Shown piece after piece: positions 1 through 64,000 of a stretch of 64,000 nt of DNA. The translations under genes were made by a program, and so were the position numbers. The notes beneath the pieces are model-generated. The model did not search any database. It saw nothing but the letters and a program-made list of their open reading frames with translations, and was not told where the DNA came from. Location of the stretch: positions 2,784,001-2,848,000 of the forward strand of contig OY761556.1 of the NCBI GenBank assembly GCA_963664705.1. Direction: 5' to 3'. This stretch comes from Acidobacteriota bacterium. Lineage in GTDB: Bacteria > Acidobacteriota > UBA6911. How positions within the stretch are numbered: the first letter of the stretch is position 1; every line of letters begins with the position of its first letter.

Positions 1-1
1 G

Positions 2-2137
2 ATTGCTTTTATCAAAGGTCTGCAAGGTGACGATCCCAGGTATTTCAAAGTGATCGCTACCTCCAAGCACTTTGCCGTTCATAGCGGCCCTGAGCCCCAG
101 CGGCATGTTTTCGATGCACAGGTCAGTGACCGGGATCTTTACGAAACTTATTTACCTCATTTCAGGGCAACCGTCATGGAAGGCGGCGTCTACTCGATTA
201 TGGGAGCGTATAACCGCTTCCGCGGAGAATCGGCCAGCGCAAGCAAACTACTGCTGCAGGAACTCCTTCGGGATAAATGGGGCTTTAAAGGCTACATTGT
301 CTCCGACTGCGATTCGATTCGCGATATCTTCGCCACGCACAAAATCGTCCCGACCGCGGAGGAGGCCTCCGCACTGGGCATCAAGCGCGGTTGCGATCTT
401 GATTGCGGCAATACCTACAAGGCCATTGCGGGGGCTATCCAACAGGGGCTCCTGACCGAAAAGGAACTGGATGTGGCGGTCAAACGCCTTTTTACAGCCC
501 GCATGAAGCTTGGTATGTTCGATCCGCCGGAAACGGTGAAATGGGCCCGGATTCCCTATTCGGTGAATGACTCTCCCCAAAATGCGCAGCTTGCCGAGAT
601 TGCCGCGCGAAAATCGATGGTTCTGCTCAAGAATGACCGGAATACGCTTCCCCTTCAAAGAAGCCTCCGCACCATCGCGGTGATCGGCCCCAATGCCGAC
701 GATACGGAACTCCTTGTCGGAAATTACAACGGCACTCCATCCCACCCGGTCACTCCGCTTGCCGGTATCCGTGCAAAGGTCGGGACCTCGACGCAGGTTC
801 TTTACGCAAGAGGCTGCGATGTAGCCGAGGGCGTAGCCTCCTTTGAACCAATTCCAGACTCCGCCTTCACTGCAAACCCGGGCTCCCGGAACAAACCCGG
901 AGTTACGATCGAATTCTTCAACAATCTCCAGCATGAAGGATCCCCGGTTCGAACCGAATTCAGCCCCAATATCAAAGCCTCCTGGGGCAATGATGTCCCC
1001 TATCCCGAGTTGACCGACGACCACTTTTCCGTTCGGTGGTCCGGCCAGATTCAAGTCGCGGAATCGGGCGAATATACGCTGCGAGTGGCCGGAGCCTATG
1101 GTCGCCTGATCCTGGACGGGAAGCAGCTCGGCGGCAAAATGGGTGCGGCTCCGCAATTTGTCAGGCTGGAGGCCGGAAAAACATACCCGGTTATTTTCGA
1201 GCTTGCCGACAGGTTCGGAGGTATCACGGTGGAAATGCAGTGGTCCATGCGAGGCCGCGATTATGCGGCGGAGGCCGTGGCTGCGGCGAAAAAAGCCGAC
1301 GTGGCCCTGCTCTTTCTCGGACTCTCCCCACGCCTTGAAGGCGAAGAAATGCCGGTGCAGGTTCAGGGATTCTCCGGTGGAGATCGAATCAGCATCGATC
1401 TCCCCAAAGTTCAGGAAGATCTGATGCGCGCGATTGCCGCGACCGGAACGCCCACAGTGCTGGTGCTGATGAATGGCAGCGCGGTTGCGATCAACTGGGC
1501 AGATAAAAACATTCCTGCCATTCTGGAAGCATGGTATCCAGGCCAGGCAGCGGGAACCGCAATTGCCGATGTGCTTTTTGGGGACTACAACCCCGGCGGG
1601 CGCCTCCCAATCACTTTTTATAAGTCGGTAGATCAACTCCCTCCATTCGAAGATTATTCCATGAGAGAACGCACCTATAAATACTTCACGGGAGTGCCGC
1701 TGTACCCGTTCGGCCATGGACTCAGCTATACGACATTTGATTATCATGATCTCAGGCTGGATAAATCGGTAAAGAACGGGCAGCCGGTTCATGTGTCGGT
1801 AACGGTTGTGAATACCGGAAAAAAAGCCGGAGATGAAGTCGTGCAGTTGTATATAAAGGATGTGGAAGCTTCGGTTCCGGTCCCGATACGAAAACTGGCC
1901 GGATTCCGTCGCATCACGCTGGCACCCGGCTCATCCCAAAAAGTGAGTTTTGCCATCAATCCGCGTGAATTGTCACTCATCACAGATGACAGCAGGCGTA
2001 TCATTGAACCCGGATCGTTTGATTTATGGATCGGAGGCAAACAGCCGGGATTGGCTGGCACCGCGGATGCAGGTACAACCAAGATACTCACCGGCCGGTT
2101 CACAGTCACCGGTAAAGTGGTTGAACTTGAACCCTGA
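2..2137 (+). CDS. GH3 beta-glucosidase/beta-xylosidase with PA14 insert and Fn3-like C-terminus (5' end lies outside the window)
   Basis: Frame is open from base 2 (IAFIKGLQGDDPRYFKV). KHF, MGAYN, nucleophile VSDC, EGEE acid/base region, WYPGQ, LYPFGHGLSYT and EVVQLY motifs. Confidence 0.93.
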   Translation: MAFIKGLQGDDPRYFKVIATSKHFAVHSGPEPQRHVFDAQVSDRDLYETYLPHFRATVMEGGVYSIMGAYNRFRGESASASKLLLQELLRDKWGFKGYIVSDCDSIRDIFATHKIVPTAEEASALGIKRGCDLDCGNTYKAIAGAIQQGLLTEKELDVAVKRLFTARMKLGMFDPPETVKWARIPYSVNDSPQNAQLAEIAARKSMVLLKNDRNTLPLQRSLRTIAVIGPNADDTELLVGNYNGTPSHPVTPLAGIRAKVGTSTQVLYARGCDVAEGVASFEPIPDSAFTANPGSRNKPGVTIEFFNNLQHEGSPVRTEFSPNIKASWGNDVPYPELTDDHFSVRWSGQIQVAESGEYTLRVAGAYGRLILDGKQLGGKMGAAPQFVRLEAGKTYPVIFELADRFGGITVEMQWSMRGRDYAAEAVAAAKKADVALLFLGLSPRLEGEEMPVQVQGFSGGDRISIDLPKVQEDLMRAIAATGTPTVLVLMNGSAVAINWADKNIPAILEAWYPGQAAGTAIADVLFGDYNPGGRLPITFYKSVDQLPPFEDYSMRERTYKYFTGVPLYPFGHGLSYTTFDYHDLRLDKSVKNGQPVHVSVTVVNTGKKAGDEVVQLYIKDVEASVPVPIRKLAGFRRITLAPGSSQKVSFAINPRELSLITDDSRRIIEPGSFDLWIGGKQPGLAGTADAGTTKILTGRFTVTGKVVELEP

Positions 2138-2161
2138 TAGTTTTCTCGGAGGTCAAAGGCA

Positions 2162-3295
2162 ATGACCGGCATCATCAGCGCACCGGACACGCAGAGAAAA
2201 CTCGAAATTCTCAGTACGGATGCCCAGTATGACCTGGCTTGCGCCTGCGCAACCGGCAAAGAGGAACACCGCTCGCGCGGTTCCCAGGGGTGGATTTATC
2301 CTGTAACGCTGCCCAACGGTGGAACCAGTGTTCTGTTCAAGACCTTGATCTCCAATGCCTGCTCGAACGACTGCAAATATTGCCCGCTTCGCTCCGATCA
2401 GGATGTCCGCCGTTGCACGCTCACCGAGGAAGAGACGGTGAAGACATTTCTGGATTATCTCAATCGCGGAGAGGTCTTTGGCCTGTTCCTCACCTCCGGT
2501 GTCATCGGAACTCCGGACCGGACCATGGAACAACTGATACGCGTCGCCCGGATTCTTCGCTATCGTCATCATTTTCGTGGCTACATCCATCTCAAAGTCA
2601 TACCTGGAGCGAGTGCGGCCGCGGTCGAAGAAGCGGTGTCACTCTCCTCTGCCGTTTCTTTGAATATAGAAACTCCAGGCGCGCAACACCTGGCCAGGCT
2701 TTCCGAAAAAAAACGGTTTATTGAAGATATCGTTGAACCGATCAAGCTGATCAGCCGCCTGACCGGCCGTGGAAACAAATATGCGAGAGTGAAACAGACA
2801 ACCCAGTTTATCGTGGGCGCAGCCGAAGAGACGGATGCCGAAATTGTAAAATATATGTGGGGGCTGTATGACCGTCTCCACCTCAAGAGGGTATATTTCA
2901 GCGCATATCAGAAGCCTTCAGACGGCACCCGGGAAGAAGCGCCGGTTTCCATGACACCTGCCTCCGAGGTCTTTGTGCGTGAACACCGCCTGTACCAGGT
3001 TGATTTCCTGATGCGCAAATACGATTTCTCAGAAACGGATTTCTCATTCAATGCAGGGGGCCATCTGCCGCTTGAAATTGATCCGAAGGAGCACTGGGCC
3101 AACCTGCATCCGGAATACTTCCCCATCAATATCAATAAGGCCAGCAAATATGAGCTCATGCGAGTTCCGGGTCTGGGAGAAATAACCGTGGGCCGCATTC
3201 TTCAGCAGAGAAAAAACTCCAGAATCAAGGCTATAGGAGAGATCGGAAAACTGGCACCCAGGCTTCAGAAGGCAAACGAATACCTCAGTTACTAA
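2162..3295 (+). CDS. Radical SAM protein with C-terminal helix-hairpin-helix (putative DNA modification/repair radical SAM, TIGR03916-like)
   Basis: CSNDCKYC Fe-S motif, YIHLKVIPG, REHRLYQVDFL, DPK..WA, HhH INKASKYELMRVPGLG. GGAGG SD upstream. Confidence 0.88.
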   Translation: MTGIISAPDTQRKLEILSTDAQYDLACACATGKEEHRSRGSQGWIYPVTLPNGGTSVLFKTLISNACSNDCKYCPLRSDQDVRRCTLTEEETVKTFLDYLNRGEVFGLFLTSGVIGTPDRTMEQLIRVARILRYRHHFRGYIHLKVIPGASAAAVEEAVSLSSAVSLNIETPGAQHLARLSEKKRFIEDIVEPIKLISRLTGRGNKYARVKQTTQFIVGAAEETDAEIVKYMWGLYDRLHLKRVYFSAYQKPSDGTREEAPVSMTPASEVFVREHRLYQVDFLMRKYDFSETDFSFNAGGHLPLEIDPKEHWANLHPEYFPININKASKYELMRVPGLGEITVGRILQQRKNSRIKAIGEIGKLAPRLQKANEYLSY

Positions 3296-3313
3296 GGCCG
3301 GGAGGGATATGGA

Positions 3314-3688
3314 ATGCCGGACAGGATCACCAAGCGTCTCATCGCGCCTTGCGGGATGAATTGCTCCGTCTGCCGAGCCTACCTGCGGCAACGACGACCG
3401 TGCCACGGCTGTCGCGATGCAGAACAAAACAAGCCGCCGACACGATTCCATTGCGCGCTGCGAATCTGCGAGAAGCGAACCGGGGACTATTGCTTCAGCT
3501 GCCGGGAGTTTCCATGCAAGCGTCTGCAGCACCTGGATCTGCGTTATCAGACACGGTACGTCATGAGCGAGATTGAAAATCTGCTATTTATCCGCGAACA
3601 TGGAATCCGTAAATTTCTGGATAGGGAACGCCAACGATGGATCTCGGACAAGGGCATCTTCTGCGTGCATGACAAAAAAACCTACTAG
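3314..3688 (+). CDS. DUF3795-like cysteine-rich protein
   Basis: APCGMNCSVC, CHGC, CALRIC and CFSCREFPC pattern. GGAGG SD. Confidence 0.82.
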   Translation: MPDRITKRLIAPCGMNCSVCRAYLRQRRPCHGCRDAEQNKPPTRFHCALRICEKRTGDYCFSCREFPCKRLQHLDLRYQTRYVMSEIENLLFIREHGIRKFLDRERQRWISDKGIFCVHDKKTY

Positions 3689-3739
3689 GTCCGAGAGCAT
3701 CTCGCAAGCCGGGAGCGCCGGCATCCCGGTCAGGCCTAT

Positions 3740-4339
3740 TTAAGCTTTGGCGTCGCGCACCAACTCCAGGTCGAGAGTGATTTGCACTTCATCGCTGACA
3801 ACGACTCCGCCCGAATCGAGTGCCCGGTTCCATTTGATGCCATAATCCTGCCGGTTCAGTTTCCCGGTTGCGTGCGCGCCAATGCGCGATTCACCTCCCA
3901 TGCCTTTTATGATAGGAGTCGCTTCCACTGCGAGCGATATCTCCCTGGTCACACCTCGCATCGTAAGGTCGCCAACCAGCGTAAAATTATTCCCCTGCAC
4001 GGCCTCCACCCGTTTTGATTTGAAGGTAATGGACGGATAATTTGCCGCATCAAAAAAATCCGCGCTGCGCAGATGGTCATCGCGCTTCTGCTCGCGTGTA
4101 TTGATCGAGGCCACGGCAATGGTCGCTTCGGCTTTTACGCTCGAGAAGTTCTTTCCATCAAAAGAGGCAGTTCCGGAGAGCTTGCCGAATTCACCCCGAA
4201 CCGTGCTGATCATCAGATGCTTCACCTGAAACTGTGCCGCCGAGTGGGCTGGATCAATGTTCCAGGAGGACTGGGCAATTGCCGGGGAAGCTATCAGAAA
4301 CAGAGCCGCAAAAACAGTCAACAGAGCCTGCAGTCTCAT
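3740..4339 (-). CDS. yceI: YceI family periplasmic polyisoprenoid-binding protein
   Basis: Signal peptide, WNIDPAHS, F.VKHLMISTVRG.F, RDDHLRSADFFD and LNRQDYGI motifs. Confidence 0.93.
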   Translation of the reverse strand: MRLQALLTVFAALFLIASPAIAQSSWNIDPAHSAAQFQVKHLMISTVRGEFGKLSGTASFDGKNFSSVKAEATIAVASINTREQKRDDHLRSADFFDAANYPSITFKSKRVEAVQGNNFTLVGDLTMRGVTREISLAVEATPIIKGMGGESRIGAHATGKLNRQDYGIKWNRALDSGGVVVSDEVQITLDLELVRDAKA

Positions 4340-4566
4340 GGAATTCCTCCTAAACGGACGCAGCTAGCATGGAGCTTGTCCGATTAGTTTCATATAATAT
4401 CTCCCCATCCAGTTGCGCAACCTCAAAAGGCGTTGAAAGCTTGACTGCGAGTTTAAAAGTTCGGGCTATGCATGACTGATTTGGCATCTGCTTCTGCAAC
4501 AAATTTCACTGTTCAAAAAACAAGCTTTCCCGATTAAAGTAGTACATTCCACAAGGAGTATTGATA

Positions 4567-5697
4567 ATGGCCAGACGATCGATTCTTCTGCTCTTTCTCC
4601 TGATGACGGCCATCACGGCTGAAGCTCCGGCGCAAGGTTCTCTCAAAGAGGCATTCCAGCGTGACTTTCGTATCGGGGCCGCACTCAATCCCGGCCACTA
4701 TAATGAGACCGACGCGTTGGGCAGCGCACTCGTAAAGCAGCATTTCAACACGATCACGCCGGAAAACGACATGAAATGGGAGCGAATCCATCCGCGCTCC
4801 GATGCGGGCATTGCCGGATACAGCTTTGAAGCTGCGGACAAATACGTGGAATTCGGCGAAAAGAACGGGATGTTCATCGTCGGGCACTGCCTGGTCTGGC
4901 ACAGCCAGGTTCCCAACTGGGTCTTCCAGGATGCCGGTGGAAAGCCGCTTGACCGCACAGCCCTTCTGGACCGCATGCGCGAGCACATTTTTACGGTGGT
5001 TGGCCGCTATAAGGGGCGCGTTCATGGATGGGATGTCGTCAACGAAGCATTGAACGAAGATGGCACCCTGCGAAAATCGCAGTGGTTCAATATTATCGGA
5101 GAAGATTACATTGCCAAGGCCTTCCAATATGCGCACGAAGCGGATCCGCAGGCCGAACTCTATTACAACGACTACAATCTCGACTATGAAGCCAAGTGCA
5201 AGGGTGCCGTCGAGCTTGTCCGGAAGCTGAAGCAGCAAGGCCTCACCGTGACGGCAATTGGCACGCAAAGCCACCATAAAATGGATCGGCCCTCGATCCA
5301 GCAGATCGAGGACAGCTTGAAGGCATTCAGGGAACTGGGCGTGAAGGTGGCGGTTACCGAATTGGATATCGACCTGCTGCCGGCGGTCACACGGCAGCCG
5401 ACCGCGGATGTGTCGGTACGGGCACAGGCCACGGCGGAATCCAACCCCTATGTTTCCGGTCTGCCCGATGATATGCAGAAAGCGCTGGCCAGGCGATATG
5501 CGGATATCTTCGCCGTCTATCTGAAATACAAAGACATTATCACGCGCATTACATTCTGGGGCGTCACCGACCGGTTCTCATGGCTCAACAATTTCCCAGC
5601 TCCTGGTCGAACCAATTATCCGCTTCTGTTCGACAGGGATGGCAAGCCCAAACCGGCATTTGACGCGATACTCCAGGAAGTGGTCAGAGCGAAATAG
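4567..5697 (+). CDS. GH10 endo-1,4-beta-xylanase, secreted
   Basis: TPENDMKW, GHCLVWHSQ, WDVVNE (acid/base), YNDYN, VTELD (nucleophile). AAGGAG SD before ATG 4567. Confidence 0.95.
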   Translation: MARRSILLLFLLMTAITAEAPAQGSLKEAFQRDFRIGAALNPGHYNETDALGSALVKQHFNTITPENDMKWERIHPRSDAGIAGYSFEAADKYVEFGEKNGMFIVGHCLVWHSQVPNWVFQDAGGKPLDRTALLDRMREHIFTVVGRYKGRVHGWDVVNEALNEDGTLRKSQWFNIIGEDYIAKAFQYAHEADPQAELYYNDYNLDYEAKCKGAVELVRKLKQQGLTVTAIGTQSHHKMDRPSIQQIEDSLKAFRELGVKVAVTELDIDLLPAVTRQPTADVSVRAQATAESNPYVSGLPDDMQKALARRYADIFAVYLKYKDIITRITFWGVTDRFSWLNNFPAPGRTNYPLLFDRDGKPKPAFDAILQEVVRAK

Positions 5698-5778
5698 TGC
5701 GTGCGCGGTATCCATCGCGTACTGGTTGCAGGTTCAGGCCTGCGAATTGTTCATCGCGGGCCAGATTTGGATTCATAA

Positions 5779-7806
5779 ATGCAATCTCCGCCGCCGCTCA
5801 AATGGAAAAGGTTCTTTGCCGGTCTATCGATTGCGATCGGTTCGGCCGTACTCGCCTTTCTTGTGGCCCAATTGCCGCTTCTGAAAACCATTGAATGGAA
5901 AATATACGACCTGGAGTTTCGAGCCCTGGCCCAACCAAACAAGGCCAGCGATTCCATCGTGATGATCCAGATCGACGATGAAAGCATCGAGAGAATGGAT
6001 CGCTCTCTTGATCTGGGTCGCTTCCCCTGGCCGCGGGATGTTTACAAGGACCTGCTGAATTATCTCGAACGGGCAAAACCCCGCGCGATTGCCTTTGACC
6101 TGCTTTTTCTGGAGCAAGACAAGAGCGCCGAGGGCGCTGCCAGGGATCAGGAACTGGCGGCGGCGACGGAGCGCCTTGGTAATGTGATTCATGCAGCGGA
6201 GGTAAATGACACCTTTTCCTCTGCTCCGATTCATTCGGGCGGAGACTTCCAGCTTGGCCCGGAAGTGGAGGAACACAGCAGTCTGAAAATTCCGTTTGAA
6301 GCCCTTGCCACGGCCAGCGCCAGGCTCGGGCATACATTCATGCCGCTGGATTCGGATGGACCGGTCCGGCGCGCCGTCCCTTTTGTTCGCAAAGGAAATG
6401 TCCTGTGTCCATCTCTTGCCGTTGCGACGGCAATGGTAGCCTTGAAGCTGAAGCCATCCGATATCCGGCTTGACCAGGCAGGCCTTCATCTCGGGAATCA
6501 CATAGTTCCGCTTTTTGAAGGCACGGCAGAATATCAGCGTCGCGTACGCACCCGGCATATCCTGGTGAACTACCACGGATCGGCTTATGCCGATTCCGCC
6601 AGGACCGTCAGCACCTACCGCAGCTTCCGCTTCTGCGATCTCTTTTTATCCGAACTCCAGATCGAAGCGGGAGAACAACCCGCTGTGAATCCAGGACTAT
6701 TCCGGGACAAGATTATTTTCATCGGGACTACGGCCTCGGGCCTTCATGATGTGTTTCAGACGCCTTTTGGCTCGAAGGGAGCCATGCCCGGCATGCAAAT
6801 TCATGCCTCGGTCGTTGACAGCATTCTGAACCAGTCCTTTCTTCGCCCGGCCGGCAATGCGGCATCCATAGCCCTGCTGATCGCCACCACACTGGCGGTG
6901 GCGCTTGCCAGCGTCTATTTCGGATTCTGGGGGGCCATTCTTCTTGCACTCGGCATCGGAGTTGCCGATATTGGAGCAGTCGCCATTTCTTTCCGCCATG
7001 GCATCTGGCTTGCAGGCATCCCGACCTTTATAGGACTGATTGTTGCTGAGTTTTCCAGCGTGGCTTACCGCTACTTCAGTGAAGACAAGGCAAAACGGCA
7101 GGTTCGCGCGCTCTTCGCCAGGTATGTTTCTCCGGAGGTTGTAAGGGAGTTGATGGAGGATCCGTCGAAAGCACGGCTCGGAGGGCAACGGCGCAATATG
7201 ACGGTGCTCTTCTCCGATATTCGCGGATTCACAACCCTTTCCGAAGCCGGCCAACCGGAAGAAGTGCTCCGGCAATTGAATGAGTATTTCGGCAGGATGG
7301 TAGAACTGCTCTTTCACCATCATGGAACGCTCGACAAATTTGTCGGGGATATGATCATGGCTCTTTTCAATGCCCCGGTCGCCGATCCGGATCATGCGGA
7401 TCATGCCGTGCAAATGGCATTGGCCATGCTCCGGGAGTTGAGGATCCTGAACGAGGGATGGGAAAAGCAGGGCCTTCCACCTTTCGACATCGGGATCGGC
7501 ATTAATACCGGAGACATGATTGTAGGAAATATCGGTTCGGAAAGGACGCTCAGCTATACTGTCATTGGAGATAATGTCAATCTTGGATCCCGGCTGGAGT
7601 CGTTGAACAAAGATTACGGCACCCACATCATCATCAGCGAGTCTGTAAAAGAGGCGCTCCAGGGCAAGTATTTTATTCGGAGCCTGGGAAAAACACGCGT
7701 CAAAGGAAAGACCAAACAAATACCGATCTACGAGGTGTGCGTATCTGCGGATGAACTGAGGCGGAAAGAAGAGACGGAGCCGCCGGCTCAGCCGACACAT
7801 GCCTAA
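5779..7806 (+). CDS. CHASE2-domain class III adenylate/guanylate cyclase
   Basis: IDDESI..GRFPWPR CHASE2 signature, three TM helices, cyclase motifs FSDIRGFT, DKFVGD, YTVIGDNVNLGSRLE. Confidence 0.93.
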   Translation: MQSPPPLKWKRFFAGLSIAIGSAVLAFLVAQLPLLKTIEWKIYDLEFRALAQPNKASDSIVMIQIDDESIERMDRSLDLGRFPWPRDVYKDLLNYLERAKPRAIAFDLLFLEQDKSAEGAARDQELAAATERLGNVIHAAEVNDTFSSAPIHSGGDFQLGPEVEEHSSLKIPFEALATASARLGHTFMPLDSDGPVRRAVPFVRKGNVLCPSLAVATAMVALKLKPSDIRLDQAGLHLGNHIVPLFEGTAEYQRRVRTRHILVNYHGSAYADSARTVSTYRSFRFCDLFLSELQIEAGEQPAVNPGLFRDKIIFIGTTASGLHDVFQTPFGSKGAMPGMQIHASVVDSILNQSFLRPAGNAASIALLIATTLAVALASVYFGFWGAILLALGIGVADIGAVAISFRHGIWLAGIPTFIGLIVAEFSSVAYRYFSEDKAKRQVRALFARYVSPEVVRELMEDPSKARLGGQRRNMTVLFSDIRGFTTLSEAGQPEEVLRQLNEYFGRMVELLFHHHGTLDKFVGDMIMALFNAPVADPDHADHAVQMALAMLRELRILNEGWEKQGLPPFDIGIGINTGDMIVGNIGSERTLSYTVIGDNVNLGSRLESLNKDYGTHIIISESVKEALQGKYFIRSLGKTRVKGKTKQIPIYEVCVSADELRRKEETEPPAQPTHA

Positions 7807-8966
7807 TGTCTTTTGGGGGAATCATGCATAACAGAATTTTGCTTTGCACCGTGCTGCTTTTATTTGGGGTTCCGTCCTTGTGGGCTCAATTCCCTTTCCC
7901 CCGCAAAGTGGTGGACAAGATCGATGCGGCAGCCGGAAAGTATAAGGACCTCGAGATCTCCAATGAGGAAGAAGTAAAACTCGGAGAGAATATCAGCGAG
8001 CGTATCCGTCAGCGCTTCGGCGTTTTCCAGGATCCCGAAATTCACCGATATGTCACGATGACCGGAATGGTGCTGGCAAGAAAGAGCAGCCGCCCCAGCC
8101 TCACCTACCAGTTTATCGTTCTGGATACCGATGGAGTCAATGCCTTTGCCGCCCCGGGCGGATTTGTGCACATCACGAAAGGCGCCCTGGCCCTGATGAA
8201 AAACGAGGCGGACCTGGCAGGCGTCCTCGGGCATGAACTCATTCACATCACTGAAAGACACGCGGTGCGTGCCACGCAAAAGAACAAGGCGCTTCAAATG
8301 GCTGCGGGGCAGAAAAGCCTCGCCGCCAACCCGGACCTGCTGCGTCGCGTAGAGGATGAGATGTTCAAAGTCGTCTTTGCGGGGTTCGGTCGCACGGATG
8401 AACTCGAGTCTGATGACAAAGGACTCGCTCTCGCGGCCGCCGCCGGATACGACGCGGCCGGACTTCGACGCTTTCTGGAAGCCCTCGAAAAACGCAACTC
8501 CGGATCGGATAGCCGGCAGGGCTTGTTTGCTTCTCATCCCGAAATGAATGAGCGCCTGCAGCGAATAGACGCCTCGATCCAGCAGGCCAACCGGAAGAGC
8601 GGAGCCATGAATCAGGAAAGACTTGCCCGTTATGTGAAGTACCAGCCGGTTCCCCTTGCAGGCATCGCGGCCGTACAGGATGGCGCTTCGGGCCTTGCAG
8701 AAGGGAGCGGTGGAACCGATGAAAAGAAGAAAAAGGAAAGCCAGGAAGAACCCAAGAAAAGCCGGTTCAGCCTTTCCAAGTTGAAAGATCCCCTTGGAGG
8801 GGGCACACAGAAGACGCAGAGTGCCGAAGTCACAGCTTCCGGCGGATCCCGAGGCGTGGACAGAGAGCAGACGGCAACCGGCGGTCCTAATCCGGCGGCG
8901 GTGATTGTGCGCATCAGCGAACCGGATATTCAGGCTTTTAAGAAGGAAGGCGGACTCCCGGACTAG
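7806..8966 (+). CDS. Secreted M48 family zinc metallopeptidase with low-complexity C-terminal tail
   Basis: NAFAAPGG, HELIH (HExxH), ELESD and FASHP motifs. Signal peptide. True start may be ATG 7824. Confidence 0.88.
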   Translation: MSFGGIMHNRILLCTVLLLFGVPSLWAQFPFPRKVVDKIDAAAGKYKDLEISNEEEVKLGENISERIRQRFGVFQDPEIHRYVTMTGMVLARKSSRPSLTYQFIVLDTDGVNAFAAPGGFVHITKGALALMKNEADLAGVLGHELIHITERHAVRATQKNKALQMAAGQKSLAANPDLLRRVEDEMFKVVFAGFGRTDELESDDKGLALAAAAGYDAAGLRRFLEALEKRNSGSDSRQGLFASHPEMNERLQRIDASIQQANRKSGAMNQERLARYVKYQPVPLAGIAAVQDGASGLAEGSGGTDEKKKKESQEEPKKSRFSLSKLKDPLGGGTQKTQSAEVTASGGSRGVDREQTATGGPNPAAVIVRISEPDIQAFKKEGGLPD

Positions 8967-9176
8967 AATGCAATCATGCTGCATTCCAGGATTCGATCGA
9001 TTCAGCAATTTCCGGCAAGCTCTATCCCCCGGCTAAAAAGAATCGGGATGGGAACCAGAACACAGGAATACTCGTACTTGATTAGAAAGACGGAGTCCGG
9101 CAGATTCCTGCCTATTCATGGCACCGGCCGGCGGCTCATTCCGATCCAGACCCACACTTCAATAAGGAGGCAAAAA

Positions 9177-9557
9177 ATGTCGATACGTACCCTGACTATT
9201 CTGGCAGCCGTGATCCTTGCCGGCCTTGTTTGTGCTTATGCGGCCGATATTAGCGGGACATGGACCACTCAGTTTGATTCACAGGTCGGACTTCAAAAAT
9301 ATACGTTCGAATTCAAGGTCGATGGAACAAAACTGACCGGAAAGGCCATATCCAATATAGCCGGCGCCGATGCGAAGACCGATCTCACTGAAGGCAAGAT
9401 CAATGGAGACGAGGTCTCATTTGTTGAGAATCTGAACTACCAGGGCATGGAGCTCAAAATTACCTATAAAGGCAAAGTTTCCGGTGATGAAATCAAATTC
9501 CAGCGCACAGTCGGAGATTCCGGCGGCGAAGAATTTGTAGCAAAGCGTGCCAAGTAA
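9177..9557 (+). CDS. Small secreted beta-rich protein of unknown function
   Basis: AAGGAGG SD before ATG 9177, signal peptide, then ADISGTW...LTGK...GKINGDEVSF pattern. Confidence 0.8.
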   Translation: MSIRTLTILAAVILAGLVCAYAADISGTWTTQFDSQVGLQKYTFEFKVDGTKLTGKAISNIAGADAKTDLTEGKINGDEVSFVENLNYQGMELKITYKGKVSGDEIKFQRTVGDSGGEEFVAKRAK

Positions 9558-9581
9558 GCGCAAGCATCTACCCACTGGAAT

Positions 9582-9643
9582 TTCGTATCATTCGTGCAAT
9601 TCGTGGCAGATTTGCAGCTCATATCTGCCACGAATTACACGAA
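9582..9643. repeat. REP-like palindrome (GCCACGAATT-type, 9-bp periodic arms)
   Basis: ttcgtgcaattcgtggcagat (9591-9611) is the reverse complement of atctgccacgaattacacgaa (9623-9643) with one mismatch. Confidence 0.85.
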
Positions 9644-9800
9644 GCAGTTGCTGCTGTCATTACCCCGATCTCCGCCGCCGCTCTCCCCATAGAACCCCCT
9701 AAAAATCAGTAAATGAGCGGGATGTCTCTGATTTTCTACGAATAAGATTGACTTAAATTGAAAATAGCCTTAGGACTGATCCGTTTCCTAGGAGGCTTTC

Positions 9801-11240
9801 ATGCAGACAAGCGGCACCTATGACGTAATTGTAGTTGGCGGTGGAACTTCGGGAGTTGCCGCGGCGATTGCGGCGGCAAGAACAGGGGCAAAAACACTGC
9901 TCGTGGAACGGCTGGGAACCTTGGGCGGTCAGATGAACGTATCGGGCCCTCCAGGCTTTGCCTATGCCAACCTTTATAATGAACGGCAGGAACGGATCAT
10001 CGGCGGAATCATCACCGAAACCCATGAACGCCTTCTGAAAGACGGACACGCCATTCCCCACATGGAACCCGATTTTCGAGGCTGGTACACATTCGCCTAT
10101 GTAGACCCGGACTGGTGGAGTCTGATGATGTTTGAAATGATGGAGGAGAACAAGGTCAAACTCCTTCTGCATTCGCTTGCCGTCGATGTGGTCAAGGAAG
10201 GCAATGCCGTAAAAGGGATTATTGTTGAAAATGTTTCCGGACGTCAGACCATCTTCGGCAAGGTAATCATCGATTGCACGGGTGAAGGCGAAGTGGCCGC
10301 ACGGGCCGGCGCGCCCTTCGAGCTTCTTCCAAAAGACCAAATGGAACCCCATTCGCTTTCCTTCACAGCGGACGGAGTCGACTGGGCTAAAGTCATGAAG
10401 TACATCAAGGACAATCCCAGGGAGTTCGAGTTTGAGCGATTCATGGAAAACACGCAGCACAAGTGGACCTATGATCAGCTCGTTGAGCGGATCCGGAAGG
10501 TGGAGTCCGTTGAGGAGTTCGGCGAGGTCATGGGATTCCGCAGCCTTAAGCTGAAGGGGCTCGAAACCGGTGAGTGGCACGGTTTCAGCGGCGTTGGATT
10601 TTTCCTGATCCCCAGAGAGGGAGGCGTCGTCCAGGCGCATTTCCAACATTCCTCGCAGATAGGAAATTGTGACGCCACCGATGTGGAAGATCTTACATTT
10701 GCCGAGATCGAATGCCGTCGCCAGTGTGTGATTGCGTGGAAGTTTGTAAAGAAATACCTGCCGGGGTTTGAGAAAGCCTATATCACGCGAGTTTGCCCGG
10801 AGCTGCGCATTCGGGAAGGCCGCCGCATTATGGGAGATTATATCCTGCGCGGGGAGGATGTGATTGAGGAACGCAAGTTCACCGATGTCATCGGCAAAAG
10901 CTCATTCCCTGCCGGCGCCGTGCATGTAGTCGGTCCGGGAACGCTGAATGACATGAAACCACCCGACACGCCCAAAACCGGCGGATCCCATGATATTCCC
11001 TATCGATGCCTGGTGCCCCAGAAAATTGAAAATCTCCTGGTGGCCGGTAAGGCCGTATCCGCACACCGAGAAGCCTATCTGCGGTTTCTGATGCAGACAA
11101 TGGTAACCGGACAGGCTGCGGGAGTGGCCGCCGGCTTGTGCGCCCGGGATAACATCACGCCGCGCATGCTGGAATCGGATGTTACCGAGCTGCAGAAGAT
11201 CCTGGTACAGCAGGGGGCAATTCTCACGGGTACGCATTAG
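9801..11240 (+). CDS. FAD-dependent oxidoreductase (FAD_oxidored/PF12831-like)
   Basis: GGGTSG Rossmann motif, IDCTGEG, IREGRRI, IPYRCLVP, GQAAGVAA. AGGAGG SD. Confidence 0.9.
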   Translation: MQTSGTYDVIVVGGGTSGVAAAIAAARTGAKTLLVERLGTLGGQMNVSGPPGFAYANLYNERQERIIGGIITETHERLLKDGHAIPHMEPDFRGWYTFAYVDPDWWSLMMFEMMEENKVKLLLHSLAVDVVKEGNAVKGIIVENVSGRQTIFGKVIIDCTGEGEVAARAGAPFELLPKDQMEPHSLSFTADGVDWAKVMKYIKDNPREFEFERFMENTQHKWTYDQLVERIRKVESVEEFGEVMGFRSLKLKGLETGEWHGFSGVGFFLIPREGGVVQAHFQHSSQIGNCDATDVEDLTFAEIECRRQCVIAWKFVKKYLPGFEKAYITRVCPELRIREGRRIMGDYILRGEDVIEERKFTDVIGKSSFPAGAVHVVGPGTLNDMKPPDTPKTGGSHDIPYRCLVPQKIENLLVAGKAVSAHREAYLRFLMQTMVTGQAAGVAAGLCARDNITPRMLESDVTELQKILVQQGAILTGTH

Positions 11241-11322
11241 CGCTATCGTGGCATGCGCGGCTGGACAGGCTGCGCATGCCACGGAAGCAAGGACCCTATC
11301 GAATAAAACCGAGGAGATCGGA

Positions 11323-12708
11323 ATGGCAGAGATTCGCGGAAATAGCGCGACCGGCAGTGCAATCGATCTAGGAAAGATCATCGATGAATCCAAGTTCAAC
11401 AAAGTCTCGCTCACGGTTATTGCATTATGCGGACTGATCATGCTGATGGATGGCTACGATTACACCATCATCAACGTGGCCGCCCCCGTGATTATGAAGG
11501 AGTGGGGTGTCAGTAAATCGCTGTTCGGCTGGGTATTTGCCTCGGCATTTTGCGGTTATCTGTTTGGCGCCATCATCTTCGGCACCCTCTCGGACAGAAT
11601 CGGCAGAAAGAAGACGCTCATCATCTCATCCCTGGTTTTCAGCATCGGGACGCTACTGGCCTACTTCTCTCACTCGGCACAAAGCCTGATCCCCATGCGC
11701 GTGTTCACCGGAATCGGTATCGGGGGAGCCGTCCCCTGCGCCATCACGCTCACAAGCGAGTATTCGCCTCTCAAGGGACGAGGGAAGTATGTCTCGATCA
11801 TGTATACCGGGTTTCTGATTGGCATCGTTCTTGGCGGGTTTGTCGCCGGCTATGTACTTGCCCGGTTCGGATGGAGGCAGTTGTTTGTCATTGGTTTCGT
11901 GGCTCCCGTCCTTGCCATTATCCTTGTATGGTTCAAGCTGCCGGAATCCGCCCGATGGCTTTCGGCAAGAACCCAGACAGCACAGCAACAGGAAGTGCTG
12001 TCCGATATTGTCCGACAGATAAGCCCCGGGATCCAGATTGGCACGGATACACAATTTGTATCGACCGGGTCGAGCAAAAGCAAGGCATCGTTCCGCGAGC
12101 TTTTCAACGGCAGGCTGGCATGGGTCACGGCCATCGTCTGGTCCTACTATATGGTAAGCTCCATCGCGGTCTTCTTCATCGGCAGCTGGTCGCCTCAGCT
12201 TCTCGTGGTGAAAGGATTCTCCGCCCCCACAGCCGCATTCATCACCGGCTCCGGCAATATCCTGATCGCGACGGGGTGCCTGATCAGCGGATTCTATTTT
12301 GACAAATTCGGCTTTCGGTGGGGATGGGTCCTCCATGTGATTGCCGCCGTGTGTGTTTTCTTTCTTGGCGGACTCCAGCCGCTCGGCTTTGTGATTCTGC
12401 TTTTTGCCAGCGGCTTTTTCATCAATTCAGCCCATATGGCCATTACCATCCTGGCCCCCATCGTATACCCTCCCAGTTGCAGGAATCAGGGTGCCGGCAC
12501 GGCCATTGCCTTTGCCCGGATCGGAGCCATGCTGGGCCCCTCCATCGGCGGAATGCTCCTGGACACACAAATCCCGCTGCAAAAGCTGATCGCTCTCGTT
12601 TCCATTCCGCTCGTAATTGCCGCGCTCCTCTGCTATGTAGCGGGACGGCAGTACGATTTCTATTTCGCTCCTCTGTATGCCGGAAAGCTCAACCCGAACG
12701 AAAAATAA
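11323..12708 (+). CDS. MFS transporter, aromatic acid:H+ symporter (AAHS, PcaK/BenK-like)
   Basis: MDGYD in TM1, LSDRIGRK, SEYSP..RG, LPES.RWL, YP...RNQG. GAGGAG SD before ATG 11323. Confidence 0.85.
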   Translation: MAEIRGNSATGSAIDLGKIIDESKFNKVSLTVIALCGLIMLMDGYDYTIINVAAPVIMKEWGVSKSLFGWVFASAFCGYLFGAIIFGTLSDRIGRKKTLIISSLVFSIGTLLAYFSHSAQSLIPMRVFTGIGIGGAVPCAITLTSEYSPLKGRGKYVSIMYTGFLIGIVLGGFVAGYVLARFGWRQLFVIGFVAPVLAIILVWFKLPESARWLSARTQTAQQQEVLSDIVRQISPGIQIGTDTQFVSTGSSKSKASFRELFNGRLAWVTAIVWSYYMVSSIAVFFIGSWSPQLLVVKGFSAPTAAFITGSGNILIATGCLISGFYFDKFGFRWGWVLHVIAAVCVFFLGGLQPLGFVILLFASGFFINSAHMAITILAPIVYPPSCRNQGAGTAIAFARIGAMLGPSIGGMLLDTQIPLQKLIALVSIPLVIAALLCYVAGRQYDFYFAPLYAGKLNPNEK

Positions 12709-12722
12709 CCTCGCTTAACCCC

Positions 12723-12767
12723 AAAAACGCAAGGACTTAAGGATTCATTCCCAGTCCTTGCGTTTTT
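12723..12767 (+). terminator. Probable intrinsic terminator hairpin
   Basis: Perfect 15-bp inverted repeat aaaaacgcaaggact / agtccttgcgttttt just after the MFS stop. Confidence 0.7.
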
Positions 12768-12821
12768 AGCCACTTGTGTAAAACATATCCACCTAATGTC
12801 ACTCGATTGCCCTTGTCTTAC

Positions 12822-12837
12822 TTACACATTGGTGTAA
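12822..12837. promoter_or_regulatory. Candidate operator TTACAC-N4-GTGTAA
   Basis: Perfect dyad ttacac-attg-gtgtaa upstream of the TonB-dependent receptor. Near copies at 27125 and 28650. Confidence 0.4.
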
Positions 12838-13186
12838 TTGTAGGCGCAGCTAAGCCAATAGTACAAAGTGTCTCCCCAAAATTGCGGGGGGAGCGTTTCT
12901 AATTAATGCCAGTTTGTTTTGGATCTAGTCAACAACGGTGCGAATTGGGATGAAGGATGCGACATGTGCAGCGCTTCCCTGGCTGCGAAGCACATGCAGG
13001 ACGATGGCCTTTTAATACGGGCTTAACTGAAGAAGTATCGAATTAGACAAATGATGCGATACGCGGCAATGACCTGGATAGCGCTCGTCTGAGTCGTATT
13101 TCGGAGGGGGTTCGTGTCCGAAATCCCACAGAAGGCTAACGATAGAAAGAAATCAAATCACTTCTAACTCCACAAACGGAGGATTG

Positions 13187-16100
13187 ATGATGAGAGGATT
13201 TTGGATTGTGGCATTTGCAGCACTTGCCCTGGCGATATCCCCATTGGCATTCGGCCAATCCAGTAACGGTACCATCAGCGGTACCGCGGCCGATACTTCG
13301 GGCGGCGTTTTGCCGGGGGTCACGGTGACGGCAACAAACACGAGTACCGGCATTGTTGCGACAGCAACAACCAATAGTGCCGGCATCTATAACTTTCTCA
13401 GTGTTCAGCCTGGCAGCTATAAAGTCAGCGCGGAAATGAAGGGGTTCCAGACAAAAACATTTACCAATGTTTCCGTTGGAAATGCGGCGCAGGTCAGACT
13501 TAATTTCGCGCTTGAACTGGGCCAGATCAATGAAACCGTTGAGGTCAGCGTGGCAGGCGATCGCCTGTTGCTGGAATCCACCTCGTCGGTTGGAGATGTT
13601 CTTCCTGAAACAAAGGTGCGCGAACTGCCTCTCACGAGCCAGAATGTGCTGGACCTTTCCAAAGTAATGGGCGGCGTCATCCAGACCAACGATGCGATCT
13701 TCGGCGAGAGCGCAGGAATGGGCGGCGGCGGCACGACATTTGCCGGAGTCAGCCCTGCGAATGTAAACGTACAGAGGGATGGTATCCCGATGAGCGACGT
13801 TCGCTGGCCAACCGGTATCAACTCCGCCACGCGCCTTAATCCTGACCTGGTCGGCGAAGTCCGGATGCTGCTCGCTCCGGTAGATGCCGAAGCGGGACGC
13901 GGCAATGGTCAGGTGCAGGTTCAGACCAAAGCTGGAGGGAATGCATACCACGGAGCGGCGGTTTTAAACTCCCAGAATTCCTTCCTGGATCCGAACACAT
14001 GGACAAACAATCGAAGTGGTATCGCTGCGCCCTGGAGAAACCTGCAGCAATACACCCTCAGCCTCGGCGGGCCACTGATCAAGAACAAGACGTTTTTCTT
14101 TGTGCTCTGGGATCAGCAGTTTGCCCGCCAGCGCTACCCCAGGCAATCGCTGGCTCTGACGCCCTGCGCCCAGCGAGGGATCTTCCGTTATTATGACAAT
14201 TGGAATAACGGAAATATTCGATCTGCCACCGTTGGCGGCTCCACACCAACAACGGCCGTTGTGAATGCCGATGGCAGTCCCAAGGCTCCGTCCACGAATC
14301 CGGACGGCACCACTCACAACGGAATCCTTCGCTATGCCAGTGTCTTTGGTCAACTGGCCAGCACGCCCAAACTGGCGGACTGTTCTGATGCGGTAGTCAC
14401 TCCGGGCACAGCCTGGGATCAATACCGTACGGGAATGGATCCGACCGGATACATCGCCAATTTCATAAAGATGACACCGAAGGTAAACAACTATGAAGTC
14501 GGCGATGGGTTGAATACCGCGGGATCCCGCTGGACACAGGCAATCCGAGGAGCCGACAATCTGTACGGAGTTGGCGAAGACACCCAGAGGAAGCAGATCA
14601 ACGTCCGAATCGACCACAACTTCAACCAGAAGCACAGGGTCAATGGATCGTGGAGCTATGAAAGAGACTGGGCGGACGACACCTTTGCCAACTGGCCGGA
14701 AAATTCGTACGGCGGCAAAGTCACCCGTTATCCGCAGGTGTTCACAATCAACTTGATTTCCACCTTCACGCCAACCCTCCTCAATGAAGCCCGCGCGGGA
14801 ATGATGAGAAACGGAAACAATATCTTCTCACCATTGAAGAATCCCGACGTAAAGGACAAGATGATCGCACTCCTTCCCAAGGTCAATGGCCAGCCGATGA
14901 TCGTCGGCCCGGGAGACGGGAATGTGAACTTCAGCCCCGACTGCTTCCCCTACTGCCCGGCCAATGCTGCGGCAGGCACGCCAAGCAATCCCTTCGGCGG
15001 CAGAGGCATGCTGTCCTATGACGGCTTCGATACAAGCACGCGGTGGACGTTCGGCGACACGCTCGCCTGGACGAGAGGTGCCCATTCCTTCAAGGTGGGC
15101 GGTGAATACCGCGTTTCGACTTCCTACGGCGCGGTCGGCTGGGTGATGAATTCATCGTGGCAGAGCCTGGTCCCGACGCCGTTTGCAGCCGGCGGAGCGG
15201 CCACCTATGCTCCGAACGGAATCACGCCTTTCACGGGGATCCCTGGATTGGCCGGCTTCTTTGCCGGTAACCAGGCAAACATGGCAAGTCTTCTGAACTT
15301 CCTGTCCGGGTCGATCGGAAGCATGCGCCAGTATTACTATCTCAATTCGCCCACCCAGAGCACGTGGAGCGACTATACAAAAGAGCCCTATCCAATTCGG
15401 GACTTCCACCAGAATGAATGGGGATTCTTCTTCAAGGATGACTGGAAAGCACATCAAAACCTCACCCTCAACCTTGGATTCCGTTGGGATTATTATGGTG
15501 TTCCCTACATCAAATCCGGCATGACCGCCGGCTTTGACGGAGGTGGAGCCGCCCTGTTCGGAATCTCCGGAAGAAACTGGGGCGATGCTTTCTGGAAGGC
15601 CGGTGCCCGCGCCGATCTGACCAAGTCAATCTTTGTCGGTCCCAATTCTCCCCATCCCAACCAAAGCGTATACGAAAAAGATCTGAATAACTTCGGTCCC
15701 GCCGTAGGTTTTGCCTGGCAGCTCCCCTGGCTTGGAAAGGGCAAGACAACCATCCGCGGAGGCTATCAGCTCACCTATACGCCTGCCGCCCGCGTAAGTA
15801 CCATGGCGGACACCCTGGGCACACCTCCTGGCAGCGTCTACATGGCAAGCTATAACGGTTCGCCAACGAACCCTTATCTTAGCCTTTCCAACCTGACCAG
15901 CCCGGTGCCGATTCCTACGGGAATCGCCCCGATGCAATCGATTCCGCTGACAGACAGGATCACGACGATATCCGCTTTTGACCCGAACTTCAGGACTCCG
16001 TACATCCAGAACCTGACTTTGGCGATCACGCGGAACATCGCATCCAACCTGGAAGTAGACATCAAGTACATCGGGACCTTGAGCCGCAAGCTCCAGGGGA

Positions 16101-17305
16101 CTCAAAACATCAACCTCCCCAATTTCATGACCAACGGGTTGCTCCAGGCGTTCAACTCTGCACGCACCGGAGGCGAATCCGCCCTGTTGGACAAGTTGTT
16201 TGGTCCGATTCGAGGAACGCAAAGTGGAGCCACTTACCTGCGAAACGCCCAGAGCTATTCTGACTGGGCCCCTGCAGTGGGTGTCTACACCTTCATGCGA
16301 AACGATCTCGCCAACGGCAACTATGCCAATATTGCGCAGACCATCAATTACATGGGCGCCACCCCTGGACAGTTGCTGCGGGATGCCGGATTTGCAGAAA
16401 ACTTCATCAAAACCAATCCGCAGTTCAACAATGCCAACTATCTGACCAATTCGGATAGATCCAACTATCACTCGCTGCAAACTCAGGTTACATTGCGCCC
16501 CACGCACGGGATCAGCTTTACCGCTACCTACACGTGGTCGAAGAACCTGGGTATTACCGGCACTCCAACGGATCCGTTGGATCGAAACGGAGACTATTCG
16601 CTGCTGGCCGGTAACCGCAGCCACGTTTTCGTCACTTACGGAACCTTTGATCTGCCCTTCGGGCCGGGTCGGATCTTCGGCAGCAGCAGCCGAGGCGTTC
16701 TCGCCCGCCTGATTGAGCAGTGGCAGGGAAGCTGGATCTTCAACCTCAGAAGCGGAACGCCGCTGGGAGTAACCGCGGCAAACATGCTCTATGCCAATGG
16801 AGTTCCGGATCAGGTCGGGAAGTTTGACTATAACTCGGTGGGAACGGTATGGCTGAATGGTGCCGCCAGCGGCAACTACTTCGGCAACAGATACAAAACC
16901 GTAGCCGATCCGCAGTGCTCCAGCATTGAGTCAAGCCTGCGGTCGGCCTGTACGCTCCAGGCAATCGCCGATACCAGCGGCAGCATCATTTTCCAGAATC
17001 CTCAACCGGGCACGAGAGGCAATTTCGGCCGAAACCGGTTTGATGGACCAGGGGAATGGTCTTTGGATATGGCAATGTCCAAGGCAATACGTATTGCCGA
17101 AGGCAAAACTTTTCAACTCCGTCTGGATGCGAACAACATCCTGAACCATCCGGTGCCGTCGTATCAGTCCTTCGGTTCGGGCATGCGCATCATCGTTGCG
17201 CAAGCCCCCATCGTGAGCATCAACGACGCCGTGAATCCATTTGGTTACCTGGATAACAAAGTGGGTACCCGCACATTCCAGATAACCGCTCGCGTAAACT
17301 TCTAG
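13187..17305 (+). CDS. Oar-like TonB-dependent receptor with N-terminal carboxypeptidase-regulatory-like domain
   Basis: Signal peptide, GTISG..D.SGGVLPGVTVTATN, FFFKDDWK...LTLNLG.RWDY, DLNNFGPAVGFAW, C-terminal ARVNF. About 1370 aa. GGAGG SD. Confidence 0.92.
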   Translation: MMRGFWIVAFAALALAISPLAFGQSSNGTISGTAADTSGGVLPGVTVTATNTSTGIVATATTNSAGIYNFLSVQPGSYKVSAEMKGFQTKTFTNVSVGNAAQVRLNFALELGQINETVEVSVAGDRLLLESTSSVGDVLPETKVRELPLTSQNVLDLSKVMGGVIQTNDAIFGESAGMGGGGTTFAGVSPANVNVQRDGIPMSDVRWPTGINSATRLNPDLVGEVRMLLAPVDAEAGRGNGQVQVQTKAGGNAYHGAAVLNSQNSFLDPNTWTNNRSGIAAPWRNLQQYTLSLGGPLIKNKTFFFVLWDQQFARQRYPRQSLALTPCAQRGIFRYYDNWNNGNIRSATVGGSTPTTAVVNADGSPKAPSTNPDGTTHNGILRYASVFGQLASTPKLADCSDAVVTPGTAWDQYRTGMDPTGYIANFIKMTPKVNNYEVGDGLNTAGSRWTQAIRGADNLYGVGEDTQRKQINVRIDHNFNQKHRVNGSWSYERDWADDTFANWPENSYGGKVTRYPQVFTINLISTFTPTLLNEARAGMMRNGNNIFSPLKNPDVKDKMIALLPKVNGQPMIVGPGDGNVNFSPDCFPYCPANAAAGTPSNPFGGRGMLSYDGFDTSTRWTFGDTLAWTRGAHSFKVGGEYRVSTSYGAVGWVMNSSWQSLVPTPFAAGGAATYAPNGITPFTGIPGLAGFFAGNQANMASLLNFLSGSIGSMRQYYYLNSPTQSTWSDYTKEPYPIRDFHQNEWGFFFKDDWKAHQNLTLNLGFRWDYYGVPYIKSGMTAGFDGGGAALFGISGRNWGDAFWKAGARADLTKSIFVGPNSPHPNQSVYEKDLNNFGPAVGFAWQLPWLGKGKTTIRGGYQLTYTPAARVSTMADTLGTPPGSVYMASYNGSPTNPYLSLSNLTSPVPIPTGIAPMQSIPLTDRITTISAFDPNFRTPYIQNLTLAITRNIASNLEVDIKYIGTLSRKLQGTQNINLPNFMTNGLLQAFNSARTGGESALLDKLFGPIRGTQSGATYLRNAQSYSDWAPAVGVYTFMRNDLANGNYANIAQTINYMGATPGQLLRDAGFAENFIKTNPQFNNANYLTNSDRSNYHSLQTQVTLRPTHGISFTATYTWSKNLGITGTPTDPLDRNGDYSLLAGNRSHVFVTYGTFDLPFGPGRIFGSSSRGVLARLIEQWQGSWIFNLRSGTPLGVTAANMLYANGVPDQVGKFDYNSVGTVWLNGAASGNYFGNRYKTVADPQCSSIESSLRSACTLQAIADTSGSIIFQNPQPGTRGNFGRNRFDGPGEWSLDMAMSKAIRIAEGKTFQLRLDANNILNHPVPSYQSFGSGMRIIVAQAPIVSINDAVNPFGYLDNKVGTRTFQITARVNF

Positions 17306-17357
17306 CGAGCAGCGCAGTTACTCAGCCTCGAAGGCTTGAAGGCCTGAAAAAATTTTC

Positions 17358-17385
17358 GGGTCTCCGAGTCTTCGGGGCTTTTTTT
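17358..17385 (+). terminator. Probable rho-independent terminator
   Basis: Imperfect GC stem ctccga-gtct-tcgggg followed by a T7 run, after the receptor gene. Confidence 0.55.
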
Positions 17386-17435
17386 GTGATACCCTCAAAG
17401 CCTCCAAGTCAGAAATTCCTCGAAGGAGACAAATC

Positions 17436-18734
17436 ATGCGCACCTGTCGGTTGTGGATCGTTTCTACGCTCGCTTTGCTTTTCTCCCTTTCCAGCCTGTT
17501 GGCCCAAAACACTCCATTCCCGGAGGTGAAGCCTGAAGCGGCCGGCTTCTCCGCTGAAAGACTGAACCGGCTCGATAAAGCCATGCAGGAGGCCATCGCC
17601 AGCAAGACGCTGGCCGGAATCGTCACGATGGTGGCGCGCCACGGAAAACTGGTTCAGCAGAAAACATACGGGCTCCAGGATATCGCAACATCAAAGCCCA
17701 TGCAGCGCGACACCATTTTCCGAATCTATTCCATGACCAAGCCGATTACGGGCGTGGCCATGATGATCCTGTACGAAGAAGGAAAATGGCGGCCCAGCGA
17801 CCCGATCGCAAAATACATCCCGGAATTTGCCGACCTGAAGGTATACACGGAAGCTGGCGGCAAGCCGAATCTTGAATCGCCGGTCCACCAGCCCACCATC
17901 GGCGAACTGATGTCTCACACCGCAGGATTCACTTACGGATCGTTCGGCAGCACCCCCGTGGACAAGATGTACCAGCAGTCGAATCCGCTGCAGGCAGCGT
18001 CTTTGAGGGAATTCATCGATAGGATGTCCAAGCTTCCGCTCGTCTATCAGCCGGGCGAAGGATGGATCTACAGCGTCTCCGTCGATATCCAGGGATACCT
18101 GGTCGAAAAACTTTCAGGAAAACCGTTCCCGGATTTCCTGCGTGAACGGATCTTCATCCCTCTCGGCATGAAAGATACCGCGTTTTATGTGCCTAAGGAT
18201 AAACTCGATCGTCTTGCCACCATTTATACGCCGGACCCGAAAGGACCAGGGCTGGTGCCGGTCCCGAGAGATACAAATGTCGATAAAATCCCGGGACTCC
18301 CCTCCGGCGGCGGGGGGCTCTATTCCACGGCCGAAGACTATCTCCATTTCGCGCAAATGCTTCTCAATGGCGGAGTGTTGAATGGGACCCGAATTCTGGC
18401 GCCGAGTACCGTGGCTTTAATGCGCGTCAATCACCTTTCGGCACAGCTCATGACCGGGAAGTACGGGATCGGGTTTTACACGATGCAACCCGGCCTCGGG
18501 TTCGGGTACGATTTTGCCGTATTTGAAGATCCGACTCGATTCGGCAGTACCGCGGGCAAAGGCACTTTTCTCTGGGATGGCGTAGCCGGAACCTGGTTCT
18601 GGATCGATCCGACCAACGACCTCGTTTTTGTCGGAATGATACAGCGCGTGATGACTGCGGGACCAACACCCCCGAACATGGAAGATCTGTCACGGGCTCT
18701 GATCTACCAGGCACTGGTAGATCCAGCCAAATAG
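17436..18734 (+). CDS. Secreted serine hydrolase (beta-lactamase class C-like/EstB family)
   Basis: FRIYSMTK (SxxK), LMSHTAG, W.YS, SGGGGLYSTA.DY, WDG.AGT.FWIDP. Confidence 0.92.
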   Translation: MRTCRLWIVSTLALLFSLSSLLAQNTPFPEVKPEAAGFSAERLNRLDKAMQEAIASKTLAGIVTMVARHGKLVQQKTYGLQDIATSKPMQRDTIFRIYSMTKPITGVAMMILYEEGKWRPSDPIAKYIPEFADLKVYTEAGGKPNLESPVHQPTIGELMSHTAGFTYGSFGSTPVDKMYQQSNPLQAASLREFIDRMSKLPLVYQPGEGWIYSVSVDIQGYLVEKLSGKPFPDFLRERIFIPLGMKDTAFYVPKDKLDRLATIYTPDPKGPGLVPVPRDTNVDKIPGLPSGGGGLYSTAEDYLHFAQMLLNGGVLNGTRILAPSTVALMRVNHLSAQLMTGKYGIGFYTMQPGLGFGYDFAVFEDPTRFGSTAGKGTFLWDGVAGTWFWIDPTNDLVFVGMIQRVMTAGPTPPNMEDLSRALIYQALVDPAK

Positions 18735-18747
18735 AAACAGTGGCAAT

Positions 18748-18777
18748 GGGATTCGCGGCAAGACAGCCGCGAATCCC
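18748..18777. repeat. REP-like hairpin between convergent genes (GCCGCGAAT variant)
   Basis: Perfect 12-bp stem gggattcgcggc / gccgcgaatccc. Confidence 0.7.
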
Positions 18778-18783
18778 GCGAAA

Positions 18784-19476
18784 TTACTGAATGACGTCCT
18801 CCACATCAAATCGTCCCCGCCGGACGCTCCCTTCCCTTTCAAAGCTGTCGATCCAGCCCCGGACGCGGCCTTTTCCATAGGTTTCCTCAAAGGCTGTCAC
18901 GATCCGGTCCACCGGGATGTCTGTGAAACTGCCCAGAAATTCAATATATTCCATGAATTTCCGGTTCTCTGAATTGAACAGCTGGAAGATGGAGTCTTCG
19001 CGGCCATTGAACTCGAGCGGCTCGACATGATGCCGTCGGCACAATTCGATATTGAACGCGGGAGTCGACTTCACCCACTTCCCTTCCAAAAAGAATTCGA
19101 CAAACGCATGGTAAGCAAAAATATCGCTCCCCATGTACTCAATCAACTGACGCGTGGCCAGGTGATTTCTTACATTCGCAAAGCCGGGCCTGGTGGGAAT
19201 GCCCATCGCTCTCCCGGCAGCACAGAGCAAGGATGCTTTCGGTATGCAGAAACCTCTCCCGATCTTCAGCACATGGCTCGCGCGGTAGTGTTCCGGCCGG
19301 TAGAACGGCACATACGGGTCATACCAGATTCCATCCCTGACCGCATAATAGAGGCGCACCGCCTTTTCTGTGTCAGTCATGGCATCGACGCATATTCTCT
19401 CGGCGAATTGTCGGATTTCGGGATGATTGCAGTCAATAATTTCCGTCGGTTTGAGATACAGATCTGTGTTTTCCAT
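18784..19476 (-). CDS. Transglutaminase-like cysteine protease family protein
   Basis: VRDGIWYDPY, GFCIPKA (Cys), VRNHL, YHAFVE..LEGKWVK.TPAF. Start taken at MENTDL. Confidence 0.88.
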   Translation of the reverse strand: MENTDLYLKPTEIIDCNHPEIRQFAERICVDAMTDTEKAVRLYYAVRDGIWYDPYVPFYRPEHYRASHVLKIGRGFCIPKASLLCAAGRAMGIPTRPGFANVRNHLATRQLIEYMGSDIFAYHAFVEFFLEGKWVKSTPAFNIELCRRHHVEPLEFNGREDSIFQLFNSENRKFMEYIEFLGSFTDIPVDRIVTAFEETYGKGRVRGWIDSFEREGSVRRGRFDVEDVIQ

Positions 19477-19525
19477 TGCGCCAGTGTAACACCATCCGGG
19501 GGACAACCGGAAAATGGAATCCTGC

Positions 19526-19556
19526 TTGACCTGTCTAAAGCTTCACAGTTTACAGT
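19526..19556 (+). promoter_or_regulatory. MerR-type promoter with 19-bp spacer and internal dyad
   Basis: TTGACC (19526-31), 19 nt, TACAGT (19551-56). Dyad CTGT-N10-ACAG spans the spacer. Lies directly upstream of the merR-like gene. Confidence 0.75.
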
Positions 19557-19607
19557 TCTCTTTGCCCGCTGTTTTCGGGAATAATGAGTTCGAAAGGTTG
19601 AGATCCT

Positions 19608-20138
19608 ATGATGAAAACCATTTCCGCCCTGGCCCGGGAATCTGGATTGTCCCGCAGTACGCTTCTCTACTACGACAGACTGGGTTTACTGAAACCGCAT
19701 GGCAGAAGTCACGCCGGGTACCGGTTCTACTCGTCAACAGAGGTGGAACGGTTAGGCCAGATCTGCGCATTCCGGCAGATGGGCATCCCACTTAAGGAAA
19801 TGAAGAGACTGCTCGACAGGTCGGTCGGAAATGCATCCGCCCTGATTCTGAGGCGCAGGCTGCGGGTTCTTGATCGGGAAATCTCAAATTTGCGAAGACA
19901 GCAGCATTGCATCCTGGAGCTATTGAAACAAAAACAACTAAGACAAGGAGTTGAAATGATTACCAAAGAACGCTGGGTAGCGATCATGCGTGCTGCCGGA
20001 CTTAACGATGAAGATATGCATAACTGGCATATCCACTTTGAGAAGATGGAACCGGACGCACATCAGGAGTTTTTGGAATCGCTGGGAATCCAACCCCCTG
20101 AGATAAACAAAATTCGGGAATGGAGCCGAAATCAGTAA
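19608..20138 (+). CDS. MerR family transcriptional regulator with small C-terminal effector domain
   Basis: TISALARESGLSRSTLLYYDRLGLL...GYRFYS HTH, coiled coil, then a 60-aa C-terminal domain starting MITKERW. Confidence 0.92.
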   Translation: MMKTISALARESGLSRSTLLYYDRLGLLKPHGRSHAGYRFYSSTEVERLGQICAFRQMGIPLKEMKRLLDRSVGNASALILRRRLRVLDREISNLRRQQHCILELLKQKQLRQGVEMITKERWVAIMRAAGLNDEDMHNWHIHFEKMEPDAHQEFLESLGIQPPEINKIREWSRNQ

Positions 20139-20167
20139 TCACTGAACGGGCCAGCCCACACACAAAA

Positions 20168-20220
20168 ATCCAATTCCAGATTTCGGACTACCCATGGGAT
20201 CCGGAATCTGGAATTTGGAT
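20168..20220. repeat. Inverted heptamer-periodic repeat between convergent genes
   Basis: atccaattccagatttcgga / tccggaatctggaatttggat, about 20-bp stem built from TCCAGAT-like units. Confidence 0.7.
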
Positions 20221-20230
20221 CCAGGCATCC

Positions 20231-20938
20231 CTACTTTATAGGCGGAGGTATTTTACTCTTGGGCATAGGCTTCCCCTTCTGCGAGGAACCGTCGGAGTCA
20301 ATAAAGATGTATTTGTTCCTCATATCCGGCGGGACGAGGTCCCGCAAAGAAGTCTCTACGTCCTTGGGAGAATATTGCGCCTCGATAAAAATGAACGGGC
20401 GCGTCACCTTGGTAACCCTGAAAGGACAATGAATAAAATTGGCCGGAATATACACAAGAGAAGGCTTGTTGACGACATGCTTCTCCATTTCAGGCCCCAT
20501 GAAAACTTCGTATTCGGCACCCAGTTCCTGCGGGTGATCGGGATCGGTTCCGAGTGCGACCAGGACTTCCGGATCCCTGTGTTTATGCGGTCCATGCCCC
20601 GCGATTTTTGTGGCGGATTCCCCCATCAGCATGGCGGAAAAAAAGTGACAGCCCTCGATGATGTCGCCATCGCAGAAAACCATGAACATGTTTTTCATGG
20701 CGCCGTATCCAATTTCGTATTCTTCCGGCGTCAATTCCGAGGTGAAATACCGTCGATATTTTGCTTCGCCTGGTTTGGGAGACTGGGCCGCAGGCCTGGG
20801 GGCCGCGATCAATCCTTCATTGGCGTTCAGCACCGTTCGCAGCGCTCCGGCCATGGCAACTCCGGCACTTCCGGCTGCGATCTCTTTCACGAAACCCCTA
20901 CGGGTTGTCTTCGGTTGTGCGATTTTGATGAGACCCAT
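20231..20938 (-). CDS. Cupin-like protein with Tat-type signal peptide
   Basis: AGGAGA SD before ATG 20938. TTRRGFVK followed by an Ala/Gly-rich hydrophobic stretch. HGPHKH...E and YIP...IHCP cupin-like metal motifs. Confidence 0.72.
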   Translation of the reverse strand: MGLIKIAQPKTTRRGFVKEIAAGSAGVAMAGALRTVLNANEGLIAAPRPAAQSPKPGEAKYRRYFTSELTPEEYEIGYGAMKNMFMVFCDGDIIEGCHFFSAMLMGESATKIAGHGPHKHRDPEVLVALGTDPDHPQELGAEYEVFMGPEMEKHVVNKPSLVYIPANFIHCPFRVTKVTRPFIFIEAQYSPKDVETSLRDLVPPDMRNKYIFIDSDGSSQKGKPMPKSKIPPPIK

Positions 20939-21077
20939 GTATGTTCTCCTTGTGTGGATGGCTTTGGAAACATCATAATTCCTCGTCCTTCCGATGTCGA
21001 GATTTCTCACAGGGGGATCGCGGCTGCTTGCAGGCGCTGATGCCGCCGGGACGGCGGCGCTCCTGTGCAAGCCGCGA

Positions 21078-22487
21078 TCAGGCAAGACGCCGGTGCTCCC
21101 AGTGGGCGGGCGAAATATCGTCTCCCTCGGTATCTCGTCCAGCGAGCAACCGCTCGAGCCAGGGCAGCATTAGTCCCACTCGCCTAGCCCGGATCACGAG
21201 ATCCCACAACGGTTCGAATTTTTTCCATCCCGCGGTATAGGCAAGATGACGCAGCCGTTCCGACCAGGCGTCCTTGGTGCCGACCGATTGCAGAATGGAT
21301 TTCCAGCTGTAAAACTCCCGGTAGGCGCGCCAATAACCCGACTCGAGTTCTTCCCTGGTCAAGCCGGAGGGAAGATACACACAGTGTCGCGTATCGTACA
21401 GATCCCAATTCTGATGCAGAATGCGTCCCTGGGCGGCCATGCGTGCGTGCAGGCGCGTACCTGGATAGGGTGTAAGAATATGGAATGTTGCGGTTTCAAT
21501 ACCCAGCCGAAGCGCCCAGTCCACGGTGCGGGAAAACACTCCGGCATCATCATGATCCATCCCAAAAACAAAACTGGCATTGACCATGATATTCAGGTCA
21601 TGCAGCCGTCGAACGGCACTCGCGTAATCGCACTCGGCGCTGTGCGCTTTGTTCTGGGCTCTCAGATTGGCGGGATTGATCGTTTCAAAACCGATAAAGA
21701 GGCTCCGCAATCCGCAGGCCGCTGCTTTCTCAAGCAAACCCGGCTGCAATACTGCTTTCACCGTTGCGGCCGCCTGCCATAGCCGGCCCATTCCCCGCAT
21801 GCCATCAAAGAGGGCTCCGGCAAATCTGGCATCGGCAAACAGGTGATCATCCAGAAAATAGAGATGACGCCCGGGCAATTCCTCGATTTCCGAAAGCGCC
21901 GCATCCACGGATTGGGTATAAAAGGCACAGCCTTCCCGGAAAAAAGATTCTTTGTAGCAAAAATCGCATGCATGAGGACATCCCCGCGAAACGACAATTG
22001 AGTTCGGGACCAGGTACAGGGAACGCTTGATCAGATCTCTGCGGACCGGGGGTACACCCGCCAGCGTACGTATGCGTGACTGATAACAGCGCTGCGGCTG
22101 ACCGCAGCGAAATTCCTTCAGAAAAACGGGCCAGGTATCCTCGCCGGGTCCCAGGAAGATGGTATCGGCATGCCGCAACGCTTCTTCAGGCTGTGCCGTA
22201 ACGTGAATGCCTCCCAGAACAACATAGGATCCACGCTGCCGGTAATGATCTGCGATCCGATAGGCACGATAAGCCGAAGTGATATAGACCTGGATGACGA
22301 CGAGGTCTGGCGCATCATCGAATCCATCCTCTTCGACGTGTTCATCCGTGATCCGTATATCATCCTCCTGATCCAGATACCCGGCAAGCGTCGCCAGGCC
22401 GAGAGGCGGGAATAGCGAATACTTGATCGGACGATAGAAGGGGCTCTTTGCTTCTGTCAGCGCGGGCAGAATCATTTTTACTTTCAT
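21078..22487 (-). CDS. B12-binding-domain radical SAM protein
   Basis: PPLGLATLA and VVLGGIH (B12-binding domain), SRGCPHACDFC, FIGFET, LTPYPGT. Confidence 0.92.
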   Translation of the reverse strand: MKVKMILPALTEAKSPFYRPIKYSLFPPLGLATLAGYLDQEDDIRITDEHVEEDGFDDAPDLVVIQVYITSAYRAYRIADHYRQRGSYVVLGGIHVTAQPEEALRHADTIFLGPGEDTWPVFLKEFRCGQPQRCYQSRIRTLAGVPPVRRDLIKRSLYLVPNSIVVSRGCPHACDFCYKESFFREGCAFYTQSVDAALSEIEELPGRHLYFLDDHLFADARFAGALFDGMRGMGRLWQAAATVKAVLQPGLLEKAAACGLRSLFIGFETINPANLRAQNKAHSAECDYASAVRRLHDLNIMVNASFVFGMDHDDAGVFSRTVDWALRLGIETATFHILTPYPGTRLHARMAAQGRILHQNWDLYDTRHCVYLPSGLTREELESGYWRAYREFYSWKSILQSVGTKDAWSERLRHLAYTAGWKKFEPLWDLVIRARRVGLMLPWLERLLAGRDTEGDDISPAHWEHRRLA

Positions 22488-22494
22488 GCGCCAC

Positions 22495-22532
22495 AGAATA
22501 GCTCACATTACTTTATATTGTAAAGTACTTTA
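22495..22532 (-). promoter_or_regulatory. Sigma70-like promoter overlapped by a dyad, probably leaderless transcript
   Basis: Minus strand TTTACA-18 nt-TATTCT, 7 nt before ATG 22487, no SD. Dyad ACTTTA-N5-TAAAGT (22510-22526) covers the -35. Confidence 0.5.
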
Positions 22533-22544
22533 TTAATGCTGCAT

Positions 22545-22606
22545 AAAAAAACGGCTGAATAGGCCTCGAATAGTGATTAGCCCCATTCGAGGCTCGAATT
22601 CAGCCG
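22545..22606 (-). terminator. Probable terminator of the carboxylesterase gene
   Basis: Nested inverted repeats cggctgaat/attcagccg and gcctcgaat/attcgaggc, then a T7 run on the minus strand. Confidence 0.6.
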
Positions 22607-22630
22607 CTCCCGAACCGCTCATGCTGCAAA

Positions 22631-24307
22631 CTAGGTTGTGCCCAATGACCTCCTGGCTTCCCGGTCAGGATCGTTCTTCACCACGCATACATCATCGAGA
22701 ATCATGGTCTCACCGTTCGCAGCCGTGTATTTCGGCCATGCCAGCCAGCCCTTGCCATTGGGATCCCCTGTTTTCATGAACTGCAGCAGGTATCCAGCCA
22801 TCTTCGTCGCCAGGCGCCTGGGACGGGCTCCGCCTCCCGTATGAGTCAGCATCAGGTCGGTATTGTAGAACCAGAAGCAGATGTCCACGCAGTGGAAGGC
22901 GCGCATCCGCGCATCAAACAGCGGCGGTTGCCAGCCGAACCAACTGACAAACACGGGCGCTTTTTGTTTTGATTTTGCATCCGCCAGCGAAACCACCCCC
23001 TGACGGTTGCTGCTCACCAGAGCCCAAATCTCCACCGGTCTCATTTTGGGAAAAGCTTTCGCGTAGGCTTGAACGACATCCCTGGCCTTATCCCCGAATC
23101 CGGCGCCGAATCCAGCTCTTTCTTTGACCTTTTCCACCACTTCATCCAATGTGATCTTTTCGAGCGCAGAGTCGGTCCAGCTGGGCGATTGCTCATGGAA
23201 AGTCGAGCAGATAATCATCGGAACGCTGTCCGCCGTTGCGGCTGCAGCTGGTGAGTAGGGATGCTGCGGAAGATAGGTTCCATCCACGAACGGGCTGAAT
23301 CCGCGCCGCATGCCGCCTCCCGCTCCGGCCGGCTCTGCCGCCAGTTTCTGCTGCGCCTTGGTTGCCAGCGCGTAATAATCCTTCCACGGCATCTGCTGCA
23401 GCTTCTCTATCTCGGAGGGAGCCAGCCCGGCTTCCTTCATCACATACGAGCCCAGTTTCTCGGAGGATTCCTTATCCCCGGCCTGCGTGGTTGCGCCGCT
23501 GAGAACGACGGCTTTGTGGAATAGGCCTTTCGCGGAGGGCATTGCGGTAAGGATGCACACTTTGGCTCCACCGCCGGACTGCCCCATGATGGTGACATTT
23601 CCCGGATCGCCGCCGAAGTTGGCAATATTATCCCGTACCCATTCCAGCGCTGCTACGATGTCCAGCATCCCCACATTCCCGGACGCAGCGTATTTCGCCC
23701 CGCCGGCACCGGCAAGGTTGGTGAACCCAAGCGGTCCCAGGCGGTGATTGATTGAACAGAAAACGACATCACCAAAACGGGCAAGATTCTCGCCGTTATA
23801 TCCGTCCTGCTCAATCCCGTTGCCATTGGTAAAGCCGCCGCCATGGATCCAGAATAGAACCGGCCTTCTCTTTCCATCCTTGATCGCGGGCGTAAACACA
23901 TTGATGCGCAGACAATCTTCGCTCACATCGTCATAATTCCAGTGATCACGGAAGGAGCCGAGCTTATTGGCATACCGGTTTTCCATGTTTTGTGGAGCAG
24001 TGTTGCCCCACCAGAGCGCGGGAAAAATATCATTCCAGGGTTTGGGTTTCTGCGGAGGCATGAATCGATTTGCGCCGGAGGTATCCGCACCATAGGGCAT
24101 ACCCAGGAAATAATGGATATCACGCAGAATATATCCCTGCACCTTGCCATAGATCGTATCCGCGAGCGCAATGTTGTCACCAACCTGCAAAACCGGCCCG
24201 TCCGTGCTCTTGCCCGCCGCCCCGGCCGCTTCCGTCGCTCCTGACAGGGAGAGACCCGCTGCACCGGCTGCCATTATCTGAAAAAATGTTCGTCTGTTTG
24301 TAGTCAT
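22631..24307 (-). CDS. Type-B carboxylesterase with Tat signal
   Basis: NRRTFF Tat motif, SEDCL, WIHGGGF, FGGDPGNVTIMGQSGGG (nucleophile), AFHC. Confidence 0.93.
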   Translation of the reverse strand: MTTNRRTFFQIMAAGAAGLSLSGATEAAGAAGKSTDGPVLQVGDNIALADTIYGKVQGYILRDIHYFLGMPYGADTSGANRFMPPQKPKPWNDIFPALWWGNTAPQNMENRYANKLGSFRDHWNYDDVSEDCLRINVFTPAIKDGKRRPVLFWIHGGGFTNGNGIEQDGYNGENLARFGDVVFCSINHRLGPLGFTNLAGAGGAKYAASGNVGMLDIVAALEWVRDNIANFGGDPGNVTIMGQSGGGAKVCILTAMPSAKGLFHKAVVLSGATTQAGDKESSEKLGSYVMKEAGLAPSEIEKLQQMPWKDYYALATKAQQKLAAEPAGAGGGMRRGFSPFVDGTYLPQHPYSPAAAATADSVPMIICSTFHEQSPSWTDSALEKITLDEVVEKVKERAGFGAGFGDKARDVVQAYAKAFPKMRPVEIWALVSSNRQGVVSLADAKSKQKAPVFVSWFGWQPPLFDARMRAFHCVDICFWFYNTDLMLTHTGGGARPRRLATKMAGYLLQFMKTGDPNGKGWLAWPKYTAANGETMILDDVCVVKNDPDREARRSLGTT

Positions 24308-24397
24308 CTGTGTTCCCCCTTGGATCGCAAGCATCCGCCTGTATCGCTGCGTTTTCTCCGGCCCCGTACACTCAAGGCAGACAATTGCATCGAATCG

Positions 24398-27097
24398 CTA
24401 ATTGATGGTAAAAGACCCGTTCAGCCGTATATCCCTGGATGAGCTTCCAATCATCACCGAATAGCCTCCAGGATAAAGGCGCCAGGAATGGCCTTGGGAA
24501 TCCCATGCCGAAAGACTCTCCTTGTCGAGCTGCCATGTAACGACTTTGGCTTCCCCCGGCTTCAGCGTGATTTTTTCGAAACCCTTCAGTTGTCGGGGCG
24601 GTTCGTCTGCCACGGCCGGCATTCCGAGATACAGTTGGACGACCTCCGCCCCTTCCCTCTTCCCGGAATTGGTCACTTTCACTTTGACGGTGATCTGGTC
24701 TTTGCCCTTTGGTTCAACAGTCAAATCGCTATAGCGGAACGTTGTGTAGGAAAGGCCGAAACCGAAGGGGAAGAGCGGCTGCTGTTTCTTTGCATCGTAC
24801 CAGCGGTAGCCGACAAGGACCCCCTCCGAATAATTGACAGTCATACCATCACCTGGGTATTCGAGGAAGGTTGAGCCCGGCCCCTGGTATTCATCCGCGG
24901 GAAATGTCATGGCAAGTTTTCCCGATGGGTTGACATCTCCAAACAGCAGTCGGGCAATCGAACTGCCGGCTTCCTGCCCGGGATAAAACGCCTCGATTAC
25001 GCCGGCAACATTATCCAGCCAGGGCATGGCAACCGGGTTGGAATTGTGCAGAACCACAACGGTGCGCGGATTGGCTTTGGCTATTGCCTGAATAAGGCTG
25101 TCCTGGTTGCCAGGCAAAGGCAGCGTTATTTTGTCCTGTCCTTCCCCCATTTGCTCCGCCGCAAACACGATGGCCATATCCGCCTGTTTAGCCGTGGCGA
25201 CGGCCTTTTCGAGCATTGACGGATCGGGAGGCTGCCAGCCCAGTGCCAGACCGGGTCCTAGAATGCTGGAGGTATTCGAATACTTCAATTCCACGGTGAC
25301 CGGCCGGCCGGCGGTCAGATCCGCCGCCCCCTGGACTGTCTGGCCGAAATCCGCCCGCATCATGGTGGCAACCGGCTTATTATCCACATACAACTGAGCG
25401 GTTCCGACACCTGTCACTGAAAAGAGATAGGTACCGGTAGCCGGCGGGGTGAGTTTTCCAGTCCATCGCGCGGACCAGATGTTGCGGCGGGGCATCGACA
25501 TCCCGCCACCAGCCGGCGGCGGAGCCCCCGCCGCGGGAGGCGCTCCGGAAGCACTTCGTCCGCCCGGGGCCGGAAGCCCCAGCGCGGCAAAAAACTCGGA
25601 CGGGGGATTCGACACATCCTTAACGCCATCCTCCACTCGTGCAATCACCGGTACGCCGGTAGAATCGCCGCTATTGAAATACTGGGCCAGAAGCCCCTTC
25701 CCTTCGCCCGACGCAGGTTTCAAGACATCCTGCGCAATGATGGGAAGCGGCCCGATTCCAGCTGTTCCCTGCGCATAGGTAACCCTGACTCCCTGCCCGG
25801 CACGCTCTTTGATGGCATCCAGCGGAACTGCAACCTTGGTGGCATAGACGTGGCCGCTGCCATTCAACCCGATGGTCACGTTGGGTCCGGCATCATCGCC
25901 AATGACAGCAATGGTTTTCACCCGGGCGGGATCAATGGGCAATATGCCCTGATTATTTTTCAGGAGCACGGCTCCCTCTTCCGCAATTGTCCGCGAAAGT
26001 GCCTGGTGCTCCGGAGTGGAAACCTCCGCATCGGCTTTGCCCTGAGCCGGCGAATCATAGATGCCCAACCGGAAATAGGGAGTCAGATTGTAGTAAAGCA
26101 TCCGGTCGAGATCGCTGACGCGCAGTTTCCCTTCCTTGATGAACGTCCCGACATCTCCTCCGGACACGCGTGTAACGCCGGCCAGCGCAGCCGTAAGAGG
26201 ATCGCGCTGGGCAAATGCGGCATCCGGCGCGATAAATCCATCATAGCCCCAGACGCGCAGATAGCTGAGGAGGTCGGGGTTATTGCAGGCAAACTGTCCA
26301 TTTACCTGGTTGTAGGAACACATGATCCCGCCGGTCTTTGCGCGCTCGACCGATGCCTTGAACCCGGGCAGATAAATCTCGTGCAGCGCCTTCTCGGATA
26401 TCCTCGCATCGATACCGGCGTTGTCGGGGAGAATGCCGCAGCGCGTGTTTTCCTGATTGTTGCCGGCATAGTGCTTCAAAACCGTCAGCACCTTTTGTTC
26501 GTTGAGAGCTTTGATTTCGGCGACGGCAAATTCGGCGGTCAGGTAGGGATCCTCGCTAAGTGTCTCCCCGTTCCTGCCCCAATGCCAGGTCCTCATTATA
26601 TTGATCGTCGGACCCAACACTGAATTGGAGCCCTTCCCGATAAACTCCTCACCAAGAGCCTTGCCGTACCGGCCCGCCAGATCTCGATTCCAGGTGGCCG
26701 CTAAAGTCACCGCATTTGCCCACGCAGTGACATTTTTCCCCCGTGCCTGCGGAGTGGATCCCATCGTCGCAATGCCGTTCGGTCCGTCCGACCCCCCGCC
26801 GGAGTTCAAACCAAGACGCTTGTTCGTGCTCCTGCCCGTGATGCCTCCAAGCTCAGCCAGTTTCTCTTCCAGGCTCATGCTGGCAATGGCTTCAAGCGCC
26901 CGGCATCCGGGAGTCTGGTTTGGGTTCAACCACGGCCTCTCTTCAGGACCGGGATTGCAGGGGCCCGGCTGAATGCCAGGTATCTGGGCAACACGCATAG
27001 CAGTTTGGGAACTCGCCACCTGGCTCGACTGACCCAGCACCCACGGCAGCATTGCTATTATCAGAACACACGAAAACTTCACTCTTTGAACAGACAT
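24398..27097 (-). CDS. Secreted GH3 glycosidase with PA14 and Fn3-like domains
   Basis: DGPNG, GRNGE..SEDP, LKHY, MCSYN, FIAPD, YPGQE, YSEG..VGYRWYD, EVVQLY. Confidence 0.9.
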   Translation of the reverse strand: MSVQRVKFSCVLIIAMLPWVLGQSSQVASSQTAMRVAQIPGIQPGPCNPGPEERPWLNPNQTPGCRALEAIASMSLEEKLAELGGITGRSTNKRLGLNSGGGSDGPNGIATMGSTPQARGKNVTAWANAVTLAATWNRDLAGRYGKALGEEFIGKGSNSVLGPTINIMRTWHWGRNGETLSEDPYLTAEFAVAEIKALNEQKVLTVLKHYAGNNQENTRCGILPDNAGIDARISEKALHEIYLPGFKASVERAKTGGIMCSYNQVNGQFACNNPDLLSYLRVWGYDGFIAPDAAFAQRDPLTAALAGVTRVSGGDVGTFIKEGKLRVSDLDRMLYYNLTPYFRLGIYDSPAQGKADAEVSTPEHQALSRTIAEEGAVLLKNNQGILPIDPARVKTIAVIGDDAGPNVTIGLNGSGHVYATKVAVPLDAIKERAGQGVRVTYAQGTAGIGPLPIIAQDVLKPASGEGKGLLAQYFNSGDSTGVPVIARVEDGVKDVSNPPSEFFAALGLPAPGGRSASGAPPAAGAPPPAGGGMSMPRRNIWSARWTGKLTPPATGTYLFSVTGVGTAQLYVDNKPVATMMRADFGQTVQGAADLTAGRPVTVELKYSNTSSILGPGLALGWQPPDPSMLEKAVATAKQADMAIVFAAEQMGEGQDKITLPLPGNQDSLIQAIAKANPRTVVVLHNSNPVAMPWLDNVAGVIEAFYPGQEAGSSIARLLFGDVNPSGKLAMTFPADEYQGPGSTFLEYPGDGMTVNYSEGVLVGYRWYDAKKQQPLFPFGFGLSYTTFRYSDLTVEPKGKDQITVKVKVTNSGKREGAEVVQLYLGMPAVADEPPRQLKGFEKITLKPGEAKVVTWQLDKESLSAWDSQGHSWRLYPGGYSVMIGSSSRDIRLNGSFTIN

Positions 27098-27149
27098 AGC
27101 GCCTCCAGGAAAACGGCCTCCATTTTACACAATTGTATAATTCCTGGCT

Positions 27150-27278
<129 letters not shown>

Positions 27279-27288
<10 letters not shown>

Positions 27289-28478
27289 ATTTTAATTTTT
27301 CTCGAGGAAACAAAATTGGCGAGGGCAATGACGGCTCCACCCAAAAACACATACCGGTACCCGCCAACGCCCCCTTTTGTCCAGGCCAGGCCGCCAAGGA
27401 GCGGTAGAAAAATCGTAACGATGTGATCGAGGCTGGTACCGAGGGACAGGCTCGGAGAAATCTCATCCGGAGAAACTGCAATCTTTTTCATGTATGTGAT
27501 CCGGGCCATGCCAACCGAGTCGAGTGTGAAATCCGCAATATAGCAGAGGTAGATAAAAGCAATTGCGACCGATGGACGGAACAGGCTCTCGGCAAAAACA
27601 TACCCGAGGCAGGTAAAGAAAAAAAGGAATGCCTCCGCACTCAGAACAAACCGCTCCCCTACCTTGTCGATCAGATGCCCTACCCAGGGTTTTACAAAGA
27701 TGCCGATCACCGCAACGATAAAAAAAAGCAGCGTCATCGTGGCGACAGGTTGTTTGAATACCTCGACCAGCACCCAGGGGCCAAAAGTCAGGAAGATCTG
27801 CTTGCGCGCGCCATAGAGCATGCACAGCCAGTAATAGAGACGATATTCTTTTCGGAAAATATAGCGCCTTTGCGTTCGCAGCCTGTGAACGGGGCGGATA
27901 AAGGCCAGGAAAATTGCGGAAAGCAGAAAAGCTCCGGCCCCGAGACTGAAAGCCGTAAGGAAATTGATATGCAAAAACCGAAATAAAACCCACAAGGCGG
28001 CAGAACTAAACACAATGGCTACATTGCTGACAGAGCTGAGCTTCCCAAGTACTTTCCCGGTTTCGTCCGGGTTGGCAAAGCCCATCCCAATGCTGCCGCT
28101 CAACGGCATAAAGATATGCTGCCCCATGCTATAAATAAAAATGACCGGAATCACATAGGCATAGACGGGAGGCAGCATTCCCAGCGTGAACATTCCCACG
28201 GCAGCAATGATGTTTGCCAGAACCGAGATTCGAACGTCGCCCAGAAAAGAAAGAGCGCCGATAACAAGCACCACCAGCAATCCGGGCAATTCGCGCGGGA
28301 ATTCCAGCGCCGTCCGGTGCATGATCAGCATGCCAAAATGTTCTTTCAGGTAATTGGCAAGGGTTGAACTGTCGACACTCTGGGCAATTCCGAGAAAAAT
28401 GCCGGAAATAAGAAACATCAGGTAATCCCGCTCCATGCCCTTTACGATGCCCTGTATTTTTTTCATGAACATGCCCAC
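27279..28478 (-). CDS. MFS transporter of unknown substrate
   Basis: About 12 hydrophobic segments, REL.PG, GARKQIF.TF..WVLV, GHLIDKVGER motif-A-like loop. Start may be ATG 28472. Confidence 0.85.
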
Positions 28479-28622
28479 AGATGAATGGATCTATCTCAAG
28501 CCGCCGATATGGTGCGCGGCACTCTGGCCCGCGATTAAATCATTTATTCGCTGAATATAGTACGAATTTCGGCGTAAAATTGCAGGGTTGCCTATTGCTT
28601 TACCGGAGGATTCTTTCCCGTG

Positions 28623-28649
28623 TGAATCTTTTGTGTATGCTCAATCGTA
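28623..28649 (+). promoter_or_regulatory. Possible ECF (SigW-like) autoregulatory promoter
   Basis: TGAATC-17 nt-CGTA shortly before the ECF start, similar to the TGAAAC-N16-CGTA SigW consensus. Confidence 0.35.
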
Positions 28650-28666
28650 TTACACTCGGGTGGAAT

Positions 28667-29263
28667 ATGTACGGGTCAATTGATACGGCAATTGGAACAC
28701 TGATGACTTTCGAGAACGAAGCGACACGGCTGCGCAGCGGAGATACGGATGCCATTGCGCAACTGGTGGAGCAATACCAGCATCGGCTGTACCGCTATCT
28801 GCTGCGGCTAGTATCCAAACCCAGTACGGCAGAGGACTTATTTCAACAAACATGGCTGCGCGTAATGGAGCGAATACAGTATTATGATCCACGACGCAGC
28901 TTTGAGGGTTGGCTATTTGCCGTTGCGCATAATCTTGCCATCGATCATCTCCGGCGCAAGCAACCGGAAAGCCTGGATGAGCCGCTCCCTTCGGGAGAGA
29001 CGCAGGCAGATTTGACGCGAAGCGAAAAGCCGGGTGCGCTTGATCTGCTGATGACGAAGGAACGGGCGGAGGGCGTGGGAGAAGCGATTGCCGACCTGCC
29101 GGTTGCCTTTCGCGAGGTGATCACCCTGCGATTCGAAGAAGGAATGAAGTTGGAAGAAATAGCGGCCGTTCTTTCACTCCCGATGGGGACAGTGAAGACG
29201 CGCCTGCATCGTGCCCTGAAGGCATTGCGGTTGACTCTGGAAGAAAGACTGGAAATCGAGTAA
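28667..29263 (+). CDS. ECF RNA polymerase sigma factor
   Basis: AEDLFQQTWL and SFEGWLFAVAHNLAIDHLRR (region 2), LP..FREVI.LR and EIA.VL..P.GTVKTRLHRA (region 4). Start is 28667 or 28703. Confidence 0.93.
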   Translation: MYGSIDTAIGTLMTFENEATRLRSGDTDAIAQLVEQYQHRLYRYLLRLVSKPSTAEDLFQQTWLRVMERIQYYDPRRSFEGWLFAVAHNLAIDHLRRKQPESLDEPLPSGETQADLTRSEKPGALDLLMTKERAEGVGEAIADLPVAFREVITLRFEEGMKLEEIAAVLSLPMGTVKTRLHRALKALRLTLEERLEIE

Positions 29264-29268
29264 ACGCC

Positions 29269-29730
29269 ATGAAGGAACACCTCATCGTACGCGAATTACT
29301 GCCCCTTGCCTCTGCAGATATGCTGGAGACGGATCAGGAACATCTTGTTCAACAGCATCTGCTTCACTGCCCTGAATGCCGCGCGGAATATAGCCAATGG
29401 AATGGGATTGCCGGTGCACTCAAAGCGATTCCGATCCCGCAGGCCCCGCAAAGGCTTGTCATCCAGACCCGGCGTCTTCTATACAGCACGGTCTCCGCAA
29501 GGAAGCATCAGGCAAGCAAGGTTGGCCTGTCGTTACTGGTTATTTTCTCCTGGATGGTGGCATTCATGACTTTGGGATTTGTCCGAATGCTGGATGTTCC
29601 ACTCACCCGGTGGCTTGATGTATCCTCGACGACTCTGTGGGTCGTCTATATCGGGATCAGCTGGTTTGCCACGGCATTGGCGGCCGGGATACTTGGCAAG
29701 CGCTATCAGCAGGAGGGCAGAACCATATGA
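29269..29730 (+). CDS. Zinc-finger (ZAS) membrane anti-sigma factor
   Basis: HLLHCPEC (HxxxCxxC), two C-terminal TM helices, directly after the ECF gene. Confidence 0.85.
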   Translation: MKEHLIVRELLPLASADMLETDQEHLVQQHLLHCPECRAEYSQWNGIAGALKAIPIPQAPQRLVIQTRRLLYSTVSARKHQASKVGLSLLVIFSWMVAFMTLGFVRMLDVPLTRWLDVSSTTLWVVYIGISWFATALAAGILGKRYQQEGRTI

Positions 29731-30188
29731 AATCTTTTTTCCAGGAACTGCGCCTTGTTCCGCGTATCATCTGGCCCATAGCGCTGATGGCCACCAGTGC
29801 CATCTGGTACCTGTTTTTCTGGGCACCGCGATCGTGGCCCATCACCCGCACTGAAGTTGCCTTCCTGGCCTGGGGAGCGCTGATCTTCTTTGCCTGGGTT
29901 GTGATGATCGGGTACATCTACTCCGATTCCCGGCGACGAGGCATGCGCCATATCATGTGGACCATGCTGGCCATCTTCATCCCATATTTTATCGGAGCCA
30001 TCCTCTATTTCGTTCTGCGGGATCCACTATTGGTCGCGTGTCCCAAATGCACTGCCAATTGCCGGAGTACTTTTGTGTACTGCCCGAAATGCGGCGCCGA
30101 GATTTCGCCAGCCTGCCCCGAATGCAAACGCGCGGTGGAGCCTACCTGGAATCGCTGCGCTTATTGCGGGAAAGAGCTCATCAGCTGA
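29727..30188 (+). CDS. Membrane protein with PLDc_N-like segment and double zinc ribbon
   Basis: ATGA overlap with the anti-sigma stop. DSRRRGM...W...GAILYF..R motif. Four CxxC pairs (CPKC, CPKC, CPEC, CAYC). Confidence 0.85.
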   Translation: MKSFFQELRLVPRIIWPIALMATSAIWYLFFWAPRSWPITRTEVAFLAWGALIFFAWVVMIGYIYSDSRRRGMRHIMWTMLAIFIPYFIGAILYFVLRDPLLVACPKCTANCRSTFVYCPKCGAEISPACPECKRAVEPTWNRCAYCGKELIS

Positions 30189-30471
30189 ACTTTAAAACCA
30201 TATTTTCCATTCGATGCGATGCAGGCCGGTAGACCCGCGTGGAAATGCCGGCTCCGCCTCAGTTACCTGTCCTTTTCCATTCCCTTCAAAGCACCTGCCC
30301 CCCAATGGATGCCAAGGGCAGAAGTTCCGCCCCGAGGGGACGCGCATTTCGCGTCTGCCAATTTTTCTATCGGGATCCATTTGCTTCTCTTCATCCGCGA
30401 CCTTAAATAATAGCAAAGCGCGGGGGAAACCCTGGCTTATTGAGCGCCACCCGCATCGGAAGGAGTGTGCC

Positions 30472-31407
30472 ATGCACGCCAGGCTCACAGTAGTACTTGC
30501 CGCTTTGATTCTCTCTTCCACCACACTTTGGGCTCACGGGATTGTAGGAAATCGCATGTTCATTGAACCGCTGTTCACCGAGGATGCGAATGTCAAGAAC
30601 GAGCTCGTATTGCCGTTCCTCAAATTTGGAGTTCAACCCGATGGCACCTGGCGCCAGACCTCCTTCGCACTGGAGAAGCAACTATACCCGGAACGCCTCT
30701 CCATAATTTTGGAGTCCGGGCGCATGAACCGGCATGACGGCTCGTCGCGCCTGTCCGGGTGGGACAATCTGGAGCTGGGCGTGAAATTCCAGGCATATAC
30801 CAATGATGCACACGAGTTTCTGCTGAGCCCGGCCTTGTTTGCAGCGCTCCCCACCAGCTCCAGATCGGTGACAGAGCATGAAACCTCATTGACGCCGATG
30901 CTGCTGTTTGGAAAGGGCTTGAACGAAGCTCCATCGCGATGGATGCGCCCATTGGCGATCCAGGGAGATGTCGGCTTTTCATCTTCAGTGCGAGGTCCTT
31001 CGGAGAAGGAATTCCAATTTAATGCCGTGTTGATGTACAGCGTTCCCTATCTGAACCACTATATTCGAAAAGCAGACGATCGTTACGCCGTGGAACATAG
31101 CCTTCGGCGGGGACTTTCCCGCGGGGCGTTGTTGGGAAATCTTTTCCCATTTGTTGAATTCAACAGCACACATCCAATAAATAGCGAGGATGCACGGGTC
31201 TCGAGTTCTCTGCGCCCGGGGATCCTTTGGATGGGCCAATATGTCCAGGCAAGCCTGGCCGCGGACATTCCGGTTCAATACTCCGGCGCGGAGGATCGCC
31301 CACACAGAGGCGTCTGCATTTCATTCGATTGGTTTCTTGATGAAATATTCGACAGCCTGAAATGGACACCGTTTGGCAACCATTCGCGGAGCCATGGGAA
31401 ACATTAG
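30472..31407 (+). CDS. Putative outer-membrane beta-barrel, possibly metal uptake
   Basis: AAGGAG SD, signal peptide, mature N-terminus HGIVGNRMF, alternating beta-strand pattern, His-rich tail HSRSHGKH. Confidence 0.7.
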   Translation: MHARLTVVLAALILSSTTLWAHGIVGNRMFIEPLFTEDANVKNELVLPFLKFGVQPDGTWRQTSFALEKQLYPERLSIILESGRMNRHDGSSRLSGWDNLELGVKFQAYTNDAHEFLLSPALFAALPTSSRSVTEHETSLTPMLLFGKGLNEAPSRWMRPLAIQGDVGFSSSVRGPSEKEFQFNAVLMYSVPYLNHYIRKADDRYAVEHSLRRGLSRGALLGNLFPFVEFNSTHPINSEDARVSSSLRPGILWMGQYVQASLAADIPVQYSGAEDRPHRGVCISFDWFLDEIFDSLKWTPFGNHSRSHGKH

Positions 31408-31427
31408 GAAGCGAGGATACCACGAAA

Positions 31428-32492
31428 TCAGGAACCGGATTTCGTGCTGTTCCCGTGTATGTATACGGCACGAGCCGGCAGCGGGATGGCAATGTTTTCG
31501 AGTCGAAAGCGCTTCAGGATTCGCTTTCTCAACTCATGTTGAACGGAGAACTGATCCACGAATTCGGCAACCTGGCAGCTGAGCGAAAAATCCAGCGACG
31601 AACTCCCGAACCCGGGGATAAACCGAACGGATGGCGGCGGCTCCAGGAGCAGCCCCTTGATTTCACCGGCCCCTTTGCGAACCTCGTCCAGCAGGATTGC
31701 CTCAATCCGGTCCGGGTCGCTCTCCAGGCTTACCGACACAGGAATACTGAAACCGATCTGTTTCTCCGGAAGATGATAGTTGGTAACGATTGCCTGTGCG
31801 AGTTTCGAATTTGGAATGATTACCAGGTTATTGGCCAGCGCTCGAATGGTCGTGCTGCGCCAGCCGATATCGGACACATATCCCTCCTGGCCGGAGTCGA
31901 GCTTAATATAATCCCCAGGCCGCACATAGCCTGCCAGGCTGACGTAAAAACCTGCAAAAAAATTAGCCAAGGTATCCTGGAGCCCGAGAGCAACAGCGAG
32001 GCCGCCGACGCCCAAAGCCGTCAACAGCGGAGTGATGGACATTCCCAAAGAACTCAGCAAAATCAGGATACCGACAATGATCACGGCTACCTGGGCCATG
32101 TTTTGTGTCAGGGAGGTTACCGGAAGAGTTCCCTGGACCTTGGCGCCATAATTTTTGACCGTCTCGCTCGCCAGCCTTGCACCGACAAATGTCAGCGACG
32201 TGATCATCAGAAAAAGCAGGATTTTTGCAATGAGGTCGCTGATTCTGTTCGGCAGGACGGAGAGTTGAGCGGCAAGGTGAAGCGCCAGCATGATAACCCA
32301 GATCATGAAAGGGCCACGCAGTGCCTGCACAACAATATCGTCAAATTTGCCCGATGTCTTTTTTGCCCAGCGCGCCAGAGTTCCAAACAGGATGCGTCGA
32401 ACCACGAATCCGAGGACCAGGGTGATGAAGAATATCAATGCGGGAGTCAAGAGCTGGATACTGTGGTTGCGCATGAACTCGATCACTTTCAT
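31428..32492 (-). CDS. mscS: Small-conductance mechanosensitive channel (MscS family)
   Basis: LGVGGLAVALGLQDTLANFFAG, RPGDYI, GYVSDIGWRST, IIPNS. Confidence 0.93.
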   Translation of the reverse strand: MKVIEFMRNHSIQLLTPALIFFITLVLGFVVRRILFGTLARWAKKTSGKFDDIVVQALRGPFMIWVIMLALHLAAQLSVLPNRISDLIAKILLFLMITSLTFVGARLASETVKNYGAKVQGTLPVTSLTQNMAQVAVIIVGILILLSSLGMSITPLLTALGVGGLAVALGLQDTLANFFAGFYVSLAGYVRPGDYIKLDSGQEGYVSDIGWRSTTIRALANNLVIIPNSKLAQAIVTNYHLPEKQIGFSIPVSVSLESDPDRIEAILLDEVRKGAGEIKGLLLEPPPSVRFIPGFGSSSLDFSLSCQVAEFVDQFSVQHELRKRILKRFRLENIAIPLPARAVYIHGNSTKSGS

Positions 32493-32769
32493 TTCCGTTT
32501 CCCTCAAACCCGAAGCTAACATACCACCGAGGAAAACGCTACAGAAGCCTGAGCCGAAAGACGCGCCGACATTGAGCGCTCTGTGTCATACTTTAGCCGA
32601 GCGTATTGCGGCCTCCTTGATGTTTCGTTTGCCTTTTCCCGGACACCCGATTAAGATCGCCCCGCGGAAATTCTTAATTCGGTTCAGCTGCCAATAGACA
32701 TGAAAAGGAATCAGGATTCGGGATTCCGAAGCGCCGAATTTCCTGGTCTCCACTACCGGTGTTTTCGAT

Positions 32770-35101
<2,332 letters not shown>

Positions 35102-35111
35102 TCTTCTTCCC

Positions 35112-37172
35112 TCACACCCAACTCTTGGTAGGCTGATAGTCGAAAGGTTCCATGGAGAAGCTGCCGCGACCTTGCGTCAGCGAGCGCATATGGGTCGAAT
35201 ACCCGAACATTTCAGAGAGAGGCACCAATCCACGGACAACGGCAAAGCCGCTGATGAGATCGGTTTCGCGAATCTCGGCTCTTCGCGCGCCAAGATCCTT
35301 CATGATCGGTCCCAGGCAATCATCGGGAGTACGGACCTCAAGGCTCATCACAGGCTCGAGCACGATAGTCTGCGCTTGAGCAATCGCCTCACGCAATGCC
35401 AGGGTAAGGGTTCCCAGCAGGGGGACGACGGGATCGGGTGGATCGTTATGCCGGAATTCCAGAACGTTAATTCTCACATCCACGATCGGGTACCCATGCG
35501 ACCCGCCGGAATTACATCCGCGCATCAGAATTTCCTGGGCTTCGCGCTCGAGTGCGGAGGTGAGAACTTTTGCAATGCGGGAGACATCAACCTCTACCGG
35601 AGCCAGGCTCCGATCGCCCGCGGTCCGGGGCCGGGGCAGAATTTCCAACGCGGCCCGGCCGCTGACCAGAACATCGCTGATGCGCTTTTCGAATTCGCCC
35701 TTGCCGACGGCTCGCACGGTCGTGGTTTCCCGATAGGATACGCGCGGACGGCCAAAAAAGGCGGGGACATTAAACTCCCGCTGCATCCGGTTGCGAGTCA
35801 CTTCCAGGTGTAATTCTCCCATACCCGAAAGAATCATCTGCCCGGTTTCTTCATCCGTTGTGACACTCATGGTCGGATCTTCACGCAGCAGACGCGTAAC
35901 GATTTCGAAAAGCTTATCCCGATCCGCCGAGGTCTGGGTCTCAACGGCCATTGAAACCACGGTCTGGGGAAAGTGAATCGGCTCGTAGGTAATGTGGTGC
36001 TGCGGATCGCACAGAGTATCGCCCGTGACAACATCCTTCAAACCGTGCACCGCGATGATATCGCCGCAGCGGGCCTGATCCACTGGTTCCGTGCGGTCTG
36101 CATGCAGGCGAAGAATGCGCCGGAGGCGAATATTTTTTTTGGTGCGCGGATGATAACAACGTTCCTCCGTCGATAAAGATCCGGAATAGACTCGCATCCA
36201 CAGGTAATCGGTGCTGGTGGTCGCGACGACTTTAAAAACCAGCGCGGAAAATGGCGCTTCCAGCGTTAAAGGGCGTTCCACAGCCTTGCCTGTTTCCGGA
36301 TCCATCCCTTGCGCCGGGGGGCGATCCAGAGGCGAAGGCAGGTAATTACAGATCGCATCCAGCACTGGCTGGACACCAAGATCGCGCAAAGCAGCACCAC
36401 AAAAGACGGGGATCAGCTTGCCGCTCAGCGTGGCCTCTCGGATGCCGCGTCGAAGATCCTTGGTCGAAATAGGATCACCTGACAAATAGAGATCCGCCAG
36501 CCAGTCGACGCAATCCGCGGCATTTTCAATCAGCTGATTCCTGGCTTCTTCGACGATGTCGGCCATTTCGGCTGGGATTGGTCGGAATTCCTGGTCGCGT
36601 CCGCGCGTTGCCGGATCGAACACCGTAAGGTGCAGATCGAGCAGGTCGATTATGCCGCCCAGCTGGCTTTCCCCGCCGTAGGGTATATTCAAAAAAACGG
36701 CGCGCGCGCCAAGTCGCGTTTGAATCTGCTTCAGAACGCGTTCGTAATCGGCTCCCGCCCGATCAAGCTTGTTGATGAATGCTATTCGCGGGACCTGATA
36801 GCGGTCGGCCTGTCTCCATACCGTCTCGCTCTGCGGTTCAACTCCTTCCACTCCCGAAAAGATGACGACGGCGCCATCCAGCACTCGAAGGCTTCGCTCG
36901 ACCTCCGCCGTAAAATCCACATGGCCCGGCGTGTCGATCAGGTTGATCTGGTGGTTGCTCCAAGGGAAAGTGGTTGCCGCAGCAGATATTGTAATGCCGC
37001 GCTCGCGTTCATCGGCCCTGAAATCCATCACAGCCAGGCCGTCATGAACCTCGCCGATTTTATGGGTTCTACCGGAATAGAAAAGGAAACGCTCGGTCGC
37101 CGTGGTTTTTCCGGCATCAATATGAGCGATAATCCCTACGTTTCGCACGCGCTCGAGCGGCGTCAATGCCAT
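35112..37172 (-). CDS. fusA: Elongation factor G paralogue with divergent domain IV
   Basis: AHIDAGKTT, ERERGITI, DTPGHVDF, NKLD, GMGELHL, VSYRET, LEPVM, RSLTQGRG. Not next to rpsL/rpsG/tuf. GGAGG SD before ATG 37172. Confidence 0.92.
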   Translation of the reverse strand: MALTPLERVRNVGIIAHIDAGKTTATERFLFYSGRTHKIGEVHDGLAVMDFRADERERGITISAAATTFPWSNHQINLIDTPGHVDFTAEVERSLRVLDGAVVIFSGVEGVEPQSETVWRQADRYQVPRIAFINKLDRAGADYERVLKQIQTRLGARAVFLNIPYGGESQLGGIIDLLDLHLTVFDPATRGRDQEFRPIPAEMADIVEEARNQLIENAADCVDWLADLYLSGDPISTKDLRRGIREATLSGKLIPVFCGAALRDLGVQPVLDAICNYLPSPLDRPPAQGMDPETGKAVERPLTLEAPFSALVFKVVATTSTDYLWMRVYSGSLSTEERCYHPRTKKNIRLRRILRLHADRTEPVDQARCGDIIAVHGLKDVVTGDTLCDPQHHITYEPIHFPQTVVSMAVETQTSADRDKLFEIVTRLLREDPTMSVTTDEETGQMILSGMGELHLEVTRNRMQREFNVPAFFGRPRVSYRETTTVRAVGKGEFEKRISDVLVSGRAALEILPRPRTAGDRSLAPVEVDVSRIAKVLTSALEREAQEILMRGCNSGGSHGYPIVDVRINVLEFRHNDPPDPVVPLLGTLTLALREAIAQAQTIVLEPVMSLEVRTPDDCLGPIMKDLGARRAEIRETDLISGFAVVRGLVPLSEMFGYSTHMRSLTQGRGSFSMEPFDYQPTKSWV

Positions 37173-37396
37173 CCAACCCTCCATCTCGAAACACAGATTT
37201 CAGTACTTTTGCAGTTCGTGCATCATTCGTCAAGAGATTAAGGGAACCCTTCAGTTATTTGCGTTTGGATCCATGTTCAAACGGGAAATATGGCGCGCCC
37301 CGTACAAAAGATTTGAGCCGCACAATGCCAACAGGCGGATAAAGGCTTGCAAGCGGGGATCCGTTCAATGCAAAATCTTCTGATCGTCAACAGCGA

Positions 37397-38122
37397 GTGA
37401 GGAGCATGAGAACGATTGTTGATTTGAATGTAGCCGATCTCACACCAACCCAGGATGAAGTGCTCTCGGCCCAGGGAATGGCAGGCCGCGCCAATATCCC
37501 GGATCGGATTCGCAGTCTGATTGATTCAGCGCTGGATCTGTTCCGTGAATTGGCTGAGCCCAAAGGGTTGATGCAGGAAGTATCTCTTTCAGAATTTGAA
37601 GCCATCTATGCAGGAGACGGCCTGAATTCTCCGGAAGGCCCGGTGCCGCTGATAATACCACGGGCAGATGGCCTTGCCATCTTTGCCGCGACCATGGGTA
37701 GTTCCCTGATATCTAAAAGCAGCGAGCTTTTTGCCAAGGGAGGGCCCGCATTGGGTTTCATGCTGGACGCCGTCAACTCGAGCGCAGCCGAACGTCTTGG
37801 GAGACAGATGGGCCTGCAATTCGTCGGTTCGATGCCGGAGGAAATCCGCGGGGCAAAGCCGCTCAAGGTTCAGTATTATTGCCCCGGTCATTGCGGCTGG
37901 CATATTTCCGGCCAGGTAAAGCTGTTTCAATCCCTTCATCCTGAGGAAATCGGAATGTCTGTGAGCGACCGATGGGTCATGCAGCCGGTCAAATCCATCT
38001 CGGGAGTCCTGGTCGCCGGCGAAATGGACATACACAGGTTTCAGCCCGCGTTCTCTTTCTGCAAGGATTGCAGGGAGCATAAATGCATCAAAAGGCTGTT
38101 GCTTCTGGAAAACGAAGGCTAA
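37397..38122 (+). CDS. Stand-alone methionine synthase activation-domain-like protein
   Basis: FAATMG, G.MLDA..S.AAE, YCPGHCGW...Q..LF, M.PVKSISG, C-terminal CxxC...C. Confidence 0.75.
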   Translation: MRSMRTIVDLNVADLTPTQDEVLSAQGMAGRANIPDRIRSLIDSALDLFRELAEPKGLMQEVSLSEFEAIYAGDGLNSPEGPVPLIIPRADGLAIFAATMGSSLISKSSELFAKGGPALGFMLDAVNSSAAERLGRQMGLQFVGSMPEEIRGAKPLKVQYYCPGHCGWHISGQVKLFQSLHPEEIGMSVSDRWVMQPVKSISGVLVAGEMDIHRFQPAFSFCKDCREHKCIKRLLLLENEG

Positions 38123-38295
38123 TGCAGCGGGTCCAACGGATCTTTATATAAGACATGTAATGGAAGCTACATACCGAGCGCCGGAGGCGTTAAAATAGCA
38201 ATTCCATAGAGCAAAGGACTTCGGATTCACTACACTGGCACCTGCCGCAGAAGGCTTTGAGTCCGGATCACGGGATTCCGATAATGGGATGAGAC

Positions 38296-39186
38296 ATGGA
38301 AAACATACTGAAACGATTGCAGCGAGGAGAAGTTATTGTCGGCGATGGTGCCTTGGGCACCATGTTGATGCAACGGGGCCTCAAACTTGGCGAACCACCG
38401 GAGGCGTTGAACCTGACAAAGCCGGGCATCCTCGAAGAAATCGCCTCGCTTTATCTAGAAGCAGGCGCCGAGATAATTACAACCAATACATTCGGGGCAT
38501 CCACTTTAAGGCTCCGGCAATTTTCACTGGACGGCGAAATTGATGCCATCAACAGAAGCGCCGTGGCGGCAGTACGCCGGGTTGTCCAGGATCGTGCTTA
38601 TGTTTCCGGATCCGTCGGGCCCTCCGCACACATGCTCGAACCTTTCGGAGATACCGATCCCAACGAAATTTTACTGAGTTTTCAAGCACAGATCCGAGCT
38701 CTCCTGTCCGCCGGAGTCGACCTGATCTGCATTGAAACAATGACGGACGTCGCGGAGGCAAAGCTCGCGATCGAGGCTGCACGAACCGTCAGTGCCGATA
38801 TTCCTATCATGGCCACCATGACTTTCAGCAGATCTCCACAGGGCGGTTTCTTTACTTTAATGCGGACGCCACTGAAAGACGCCTGCGAGGAATTGGAGAA
38901 TGCCGGCGCCAACATCGTGGGATCCAATTGCGGCGATGGCATGGAAAGCATGGTTAGTATTGCCGGCGAATTCCGGAAGTACGCGAGAGTTCCTGTCGCC
39001 ATTCAGGGCAATGCAGGACTCCCAATTGTCGAGGGAGACAAGCTAACTTACCCGGATACTCCAGAATATGTCGCGGGGAAAGCTAAAGAAATGCTGCAAC
39101 TCGGAGTACAGATTATCGGTGGCTGCTGTGGCACGCAGCCGGATCATATTCGCGAAATCAGGAAGATCGTGGATGGCAGGCGCTAA
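38296..39186 (+). CDS. Homocysteine S-methyltransferase domain protein (MetH N-terminal domain)
   Basis: DGALGT.L, TNTFGA, GSVGP, IETM, Zn ligands GSNC and GGCCGT, NAGLP. Confidence 0.92.
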   Translation: MENILKRLQRGEVIVGDGALGTMLMQRGLKLGEPPEALNLTKPGILEEIASLYLEAGAEIITTNTFGASTLRLRQFSLDGEIDAINRSAVAAVRRVVQDRAYVSGSVGPSAHMLEPFGDTDPNEILLSFQAQIRALLSAGVDLICIETMTDVAEAKLAIEAARTVSADIPIMATMTFSRSPQGGFFTLMRTPLKDACEELENAGANIVGSNCGDGMESMVSIAGEFRKYARVPVAIQGNAGLPIVEGDKLTYPDTPEYVAGKAKEMLQLGVQIIGGCCGTQPDHIREIRKIVDGRR

Positions 39187-39260
39187 ACAGCGGACCCTGG
39201 ATAGGTTCGGTTGGGATTTTGGGTGTGCTAGACTTAAAAAAGATCCAATGGAGGCACACC

Positions 39261-39470
39261 ATGAGATTAAGTGCACGGAACGTGTTAAAGGGCAAGATCA
39301 AGCAGGTGAAAGCAGGGGCGGTCAACACTGAAATAGTAATGGAACTGGCTCAGGGCGTCGAGGTTGTCTCGATTATCACAAAGGAGTCTGCCGATAATCT
39401 GCAACTGGCACCTGGCAAGATCGCCTATGCTGTCGTCAAGGCATCCAATGTCATGATCGCGGTCGATTAA
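39261..39470 (+). CDS. mop: Molbindin / single TOBE-domain molybdate-binding protein
   Basis: MRLSARNVLKG, GAVNTE, SIIT.ES..L.L..G, A.VKASNVMI. 69 aa. GGAGG SD. Confidence 0.93.
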   Translation: MRLSARNVLKGKIKQVKAGAVNTEIVMELAQGVEVVSIITKESADNLQLAPGKIAYAVVKASNVMIAVD

Positions 39471-39474
39471 GTTT

Positions 39475-39515
39475 GGGAGCCGGGAGCCGGGCCAGAATTC
39501 CGGCTCCTGGCTCCC
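39475..39515. repeat. Heptamer-based hairpin between convergent genes, likely a terminator
   Basis: gggagccgggagccgg / ccggctcctggctccc, 16-bp stem with one G-U pair. Confidence 0.75.
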
Positions 39516-39523
39516 TCGTTCAT

Positions 39524-40825
39524 TTACAGCCGCAGGAATATTTTTCTCTTGTACAGAAAGTGCGCAAAGAGAAAAACCAGCGACAGGCCGACAATTGAAA
39601 TCACCAATTCGTCGAATCCCGCGGCGATATGGTCATTTAAAAAGAGCCCTACGCTTCCCCCAACGATCCGTCCCGCAGGCTTCCGGAAGCTGCCGATGAT
39701 ACTGGCAGTCATATAAATCGTAATGGAATTCATCCCGATCCATACAAACGGCTGGCACCATTTGCGCACCTGCCAGACATCCACAATCAGGTAAAAGAGA
39801 CCCAGCAAAATCGAACTGTATCCTCCGGCAACAAGGGCGTAAGATGGAGTCCAGATTCTTTTGACCACAGGAAGCTGCAGATTCCAGAGCCATCCTGCCA
39901 GGGCAGCCGCAATGCCGAATCCAATCAGGCAGGCGGCTTTTTTCCGGCTCTCGATCGATTGAGCCAGCAGCAACAGGCCGGCAAATACCCCCAGCAGACA
40001 GGACGCAATACCTCCCAGAGAGCTCAGTAATCCCTCCGGGTCAAAAAACACATCATACTTGCGCCCGCCCAGGTACTGAAAATCCAGGTGATCGGACAGG
40101 TTGTAGCCGCGTTCATACTTCCCCGTCACGCGCATCTGCTGCCCATAAAACAGCTTTTCCGCCGCGGTCCATGCAACGCTGTCAGGCACCGCCGAAAAAT
40201 TCCGATCTTCCCGGAGGCTTTCGGCTCCCTCCCCATCGCCATTGCGTTCGGCCATGGCGGCAAGGGCGTCCCGGGTGAGATGGATATCCCGAATCGGAAC
40301 GAAACTGAGCAGCGCCCAATAGCCCACCAGCAGGCCGACGCATATGGTCGCCAGAATCTTTGGCTTGAAGAAATGAAATAGCAGCGCGGTAACCAGATAG
40401 GCAATGGCGATGCGGTTGAGCACCCCCATTAATCGCACATCCGGCCAGGGATTTGAGATCCCGCCGGAATAGAAGATCCCCAGAAGGAAGATCAGGACGC
40501 TTCTTCGAATAATGCGCGTGAGGACTGCCTTGTGCCCCGTTCCTTTGCTCCGGCCAAGCGAAAATACAATCGATACGCCCACAATAAAAAGAAACAAGGG
40601 GAATATCAGATCATAGGCGTGAAACCCCTGCCATTCGGCGTGGATAAGCTGATAGGTAAGGAAACGGGTCGCCGGCTTTTGCGACATGCGATCAAGGGCA
40701 TAGGCCAAATAGTCGGCGCCTATGATCCAGAACATATCAAAGCCACGCAAAGCATCGAGAGACATGATGCGCGGACCGACACCTACGGGTGCAGGAACCA
40801 ATGGAGAATCTGTTTGAGTTTTCAT
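39524..40825 (-). CDS. HGSNAT/NagX-like (DUF5009) membrane acyltransferase family protein
   Basis: RIMSLDALRGFDM, H..WQG....DLIFPLFLFIVGVS, GVLNRIA, DPEGLLS, KRIWTPSY, GMNSI. Confidence 0.88.
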   Translation of the reverse strand: MKTQTDSPLVPAPVGVGPRIMSLDALRGFDMFWIIGADYLAYALDRMSQKPATRFLTYQLIHAEWQGFHAYDLIFPLFLFIVGVSIVFSLGRSKGTGHKAVLTRIIRRSVLIFLLGIFYSGGISNPWPDVRLMGVLNRIAIAYLVTALLFHFFKPKILATICVGLLVGYWALLSFVPIRDIHLTRDALAAMAERNGDGEGAESLREDRNFSAVPDSVAWTAAEKLFYGQQMRVTGKYERGYNLSDHLDFQYLGGRKYDVFFDPEGLLSSLGGIASCLLGVFAGLLLLAQSIESRKKAACLIGFGIAAALAGWLWNLQLPVVKRIWTPSYALVAGGYSSILLGLFYLIVDVWQVRKWCQPFVWIGMNSITIYMTASIIGSFRKPAGRIVGGSVGLFLNDHIAAGFDELVISIVGLSLVFLFAHFLYKRKIFLRL

Positions 40826-40917
40826 GGCAGGCTAGGTCTATATTAATCTCTTTCCAGTTACAAGCCGAAATATGCAAAGAATGGGGTCGACAACACAACA
40901 ACCATCGGAGGATTTCA

Positions 40918-41595
40918 ATGCAAAAGACCTGTCTATTCTCGATACTCCTGATCCTGATCTCGGCTTCCATTGCACTGGCCGGAGAAAACGAAGGATCCCA
41001 GGGAAGCGGTTGGGCTATCAATGCCAAAGCGGGCACGCTGGGCATAGGAGCGGATATCAGCCGCTCCATCGTACCTCGAGTTTTGAACCTGCGCGTTGGC
41101 GCCGGCTTCTTTTCCTACTCAACCGACCTATCGGAAGAAGGTATCGACTATTCGGCAAAATTGAAACTGGGGGCCATCCCCATTGCACTCGATGTGTTTC
41201 CCTTCAAGAATTGGTTTCGGCTCGGAGGAGGAGTCGTTGTTAATCTGAACGAAGTGAAGGGCACGGGACATTCATCCACTGGCACTTTTACCATTGGTGA
41301 TCGCCAATACACAGCACAGGATATTGGAGAAGTCGACGCCAAGATAAAGTTCAATCGCACCGCCCCATACTTCGGATTGGGCTTTAGCAACCCCATCAAA
41401 CGATCCGGGCACGTCAGCTTCTTCACTGACATCGGGATCCTTTATCATGGAACGCCTTCTGCCAGCCTTACAACGACCAAGAGTGTTCCCGGATTGCAGA
41501 CCGAAATTGATAAAGAACTGCAAAACATCAATGAAGACATTCGGGATTTCAAGCTGTTCCCCGTCCTTCAGTTTGGGCTCAGCATTCGTTTCTAG
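40918..41595 (+). CDS. Outer-membrane beta-barrel protein
   Basis: GGAGG SD, signal peptide, AGTLGIG, APYFGLG, C-terminal FPVLQFGLSIRF ending in Phe. Confidence 0.8.
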   Translation: MQKTCLFSILLILISASIALAGENEGSQGSGWAINAKAGTLGIGADISRSIVPRVLNLRVGAGFFSYSTDLSEEGIDYSAKLKLGAIPIALDVFPFKNWFRLGGGVVVNLNEVKGTGHSSTGTFTIGDRQYTAQDIGEVDAKIKFNRTAPYFGLGFSNPIKRSGHVSFFTDIGILYHGTPSASLTTTKSVPGLQTEIDKELQNINEDIRDFKLFPVLQFGLSIRF

Positions 41596-41690
41596 AAAGA
41601 GCCGTGCAATTCGCCGTTGCCGTTCATTCTCTGGCGGCGAATTGCATCGCCTTCACATGCTAGAATATTCATATAGTATGGAGAAGGAGA

Positions 41691-42308
41691 GTGAATACCA
41701 TTATCGCCAGGAAAGTTCACCACACCGATGCGGAAGGGCTTCCCATCCGCTCTGATTGGGAGAATGCCGTTCCCATCACCTTCTGCGCGGATTGGTGCGC
41801 GGCGAATCCTGATCCCGCGAGACAGACGGAAGTGCGGGCATTGTGGTCACCCGACCATCTCTTTTTGAGATTCTGCTGTCGCTTTCGCGAGATTTTCACC
41901 TATGAAGGAGGAAATACTCACCGAGACGGACTCTGGATGCGGGATGTGGCGGAAGTATTTGTCCGACCAGGAATGTGGGAAACCTCTCACTATCTCGAGT
42001 TTGAGGTCAGCCCCAATGGAGATTGGCTGGATCTCGATATTTCCCCGGACAGGAAAACGATTCTGTATTGCAGCATGAAAACCCGCGTCATCAGGGACGA
42101 CAAATTAAAAATCTGGATCGCTGAAATAGCAATTCCGACGACATGTTTTAATGTGCCGCTGAGTTCCGGCGAATCCTGGCGTCTGAATCTATTCCGCATT
42201 GAGGGCCGTGAACCTGCCCGCTTTTACTCAGCGTGGATTCCAACCCACACTTCAATACCAAATTTTCACGTCCCGGAATTGTTTGGCTCTTTGCTCTTTC
42301 AGGACTGA
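41691..42308 (+). CDS. Carbohydrate-binding family 9-like (DOMON-like) protein
   Basis: TEVRALWS...L, LW..DVAEVF, YLEFEVSPNG, WRLNLFR, PNFHVPE.FG. Confidence 0.8.
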   Translation: MNTIIARKVHHTDAEGLPIRSDWENAVPITFCADWCAANPDPARQTEVRALWSPDHLFLRFCCRFREIFTYEGGNTHRDGLWMRDVAEVFVRPGMWETSHYLEFEVSPNGDWLDLDISPDRKTILYCSMKTRVIRDDKLKIWIAEIAIPTTCFNVPLSSGESWRLNLFRIEGREPARFYSAWIPTHTSIPNFHVPELFGSLLFQD

Positions 42309-42424
42309 CCGGGCGCCGGCAAGTGCCTATTAGAATTTTAAGTTTCAGATTCCAGATAAAATTTTTATCTCTTGATTGACTGACTCCCGGCTCCTATCTC
42401 CTGCCCGAACGATCAGGTCCCGGC

Positions 42425-42453
42425 TTGACAAAGCTCCTGGCACGACTTAACTT
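42425..42453 (+). promoter_or_regulatory. Sigma70 promoter, probably giving a leaderless transcript
   Basis: TTGACA (42425-30), 17 nt, TAACTT (42448-53). GTG start begins 7 nt after the -10 element. Confidence 0.7.
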
Positions 42454-42459
42454 CCATCT

Positions 42460-42810
42460 GTGAACATGATTCGTATGGCAAAAAGTATCGGAATGTTTTT
42501 ACTGGTCTTCCAGATACTTTTTATCTCCACCGGTTTCCATGACCTTACCTGCCATTCTGCCGCGCCGCCCGCAACAACGCCTGCGTCGCAGCGGGAATTC
42601 AGTTCCCCGAAGCTTTTGGACAACCCGGAGACGGATCACTGTAATGCCTGCTTTTTTAACAAACTGCTGAACCAGTGTGTCTTCCCTGCTTTTGAAGGGC
42701 CCTTTATCGCGGAATCATTCATACGGAGAACTCCTCTTTGCCCCGGAAGCATCGTATTCATAGCGCCCGGGAAAACAGGAAACCGCGGGCCGCCATTGCT
42801 CCTGTCTTAA
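42460..42810 (+). CDS. DUF2946-like (CruR/CutF-like) leader protein with CxxC and C-terminal RGPP
   Basis: N-terminal hydrophobic segment, HDLTCH, DHCNAC, ends NRGPPLLLS. First gene of a metal-uptake cluster. Confidence 0.78.
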   Translation: MNMIRMAKSIGMFLLVFQILFISTGFHDLTCHSAAPPATTPASQREFSSPKLLDNPETDHCNACFFNKLLNQCVFPAFEGPFIAESFIRRTPLCPGSIVFIAPGKTGNRGPPLLLS

Positions 42811-42865
42811 CCTCTTTTCAACTCGACTCACAATCTACGTGTCTTATCAGCGCTGGAGAAATGGC
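42792..42865 (+). promoter_or_regulatory. Anti-SD/SD pairing linking the RGPP stall site to the next gene
   Basis: GCCATTGCTCC (42792-42802) pairs at 10 of 11 positions with GGAGAAATGGC (42855-42865), which ends at the base before ATG 42866. Confidence 0.6.
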
Positions 42866-44224
42866 ATGAATACTGGCGTTTCCGTGGGAATATTGCTGCT
42901 TATCTTGTCAGGAATCACATGTGTCGCAGGCGAACAAAACTCCCCAGCCTCGACTTCAAATCAGACGACCTCGGCAATCGATCAGCTCCGAGCCGAGGTT
43001 GCGCAAATGAAGGCTCAATACGAAAGCCGCATCAAGGATCTGGAAACGAAACTTGAAGAGCTTCAGGCGGAGATGCTGCGCAATGCGCCGGAAACCGGGC
43101 TGCCGCCGACGCCATCTCCGGTATCTGCCTCAGTCCCGGCCAGTGCGGGCGCTATGAATCCAGCAATTTCCGTGGTCGGCAACCTGGTCGGGCGGGCTGA
43201 TTCCCAAAAGGCCTATACCGATGCGGGTCGTCGAATAGATAACAAGCTGCTCCTGCGTGAAGCCGAAATTGACATGCGCGTACCCATCGATCCATTTGCC
43301 GACGGAGTGCTGATAACATCTCTCGAGTCAGAAACCCCCGCCGATTTCTCCGTCGGGATTGAAGAGGGTTATGTGAATATCAAGAAATTTCCATTTCTTG
43401 ACCACCAGCCGCTGGGACTGAAACTCAAGGCTGGTCGATTCCGTCCTCTCTTCGGCAACATCAATGTCCTGCACACACATGACTTGCCGCAGACATTTCG
43501 CCCTCTCCCGGTGCAGGAATTCCTGGGGCCCGAGGGATTTGTTGCAGATGGACTCTCGACCAACATCTTTCTTCCAACGCCGGGGAAAAACGCCAACCTG
43601 GACTTTACCTTTGATGTCCTGAGTGGCGGAAATATCTCTGCTTCGCCAAGCACCGACAGTCGAATGGCCTATCTCGGCCACTTTCGCTATTACAGCACTT
43701 TCGCGGATACACACGATCTGCAGTTGGGATGGTCCAGCTACTTCCACCCGCAAGGAAATGGTATCCGAGAAGCCGACATTCATGACGTTGATTTCACCTA
43801 CCGCTGGAAGCCGCGGCGGATGGGTGAATGGAAATCCTTTGTTTTGGGCGGCGAGTTCATGTTTGGACGCCGCGCGTTTCCGGAAGCCTACGAAACACCG
43901 GATGTGGCAAGAGCCCTGGAGGGAAGGCAACCCGGAGAGGGAAAGCCGCTGGGTTATTACCTGTTTACGCAATGGCAGTTCAACAAGCGAACCTACGCGG
44001 GCATCCGCTGGGATAAGACCGATGTCCTTTTTGACCCGTCTTTGGAGCGGAAAAGCATCACTCCATCCTTTTCCTATTATTTCAGCGAGTTTCTGAGATT
44101 CCGTCTCAATTTTGAGCATCGCTGGAGCGACCTGCCATCGGAAAACAGACGGAATTCGGTTTTCGCTGAACTCAATTTCGTCTTTGGATCGCATCCACCC
44201 GAACCATTCTGGGTCAACAAATAG
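42866..44224 (+). CDS. Outer-membrane porin-like protein with N-terminal coiled coil, metal-uptake associated
   Basis: Signal peptide, coiled coil, Pro-rich linker, MNPAISV, EEGY, FG.IN.LHTHD, SEF.RFRL, FGSHPPEPF. Confidence 0.8.
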   Translation: MNTGVSVGILLLILSGITCVAGEQNSPASTSNQTTSAIDQLRAEVAQMKAQYESRIKDLETKLEELQAEMLRNAPETGLPPTPSPVSASVPASAGAMNPAISVVGNLVGRADSQKAYTDAGRRIDNKLLLREAEIDMRVPIDPFADGVLITSLESETPADFSVGIEEGYVNIKKFPFLDHQPLGLKLKAGRFRPLFGNINVLHTHDLPQTFRPLPVQEFLGPEGFVADGLSTNIFLPTPGKNANLDFTFDVLSGGNISASPSTDSRMAYLGHFRYYSTFADTHDLQLGWSSYFHPQGNGIREADIHDVDFTYRWKPRRMGEWKSFVLGGEFMFGRRAFPEAYETPDVARALEGRQPGEGKPLGYYLFTQWQFNKRTYAGIRWDKTDVLFDPSLERKSITPSFSYYFSEFLRFRLNFEHRWSDLPSENRRNSVFAELNFVFGSHPPEPFWVNK

Positions 44225-44243
44225 GCTGCCAAGGAGACCGCAC

Positions 44244-45284
44244 ATGAAGCTCTATAAATTTGCCTTAGGTTTACTGGCGCTTGCCCTGGCTACGCCGGGC
44301 CTGCTCGCTCAACAGAAAAAATTGCAGGTCGTGTGTACATTGCCAACGCTGAAAGCGCTGCTCCAGGAGGTCGGAGGGGACAGGATCGATGCATTTGCAT
44401 TGGCCAAAGGAGACCAGGATCCGCATTTCGTAACCCCGACTCCGGTGCTGATGCGAAAAACCCGTGAAGCGGATTTGTTCATTGAGAATGGATTCTCGCT
44501 CGAGCTTTGGGCTAACGAGGTGGCGAACGGATCCGGCAACTCAAAAATATTTCAGGGTACACCGGGACGCGTAATTGCAGGATCCGGCATTCCGGCGCTG
44601 GAAATACCGGCAGTTCTCACCCGCGAACTGGGAGATATTCATCCGCAGGGCAACCCTCACGTCTGGCTTGATCCGCTCCTGGCCAAGCTGGAAGCGGGCA
44701 ATATCTGCGAGGCCCTGAAGCGCGCGGATCCATCCAACGCGGATTTCTATGCATCGAGACTCGCTGATTTCAACAAGAGGATTGACGTTGCCCTTTTTGG
44801 TCCGGATCTGGTCAAAATACTCGGCACCCAGAAACTGACACGCTTGACCTGGAGTGGTGAACTGCAAAGCTTCCTCGAATCTAATAAGCTCAACGGCAAG
44901 CCATTGTCCGAATTAACCGGGGGTTGGATGAAACAGGCTGCCGCATTGCGCGGTATCAAAGCCGTGGAATTTCACAAAGTATGGGTCTATTTCGCGCGCG
45001 TCTTTGGAATGCAATTGATGGGCACCATCGAGGAACGTCCCGGAATTCCCCCGGGACCGCAGCATGTCCGGCAGGTGGTGGATATGGTGCGCACACAAAA
45101 AATCCCATTGATCATGGTAGACAACTTTTATGATCCAGCCCTCCCCAATAGCATTGCGCGCCAGACCGGCGCCAGTGTGGTTATTCTCCCCAACCAGGTC
45201 GAGGGGGATCCGGGAATCAAAACCTATTTTGATCTGATCGATCATCTGGTTCGTGAGTTGACCGCGGCTTTGAAAAAGAACTGA
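44244..45284 (+). CDS. Metal substrate-binding protein (ZnuA/TroA, cluster A-I)
   Basis: QDPHF, GDIHPQGNPHVWLDP, FHKVW.YF, IEERPGIPP. AAGGAG SD before ATG 44244. Confidence 0.9.
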   Translation: MKLYKFALGLLALALATPGLLAQQKKLQVVCTLPTLKALLQEVGGDRIDAFALAKGDQDPHFVTPTPVLMRKTREADLFIENGFSLELWANEVANGSGNSKIFQGTPGRVIAGSGIPALEIPAVLTRELGDIHPQGNPHVWLDPLLAKLEAGNICEALKRADPSNADFYASRLADFNKRIDVALFGPDLVKILGTQKLTRLTWSGELQSFLESNKLNGKPLSELTGGWMKQAAALRGIKAVEFHKVWVYFARVFGMQLMGTIEERPGIPPGPQHVRQVVDMVRTQKIPLIMVDNFYDPALPNSIARQTGASVVILPNQVEGDPGIKTYFDLIDHLVRELTAALKKN

Positions 45285-45287
45285 AGC

Positions 45288-45335
45288 CACGGAAGACACA
45301 AGTACATGCGGTGCCGTTTACTTGTGTCTTCCGTG
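45288..45335. repeat. Intercistronic hairpin (REP-like variant)
   Basis: Perfect 17-bp stem cacggaagacacaagta / tacttgtgtcttccgtg between the binding-protein and permease genes. Confidence 0.8.
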
Positions 45336-45350
45336 CCCACGAGGCTGAAT

Positions 45351-46802
45351 ATGCATAACCATTTGCTGCACGTGTTGATGGAACTGAAGTGGATGCTGAT
45401 TCCATTCCTCGCTTGTCTGGTCCTTTCCATTAACCACGTGTACCTGGGCATCCATGTCATAGCTCGAAAAGTGATTTTTGTGGATCTGGCTCTTGCGCAG
45501 ATTGCCGCACTGGGAGCCACCTACGCTCTGACGCTTGGCTACGATCCGAATGCCGATTCATTCAAAGTGTCCCTTTTCTCACTTGCATTTACATTTGTCG
45601 GAGCAGGCGCTTTTGCCATCGCACGGATGCGCAAGGAAAGGATCCCGCAGGAAGCCTTTATCGGAATCATCTATGCCGCCGCATCGGCGGCAGCCATCCT
45701 GATTCTGTCGAAATCAGCCAGCGGAGGCGAAGAACTCAAGCACATGCTTGTCGGGGACGTGCTCCTGGTATCGATGCCGAATGTCATCCACATGGCACTC
45801 CTGTATGGGTCGATAGGAATCTTCCACCTGATTTTTCGAAAAAAATTCCTGGCCATTTCAATGGATCCGGAAGGAGCAGAAAACTCCGGAATGAACGTCC
45901 GGTTCTGGGACATTCTCTTCTATATGTCCTTTGGACTTGTTATCACCAAATCCGTTGCGATTGTGGGCGTCCTGCTTGTTTTCTCCTACCTGGTCGTACC
46001 CGCGGTCATCGCGCATATGTGGGCGGACACCATACGCGGACGGCTGCTCCTCGGCTGGGCAATTGCCATCCTTGCAAGCACGCTTGGCATAGTCTGGTCC
46101 TTTTATGCAGACTATCCGACCGGCCCCGCGGTTGTAGTAACTCTTGGAATTTTCCTGATTGCCTCCAGCATCGCGTATTACATCGGCAACGCCGAAGCCA
46201 GGCTCCGGGCGCTAGCGGTGGTTTCCGGCCTCATTCTGTTTGGAATTATCTTTATAGGAGGGCTGGACCACTTCAAAAAAGTGGAAGCCGGGACACCGCC
46301 AGCCAAAATCGATATCGTGGACATGTTCTTGAAGGAACTGGCGGACGACAACCAGTCTACTCAATTGGATGGCGTGAAGCATCTCCAGGAAATGAATGAT
46401 TCCAGGATTGTGCCGGCGCTGGATTCGCTGCTTGTGCGCAGCACATCCGATGAGGTGGTGGAAGCGGTTGTCTCCGCAATGAGTAAACAAAAGGATCCTC
46501 GCGCCATTCCTGCCCTGCGGAAAGCAGCCGCAGGCATTTATGATTTCTTTTTAAAGCTGACTATTGCGGAAGCACAGCTGAATGTTGGCGATCCAGAGGG
46601 TTATGCTACCCTCATCAGCATCATGAAGGAAGATGATGCCGGCTATGCCCGGCATCAAGCCAGTGATTTGTTCGAAAAGCGATCCGGACGAAAGTTCGGA
46701 TACAGTCCGGACCTCCCGGTAGCCGCGAATGGTACCCCCCTGGCGCAGATGGCCGAGTGGTACTCCACAACCGGCCGTCACACAAAGCTGCCGGCAAAAT
46801 AA
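45351..46802 (+). CDS. ZnuB/ABC-3-type metal permease fused to a C-terminal HEAT-like repeat domain
   Basis: H.YLG.HV..RKVIFVDLALAQIAALG, EAFIGI.YA, GVLLVFSYLVVPA, D.PTGP. Then about 150 aa of helical repeats (DSRIVPAL, DPRAIPALRK). Confidence 0.85.
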   Translation: MHNHLLHVLMELKWMLIPFLACLVLSINHVYLGIHVIARKVIFVDLALAQIAALGATYALTLGYDPNADSFKVSLFSLAFTFVGAGAFAIARMRKERIPQEAFIGIIYAAASAAAILILSKSASGGEELKHMLVGDVLLVSMPNVIHMALLYGSIGIFHLIFRKKFLAISMDPEGAENSGMNVRFWDILFYMSFGLVITKSVAIVGVLLVFSYLVVPAVIAHMWADTIRGRLLLGWAIAILASTLGIVWSFYADYPTGPAVVVTLGIFLIASSIAYYIGNAEARLRALAVVSGLILFGIIFIGGLDHFKKVEAGTPPAKIDIVDMFLKELADDNQSTQLDGVKHLQEMNDSRIVPALDSLLVRSTSDEVVEAVVSAMSKQKDPRAIPALRKAAAGIYDFFLKLTIAEAQLNVGDPEGYATLISIMKEDDAGYARHQASDLFEKRSGRKFGYSPDLPVAANGTPLAQMAEWYSTTGRHTKLPAK

Positions 46803-46958
46803 AAAGGCTGCAACCCGCAAGCTGAAATTTGCTTGGATGGACGCTCCCCTCCCCATAGTATATTGGGCATGGATGCCCATCATTCGGGCTCCAGGCTAGA
46901 AAAAAACGCCAGCAGCCACGACATAGTGACCGGAAACCTAATCTTTAAGGAGTGGGGT

Positions 46959-48083
46959 ATGCGAAGATCAATCCCAATCGCGATATCTCTTGCACTTTTG
47001 TTCTTGCCGTCGGTTTTGCCTTCACAGACACCCTGGGCGGATCTGAGCGCCCCGCCCACCGGAACTGCCGCGCCTGGGGATGTATTGTCTGCAGGCCACC
47101 TTGGCCGTGAAATAGGAAATGTGGAGCTGATGATCCACTTTTATCACGATCTTCTCGGCTTGAAGTTGATGGGGGCGCGCAGCCAGCCCAGGCCTTTCGG
47201 ATCCAAGGAAACCGGTCCTGCGCTTCTGGAATTTGTCCAGCTTGGCGAGGGAGTTCCAAATCCCATGGAGGCAAGGAATCGTGCGGTGATATTACCGATA
47301 CCGGGAACAGCCCCTCAGGGGGGCAACGATATGACCGTTGAAGCAATCGAGATAAAGAATATTGCCTCGCAGCCATACAAGCCTTCTCTCAAAGATCCCG
47401 GGTCGTCCCGCCTGATTCTCTTTGTTCGAAATCTGGATAAAACCCTTTCCAATCTCAAAGATGAACTCGTTCCCGTTATTACAGCGGGAGGGTCGCCAGT
47501 GGTCTTGTCCAGTCATCCAGGAATTACCGGAACAATACGTGCAGTCATGGTGTGCGATCCGGACGGCTACCCCGTCCAACTCACCGAAATAACCCCCGCC
47601 CCGCAAACCGCTGCACCGGCCGACAGCAACATCCTGGGCGCCAGGGTTGTTATGGTTACTGCAGACCTCGAAACAACGTGCCGCTGGTTTCAAAACCTGG
47701 TGGGCTCGGACCTGCGATTCTGGATGAGCCCCACGCTCATCGGGGACAAATCCGATGAAGATCTAACGGGCATTCCAGGCAAATACCGGATGGCAGCGGC
47801 TCTGATACCCGGATCGCCCGTTGTGATGGAATTCCTTCAGTATGAAAATACTCCTAAGAAATTCGTTCGTCCTCACATCCAGGATCCCGGAACAGCGCAT
47901 ATCCTGTTCATGGCCAAAGACGATGACGTAATCATACAGCGGGTACGGGCAGCTCGAATACAGACGCTCAGTGCGACCGGTGGCCCGGTTTTTATCGGCC
48001 CCGTTACGCGTTCTTTTTTCATTCCCAACCCGGACGGTTTCTGGGCAGAATTCATGGATCACAACGTCAAAAAACGACCCTAA
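46959..48083 (+). CDS. Secreted two-domain VOC/glyoxalase-fold protein
   Basis: AAGGAG SD, signal peptide, H.G..I..V...IHFYHDLLGL, DPG twice, DPDGYPVQL, NPDGFWAEF. Confidence 0.78.
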   Translation: MRRSIPIAISLALLFLPSVLPSQTPWADLSAPPTGTAAPGDVLSAGHLGREIGNVELMIHFYHDLLGLKLMGARSQPRPFGSKETGPALLEFVQLGEGVPNPMEARNRAVILPIPGTAPQGGNDMTVEAIEIKNIASQPYKPSLKDPGSSRLILFVRNLDKTLSNLKDELVPVITAGGSPVVLSSHPGITGTIRAVMVCDPDGYPVQLTEITPAPQTAAPADSNILGARVVMVTADLETTCRWFQNLVGSDLRFWMSPTLIGDKSDEDLTGIPGKYRMAAALIPGSPVVMEFLQYENTPKKFVRPHIQDPGTAHILFMAKDDDVIIQRVRAARIQTLSATGGPVFIGPVTRSFFIPNPDGFWAEFMDHNVKKRP

Positions 48084-48111
48084 AGGCATCTGAAAGGCCA
48101 AAACTCCTCTC

Positions 48112-48185
48112 AAACGCCACGAATTTCGCAAAATTGACGAATTCCCGCCCGAAGCGGTCCAGAATTCGTGAAATTCGTGGCGTTT
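48112..48185. repeat. REP-like palindrome (GCCACGAATT-type)
   Basis: aaacgccacgaatttcgcaaaattgacgaattc / gaattcgtgaaattcgtggcgttt. Confidence 0.85.
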
Positions 48186-48241
48186 TTTCTTCTTCCCCTG
48201 CCGATAAGCATTCCTGAAAGCAAATTTTAGGGAAGGGTTTC

Positions 48242-49084
48242 ATGCCGGAAGCCGCGGCGTTGCTTAATCGTATTACGGATTTGATCGATTCAGGAAAACT
48301 GATCCTGCCTGTTTTCGATCCGATTACGCTTAAGCTGCAAGAAGTGATCGCCAATGGCTCTGAAGACCTTAAAGAGCTCGAAGAGCTGATCTTAAGCGAT
48401 CAGGTATTGGCAGCGGAAGTCCTCCGATCAGCCAATTCTCCCTTTTATTGCGGGCTCTCCCCCGTCAAAACGATTCGGAATGCGATCGTGCGACTTGGCA
48501 CACACCAAATGAGGCGACTGGTTATCCTGGTTTCAGAGCGGAACAAATACAAAGCCAGGAACCGGACACTGCAGACCATGATGCACGACCTCTGGAGGCA
48601 TGCGAGCACAACCGCTCTTGCAGCCCAGTGGATATCCAAACGTGTCCGGTCGACCGGAATTGAAGAAATCTGCTTTCTGGGAGGCCTCTTGCATGACATC
48701 GGGAAGCTGGTCATCCTGCACGGCGTGGACGAACTTGCACGCACGGAGGCCGGGAATATCGAGACGTTGCAGGAACCGCTTCGAGAGGTCCTGCTGGCGG
48801 CCCATTGCCAGATCGGATATCAGCTTCTCAAGAACTGGAACGCACCCGAAATCTACTGTCAGATTGCCAGAGACCATCATACCGATGATTTGGCCTCGTG
48901 GGATCTGCCATTGACCATTGTCCGTCTGGCAAATAATGGAAGCCGGAAGCTGGGACTTGGGCTCGACCCGAATCCGGCCCTGGACTTGGGCACCACGCAG
49001 GAAGCCTCGGCGCTCCGAATAGGCGAGGACCTTCTGTCTGAGTTGGAATCCATGATGGAAGATCATCTTTCCATCGCGGCCTAG
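48242..49084 (+). CDS. HDOD domain protein
   Basis: LPVF, D..LAAEVLR.ANSPFY, AIVRLG, LWRH, GLLHDIGK, H..IG..L...WN.P, HH. Confidence 0.92.
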   Translation: MPEAAALLNRITDLIDSGKLILPVFDPITLKLQEVIANGSEDLKELEELILSDQVLAAEVLRSANSPFYCGLSPVKTIRNAIVRLGTHQMRRLVILVSERNKYKARNRTLQTMMHDLWRHASTTALAAQWISKRVRSTGIEEICFLGGLLHDIGKLVILHGVDELARTEAGNIETLQEPLREVLLAAHCQIGYQLLKNWNAPEIYCQIARDHHTDDLASWDLPLTIVRLANNGSRKLGLGLDPNPALDLGTTQEASALRIGEDLLSELESMMEDHLSIAA

Positions 49085-49321
49085 CCATACCAAGGCAGGA
49101 GCAGCCGGTAAGCAATTGCTTTTTTAGGGTTTTGGTACGGAAATGGGTAATTGAAATTCGCCGTACAGCCGAAAAGTCGCTCATGCCATTTAATGGGTGG
49201 AGGACTTGACGCTGATGCCGGAGGTCCATTGCTTCCGTAATCAATGGAGTACCCGCAGGCCCAAAACTATTTCGGGAAGCTGATAGTGACCAGGATGTAA
49301 GTAGAAGAGCGAGGAATTTTC

Positions 49322-51454
49322 ATGAGCTTAGGCCCGGATTCTCTGCTGGTTGTGGACGATGACCCCATGAATCGCGACCTGATGGTCCGATACTTGTCCA
49401 AGCGCGGCTTCCAAGCGCTGCCAATGATCAGCTCCAGCAGCGCTCTCGAGTTTGTCAAATCCCATCCGGTCGACCTGATGCTGCTCGACATTGAAATGCC
49501 GGGCATGAATGGCCTGGATCTTCTACGACTGCTTCGGAAAACACACACTCCATCGCAGCTCCCCATCATCATGGTTACCGGGAGATCCAACAGCGATGAT
49601 GCGGTAACCGCACTGGGAGCCGGAGCCAACGATTACGTTACCAAGCCGATAGACTTTCCCGTCATCCTTGCCCGCATTCAGACGCAGCTTTCGCGGAAAC
49701 ACGCGGAGGAAGCCCTGCGCGAAAGCCAGGAGCGTTATGCACTGGCGGCTCGCGGAGCGAACGATGGGTTGTGGGATTGGGACATCGCCCCAGACAAGAT
49801 GTATTTCTCGCCGCGCTGGAAATCGATGCTCGGTTGGGAAGAGCACGAAATCAGCGACCATCCGGACGAGTGGTTTTCCCGCATCCATCCGGATGACATC
49901 GAAAGAGTGCAATCCGACATCAAAGCGCATCTGGAGGAATCGACGCCCCACTATGAGAACGAGTACAGAATGCTGCACCGGGACGGCAACTATCTCTGGA
50001 TGCTGGGCCGGGGCCTTGCAGTGCGCGACCGCGCCGGTAAAGCCTACCGGATGGCGGGATCTCAGACAGACATCACCCGAGGGAAAGTTGTAGACATCCT
50101 GACGGGACTGCCGAATCGTGTTCTGTTCATGGATCGGCTGCGGCGGGCCTTCGAGCGCGCAAGGAGACGCAAGGATAAGACCATCGCTTTGCTTTTCCTC
50201 GATCTGGACAGCTTCAAGCTTGTCAACGACAGCCTGGGGCACATGATTGGAGATCAGTTCCTCGTGGCTATCGCGGGACGTCTCGAGGCAACGCTTCGAG
50301 CCAGCGATTCAGTGGCACGGTTTGGCCGGAACCACACCATCGCCAGGTTGGGTGGAGATGAATTCACAATCCTCCTGGATGATATTTCCTGTGCCCATGA
50401 TGCGGCGCGCGTAGCCGAACGTATCTCCATTGATCTCGCAAAACCATTCGCCGTAGGCGGACAGGAACTTTTTCCCAGCGCCAGCATCGGAATTGCCCTG
50501 TATAACACTTCGTACCAGGCACCGGAGGAATTGTTGCGCGATGCCGATACTGCAATGTACAGTGCCAAAGCCCTTGGAAAAGGCCGCTTTGAAATTTTTG
50601 ATGCCAACATGCGGGCCAATACCATCGCGCGCCTTCAGCTCGAAACAGAATTCAGGCGGGCTATTGAAAACAACGAATTTGAGAACTACTACCAGGCTAT
50701 TGTCTCGCTGGAAACGGGAAGAATTCTCGGATTTGAAACTCTGGTCCGCTGGAAACACTCCGGACGCGGCATTGTCTCTCCGGCTGAGTTTATGGAGGTC
50801 GCAGAGGAGACGGGACTGATTGTTCCGCTCAGCAAATGGGTACTCCAGAACGCTTGCCAGCAGATGCGCTTCTGGCAGACGCGCTTCCTGGATAATCCGC
50901 CTTTGATGATCAGCATCAACCTTTCAGCGCGGCATTTCCTGCAGTCGGATCTCGTCCAGCAGTGCCGCGCCGTTCTGTATGAAACACAGCTTTCACACAG
51001 CAGCCTGAACATTGAAGTGACTGAAAGCGCCATGATGCAGAATCCGGAATCGGCCATCGAGCTCATGAATCAGTTGAAAACCATTGGCGTTCAGATTGCG
51101 CTGGATGATTTTGGAACCGGCTATTCTTCCCTGAGCTTTCTGCACCGGTTCCCGCTCGACTCTTTGAAAATTGATCGCGCCTTCATTACGCGGATTGCGG
51201 AAGAAGATGAAATTGTGCGCACGATTCTCACTCTCGGTCGAAACATGGGATTGAAAGTGGTCGCGGAGGGTGTGGAAACGGCGGAACAGGCGGATAAACT
51301 TCTCGAGCTCGGTTGCCAATATGCGCAGGGATTTTATTTCTGCGTACCTGTCAATGCCCAGGAAGCAACCGACCTGCTGGCCGCACAGCATCCCTGGCCG
51401 GGCAAACACATTGAGCCTCTTGTCAGCGCCGCCCCCCTGCGCCTCGTCCGATAA
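49322..51454 (+). CDS. REC-PAS-GGDEF-EAL diguanylate cyclase/phosphodiesterase
   Basis: VVDDD, LLDIEMP, YVTKP. PAS NDGLWDWD..IHPDD. RLGGDEF. FETLVRW and DDFGTGYSSL. Confidence 0.95.
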   Translation: MSLGPDSLLVVDDDPMNRDLMVRYLSKRGFQALPMISSSSALEFVKSHPVDLMLLDIEMPGMNGLDLLRLLRKTHTPSQLPIIMVTGRSNSDDAVTALGAGANDYVTKPIDFPVILARIQTQLSRKHAEEALRESQERYALAARGANDGLWDWDIAPDKMYFSPRWKSMLGWEEHEISDHPDEWFSRIHPDDIERVQSDIKAHLEESTPHYENEYRMLHRDGNYLWMLGRGLAVRDRAGKAYRMAGSQTDITRGKVVDILTGLPNRVLFMDRLRRAFERARRRKDKTIALLFLDLDSFKLVNDSLGHMIGDQFLVAIAGRLEATLRASDSVARFGRNHTIARLGGDEFTILLDDISCAHDAARVAERISIDLAKPFAVGGQELFPSASIGIALYNTSYQAPEELLRDADTAMYSAKALGKGRFEIFDANMRANTIARLQLETEFRRAIENNEFENYYQAIVSLETGRILGFETLVRWKHSGRGIVSPAEFMEVAEETGLIVPLSKWVLQNACQQMRFWQTRFLDNPPLMISINLSARHFLQSDLVQQCRAVLYETQLSHSSLNIEVTESAMMQNPESAIELMNQLKTIGVQIALDDFGTGYSSLSFLHRFPLDSLKIDRAFITRIAEEDEIVRTILTLGRNMGLKVVAEGVETAEQADKLLELGCQYAQGFYFCVPVNAQEATDLLAAQHPWPGKHIEPLVSAAPLRLVR

Positions 51455-51483
51455 GTCGGGCAAATAATCAGTTCAGGGGCAGA

Positions 51484-53109
51484 TCAGGTTCTGGGATCTT
51501 CCAGATAGTCGCGTTCGCAGTATTCAAACCAATCAAAATCGGCAGGGATCTTTGTCCCGGCCAGGTCCTGACAGCACATCCCAACGAACGCTCCAGTAAA
51601 GTTGGGATTCCCCGGAGGTCCGGCTTCATCCGACAGAATGCTCGCATCAAAAACCGCAGGGATCCACTGCCAATCCCGACCCTGGACTCTATAGGCAAAA
51701 TAGAGTCGTTCAAAGTCCACTTCCACCCGCATTTCGACAGGCCCATCTGCGGGAATCGGAATTGGGGAAGTGAAAACATCCGGCTGCAATTGATCCGGAA
51801 GGCAGGACATGACCCGTATATGCCGGCCATGATACCCATGCGAGATGAAAAGGTAGTGAAACTTGGAGCCATTGTAATAGCAGATCAGTCCCGCCATATG
51901 CTGGAAAGTTGCGGGATCGAATTCAACTACGGTCGACGCACTGAAACAGTGAGCCTGCTGGCGTCTGGCGACCAGGCTCTGCCGGAAGAGGCTGCCCAAG
52001 TACTCCCGCCCGTACAGTCGCAGGTGCCCGGGCCTTTCACTTAGATTAAAAAGCTCCTCGGGCCATGGAGATCGCAGCCACTGGAATTGCAGCGGGAGCT
52101 CCGGTTCATTAAAATCCTCTCGAGATGGCGCCTCCGGAAAAGCAAACTCCGGCAACCCCGGAGCCTCCACTTCCCGATAAGGGATACCTTGGCCATCCAC
52201 GGTTCTCAGCCAGCCATCGTCCCACCATATCATCTTCTGGATGGCCGTTTCGCGACCAAGCGTGCATCGGCCGCGGTTGCGCAGAGGCCTTCCACAAAGA
52301 TGAACCATGTAGGTTTCACCCGCCTGCGTCTCAACCAGGTCTGCATGCCCGGCCCTTTGCAGTTCCAGATCGGGCCTGTTTCTGGAAGTCAGGATATGGA
52401 CATCGGGATGAAGCTCATAGGGTCCCATGAGCTCGCGCGATCGCGCCATGGTAACCGCGTGCCCCCATCCGGTCCCCCCTTCTGCGGTAATGAGATAATA
52501 GTACCCTTCGCGTTTGTAGAGATGCGGTCCCTCGGTAAAACCCAGCGCAGTGCCTTCAAATATTATGTGCGGATTTCCGGCAAGACCTATTCCCGGGCAG
52601 TACTCCTGGATGGCAATTCCAGCAAAACGGTTACAGCCGGGACGAAAGTCCCAAACCATGTTCAGGAGATATTTTCGACCATCCTCTTCATGAAACAGAG
52701 AAGGATCGAAGCCGCTGCTGTTGAGATAAACCGGATCGCTCCAGTCGCCATCGATTCTGGAACTTGTCACGAGGTAGTTATGCATGTCTCTGGGCGCGGC
52801 GCCCGCCACACCCTGCGTTGTCCGGCCGTAGCGCTTCACATCCGTATAGATCAGATAAAAACGCTCCCCGTCATGAGAAAGGCAAGGCGCCCAGATACCG
52901 CAGGAATCGGGATCTCCAAGCATATTCAGCTGGCTGGAGCGCCTCAATGGTCGCGTCAACAGGCGCCAGTGAACCAGGTCCCGCGAATGGTGGATTTGAA
53001 CACCGGGATACCATTCAAAAGTGGAAGTTGCGATGAAGTAATCTTCGCCCAACCGGAGGATGGACGGATCAGGGTTAAATCCAGCCAAAACAGGATTCCC
53101 AATCTTCAT
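51484..53109 (-). CDS. GH43 beta-xylosidase/arabinofuranosidase, no signal peptide
   Basis: NPVLAGFNPDPSI, STFEWYPG, WAP, GFDPSLF, TEGPH, AEGGT, GHAD, LGRET. Start taken at MKIGNP. Confidence 0.93.
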   Translation of the reverse strand: MKIGNPVLAGFNPDPSILRLGEDYFIATSTFEWYPGVQIHHSRDLVHWRLLTRPLRRSSQLNMLGDPDSCGIWAPCLSHDGERFYLIYTDVKRYGRTTQGVAGAAPRDMHNYLVTSSRIDGDWSDPVYLNSSGFDPSLFHEEDGRKYLLNMVWDFRPGCNRFAGIAIQEYCPGIGLAGNPHIIFEGTALGFTEGPHLYKREGYYYLITAEGGTGWGHAVTMARSRELMGPYELHPDVHILTSRNRPDLELQRAGHADLVETQAGETYMVHLCGRPLRNRGRCTLGRETAIQKMIWWDDGWLRTVDGQGIPYREVEAPGLPEFAFPEAPSREDFNEPELPLQFQWLRSPWPEELFNLSERPGHLRLYGREYLGSLFRQSLVARRQQAHCFSASTVVEFDPATFQHMAGLICYYNGSKFHYLFISHGYHGRHIRVMSCLPDQLQPDVFTSPIPIPADGPVEMRVEVDFERLYFAYRVQGRDWQWIPAVFDASILSDEAGPPGNPNFTGAFVGMCCQDLAGTKIPADFDWFEYCERDYLEDPRT

Positions 53110-53158
53110 AATTTCACTCCCATCGGGGTCAGACGCTGAAAAGTCAACATTAACACGT

Positions 53159-54418
53159 TCAGCACCTGACTCCGCTTTCTGCATCACGAACCACGGTCCA
53201 CAACACGATGGCTCCAAGGACATCCAGAATGCCAAGACAAATAAAAAAGGGCGTATAGCCGATCACCAAAACCAGAGCGCCGATCAGAAGCGAAAAAATC
53301 AAAACCCCGGCATTCCCGAATGTGCCGGCCATTCCGGCCACGGTTGCCACCTCGCCTTTTCTGAAGAGATCCGTCGACATGGTAATCACCGTCACAGAGA
53401 GCGTCTGGTGTGCAAACCCTGCAAGACAAAGCAGCGCCACGGCGACGGCAGGACTCTCCGCCGACCCAATGAAGCCCACGCCCAGCATCAGGACTGCGCC
53501 AACGCTAAAGGCACAGCGGCGAGCATTGACAACGCTTAGCCGGCCATACTTCTGACACGCCATACTGATCATGCCACCAAATACGGAGCCAAAATCGGCA
53601 GCAAGGAAGGGCAACCACGCATAGAGACCAATCTGTTTCAGGTCAAAGTGTCTGACGCTGCTCAAATACAGAGGCATCCACATACTGAGAGTGCCCCACG
53701 TGGGATCGGCAAGGAAGCGTGGGATAGCAATACCCCAGAAGTTGCGCTGCCTGGCAATCCCCAAAATGGATGGCCGAATGCCATCGCTTTGCAGCCGGCT
53801 CTCCTGGCCTTCCCTGATATATTTTTTTTCGCTATCCAATAATGCGGAATGCCGCTCCGGAGCCTGGTAGAATAACAGCCACAACAGGACCCAAACCAAA
53901 CCAAGTCCGCCTGTGATTACAAAAGCACTCTGCCAACTGTGAAAGAGAATAGCCCATGTTACCAGGGGTGCCGCCAGCATCGAACCGGCGGATGCCCCTA
54001 TATTATAGAGGCCTCCGGCCAATCCGCGTTCCTTTGCCGGAAACCACTCCGCAGTGGCCTTCATGCCCGCCGGGTTAGCACATCCTTCGCTAAAACCAAG
54101 CAACCCCCGAAGCCAGGCAAAAGCCTGCCAGCTATGCGCAAGGCCATGCGCCATGCTGACCAGCGACCATGCGGTGGCAAACAAGGCAAAGCCCAGCCTG
54201 AGACCGATCACATCCAGGATGTAGCCACAGATGGGCTGCAGCATGATGGCGCCCTGGAAGACACCCACAATCCAGGAATACTGTTTCTCCGTGATGTGCA
54301 GGTCCTGGAGAATTGAGGAAGCCGCAACCGAAAGCGTGCTGCGGGTCAAATAGTTGATGCTGGACCCGAGCATGATCAGTCCGATGATCCACCAGCGAAG
54401 TCCTTTTATCTTTGGCAT
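53159..54418 (-). CDS. MFS transporter, ACS family (ExuT-like)
   Basis: LRWWII, INYL.R, AEWFPAKERG.A.G..N.G, RFLADP.W, W.PLYL. Confidence 0.88.
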   Translation of the reverse strand: MPKIKGLRWWIIGLIMLGSSINYLTRSTLSVAASSILQDLHITEKQYSWIVGVFQGAIMLQPICGYILDVIGLRLGFALFATAWSLVSMAHGLAHSWQAFAWLRGLLGFSEGCANPAGMKATAEWFPAKERGLAGGLYNIGASAGSMLAAPLVTWAILFHSWQSAFVITGGLGLVWVLLWLLFYQAPERHSALLDSEKKYIREGQESRLQSDGIRPSILGIARQRNFWGIAIPRFLADPTWGTLSMWMPLYLSSVRHFDLKQIGLYAWLPFLAADFGSVFGGMISMACQKYGRLSVVNARRCAFSVGAVLMLGVGFIGSAESPAVAVALLCLAGFAHQTLSVTVITMSTDLFRKGEVATVAGMAGTFGNAGVLIFSLLIGALVLVIGYTPFFICLGILDVLGAIVLWTVVRDAESGVRC

Positions 54419-54475
54419 AGGCTTAAAAGATTAAGCGCGTGCTCGATGGTCCCTGATTACGAAAATGCAGCCTCG

Positions 54476-55216
54476 CTACCACGCCGTCAGCCCGCCATCC
54501 ACAGGAAATGAGATGCCGTTGACAAACACCGCCTCATCGCTTGCAAGATAAACGAAAGCCCTGGCCACATCCATGGTTGCTGCAATTCGGCCAAGAGGAA
54601 TCTCGCCGAATCGTTCGGCGCGACGCTCCGGATCCTGGAGCACCGCTTGAACAAATGGTGTATCAACGGTGCTGGGATGGATGGAATTGCATCGGATGTT
54701 GTATTTGGCGTACCGCGTTGCAATGGATTTGGTTAGCAGGGTTAAGGCTCCCTTTGTTGCCGTATAGGCCTCATTGGTGTATTTGTGACCAACCAATCCG
54801 CATATAGAGGACATGTTGAGAATGGCGCCGCCGCCGGAGGCCCGCATCACAGGCAATACATGCTTGATGCCGAGGAATGGCCCCTTCACATTGACGGCAA
54901 GCATCGCATCAAAGGATTCTGCAGGCATTTCCTCGATGTCCTTCCGGATATTGATCCCGGCATTATTGACCAGGACATCCAGCCGGCCGGACTTCGAGAC
55001 CACAGCCTCCACCGCAGCCTTCCAGCTTTCCTCAGAGGTAACATCCAGCCGGAGAAACGTGGCGCGATTCAACTGAGAGGCAGTCTTCATCCCCTCCGGC
55101 TCATTGATATCCGCCACAAAAACCAATGCGCCCTCAGCATCGAAATTCCTGGCAATCTCCGCACCTAATCCCTGGGCACCGCCGGTGATCAACGCAACCT
55201 TATCCCTTAAACGCAT
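54476..55216 (-). CDS. Short-chain dehydrogenase/reductase
   Basis: TGGAQGLG, NNAG, SS, YTATK (YxxxK), VDGG. Confidence 0.93.
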   Translation of the reverse strand: MRLRDKVALITGGAQGLGAEIARNFDAEGALVFVADINEPEGMKTASQLNRATFLRLDVTSEESWKAAVEAVVSKSGRLDVLVNNAGINIRKDIEEMPAESFDAMLAVNVKGPFLGIKHVLPVMRASGGGAILNMSSICGLVGHKYTNEAYTATKGALTLLTKSIATRYAKYNIRCNSIHPSTVDTPFVQAVLQDPERRAERFGEIPLGRIAATMDVARAFVYLASDEAVFVNGISFPVDGGLTAW

Positions 55217-55241
55217 CTCTCCCCCTTGCCGCCTGCCGCTC

Positions 55242-56168
55242 CTACACGATTTGCCGGATGGCCGCCGCGATGTGACCCGGAGTCAATCCGTAGATCTCGG
55301 TCAAATCCTCATAGCTATGCGCCGATTGGCCGAACCTGTCATTGATGCCAATACATCGGAACGGCAGGGATTGTCCCTGCAAAACCTCCCGGATCAGGCT
55401 GGCAAGTCCGCCGATAAGCGAGTGTTCCTCCGCTGTCACAACGCCTTTCATCCCGTGGAACAATGCGGCAATCGATGCTTTGTTTGCCGGCTTGATGGAG
55501 CTGACATTGACCACTCGAAGGGAAATCCCTTCGGACTCCAGCATTTCCGCCGCGATGATTGCAGAACTAACCATCTGGCCGTTCGCATAAACAACAATAT
55601 CGCGCCCATGTCGAATCAAATGCGGTTTACCCGCGACAAAAGGCTCGTTCTCAGGCATCACATCGGGCACATCATGGCGCGGCAGACGCATGTAAACCGG
55701 CCCGCTGTATCGGGCCATCGCCCGCGTCATCATCCGCGTTTCATTCCCGTCGGCCGGCACAAGCACCGTCATGTTGGGAATAGCCCGCATGATTGCCACA
55801 TCTTCAACCGACTGATGCGTGGAGCCGTCGCCAAAATCGGATAGTCCGCAACTGGAACCGATAATCCGGACATTCAGCCCCGGGATACATATTCCCTGCC
55901 GGATCTGATCAAAAGCACGCCCCGCTGCAAACACCGCAAAGGAATTTGTGAATGGTACTTTCCCGGTTAGGGAGAGTCCCGCGGCAAACGATGTCATGTT
56001 TGCTTCGGCAATACCCATCTCGAAGAAACGTTCGGGGAATTCCTGCTCAAAGTAGCAGGACATGGTTGATTTGCCCAGGTCAGCCTCCAATACGACGATG
56101 CTCGCATCTTCGCGTCCGATCTCAACCAGTGTTCTGCCATAAACTTCTCGTGGGTTTTGCATCCTCAT
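55242..56168 (-). CDS. Transketolase C-terminal subunit (split transketolase)
   Basis: EMGIAEANM, RAFDQIR, DGSTHQS.ED, PVYMRL, EEH...GGL. Confidence 0.92.
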   Translation of the reverse strand: MRMQNPREVYGRTLVEIGREDASIVVLEADLGKSTMSCYFEQEFPERFFEMGIAEANMTSFAAGLSLTGKVPFTNSFAVFAAGRAFDQIRQGICIPGLNVRIIGSSCGLSDFGDGSTHQSVEDVAIMRAIPNMTVLVPADGNETRMMTRAMARYSGPVYMRLPRHDVPDVMPENEPFVAGKPHLIRHGRDIVVYANGQMVSSAIIAAEMLESEGISLRVVNVSSIKPANKASIAALFHGMKGVVTAEEHSLIGGLASLIREVLQGQSLPFRCIGINDRFGQSAHSYEDLTEIYGLTPGHIAAAIRQIV

Positions 56169-57010
56169 CAGTCCCCACTCCTTTCATCCACCGGTTCGGC
56201 CGACAGACTGGCACAGGCGCTTTCATATTGAGCCTGATCCAGCAGCCCGTTGTGGAACTCCACACGGTTCTCCGCAAAAGAAACTCCAGCCCCCTTAACC
56301 GTCCGGGCAATGATCATTTTGGGCCGCTTCCGGACTTCGTCGGCCGCATCCAAAGCCGAAACAATCTGGCCCATGTCATGCCCGTTTATTTCCGTCACAT
56401 GCCAGCCGAATGCACGCCATTTATCCGCCATGGGGTTTGTATCGAATCGCTGCACAATCGATCCCATGGCTTGAAGACCGTTACAGTCGAGAATAGCAAC
56501 CAGGTTTTCCAGTTTGAATGCGGAAGCAGCCATGGCCGCCTCCCAGATCTGTCCTTCGGCCATTTCTCCATCGCCGACAATGCAGTACACGCGACTGTTT
56601 CGCCCATCGATTCGAAGCCCCGCCGCCATACCACAGGCGATGGATAAGCCTTGCCCAAGCGAGCCGGTATTGGCTTCTACGCCCGGAGTGGATTTGAGAT
56701 CAGGATGACCCTGTAGCACGGCTCCGCAGCGTTTCACATCTGCCAGTTCCCTTTTGGGAAAATATCCACACTCCGCCAACGCGGCATACTGAACAAGGGC
56801 CGCATGCCCCTTGCTCAATAAGAAGCGGTCCCGGTCCGGCCATTGCGGATTTGCGGGATCATGACGCATTTTGTAAAAGTAGAGCGCCGTCACAACATCC
56901 GCGATGGAACAAGAGCCGCCTATATGTCCTCTTTGTCCGACTCCCACCATTTTTACAATATCCAGACGGATGGTTCGCGCCATGCGTTCCAGGCTTTGTA
57001 TGTCGGTCAC
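56168..57010 (-). CDS. Transketolase N-terminal (TPP-binding) subunit
   Basis: GHIGGS.S, DRFLLSKGH, LQGHP, TGSLGQG, GDGE..EG..WE...D.N. TGATG overlap with the next gene. Confidence 0.93.
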   Translation of the reverse strand: MTDIQSLERMARTIRLDIVKMVGVGQRGHIGGSCSIADVVTALYFYKMRHDPANPQWPDRDRFLLSKGHAALVQYAALAECGYFPKRELADVKRCGAVLQGHPDLKSTPGVEANTGSLGQGLSIACGMAAGLRIDGRNSRVYCIVGDGEMAEGQIWEAAMAASAFKLENLVAILDCNGLQAMGSIVQRFDTNPMADKWRAFGWHVTEINGHDMGQIVSALDAADEVRKRPKMIIARTVKGAGVSFAENRVEFHNGLLDQAQYESACASLSAEPVDERSGD

Positions 57011-57176
57011 GCCCGCTGCTCCTTTCGATTTTCAGACGAATGGCCGAGATGATATCACAAGGAAAAATCAGGGCATCCATCAAAATCCCTACACCAGGCA
57101 CTGCTCTTTGGTAGGATTTGCCCTGGAATGGTGCAATCGGGATCCCTGGGATCCCCTTTTTTAGAAAGCTGGCAAT

Positions 57177-57839
57177 ATGAAGGAAAAAGTTGTGGTTGGA
57201 TGGAGCGGAGGAAAAGACTCCGCCATGGCTTTGTATGAAATCAAGAAGAGCCGCGAGATCGAGATTTCCGCTTTGCTAACTACGGTGACCGAGGGTTACG
57301 AAAGAATCAGTATGCACGGCGTCCGCCGGAACCTTTTGGTCCAACAAGCCAAATCACTCGGCTATGTTTTGGATGAGATCCTCATTCCCCAGACCTGCTC
57401 AAACGAAATCTACGAAGAACGGATGAGGACTGCGCTCGAAAGATATCGGCAGGATGGAATAACGTCCGCCGTTTTTGGTGACCTCTTTCTTCAGGAAATC
57501 CGGGAATACCGCGAAGAACGCATGCGCCGCATTGGAATGAAATGCCTATTCCCCGTCTGGGACCGCCCCACGCCGGAATTTGCGCGGGAGTTTATCGATC
57601 TGGGTTTTCGCGCAATTATCGTATGCGTAGATACGCAGGCAATCGGCAGCGAGTTTGCCGGCCGAGAGTACGACCACGATTTTCTGAAAGATCTACCTCG
57701 CAGCGCGGATCCGTGCGGCGAAAATGGGGAGTTCCATACGTTTGTGTATGACGGTCCGATTTTTAACGAACCGGTTTCGGTGAATCGCGGTGAAAAAATT
57801 CTGCGCAATGATCGCTTCTACTATTGCGACCTCTCCTGA
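57177..57839 (+). CDS. PP-loop ATP pyrophosphatase (diphthamide synthase/MJ0570-like family)
   Basis: WSGGKDS, RISMHGVR, FGDLFL, DPCGENGEFHTFV.DGP. Confidence 0.9.
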   Translation: MKEKVVVGWSGGKDSAMALYEIKKSREIEISALLTTVTEGYERISMHGVRRNLLVQQAKSLGYVLDEILIPQTCSNEIYEERMRTALERYRQDGITSAVFGDLFLQEIREYREERMRRIGMKCLFPVWDRPTPEFAREFIDLGFRAIIVCVDTQAIGSEFAGREYDHDFLKDLPRSADPCGENGEFHTFVYDGPIFNEPVSVNRGEKILRNDRFYYCDLS

Positions 57840-57878
57840 ACACGTCGAATCGGGGCCAGTCCTCGGAATGTCAAAATT

Positions 57879-58451
57879 TCAGGGGCTGACTCCGGTATTT
57901 TGTTTATTGAACAGGATCAGGCCAACGTAGGTAACGGAGTTATTGCCGTTGTAATAGGGCAAGCCCGCGCTTTTTTCCAGGGCAATGACATTCATTCCAT
58001 AAGCCTCCACAGAGGAGACCGCCTGATCGGGAAAACGGCAGGGTTGATTATCCAAATAGGCACACTTTTCGCATACGCTGCAGCATCCCGCATTCAAAGG
58101 CAACAGTTCTTCCGATGGATAGGCACTCCTTATTCCCGCCATAAGCGTGCGGAAAACCGTTTCGTGCACTTTGGCTGCCGCGAGCATCCCTTTCATATCA
58201 AAGTTGCTTTTGATCTCATGCACCGATTGAAAAAGCAGCCCCTTTTGATAGCTCCGCGCCCGGCGCTCCAGCTCGCTGATCGGGCCGATTGCCGGCGGCC
58301 CCATCCAGTTCGTGTCATACTTCCGGCAGAAATTCTTTTCGCAAGCCTTCCTGAAATCCTCGTGAAACTGAATGGTCGAAGTATCCAGGATTGCGGCATC
58401 AGAAGCCTTCGACTCCCGTGCTATCTTGACAAGCTCATCGCCATCGATCAT
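57879..58451 (-). CDS. DUF2284-like metal-binding protein
   Basis: FRKACEKNFC..Y..NW..PP, AGCCSVCEKC, CRFP....SVEAYG. Confidence 0.85.
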   Translation of the reverse strand: MIDGDELVKIARESKASDAAILDTSTIQFHEDFRKACEKNFCRKYDTNWMGPPAIGPISELERRARSYQKGLLFQSVHEIKSNFDMKGMLAAAKVHETVFRTLMAGIRSAYPSEELLPLNAGCCSVCEKCAYLDNQPCRFPDQAVSSVEAYGMNVIALEKSAGLPYYNGNNSVTYVGLILFNKQNTGVSP

Positions 58452-58540
58452 AGCTTTTCATTGTGACATATCTTCCATGCGATCTCTATCGCCGAAAACC
58501 CGCCTCCATGATATAAATCCGCATTCAGGAGGACACCCAG

Positions 58541-59332
58541 ATGAATGCCAGACATGTGATCTGTTTGTTGTTTGCGTTAACGCTCTCGCTCCCACTGTTC
58601 TTATCCCCCACCGCCTTTGCCCAGCTTCCGCCATTCAATGCAAGCGGTGTCACGATGGGCCACGTACATTTGCTTGTGCCGGATCCTGCGGTCCACACAA
58701 AGCTTTGGGTGGACCTGTTCGGCGCACAAATCGGACACGCCGGTCCCCTGGAGCTGGTCAAGATTCCGGGAATTGTTGTCCTGATCAACAAAACGCAGCC
58801 GGGGGCTATTCCGGGAGAGCCAACATTCGATCATTTTGCGCTCGTGGTCAAAGATCTCGCTGCGATCCGACAGAAATGCGCAGCCGCCAACATTCAAATC
58901 CCCGAGGGAAAAGCCCTCGCCGCATTTCCCGATGGAATAAAGATAGAATTTATCGAGGATAAGAATCTCGCGGTTCCGGTTGCTTTCCATCACTTCCATC
59001 TTTTTGTGAACGATGCGGAGGCTATTCGAAACTGGTATATGAAAACGTTTGGCGGAGTGGATTTCCCTGCAGGCGCAAACTTTCCAGGCGGCAAAATTCT
59101 TGTCACCGCTCAATCGACGCCCGCGCGTGTCCCGTCTAAAGGCCACCCGTTAGACCACATCAGCTTTGACGTAAAAGATCTTCAGGAATTCTGCAAGAAG
59201 CTCGAAGCGCAGGGAACAAAACTGGATATGCAGATTATCGATGCCACGAAAACGATTGGTCTGAAGGTTACCTTTGTCACCGATCCGGCGGGCACTCGTA
59301 TCGAGCTGACAGAAGGACTTGCGGGAAAATAA
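58541..59332 (+). CDS. Secreted VOC/glyoxalase-fold protein
   Basis: AGGAGG SD, signal peptide, MGHVHL, DHFAL, FHHFHL, DHISF.V, DPAGTRIELTE. Confidence 0.82.
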   Translation: MNARHVICLLFALTLSLPLFLSPTAFAQLPPFNASGVTMGHVHLLVPDPAVHTKLWVDLFGAQIGHAGPLELVKIPGIVVLINKTQPGAIPGEPTFDHFALVVKDLAAIRQKCAAANIQIPEGKALAAFPDGIKIEFIEDKNLAVPVAFHHFHLFVNDAEAIRNWYMKTFGGVDFPAGANFPGGKILVTAQSTPARVPSKGHPLDHISFDVKDLQEFCKKLEAQGTKLDMQIIDATKTIGLKVTFVTDPAGTRIELTEGLAGK

Positions 59333-59349
59333 TCCCTTCTTTTGCAATT

Positions 59350-59394
59350 CGCGAAATTCGTGGCGGTTTCCTGCATTCCGCCACGAATTTCACG
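59350..59394. repeat. REP-like palindrome between convergent genes
   Basis: cgcgaaattcgtggcgg / ccgccacgaatttcacg. Confidence 0.85.
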
Positions 59395-59406
59395 CCATCC
59401 CGGCGG

Positions 59407-60714
59407 CTATTCCGCCAGACTTCGGCGGATATCTTCCTTCACATATCGCCCGGCCCAGAGGAAAAAGATGGAGCCCAGCATGCTTAACGCCGGGACGCAA
59501 AGCAACGAATAGCGAATAGCCATCGCGCCATAAGTCGGCTTCAGGTAGTCATTGATCGCTCCAATAATCAGCGGTCCGCCGCCGGATCCGACCAGAGTCC
59601 CGACCATAAACAACGTGGCCGCGGCAAAAGCCCTCATCCGCACTTTGACCACGCTTTGCACCAATCCAAGAATGGGCCCCATGCGAAACACCATGAGGAT
59701 CATGGCAAAGAACACCGCCACATAGGTCCAGGGCATTGGCGCAAACAAAAAGGCCAACAGCACCGGCCCGGCGAACAGAGAAGTCAGGCCGGGACCGATA
59801 ATTTTCCATCGATCATCCTTTTTGCCCAATTGCGCGATCACAGCTCCGCCGAGAAGGACGCCGGCAATGCCCGCAATGGAATTCAGAGTCCCTCCGAAAG
59901 TGCCGGCTTCAAGCATGGAGACATGGTGGACGCGTTCCATATAGGTTACAAACCATGTACTCAAAGCAAGATCAGCGGAACCGGTAAAGGTAAACCCGAC
60001 AACCATGAGGAAATACGTTTTGTTTTCAACAAAAAACCGCAGAGTCTCACCAACGCCGTAATTCCTGGTGTCCGCATTCTTTCCATCCTGAATACCGCGC
60101 GGAGGCTCCTTAATAGTAAAAAACAGAAGCGCCGCGATGATAAACCCGGGAATTGCCACAACGGTGAATGCTCCGCGCCATCCCAGCGCGGTTCCAACCA
60201 GCCCTCCAATCAATGCAGCCACCAGTCCGCCGACACAGGGCGCAGTCGACATGATAGCCATTGCCATTGGAAGTTTGTTTTTGGGGAAGTAATCGGCAAC
60301 CAGTGAATTCCCGGGTGCCGGAGAAACGGCGCCACCGATGCTGAATCCGACTCTCGCCAGAATAAGCTGAATAATGGATTGGGCCAGTCCACCCAGGATT
60401 GTCACAGCACTCCAGAAGGTAACTCCAATGGCAATCAGCGAGACTCTTCCCTTGCGGTCCGCAATGCGAGCTACCGGCAGAGACAAAATCGAACCGAAAA
60501 GGACGACTGCCAGTCCTGTTACGATTCCCATCATGGTATCGCTTGCCTGGAATTCCGTTCGGATACGCTCAAGGACAATGTTGATAATCTGAATATTTGC
60601 AAACTGCAGGCCCCACACAAGCGTCAGCAAAACAAGTGCATAATAAGCCTTGGTGAGCGAAACTGGGGCAGCGGCTTCTTTACTCTGCTGTTGGACCGCA
60701 ACGGACTGCTTCAT
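59407..60714 (-). CDS. MFS transporter, spinster-like
   Basis: ARIADRKGR, SLVADYFP, LGWR.AF....PG, KEPPRG. About 12 TM segments. Confidence 0.88.
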   Translation of the reverse strand: MKQSVAVQQQSKEAAAPVSLTKAYYALVLLTLVWGLQFANIQIINIVLERIRTEFQASDTMMGIVTGLAVVLFGSILSLPVARIADRKGRVSLIAIGVTFWSAVTILGGLAQSIIQLILARVGFSIGGAVSPAPGNSLVADYFPKNKLPMAMAIMSTAPCVGGLVAALIGGLVGTALGWRGAFTVVAIPGFIIAALLFFTIKEPPRGIQDGKNADTRNYGVGETLRFFVENKTYFLMVVGFTFTGSADLALSTWFVTYMERVHHVSMLEAGTFGGTLNSIAGIAGVLLGGAVIAQLGKKDDRWKIIGPGLTSLFAGPVLLAFLFAPMPWTYVAVFFAMILMVFRMGPILGLVQSVVKVRMRAFAAATLFMVGTLVGSGGGPLIIGAINDYLKPTYGAMAIRYSLLCVPALSMLGSIFFLWAGRYVKEDIRRSLAE

Positions 60715-60732
60715 TCATTCCTCCGGGCAAGT

Positions 60733-62367
60733 TTAAACGGCAGGTTCTTCCACCGGTACAGGTTGCTTTTGCTTGTCTTCAGCAGCGGCCTCCATGGAAA
60801 TCTCCGGAACACGGAGAATGAGCAGAAATGCAATCAGCATTGTAATAGCCCCGAGCAGAAACACGCTCTTCAGACCGGCAGCCATGGCGCTTCGGATCGC
60901 ATCCACCGTCTGCTCGAACAGCTCATTCCCCGCCCCTCCCGCCTTCCTGAAAGTCATTTCGAGCGTCTTCATCGCGGAGGGAGAGAGCAGGACCTTCGGA
61001 TCGCCCAGCGCGGCTATGGTGGCCTTGTCCGCGAACTGGCCCAATTCAGCCGGGAGCGACACCGCCAGTTTTTGAGCATAGGCCATATTATTTACGGACC
61101 CGAGAACGGCCGGCGCTATTGCAGTGCCCATCTGAAGATTAAAAAAGATCGCGCCCATGGCAACGCCCAGCAGTCTCTTGGGAACGGCATATTGAACCAC
61201 AAGCGTATTAATGGTCGGTATTGCGCCCAATCCAAAACCGGACACGGCAGCGGCAAGGAAACCTACGTATTGCGGAGTCTCTGCATCAAAAAAGATGATA
61301 GATGTGGTGACTATGGTGAGAAGTCCATAGCCGCAGACATACATCCACTTATACCTTTTCCACTTGGCCAGGGCAAACCCGGTTGGCACGCCAATAAAGG
61401 CCATCAGCACGGTATAGGGAGTAATGATGTGGCCGCTTCTCGTCGCACTGAGCCCCTGTACTCCCTGAAGAAACATCGGGTAGTACATCATCATCGCCGA
61501 CAGCCCGAAAAATGAGAGCATGCCCGCAGTGGCTACAAGGAGAAACGTCCGGTTGCGAAACACCTGGGGATCCATGATCGGTTCCGACGCCGTCCCTTCT
61601 GCACGGAAAAACAACACCCAGAAAATCAGTGCCGTGCCGAGCAGTCCGATGACCGGAAATGATCCCCACGGATAGGTTGTTCCTGCAAAAGATAAGCCAA
61701 TAATCGTCGCCGATGAGGCAATGGCAACAAGGATGGCCCCGCGAATGTCAATTTTGCGCCCGGCCTTTTTCTCAGTCTTTGGAATGCCTGCGGGAACAAG
61801 AAAAAGGCTCGCAATCAACAGCGGCACGCCCATCCAATACAGGTGACGCCAGCTATGATTATCGACGAACCATCCCCCCAGCGTGGGCCCAAACAAAGCC
61901 AGGATTCCGGTCGGTATATTGAGAAGCCCCACCCACTTGCTCCGCTTGCCAGGATCGGCAAACATATCGCCAAGCACCGAATAAACCAGAGGAAGAAGCG
62001 CACCCGACCCAAAACGCGCGAGCGTGTTGGCGGCAATCAGAAACGGAAACGTGGTGCTTATCGCACTCAGGATTGTTCCCGCCAGGTAAATGACCATTGA
62101 GATCAGAATGATAATTCGCCGGCCATACATATCTGAGAATTTGCTGAAGAGCAGGGTTACAAACGCAGCTGCCAGTCCGGGGATGGAGAGCGACCAGGAA
62201 TACCATGCCATTCCATTCAGGTCGGCTGCCATTCTCGGCCGGGCAATGCCGAGCGTTTGAATAAAGAAACTCATTGCGAAGGTCAACGCGAAAATCGTAA
62301 CTAACCCAAGGACAATCTGCCTGTGGCCAAATGCAGATTCCGACGCGGGCGGCGTAGGCTGTGGCAT
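60733..62367 (-). CDS. MFS transporter, 14-TM DHA2-like
   Basis: AGGAG SD before ATG 62367. KFSDMYGRR, GPTLGGWFVD..SWR, EPIM..F.NR, FLQGVQG.SAT.SG. Confidence 0.88.
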   Translation of the reverse strand: MPQPTPPASESAFGHRQIVLGLVTIFALTFAMSFFIQTLGIARPRMAADLNGMAWYSWSLSIPGLAAAFVTLLFSKFSDMYGRRIIILISMVIYLAGTILSAISTTFPFLIAANTLARFGSGALLPLVYSVLGDMFADPGKRSKWVGLLNIPTGILALFGPTLGGWFVDNHSWRHLYWMGVPLLIASLFLVPAGIPKTEKKAGRKIDIRGAILVAIASSATIIGLSFAGTTYPWGSFPVIGLLGTALIFWVLFFRAEGTASEPIMDPQVFRNRTFLLVATAGMLSFFGLSAMMMYYPMFLQGVQGLSATRSGHIITPYTVLMAFIGVPTGFALAKWKRYKWMYVCGYGLLTIVTTSIIFFDAETPQYVGFLAAAVSGFGLGAIPTINTLVVQYAVPKRLLGVAMGAIFFNLQMGTAIAPAVLGSVNNMAYAQKLAVSLPAELGQFADKATIAALGDPKVLLSPSAMKTLEMTFRKAGGAGNELFEQTVDAIRSAMAAGLKSVFLLGAITMLIAFLLILRVPEISMEAAAEDKQKQPVPVEEPAV

Positions 62368-62435
62368 GCTTAGCTCCTGTTTTGGGAAAACGGTTGCAGC
62401 CTTTGTCTCATCAGTGAGTGCCCTGCCGCAACAAA

Positions 62436-62510
62436 AAAACGCCACAAATCGTACAAATTTCACAAATGCCGGTTCGGGCTTTGTGGAATTCATACCATTC
62501 GTGGCGTTTT
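62436..62510. repeat. REP-like palindrome (degenerate GCCACGAATT-type)
   Basis: aaaacgccacaaatcgtacaaatttcacaaa / tttgtggaattcataccattcgtggcgtttt, 31-bp imperfect stem. Confidence 0.8.
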
Positions 62511-62532
62511 AAACAATCGGCTAAAATCAACC

Positions 62533-63918
62533 CTACTTCTTGTACCAGCCGTCTTCCTTGATCGCAGCAAGAATTGCCCGAAGGTTTTCCAGCTTGGGGT
62601 TATCGGCCACTGCGCCGGCTGACATGATATATCCGCCGCCGGGAGCGCAATCCTCAATCAGCTTTTTGCAATAGTCCTTTGTTGCTTCCGGAGTCCCCGT
62701 AACAATAAGCGAGGATGGAATGTTGCCTTGAATCGCGCACTTGCTGCCGAGGATTTTCTTTGCCTTCGCCATATCGGTTTTGTCGAAGTACCAGCAGACC
62801 GTGCCCTTTTCAAATTCATTGACCGTTTCCAGTCTCGAGTTGTATCCGCCCTCGGCAAACATGTTCTGAATGAGCCCTTCCTTGATCAGCGCATCCATAA
62901 CCTTCTTCAACGACGGCCAGTAGAAGGTCTCGAACTGCTTCTGGGACATCCATCCGTCCGCCCCTTTGTGCAAGGGATAGGTCACCATAAAAATGTTCTG
63001 TACGCTCGGGGAGGAGAGGATCGACTTGATTGTAAAATCAGCGACCACATCGCATGCTTCCAGCAATTTCTCCGGACGACGGTACATATCTTTCAGGATC
63101 GGCGCTGTCCCGCGCAGAGTATCCCCGATCGTGTCGAACGGGGCTTTACAGAAGGCTCCGAAGGCGACAGGATAGCCGTTAGACATCCCCGATGGCCCGG
63201 AAGAAGCCATGGCTTTGAAGTATGACTGATATTCCTTGCCGACATCCATCAGCGTCTGCAGCATCTTCTGCCCTTCAGGCGTGGCAAATGGCGCGAACTG
63301 ACCCATGTTCACGATTTCAACCAAGTCCGTTGCGGGCCGGAACATCTGCATCGGCTCCAATGCGCCAAATACGCGAGGCAGATATTTCCGCATGAAGAAA
63401 TCTGAAGGATCCAGGATAAGGTCATCATATTCCTCCGCCTTCATATACTCGGCTTCCATGAACTGCACGGAACTGACATTCTCACCCAGGTTGTGGCCCG
63501 GCCAGGAATACAGCCGGTAGTCCAGCATCTCCATGACTCGGCCGGGTGTAATCCACGGGCTCGTCCAGTGCTCCAGTTCTTCTGAATATTCCTCGTTGAA
63601 TTTCCTGCAGGCGGCTATTGCTTTGTCGTAATCATACAGGGCTGTGCGGTAGTTGATGCCGTATTGAATGTACGGCAGGTTCCCCACCGGAAGGATCAAG
63701 GGCACACGATCCGGCACCTGCACGTTGTAGACATCCACAAGTCTTTGTGCCCTGACTTTGTAATCGTTTTTCGCCTTTTCGCTTACAAATTGAATGCTCT
63801 TCGGATTGAGGAAATTATTCAGTCTCCACGCCCGCTTCTGCTCAGACGTGAGCTGTGCCCAATCGCCAGGCAAGCCTGCCTGCTGCTGATTCGCGACAGC
63901 GCCCAAAAGCGATCCCAT
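62533..63918 (-). CDS. Uroporphyrinogen decarboxylase-fold protein (putative corrinoid methyltransferase)
   Basis: PDRVP, PFD...D.LRG...DMYRRPEKL, MS.KQFE.FYWP.LK, GN.P..L..GT, PGGGYI, ENL.A. AGGAG SD. Confidence 0.85.
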   Translation of the reverse strand: MGSLLGAVANQQQAGLPGDWAQLTSEQKRAWRLNNFLNPKSIQFVSEKAKNDYKVRAQRLVDVYNVQVPDRVPLILPVGNLPYIQYGINYRTALYDYDKAIAACRKFNEEYSEELEHWTSPWITPGRVMEMLDYRLYSWPGHNLGENVSSVQFMEAEYMKAEEYDDLILDPSDFFMRKYLPRVFGALEPMQMFRPATDLVEIVNMGQFAPFATPEGQKMLQTLMDVGKEYQSYFKAMASSGPSGMSNGYPVAFGAFCKAPFDTIGDTLRGTAPILKDMYRRPEKLLEACDVVADFTIKSILSSPSVQNIFMVTYPLHKGADGWMSQKQFETFYWPSLKKVMDALIKEGLIQNMFAEGGYNSRLETVNEFEKGTVCWYFDKTDMAKAKKILGSKCAIQGNIPSSLIVTGTPEATKDYCKKLIEDCAPGGGYIMSAGAVADNPKLENLRAILAAIKEDGWYKK

Positions 63919-64000
63919 AGATTTCTCCTGTTGAATGAAGCAATTGTTTAATCAGCCGGCTATGTCGATAATTGGCTTTATCGGGCGATTATATCACCGA

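Follow-up and report, generated by a model that had tools for sequence, protein, structure and literature searches.

Organization of the merR locus

Within the window, i.e., the whole 64,000-nucleotide stretch of DNA analyzed here, a merR gene lies behind a MerR-type promoter and is followed by a hairpin and a convergent gene (Table 1). An earlier note on this DNA had proposed that this gene yields two proteins, the second from a strong internal start, and the elements from which it argued (promoter, spacer, dyad, open reading frame, internal Shine-Dalgarno sequence (SD) and ATG, 60-aa product) were all recovered base for base, as were the hairpin and convergent frame downstream. The internal AAGGAG is separated from its in-frame ATG by 5 nt, and its pairing energy of -8.0 kcal/mol, vs. 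-3.8 kcal/mol for either of the main ATGs, agrees with the contrast first noted between a weak main and a strong internal signal. The hairpin, a likely terminator, was left unscored by a simple terminator scan. The convergent gene encodes a protein with a TAT-like signal and without family match, and adjoins merR in six close relatives; the divergent transglutaminase-like gene lies beside merR in eight close relatives too (on the same strand in L001), and no operator faces it.

Table 1. Features of the merR locus, in coordinates of the window.
Feature	Position	Strand	Evidence
Divergent transglutaminase-like gene	18784..19476	-	
MerR-type promoter: -35 TTGACC (19526-19531), 19-nt spacer (19532-19550), -10 TACAGT (19551-19556)	19526..19556	+	sequence
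Predicted operator, imperfect dyad including CTGT (19531-19534) and ACAG (19545-19548)	19529..19550	.	comparison of 152 sites
merR gene, 176-aa long product: HTH, coiled coil, C-terminal domain	19608..20138	+	ORF, Pfam, PDB match
Internal SD, AAGGAG	19945..19950	+	SD energy, conservation in three codon phases
Predicted short product, 60 aa, four helices	19956..20138	+	in-frame ATG (Met117), AlphaFold2, conservation
Hairpin between merR and convergent gene, likely terminator	20160..20225	.	MFE -29.2 kcal/mol
Convergent gene	20231..20943	-	

A promoter and operator shared across three phyla

A promoter spacer of 19-20 bp is described as a signature of MerR regulation (available text of PMC8113463), and at the sequence level the merR promoter has such a spacer, with a dyad inside it. 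Among 40 loci from a scan of GTDB genomes (Acidobacteria, Planctomycetes and Gammaproteobacteria, one of the 40 being an unrelated Bacillus MerR), a TTGACCYGTCTA-type site was found within 200 nt upstream of 32 genes, the window gene among them. A matrix built from those 32 sites detected sites in 38 of these 40 loci (a match at the training sites being built in) and, scanned over both strands of the 6.9-Mb genome at a score of at least 13, returned a single site, the one before merR. By these comparisons, the 19-bp promoter/operator is conserved across three phyla. Across 152 distinct sites, the predicted operator positions in the 31-mer are A4-C6-T9-A12 / T17-A20-G23-T25, the symmetric pairs being complementary in 89% (4-25), 72% (6-23), 75% (9-20) and 91% (12-17) of sites, and the left half (ACCYGTCTA) is much better conserved than the right. 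The CTGT...ACAG dyad previously read here was thus correct in its center but not in its extent, since the family operator is wider, and the suggestion that merR is its own sole local target holds in this genome, with its one operator site, but not in some relatives. AlbA, a self-upregulating MerR protein of albicidin resistance in Klebsiella, is likewise reported to have a 19-bp spacer, with an operator overlapping the 3' end of the -35 element (available text of 10.64898/2026.09.21.753095); its operator motif is ACNCTNACG, vs. ACCYGTCTA here.

The orthologue in Aliivibrio fischeri is transcribed: in three raw-read runs, sense depth rises from below 6 to 28-57 across L025:4959-5060, just past the promoter site (L025:4942-4972), and drops after the stop codon. 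This shows a short transcript over the orthologue, the depth itself not placing the +1; eight molecules end at L025:4957, within the spacer and not at the predicted +1.

A MerR protein with a 60-residue C-terminal domain

The 176-aa protein, for which 1041 homologues were retrieved, combines a MerR HTH (residues 4-71; Pfam MerR_1, E-value 3e-16) with a coiled coil, and scores above cut-off against PF13411 (59.7 bits) and PF00376 (47.6 bits). Its top PDB match is the N-terminal domain of TipA (2vz4, E-value 2e-15), over residues 7-104 only, and the last 60 residues have no Pfam or NCBIfam match. Multidrug regulators (BmrR, EcmrR, BrlR) and metal sensors (MerR, CueR, ZntR) are alike in HTH and 19-20-bp spacer (PMC8113463), but match only the N-terminal ~115 residues, and the protein differs from them in lacking a GyrI-like domain and metal-binding Cys. 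Scores against metal-sensing models (MerR, CueR, ZntR, CadR/PbrR, SoxR) were 22-53 bits vs. cut-offs of 117-168. The label “thiopeptide resistance regulator” attached to relatives at JGI likely stems from the N-terminal match; our literature search found no publication on this MerR subfamily.

AlphaFold2 models the 60-aa domain as four helices (residues 4-13, 18-31, 33-42 and 47-59; pLDDT 97), with W7, G15, M21, W24, H25, F28, E29, P33, H36, F39 and L40 conserved, and a structure comparison gave no clear match. The window domain contains no Cys, and neither do 155 of the 176 homologous domains.

In sequence and size the domain differs from both characterized systems with a similar gene plan. 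Streptomyces lividans TipAL/TipAS (MerR plus PF07739, grouped with Caulobacter SkgA and Bacillus Mta) is alike in its N-terminal HTH and coiled coil, but the TipAS model spans 117 positions vs. the 60 aa found here, and the 60-aa domain, unlike TipAS, is in places encoded by a gene of its own or joined to a methyltransferase. PF07739 gave no match for P0001/P0002 at E ≤ 1, and among relatives only 2 of 49 reached E 0.03, in differing registers and at 15 bits vs. a cut-off of 23.8; HHalign against TipAS returned a probability of 0.5% (with a shallow four-sequence TipAS alignment as template), and the reactive Cys by which TipA-class proteins capture thiopeptides covalently is absent, no Cys being conserved. 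The view that the effector domain is a shortened TipAS was borne out by none of these sequence comparisons, in which the similarity is at noise level. AlbAS is described as a 221-aa ligand-binding product of a second in-frame start, with a 40-Å tunnel and two subdomains (available text of 10.64898/2026.09.21.753095); the 60-aa domain is no tandem two-subdomain unit of about 220 aa, and no sequence or fold match between it and AlbA/AlbAS was reported.

Selection on the internal start

Homologues were classed as type A (merR first behind the promoter), B1 (stand-alone copy of the 60-aa domain upstream) or B2 (another gene upstream). The sample held 176 distinct full-length homologues (98 type A, 22 B1, 37 B2 and 19 unclassified), the added loci comprising 80 from metagenomes, those from 17 of 301 genomes of the same phylum, 50 loci or regions from the 78 of 251 Vibrionaceae genomes with matches, matches in 15 of 401 Gammaproteobacteria, and 3 of 7 plasmid-collection records. 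SD strength was expressed as duplex energy in kcal/mol, and an internal start with SD was called for an ATG or GTG at the domain boundary with an SD of -5.5 or lower.

Aligned at the nucleotide level, the homologues conserve the internal Met and SD at the domain boundary. Start and SD were called in 90 of 98 type A genes (the eight exceptions include L032, L033, L051 and L193) and 4 of 19 unclassified ones, vs. 4 of 59 type B genes (1/22 B1 and 3/37 B2). The internal SD is stronger than that of the main start in 65 of the 90 genes. Many type A loci place their main start 4-14 nt past the -10 box, so that the long form is probably leaderless there; in the window merR this gap is 51 nt and the main start has a weak SD.

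Taken singly, the window gene has an SD no stronger than the coding of RQGVE gives (synonymous recoding, p-value 0.37), and the case for selection thus comes from the family. As a background, 2.2% of 6,762 internal in-frame ATGs in this genome (long ORFs, first 1.5 Mb) reach -8 kcal/mol, and 12.6% of internal ATGs reach -5.5. When the first 127 genes were synonymously recoded, the internal SD of type A genes proved better than expected by a mean of 3.2 kcal/mol, with no excess in type B (+0.3 and +0.5) or at 318 further ATGs in these genes. Measured from the start, the GGA of the SD is 9, 10 or 11 nt upstream in 15, 40 and 26 genes, i.e., in all three frames, and is coded under unlike peptides (QGV, LEQ, RRN). 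Where the start position is Val, the codon is GTG in 14 of 16 type A genes, vs. 33% (155/475) of other Val codons and 2 of 8 start-position Val codons in type B. Finally, the LLEQNM of Vibrionaceae is written TTG/CTG GAG in monocistronic genes and CTT GAA in three genes of EamA operons (L163, L167 and L168, merR following the EamA gene), GGAG being lost there synonymously. The three frames, the GTG at Val and the synonymous loss argue for selection on the RNA rather than the protein. A start codon nevertheless persists at the boundary in 30 of 59 type B genes, many without SD, which suggests that the Met is partly favored by the protein.

As in TipA-class genes, an internal in-frame start is thus found at the effector-domain boundary, and the TipAL/TipAS-like organization first suggested (one gene, an internal start at the end of the coiled coil, its own promoter) is supported, here from sequence alone, by the conserved start and SD. 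Two products are very probably made from this one merR gene.

Stand-alone copies and gene architecture

The 60-aa domain also occurs as 27 distinct stand-alone genes in these loci, consistent with the expectation that such homologues exist. Nineteen lie directly behind the family promoter, the distance from promoter to conserved Trp codon being 94-181 nt, which leaves no room for an HTH; of the other eight, four are at contig edges and four belong to a divergent group without scored site. Most precede a merR without internal SD. In L035, L181 and L182 the stand-alone gene begins at the exact internal-start codon with a like kind of SD, resembling, on sequence, a deletion derivative of type A. 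In one genome (G373), the merR of L184 has no internal start and a stand-alone copy sits elsewhere with a site of its own. The stand-alone copies carry residue changes of their own, and the ESM Atlas holds unnamed clusters of 59-62 aa. Divergent stand-alone copies in L095, L105, L117, L128 and L140 have W7->F, M21->K/R and W24->L, keep H25, P33 and H36, and have no SD.

The trade-off between internal start and architecture is not absolute, as A. fischeri combines an internal start with two other operator sites, and L015, L048 and L026 combine one with a neighboring promoter target. By eye, type B groups nested in type A Gammaproteobacteria (L151 group, L170, L178 group, L171) are without SD, L191 being an exception that keeps it, and L051, a type A gene placed among type B, also lacks one. 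The best tree shows six architecture switches, with two independent pairs on well-supported branches, a number at which a sign test cannot reach significance; with so few independent switches among related homologues, the tree-corrected test is not significant and underpowered.

Other arrangements were seen in passing. In four Vibrionaceae merR genes (L201, L202, L205 and L203, in G410, G429, G439 and G475) the internal SD is lost along with the gene's own promoter, the operator in G410 preceding a distant EamA gene, a hydrolase gene and the methyltransferase fusion instead of merR. The divergent EamA target at L015:3021-4835, which has its own operator, is broken by an insertion sequence. In L034, L039, L111, L124, L169 and L183, frameshifts, either real or assembly errors, lie in merR upstream of an intact C-terminal domain.

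Promoter targets and the nature of the ligand

Behind the family promoter, relatives carry genes for EamA exporters, SRPBCC proteins (Polyketide_cyc2, below cut-off) and a His-rich protein of 130-147 aa, type B relatives thus driving an exporter as multidrug MerR proteins do. The same promoter precedes a 389-aa fusion of MerR, a remnant of the domain with three helices and a SAM methyltransferase of the BT_2972/BVU_3255 type (E-value 3e-32), which retains the W-H-x2-L-[DE]-x3-P-x-A-H pattern and has at least 1,112 relatives in a whole-protein search; the available part of the paper on BT_2972/BVU_3255 gives the substrate as undetermined and does not mention MerR (PMC3225368). Fusion loci (L147:763-1929, L148:1282-2451, L149:1258-2424) are widespread in Vibrionaceae and other marine Gammaproteobacteria, with a GNAT-type gene after the fusion in L149 and apparently also in L244. 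A pattern search of five genomes (four with sites) added GNAT acetyltransferases and an alpha/beta hydrolase. The 130-147-aa protein is a recurring target (L101:87-479, L026:4399-4833, L087, L090, L102, L103, L215, L216) with invariant H26, H29 and H110 and without Pfam, PDB or named Atlas match.

An organic toxin is usually countered by efflux, acetylation, methylation, hydrolysis or binding. The promoter targets therefore point to an organic toxin rather than a metal as ligand, favoring one half of the “toxin or metal” first proposed and disfavoring the other. The 6.9-Mb genome studied here has no operator site at any such target and no close homologue of the EamA, SRPBCC, methyltransferase or 130-aa proteins; together with its single operator site, this leaves the short product as the only candidate output.

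A candidate sensor-and-sponge module

One-gene resistance by sensor plus sponge is documented for TipA and AlbA (available text of PMC11098121, PMC7762955 and 10.64898/2026.09.21.753095), TipA being described as making a long and a short isoform through an in-frame start, the short one in excess, and as activating its own promoter (PMC11098121; PMC7762955). By every sequence test the present locus is like TipA and AlbA, but without their effector domains. Building on a promoter, operator dyad, two in-frame starts, family-wide selection on the internal SD and start, and stand-alone copies, all established by sequence comparison, we propose, with a probability of about two in three, that it is a one-gene, self-inducing detoxification module, in which a 176-aa MerR activator is accompanied by a free protein of 60 aa whose predicted role is to sequester an organic toxin. 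By analogy with MerR biology, a MerR dimer would bind the spacer and untwist its DNA once the C-terminal domain is loaded, giving positive autoregulation. Ribosomes would initiate more often at the internal start than at the weak main one, the short form would thus be in excess, and it would bind the same ligand as the sensor and titrate it. In relatives, the corresponding role behind the promoter would fall to an exporter, acetyltransferase, methyltransferase, hydrolase or SRPBCC protein.

The short product could instead regulate the long form, either as an anti-activator pairing with its C-terminal domains or as a threshold buffer. In MerR proteins, small C-terminal domains frequently exert their effect at the dimer interface and autoinhibition is described for the TipA class (available text of PMC7762955), a 60-aa four-helix monomer may, judging from the model, be too small for a pocket, and the residue changes of stand-alone copies would fit. 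A damping factor would, however, be needed as well where merR follows an EamA, SRPBCC or 130-aa gene, and only 3 of those 37 genes have start and SD; with a single operator site in the genome, a purely regulatory pair would moreover control only itself. We consider this reading unlikely.

More doubtful still is the reading in which His25, Glu29 and His36 of the short domain bind a metal ion or haem as the ligand. Each of the three is found in all 157 classified homologues (for H25 and E29 this follows in part from the search pattern, for H36 it does not), and the motif that contains them is kept in the methyltransferase fusions; yet no Cys is conserved, scores fall far under the cut-offs of the MerR, CueR, ZntR and CadR models, and the promoter targets are GNAT, alpha/beta hydrolase, SRPBCC and EamA proteins, with no metal ATPase, RND pump or reductase behind any site examined. 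That the 60-mer is a small enzyme modifying the toxin rather than holding it would suit its alternation with GNAT, methyltransferase and hydrolase as promoter output, and the invariant His and Glu could be catalytic, but the long form uses these residues in its sensor domain, structure comparison found no enzyme fold, and strong translation signals would rather fit a stoichiometric role, making this very improbable. Equally hard to credit is an ordinary autoregulated MerR making one protein only, its SD-like word and Met by-products of a Glu/Gly/Arg-rich linker: the recoding result for the window gene alone and the 12.6% background would allow it, but not readily the SD in three frames at fixed spacing, the GTG bias, the synonymous loss in operon forms or the three stand-alone genes starting at the very same codon with a like SD.

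Implications

It is tempting to go further and speculate, at what we would call even odds, that the locus represents two-product MerR sensor-sponges of a third family, unrelated in structure, with an uncatalogued 60-residue domain supplied interchangeably by internal initiation or by a duplicated gene, and heading a widespread marine and sediment regulon (efflux, acetylation, methylation, hydrolysis, sequestration) directed against a natural antibiotic. This would add a far smaller, apparently unrelated binding domain to the sensor-sponges of the TipA/AlbA type, in a family that 78 of 251 Vibrionaceae genomes carry, as do 17 of 301 in this phylum. The internal start, with an SD kept in three frames and lost alongside a separate gene, offers a rare comparative demonstration that such a start is functional. 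The conserved promoter is a ready reporter for finding the compound, and a function would follow for several orphan families: the 60-mer, the 130-aa His-rich protein, the SRPBCC subfamily and the BT_2972-like methyltransferase fusions.

Follow-up and report, generated by a model that had tools for sequence, protein, structure and literature searches.

Among the closest described systems is CruR (Bp2923) of Bordetella pertussis, a DUF2946 (PF11162) leader protein that acts through Rho termination and in which 45 residues separate CxxC from RAPP, a distance kept within one or two residues across DUF2946 (PMC9426467). In vitro, CruR stalls at RAPP between the two prolines (RAP-P), and the strongest arrest, resistant to EF-P, is obtained with RGPP (PMC12992588). 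CutF of Rhodobacter capsulatus is an exported metal-binding leader whose stall unfolds a stem-loop masking the Shine-Dalgarno sequence (SD) (PMC9973294; bioRxiv 10.1101/2025.02.05.636593), and 5,334 CutF-like proteins have been catalogued (PMC9973294). In SecM-secA and uDF_RQH-secDF2 a stalled ribosome likewise disrupts an SD-sequestering stem-loop and switches on the next gene; these leaders are secretion monitors with no conserved His/CxxC sensor described in the accessible part of the source (PMC10987492).

The source data of Fig. 4B in Fujiwara et al. 2025 contain 137 RAPP uORFs before DUF2796 and at least nine before 'zinc-regulated' outer-membrane genes (PMC12992588); DUF2796 is ZrgA, a zinc-uptake gene (PMC9817125). 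In the main text of that paper neither zinc nor 'stem-loop' is mentioned, and the uORFs at zinc genes are neither discussed nor put to a test there (PMC12992588). No arrest leader on a ZnuA-type importer was described in the literature searched, whose supplementary lists may contain one. The earlier note had called a secM/secA-type switch on a ZnuA/ZnuB-type importer a context not known to be described; the case for novelty is weaker than this, since CutF already joins a metal-sensing leader to an SD stem-loop (PMC9973294).

The locus analysed here lies within the window, i.e. the whole 64,000-nucleotide stretch of Acidobacteriota DNA under study, and comprises the following features.

42425 to 42453, forward strand: predicted sigma-70-type promoter TTGACA-17-TAACTT, conserved in kin
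42460 to 42810, forward strand: leader ORF, putative CruR/CutF-like arrest peptide, start GTG 42460 or ATG 42466
42487 to 42531, forward strand: hydrophobic N-terminal segment, residues 10-24, 15-residue mean hydropathy 2.27
42538 to 42540, forward strand: His27, shared by 90% or more of the leaders aligned
42640 to 42651, forward strand: CxxC (CNAC), separated by 44 residues from the RGPP Arg
42784 to 42795, forward strand: RGPP, predicted arrest motif, 4 codons
42792 to 42802, forward strand: anti-SD arm, inside the predicted stalled-ribosome footprint
42811 to 42840, forward strand: 30 nt following the leader stop, rich in C and poor in G (11 C, 2 G), where Rho might load
42855 to 42865, forward strand: porin SD (GGAG) and spacer, 3' arm of the putative helix
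42866 to 44224, forward strand: porin gene, 16-strand barrel in the AlphaFold model, porins as best Foldseek matches, hhalign 98.7% to the Vibrio campbellii homologue
44244 to 45284, forward strand: ZnuA-family binding protein (PF01297) with His61, His139 and His244
45351 to 46802, forward strand: fusion of an ABC-3 (ZnuB-like) permease and HEAT repeats

The leader ORF was present at 42460-42810 as the earlier note had described it, with HDLTCH, DHCNAC and a C-terminal NRGPPLLLS directly before the stop codon, and so was the promoter, with TTGACA at 42425, TAACTT at 42448 and a 17-nt spacer. Counted from the GTG the leader has 116 aa, and from ATG 42466 it has 114 aa, which is the protein proposed by the gene caller and the form found in the protein collection; four residues follow the PP up to the C-terminus. 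Two DNA contigs cover the stretch with zero differences, which is not an independent confirmation because they may be the source DNA.

The leader shares with CruR its place as the first gene of a metal-uptake operon, an export-like N-terminus, a CxxC about 45 residues before RxPP and a predicted polarity in which the ribosome would stall in low metal and be released by metal. On the side of CruR, the gap (cruR-bfrG) is 162 nt, a TonB-dependent copper transporter lies downstream and the output is through Rho, whereas the window has a gap of 55 nt, an anti-SD under the predicted stall site, porin and ZnuA/ZnuB-like genes downstream, RGPP as the motif and no PF11162 match. With CutF it has in common a putative metal-binding exported leader and a C-terminal proline motif, and an SD-shielding stem-loop may be shared as well. 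CutF, however, carries CxxxC and PPP, its stall is prolonged by copper, its target is a detoxifying oxidase and its stem-loop is intergenic, while in the window the anti-SD is located in the coding end and the polarity is predicted to be opposite.

When the leader was searched against Pfam (at E 0.1) and NCBIfam no match was obtained, and a PF11162 search of its own genome gave no match at the leader locus. Seven of the 62 leader homologues described below matched PF11162 at E 0.1 or better (best 1.1e-4), and the nearest Atlas clusters of the leader had been automatically named DUF2946 (score 0.96). In common with the sequences filtered as CutF-like (Ozturk 2023), the leader is shorter than 150 aa and has PP within its last 15 residues, a likely N-terminal signal and a Cys/His motif. 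It also has the CxxC-RxPP distance, the hydrophobic N-terminus (judged by hydropathy only) and the directly upstream promoter of CruR-type leaders, and, as in RAPP/RGPP arrest peptides, the motif lies near the C-terminus of a small protein and is conserved. The leader would work like CruR/CutF, yet it falls outside DUF2946 by profile.

Conservation was studied at porin loci. From 180 loci, 167 with a usable porin start (13 dropped) and then 104 non-redundant ones (63 dropped as redundant) were retained; 95 of these had at least 500 nt upstream and were kept (9 dropped), and leaders were sought in the 400 nt before the porin start. An ORF ending in R[AGS]PP was found at 63/95 loci, with RAPP in 42, RGPP in 10 and RSPP in 11, compared with 1/95 loci for A[AGS]PP, 0/95 for K[AGS]PP and 7/95 for any first residue other than R. 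In the window's own genome, such an ending occurred in 3/3215 long ORFs. The leader of one locus (L039) is split over two frames and was dropped, which left a set of 62.

A Cys motif was located 42-46 residues before the Arg in 61/62 leaders, as CxxC in 51/62 and as CxC (at 44-45) in 10/62, and one leader was devoid of both. In all 62 the RxPP motif was trailed by 1-8 residues, and all 62 had a hydrophobic N-terminal segment (median hydropathy 2.47, minimum 1.8, hydropathy window only), which in the leader at 42460 is likely an export signal or anchor. Only C61, R109, P111 and P112 were invariant among the aligned leaders, with H27 nearly so, at a mean identity of 17%. The proposal of an arrest-type leader tied to this operon, with its RGPP-type motif kept in homologues, is supported by conservation. 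The strict motif was lacking at 32/95 loci; a few variants were seen there by eye (RAPA in L043, RAPL in L058, KTSPP in L070), and at most of the 32 no leader variant was visible in this way. Altogether, the leader is almost certainly a real, conserved arrest-type leader, and very probably it controls the downstream operon.

The promoter was likewise conserved, TGACA and TAA-TT being invariant across six aligned sequences (the window and its five nearest kin); a consensus promoter scan with a rule of 4/6 in the -10 did not list the promoter at 42425. A -35/-10 pattern was present 5-12 nt 5' of the candidate leader start at 22/62 loci, as compared with 0/62 porin starts, 0/742 internal codons and 23/3215 ORFs of the own genome, and an SD-like candidate at the leader start was seen in only 9/62 leaders. 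Because the promoter pattern lies so close to the leader starts and SD-like candidates are few, the leader mRNA is probably leaderless or nearly so, with a transcript start predicted at about 42460.

The first gene after the leader belongs to no Pfam family and has no Plug Pfam domain. Its AlphaFold model (60-sequence alignment, mean pLDDT 79) consists of 16 barrel strands after an N-terminal helix, without a plug, and the best folds found for it by Foldseek were OmpM1, Omp32, OmpF and OprO. The label TonB-dependent receptor that its family carries was ruled out, as such receptors have 22 strands and a plug. By its modelled fold the downstream gene is a porin and not a TonB-dependent receptor, which corrects a database entry: what is filed as a 'zinc-regulated TonB-dependent receptor' family comes out as a 16-strand porin when modelled. 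The porin profile matched 116/401 Acidobacteriota genomes (one marked unpublished), and named relatives of the porin are mostly from Acidobacteriota.

In the ZnuA-family protein, His61, His139 and His244 align with histidines of Lmb/Lbp and of the cyanobacterial ZnuA of Synechocystis, its best matches. No ATPase gene was found 3' of the permease in the window, and an ABC ATPase followed the permease in 1/15 long loci inspected (L062), some of which are incomplete.

The reading that we favour, a metal-sensing arrest leader with an anti-SD output, release by metal and zinc as the metal, has in our judgement about an even chance of being correct in full. When metal, probably zinc, is scarce, the leader ribosome would stall at RGPP, as suggested by data for RGPP in other peptides, with codon 42790-42792 in the P-site and 42793-42795 in the A-site as predicted from the CruR toeprint. 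The stalled ribosome would hold the anti-SD arm open and the porin-ZnuA-ZnuB operon would be translated. Metal bound by His27 and CxxC would then release the stall and the mRNA would refold over the SD; Rho-dependent termination may add on once the ribosome leaves. Such a switch would join the sensor geometry and predicted polarity of CruR to the output of CutF/SecM, the anti-SD being contained in the arrest codons or in the few codons that come next.

The pairing on which this output depends was found as proposed: GCCATTGCTCC (42792-42802) agrees with the reverse complement of GGAGAAATGGC (42855-42865) at 10/11 positions, and the ATG follows at 42866. The coordinates of the arm were right; its start had been assigned to the last Pro codon and is actually the last base of the first one. 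A 10/11 complement occurred in 12/5000 dinucleotide shuffles of 42760-42850, for a target picked after the fact. In five of six folding windows the predicted helix had a pair probability of 0.95-1.0 at 9/11 positions, and in the folding window 42760-42890 the value was about 0.47. Here, with GGAG as the SD and CCG CCA as the Pro codons, the pairing is carried by codons 3' of the PP, whereas in many homologues among the loci listed it is the Pro-Pro codons that pair with the SD. The first Pro codon was CCT in 37/62 leaders, in comparison with 76/417 other leader prolines and 20/123 codons for the first Pro of a PP pair in porin genes (p 4e-9 vs porins). A caveat against the anti-SD reading is that Pro-Pro codons are C-rich wherever they occur and pair with SDs rich in G.

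Pairing was then compared between loci, with p values that are overstated because related loci partly depend on one another. Counted from the Arg codon, 24 nt paired with their own ribosome binding site (RBS) at -14.5 kcal/mol and with those of other loci at -12.5 kcal/mol (permutation p 5e-5), the window's own duplex ranking 3 of 62; in control windows at -30, -60 and +24 own-RBS pairing was not significant. When each porin cluster was represented by a single locus (41 or 23 clusters), p was at most 0.0015, and the upstream control window gave a median p of 0.04 at 75% clustering. Recoding with synonymous codons weakened the pairing in the window, which stood at percentile 0.018, and at 23/62 loci, which stood at 0.05 or below; 11/62 loci paired worse than their own recoded median, and three of the nearest kin (L061, L087, L097) were unremarkable. 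A GGAGG SD was commoner at loci with a leader (37/62) than at those without (8/32; p 0.002). The expectation that the two arms would covary was not borne out, as CCT and GGAGG showed no covariation (23/14/14/11, p 0.79). Column-wise covariation on a DNA alignment was unusable because the intergenic regions do not align.

Blocking the ribosome footprint at the first Pro lowered the mean cost of opening the SD from 9.7 to 7.4 kcal/mol over the 62 loci. The drop was at least 2 kcal at 30/62 loci, as against 4, 3 and 15 loci with blocks shifted by -30, -60 and +30, and less than 1 kcal at 26/62. In the window the cost was about halved under the block, from 9.0 to 4.2 kcal/mol. The earlier note had proposed folding with the stall site blocked as a check; the SD was loosened, but not opened, its first three bases remaining 80-90% paired as it fell into a weaker local hairpin. 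Taken together, the own-locus duplex, block and recoding tests place the proposed stall-site/SD pairing above controls.

For the metal and the direction of the switch, Vibrio provides a counterpart. A Vibrio campbellii record (L221) contains homologues of all three operon genes, arranged as in the window (98.7% by hhalign for the porin; 3e-27 and 2e-21 by BLASTP for the other two genes), with two perfect Zur-type box matches upstream; a leader ORF was looked for upstream of it and none was found. In Vibrio parahaemolyticus, omr-znuAII-znuBII (Vpa1307), which is tied to the window operon by label and gene order only, is part of the Zur regulon and its genes rise 1034-, 543- and 283-fold upon zinc limitation (PMC9817125). 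In one strain the ZnuA of this operon sustains growth when zinc is depleted (PMC3794297), whereas deleting it left the growth of another strain unaffected (PMC9817125). Like the window operon, omr-znuAII-znuBII consists of an outer-membrane gene, a ZnuA-type protein and a permease without an ATPase; unlike it, the Vibrio counterpart belongs to the Zur regulon (V. parahaemolyticus) or has Zur-like boxes and no leader (V. campbellii). By analogy, the Vibrio counterpart favours zinc and an operon that is on in low metal.

The same switch might instead answer to another metal (Cu, Ni/Co, Mn) or work with opposite polarity, metal prolonging the stall as in CutF and turning the operon on; we consider this rather unlikely. 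In CruR the copper motif is a CxxC, stalling on CutF increases with copper (PMC9973294), and the ZnuA-family matches of the binding protein include Mn/Fe proteins. Moreover, the leader profile also finds relatives 5' of TonB receptors (plug domain in 6/9 downstream genes checked) and 5' of efflux OEP genes (2/9), and because leader relatives also precede efflux OEP genes the polarity cannot be read from the leader itself. Zinc and low-metal induction are nevertheless favoured by the best matches of the three-His binding protein and by the zinc-starvation response of the same-labelled Vibrio operon, and an importer turned on by excess metal would be physiologically unlikely. Metal sensing would be dispensable altogether if Sec pulling or a CxxC disulfide released the stall, as in the secretion monitors SecM and ApdP. 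Every leader has the hydrophobic N-terminal segment, and the own genome also encodes a RAPP leader before secDF; since that leader lacks the CxxC-44 pattern, and the leaders studied here keep a His and a Cys pair at a fixed distance and precede a metal-import operon, a secretion or redox monitor is improbable.

The output, too, could differ. In a CruR-type arrangement the stalled ribosome would shield the transcript from Rho, release by metal would end transcription in the intergenic region and SD pairing would be secondary. CruR itself works in this manner, the SD is only partly freed in folding, and the 30 nt after the leader stop have a mean C-G skew of +0.23 (62 leaders) versus -0.03 in ORFs of the own genome and -0.12 following the stops of porin genes. 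An anti-SD also needs a pyrimidine excess, however, the intergenic distance is small (55 nt in the window and 85.5 as the median, versus 162 in cruR-bfrG), and the locus-specific pairing signal would be left unexplained, so that we take Rho as the main output to be unlikely. Plain translational coupling, in which the helix is opened by whatever ribosome passes over the leader or terminates on it and no arrest is programmed, would agree with folding, as a block for a terminating ribosome gave a picture of the SD much like that for the stalled one. That a terminating ribosome would cover the same anti-SD arm is also a caveat against a stall-specific reading. RxPP alone is not always arresting and context matters. 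On the other hand, R, P and P are kept at a fixed spacing to the Cys while the rest is about 17% identical, and in many proteomes no tetrapeptide is avoided as much as RGPP (PMC12992588); coupling alone is thus very improbable.

The broader reading, that across Acidobacteriota a leaderless-transcribed His/CxxC zinc sensor peptide replaces Zur on an ATPase-less importer and that its arrest codons double as the anti-SD, is tentative, and we hold it to be possible rather than probable. If true, a single short stretch would encode both the stall and the RNA lock, and the leader would be the first case of zinc being sensed through translational arrest. If the metal is zinc, the class of arrest leaders would be extended to a second metal, the metal-sensing leaders tested in the cited literature answering to copper, and one and the same import operon would be governed in Vibrio by a repressor that binds DNA and in Acidobacteriota by a stalled ribosome. 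With its short gap and an anti-SD at codon level, the locus would also make a compact system for testing how a metal bound at a distance of 44 residues from the peptidyl-transferase centre can release a stall at RGPP.

Other regulators were looked for as well. An Rfam search of 40 loci gave as its sole match a cobalamin riboswitch, on the opposite strand of L070, and a scan for AT-rich palindromes found no shared operator box before leaders or leader-lacking porins. A Zur pattern of the Vibrio type, drawn up with L221 already in view, matched among 221 loci only L221 itself (twice) and one site in L070, and gave 0-1 matches in the own genome; the acidobacterial Zur box may differ. The own genome carries two Fur-family genes, and a palindrome at 42354-42370, upstream of the promoter, is unique in it at two mismatches.

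In 22 of the 62 non-redundant porin loci with an R[AGS]PP-ending leader, the promoter was located 5-12 nt upstream of the leader start and no Shine-Dalgarno sequence was present (42425-42468 in the window and homologous leaders elsewhere). The same arrangement was scarce in the source genome, being found for 23 of 3215 long ORFs. Because of this short promoter-to-start distance and the absent Shine-Dalgarno sequence, the sequences suggest that translation of the leader is leaderless. A further element lies upstream of the leader promoter:

42354-42370, AGATAAAATTTTTATCT, a perfect palindrome of 8-1-8 layout; the -35 element follows after about 55 nt

It occurs only once genome-wide, even with two mismatches allowed, and may represent an operator or a weak terminator.

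In a subgroup of leaders (L051, L060, L062, L064, L065, L090, L095, L119, L123 and L144), CxC, often as ECxC, replaces CxxC at the unchanged spacing of 44-45; Binatia are among the named members. Two leaders upstream of porin genes look broken: in L039 the CxxC portion and the RGPP end are in separate frames, and L058 has a RAPL end similar to that of L005 but misses an intact N-terminal part.

No ATPase gene was found in the window's porin-ZnuA-ABC-3 operon (42866-46802) or in the Vibrio copy, and among the 15 long loci inspected (loci L051-L070 noted) the ABC-3 permease gene was followed by an ATPase gene in one. The acidobacterial permease carries a HEAT-repeat domain at its C-terminal end, whereas the Vibrio permease (264 aa) does not. 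Two further loci stand out elsewhere in the source genome:

G000:C1 ~4943253, minus strand, second RAPP-ending hydrophobic leader, without CxxC (L223/L225)
G000:C1 6376000-6380542, minus strand, second ZnuA-family system (L185)

The former lies upstream of a fused secDF gene and would be an ApdA/ApdP-like monitor. The latter comprises a divergent ZnuA-family binding protein (E 4e-13), a TonB-type receptor, an ATPase and an ABC-3 permease.

Where the Acidobacteriota operons have the leader, the Vibrio campbellii porin-ZnuA-permease operon (L221) is preceded by two Zur-type boxes (2863-2877 and 2897-2911). At another locus, a riboswitch was found:

L070 3828-4039 (minus strand), cobalamin riboswitch, located 5' of the leader and porin operon and oriented in the opposite direction

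The leader at this locus is His-rich with a KTSPP end. Upstream of leader-lacking porin genes, L033 contains a divergent gene which, by eye, we take to encode a ZupT-like transporter, and L012 a small His/Cys protein, presumably similar to Fe-Mo cofactor-binding domains, again by eye.
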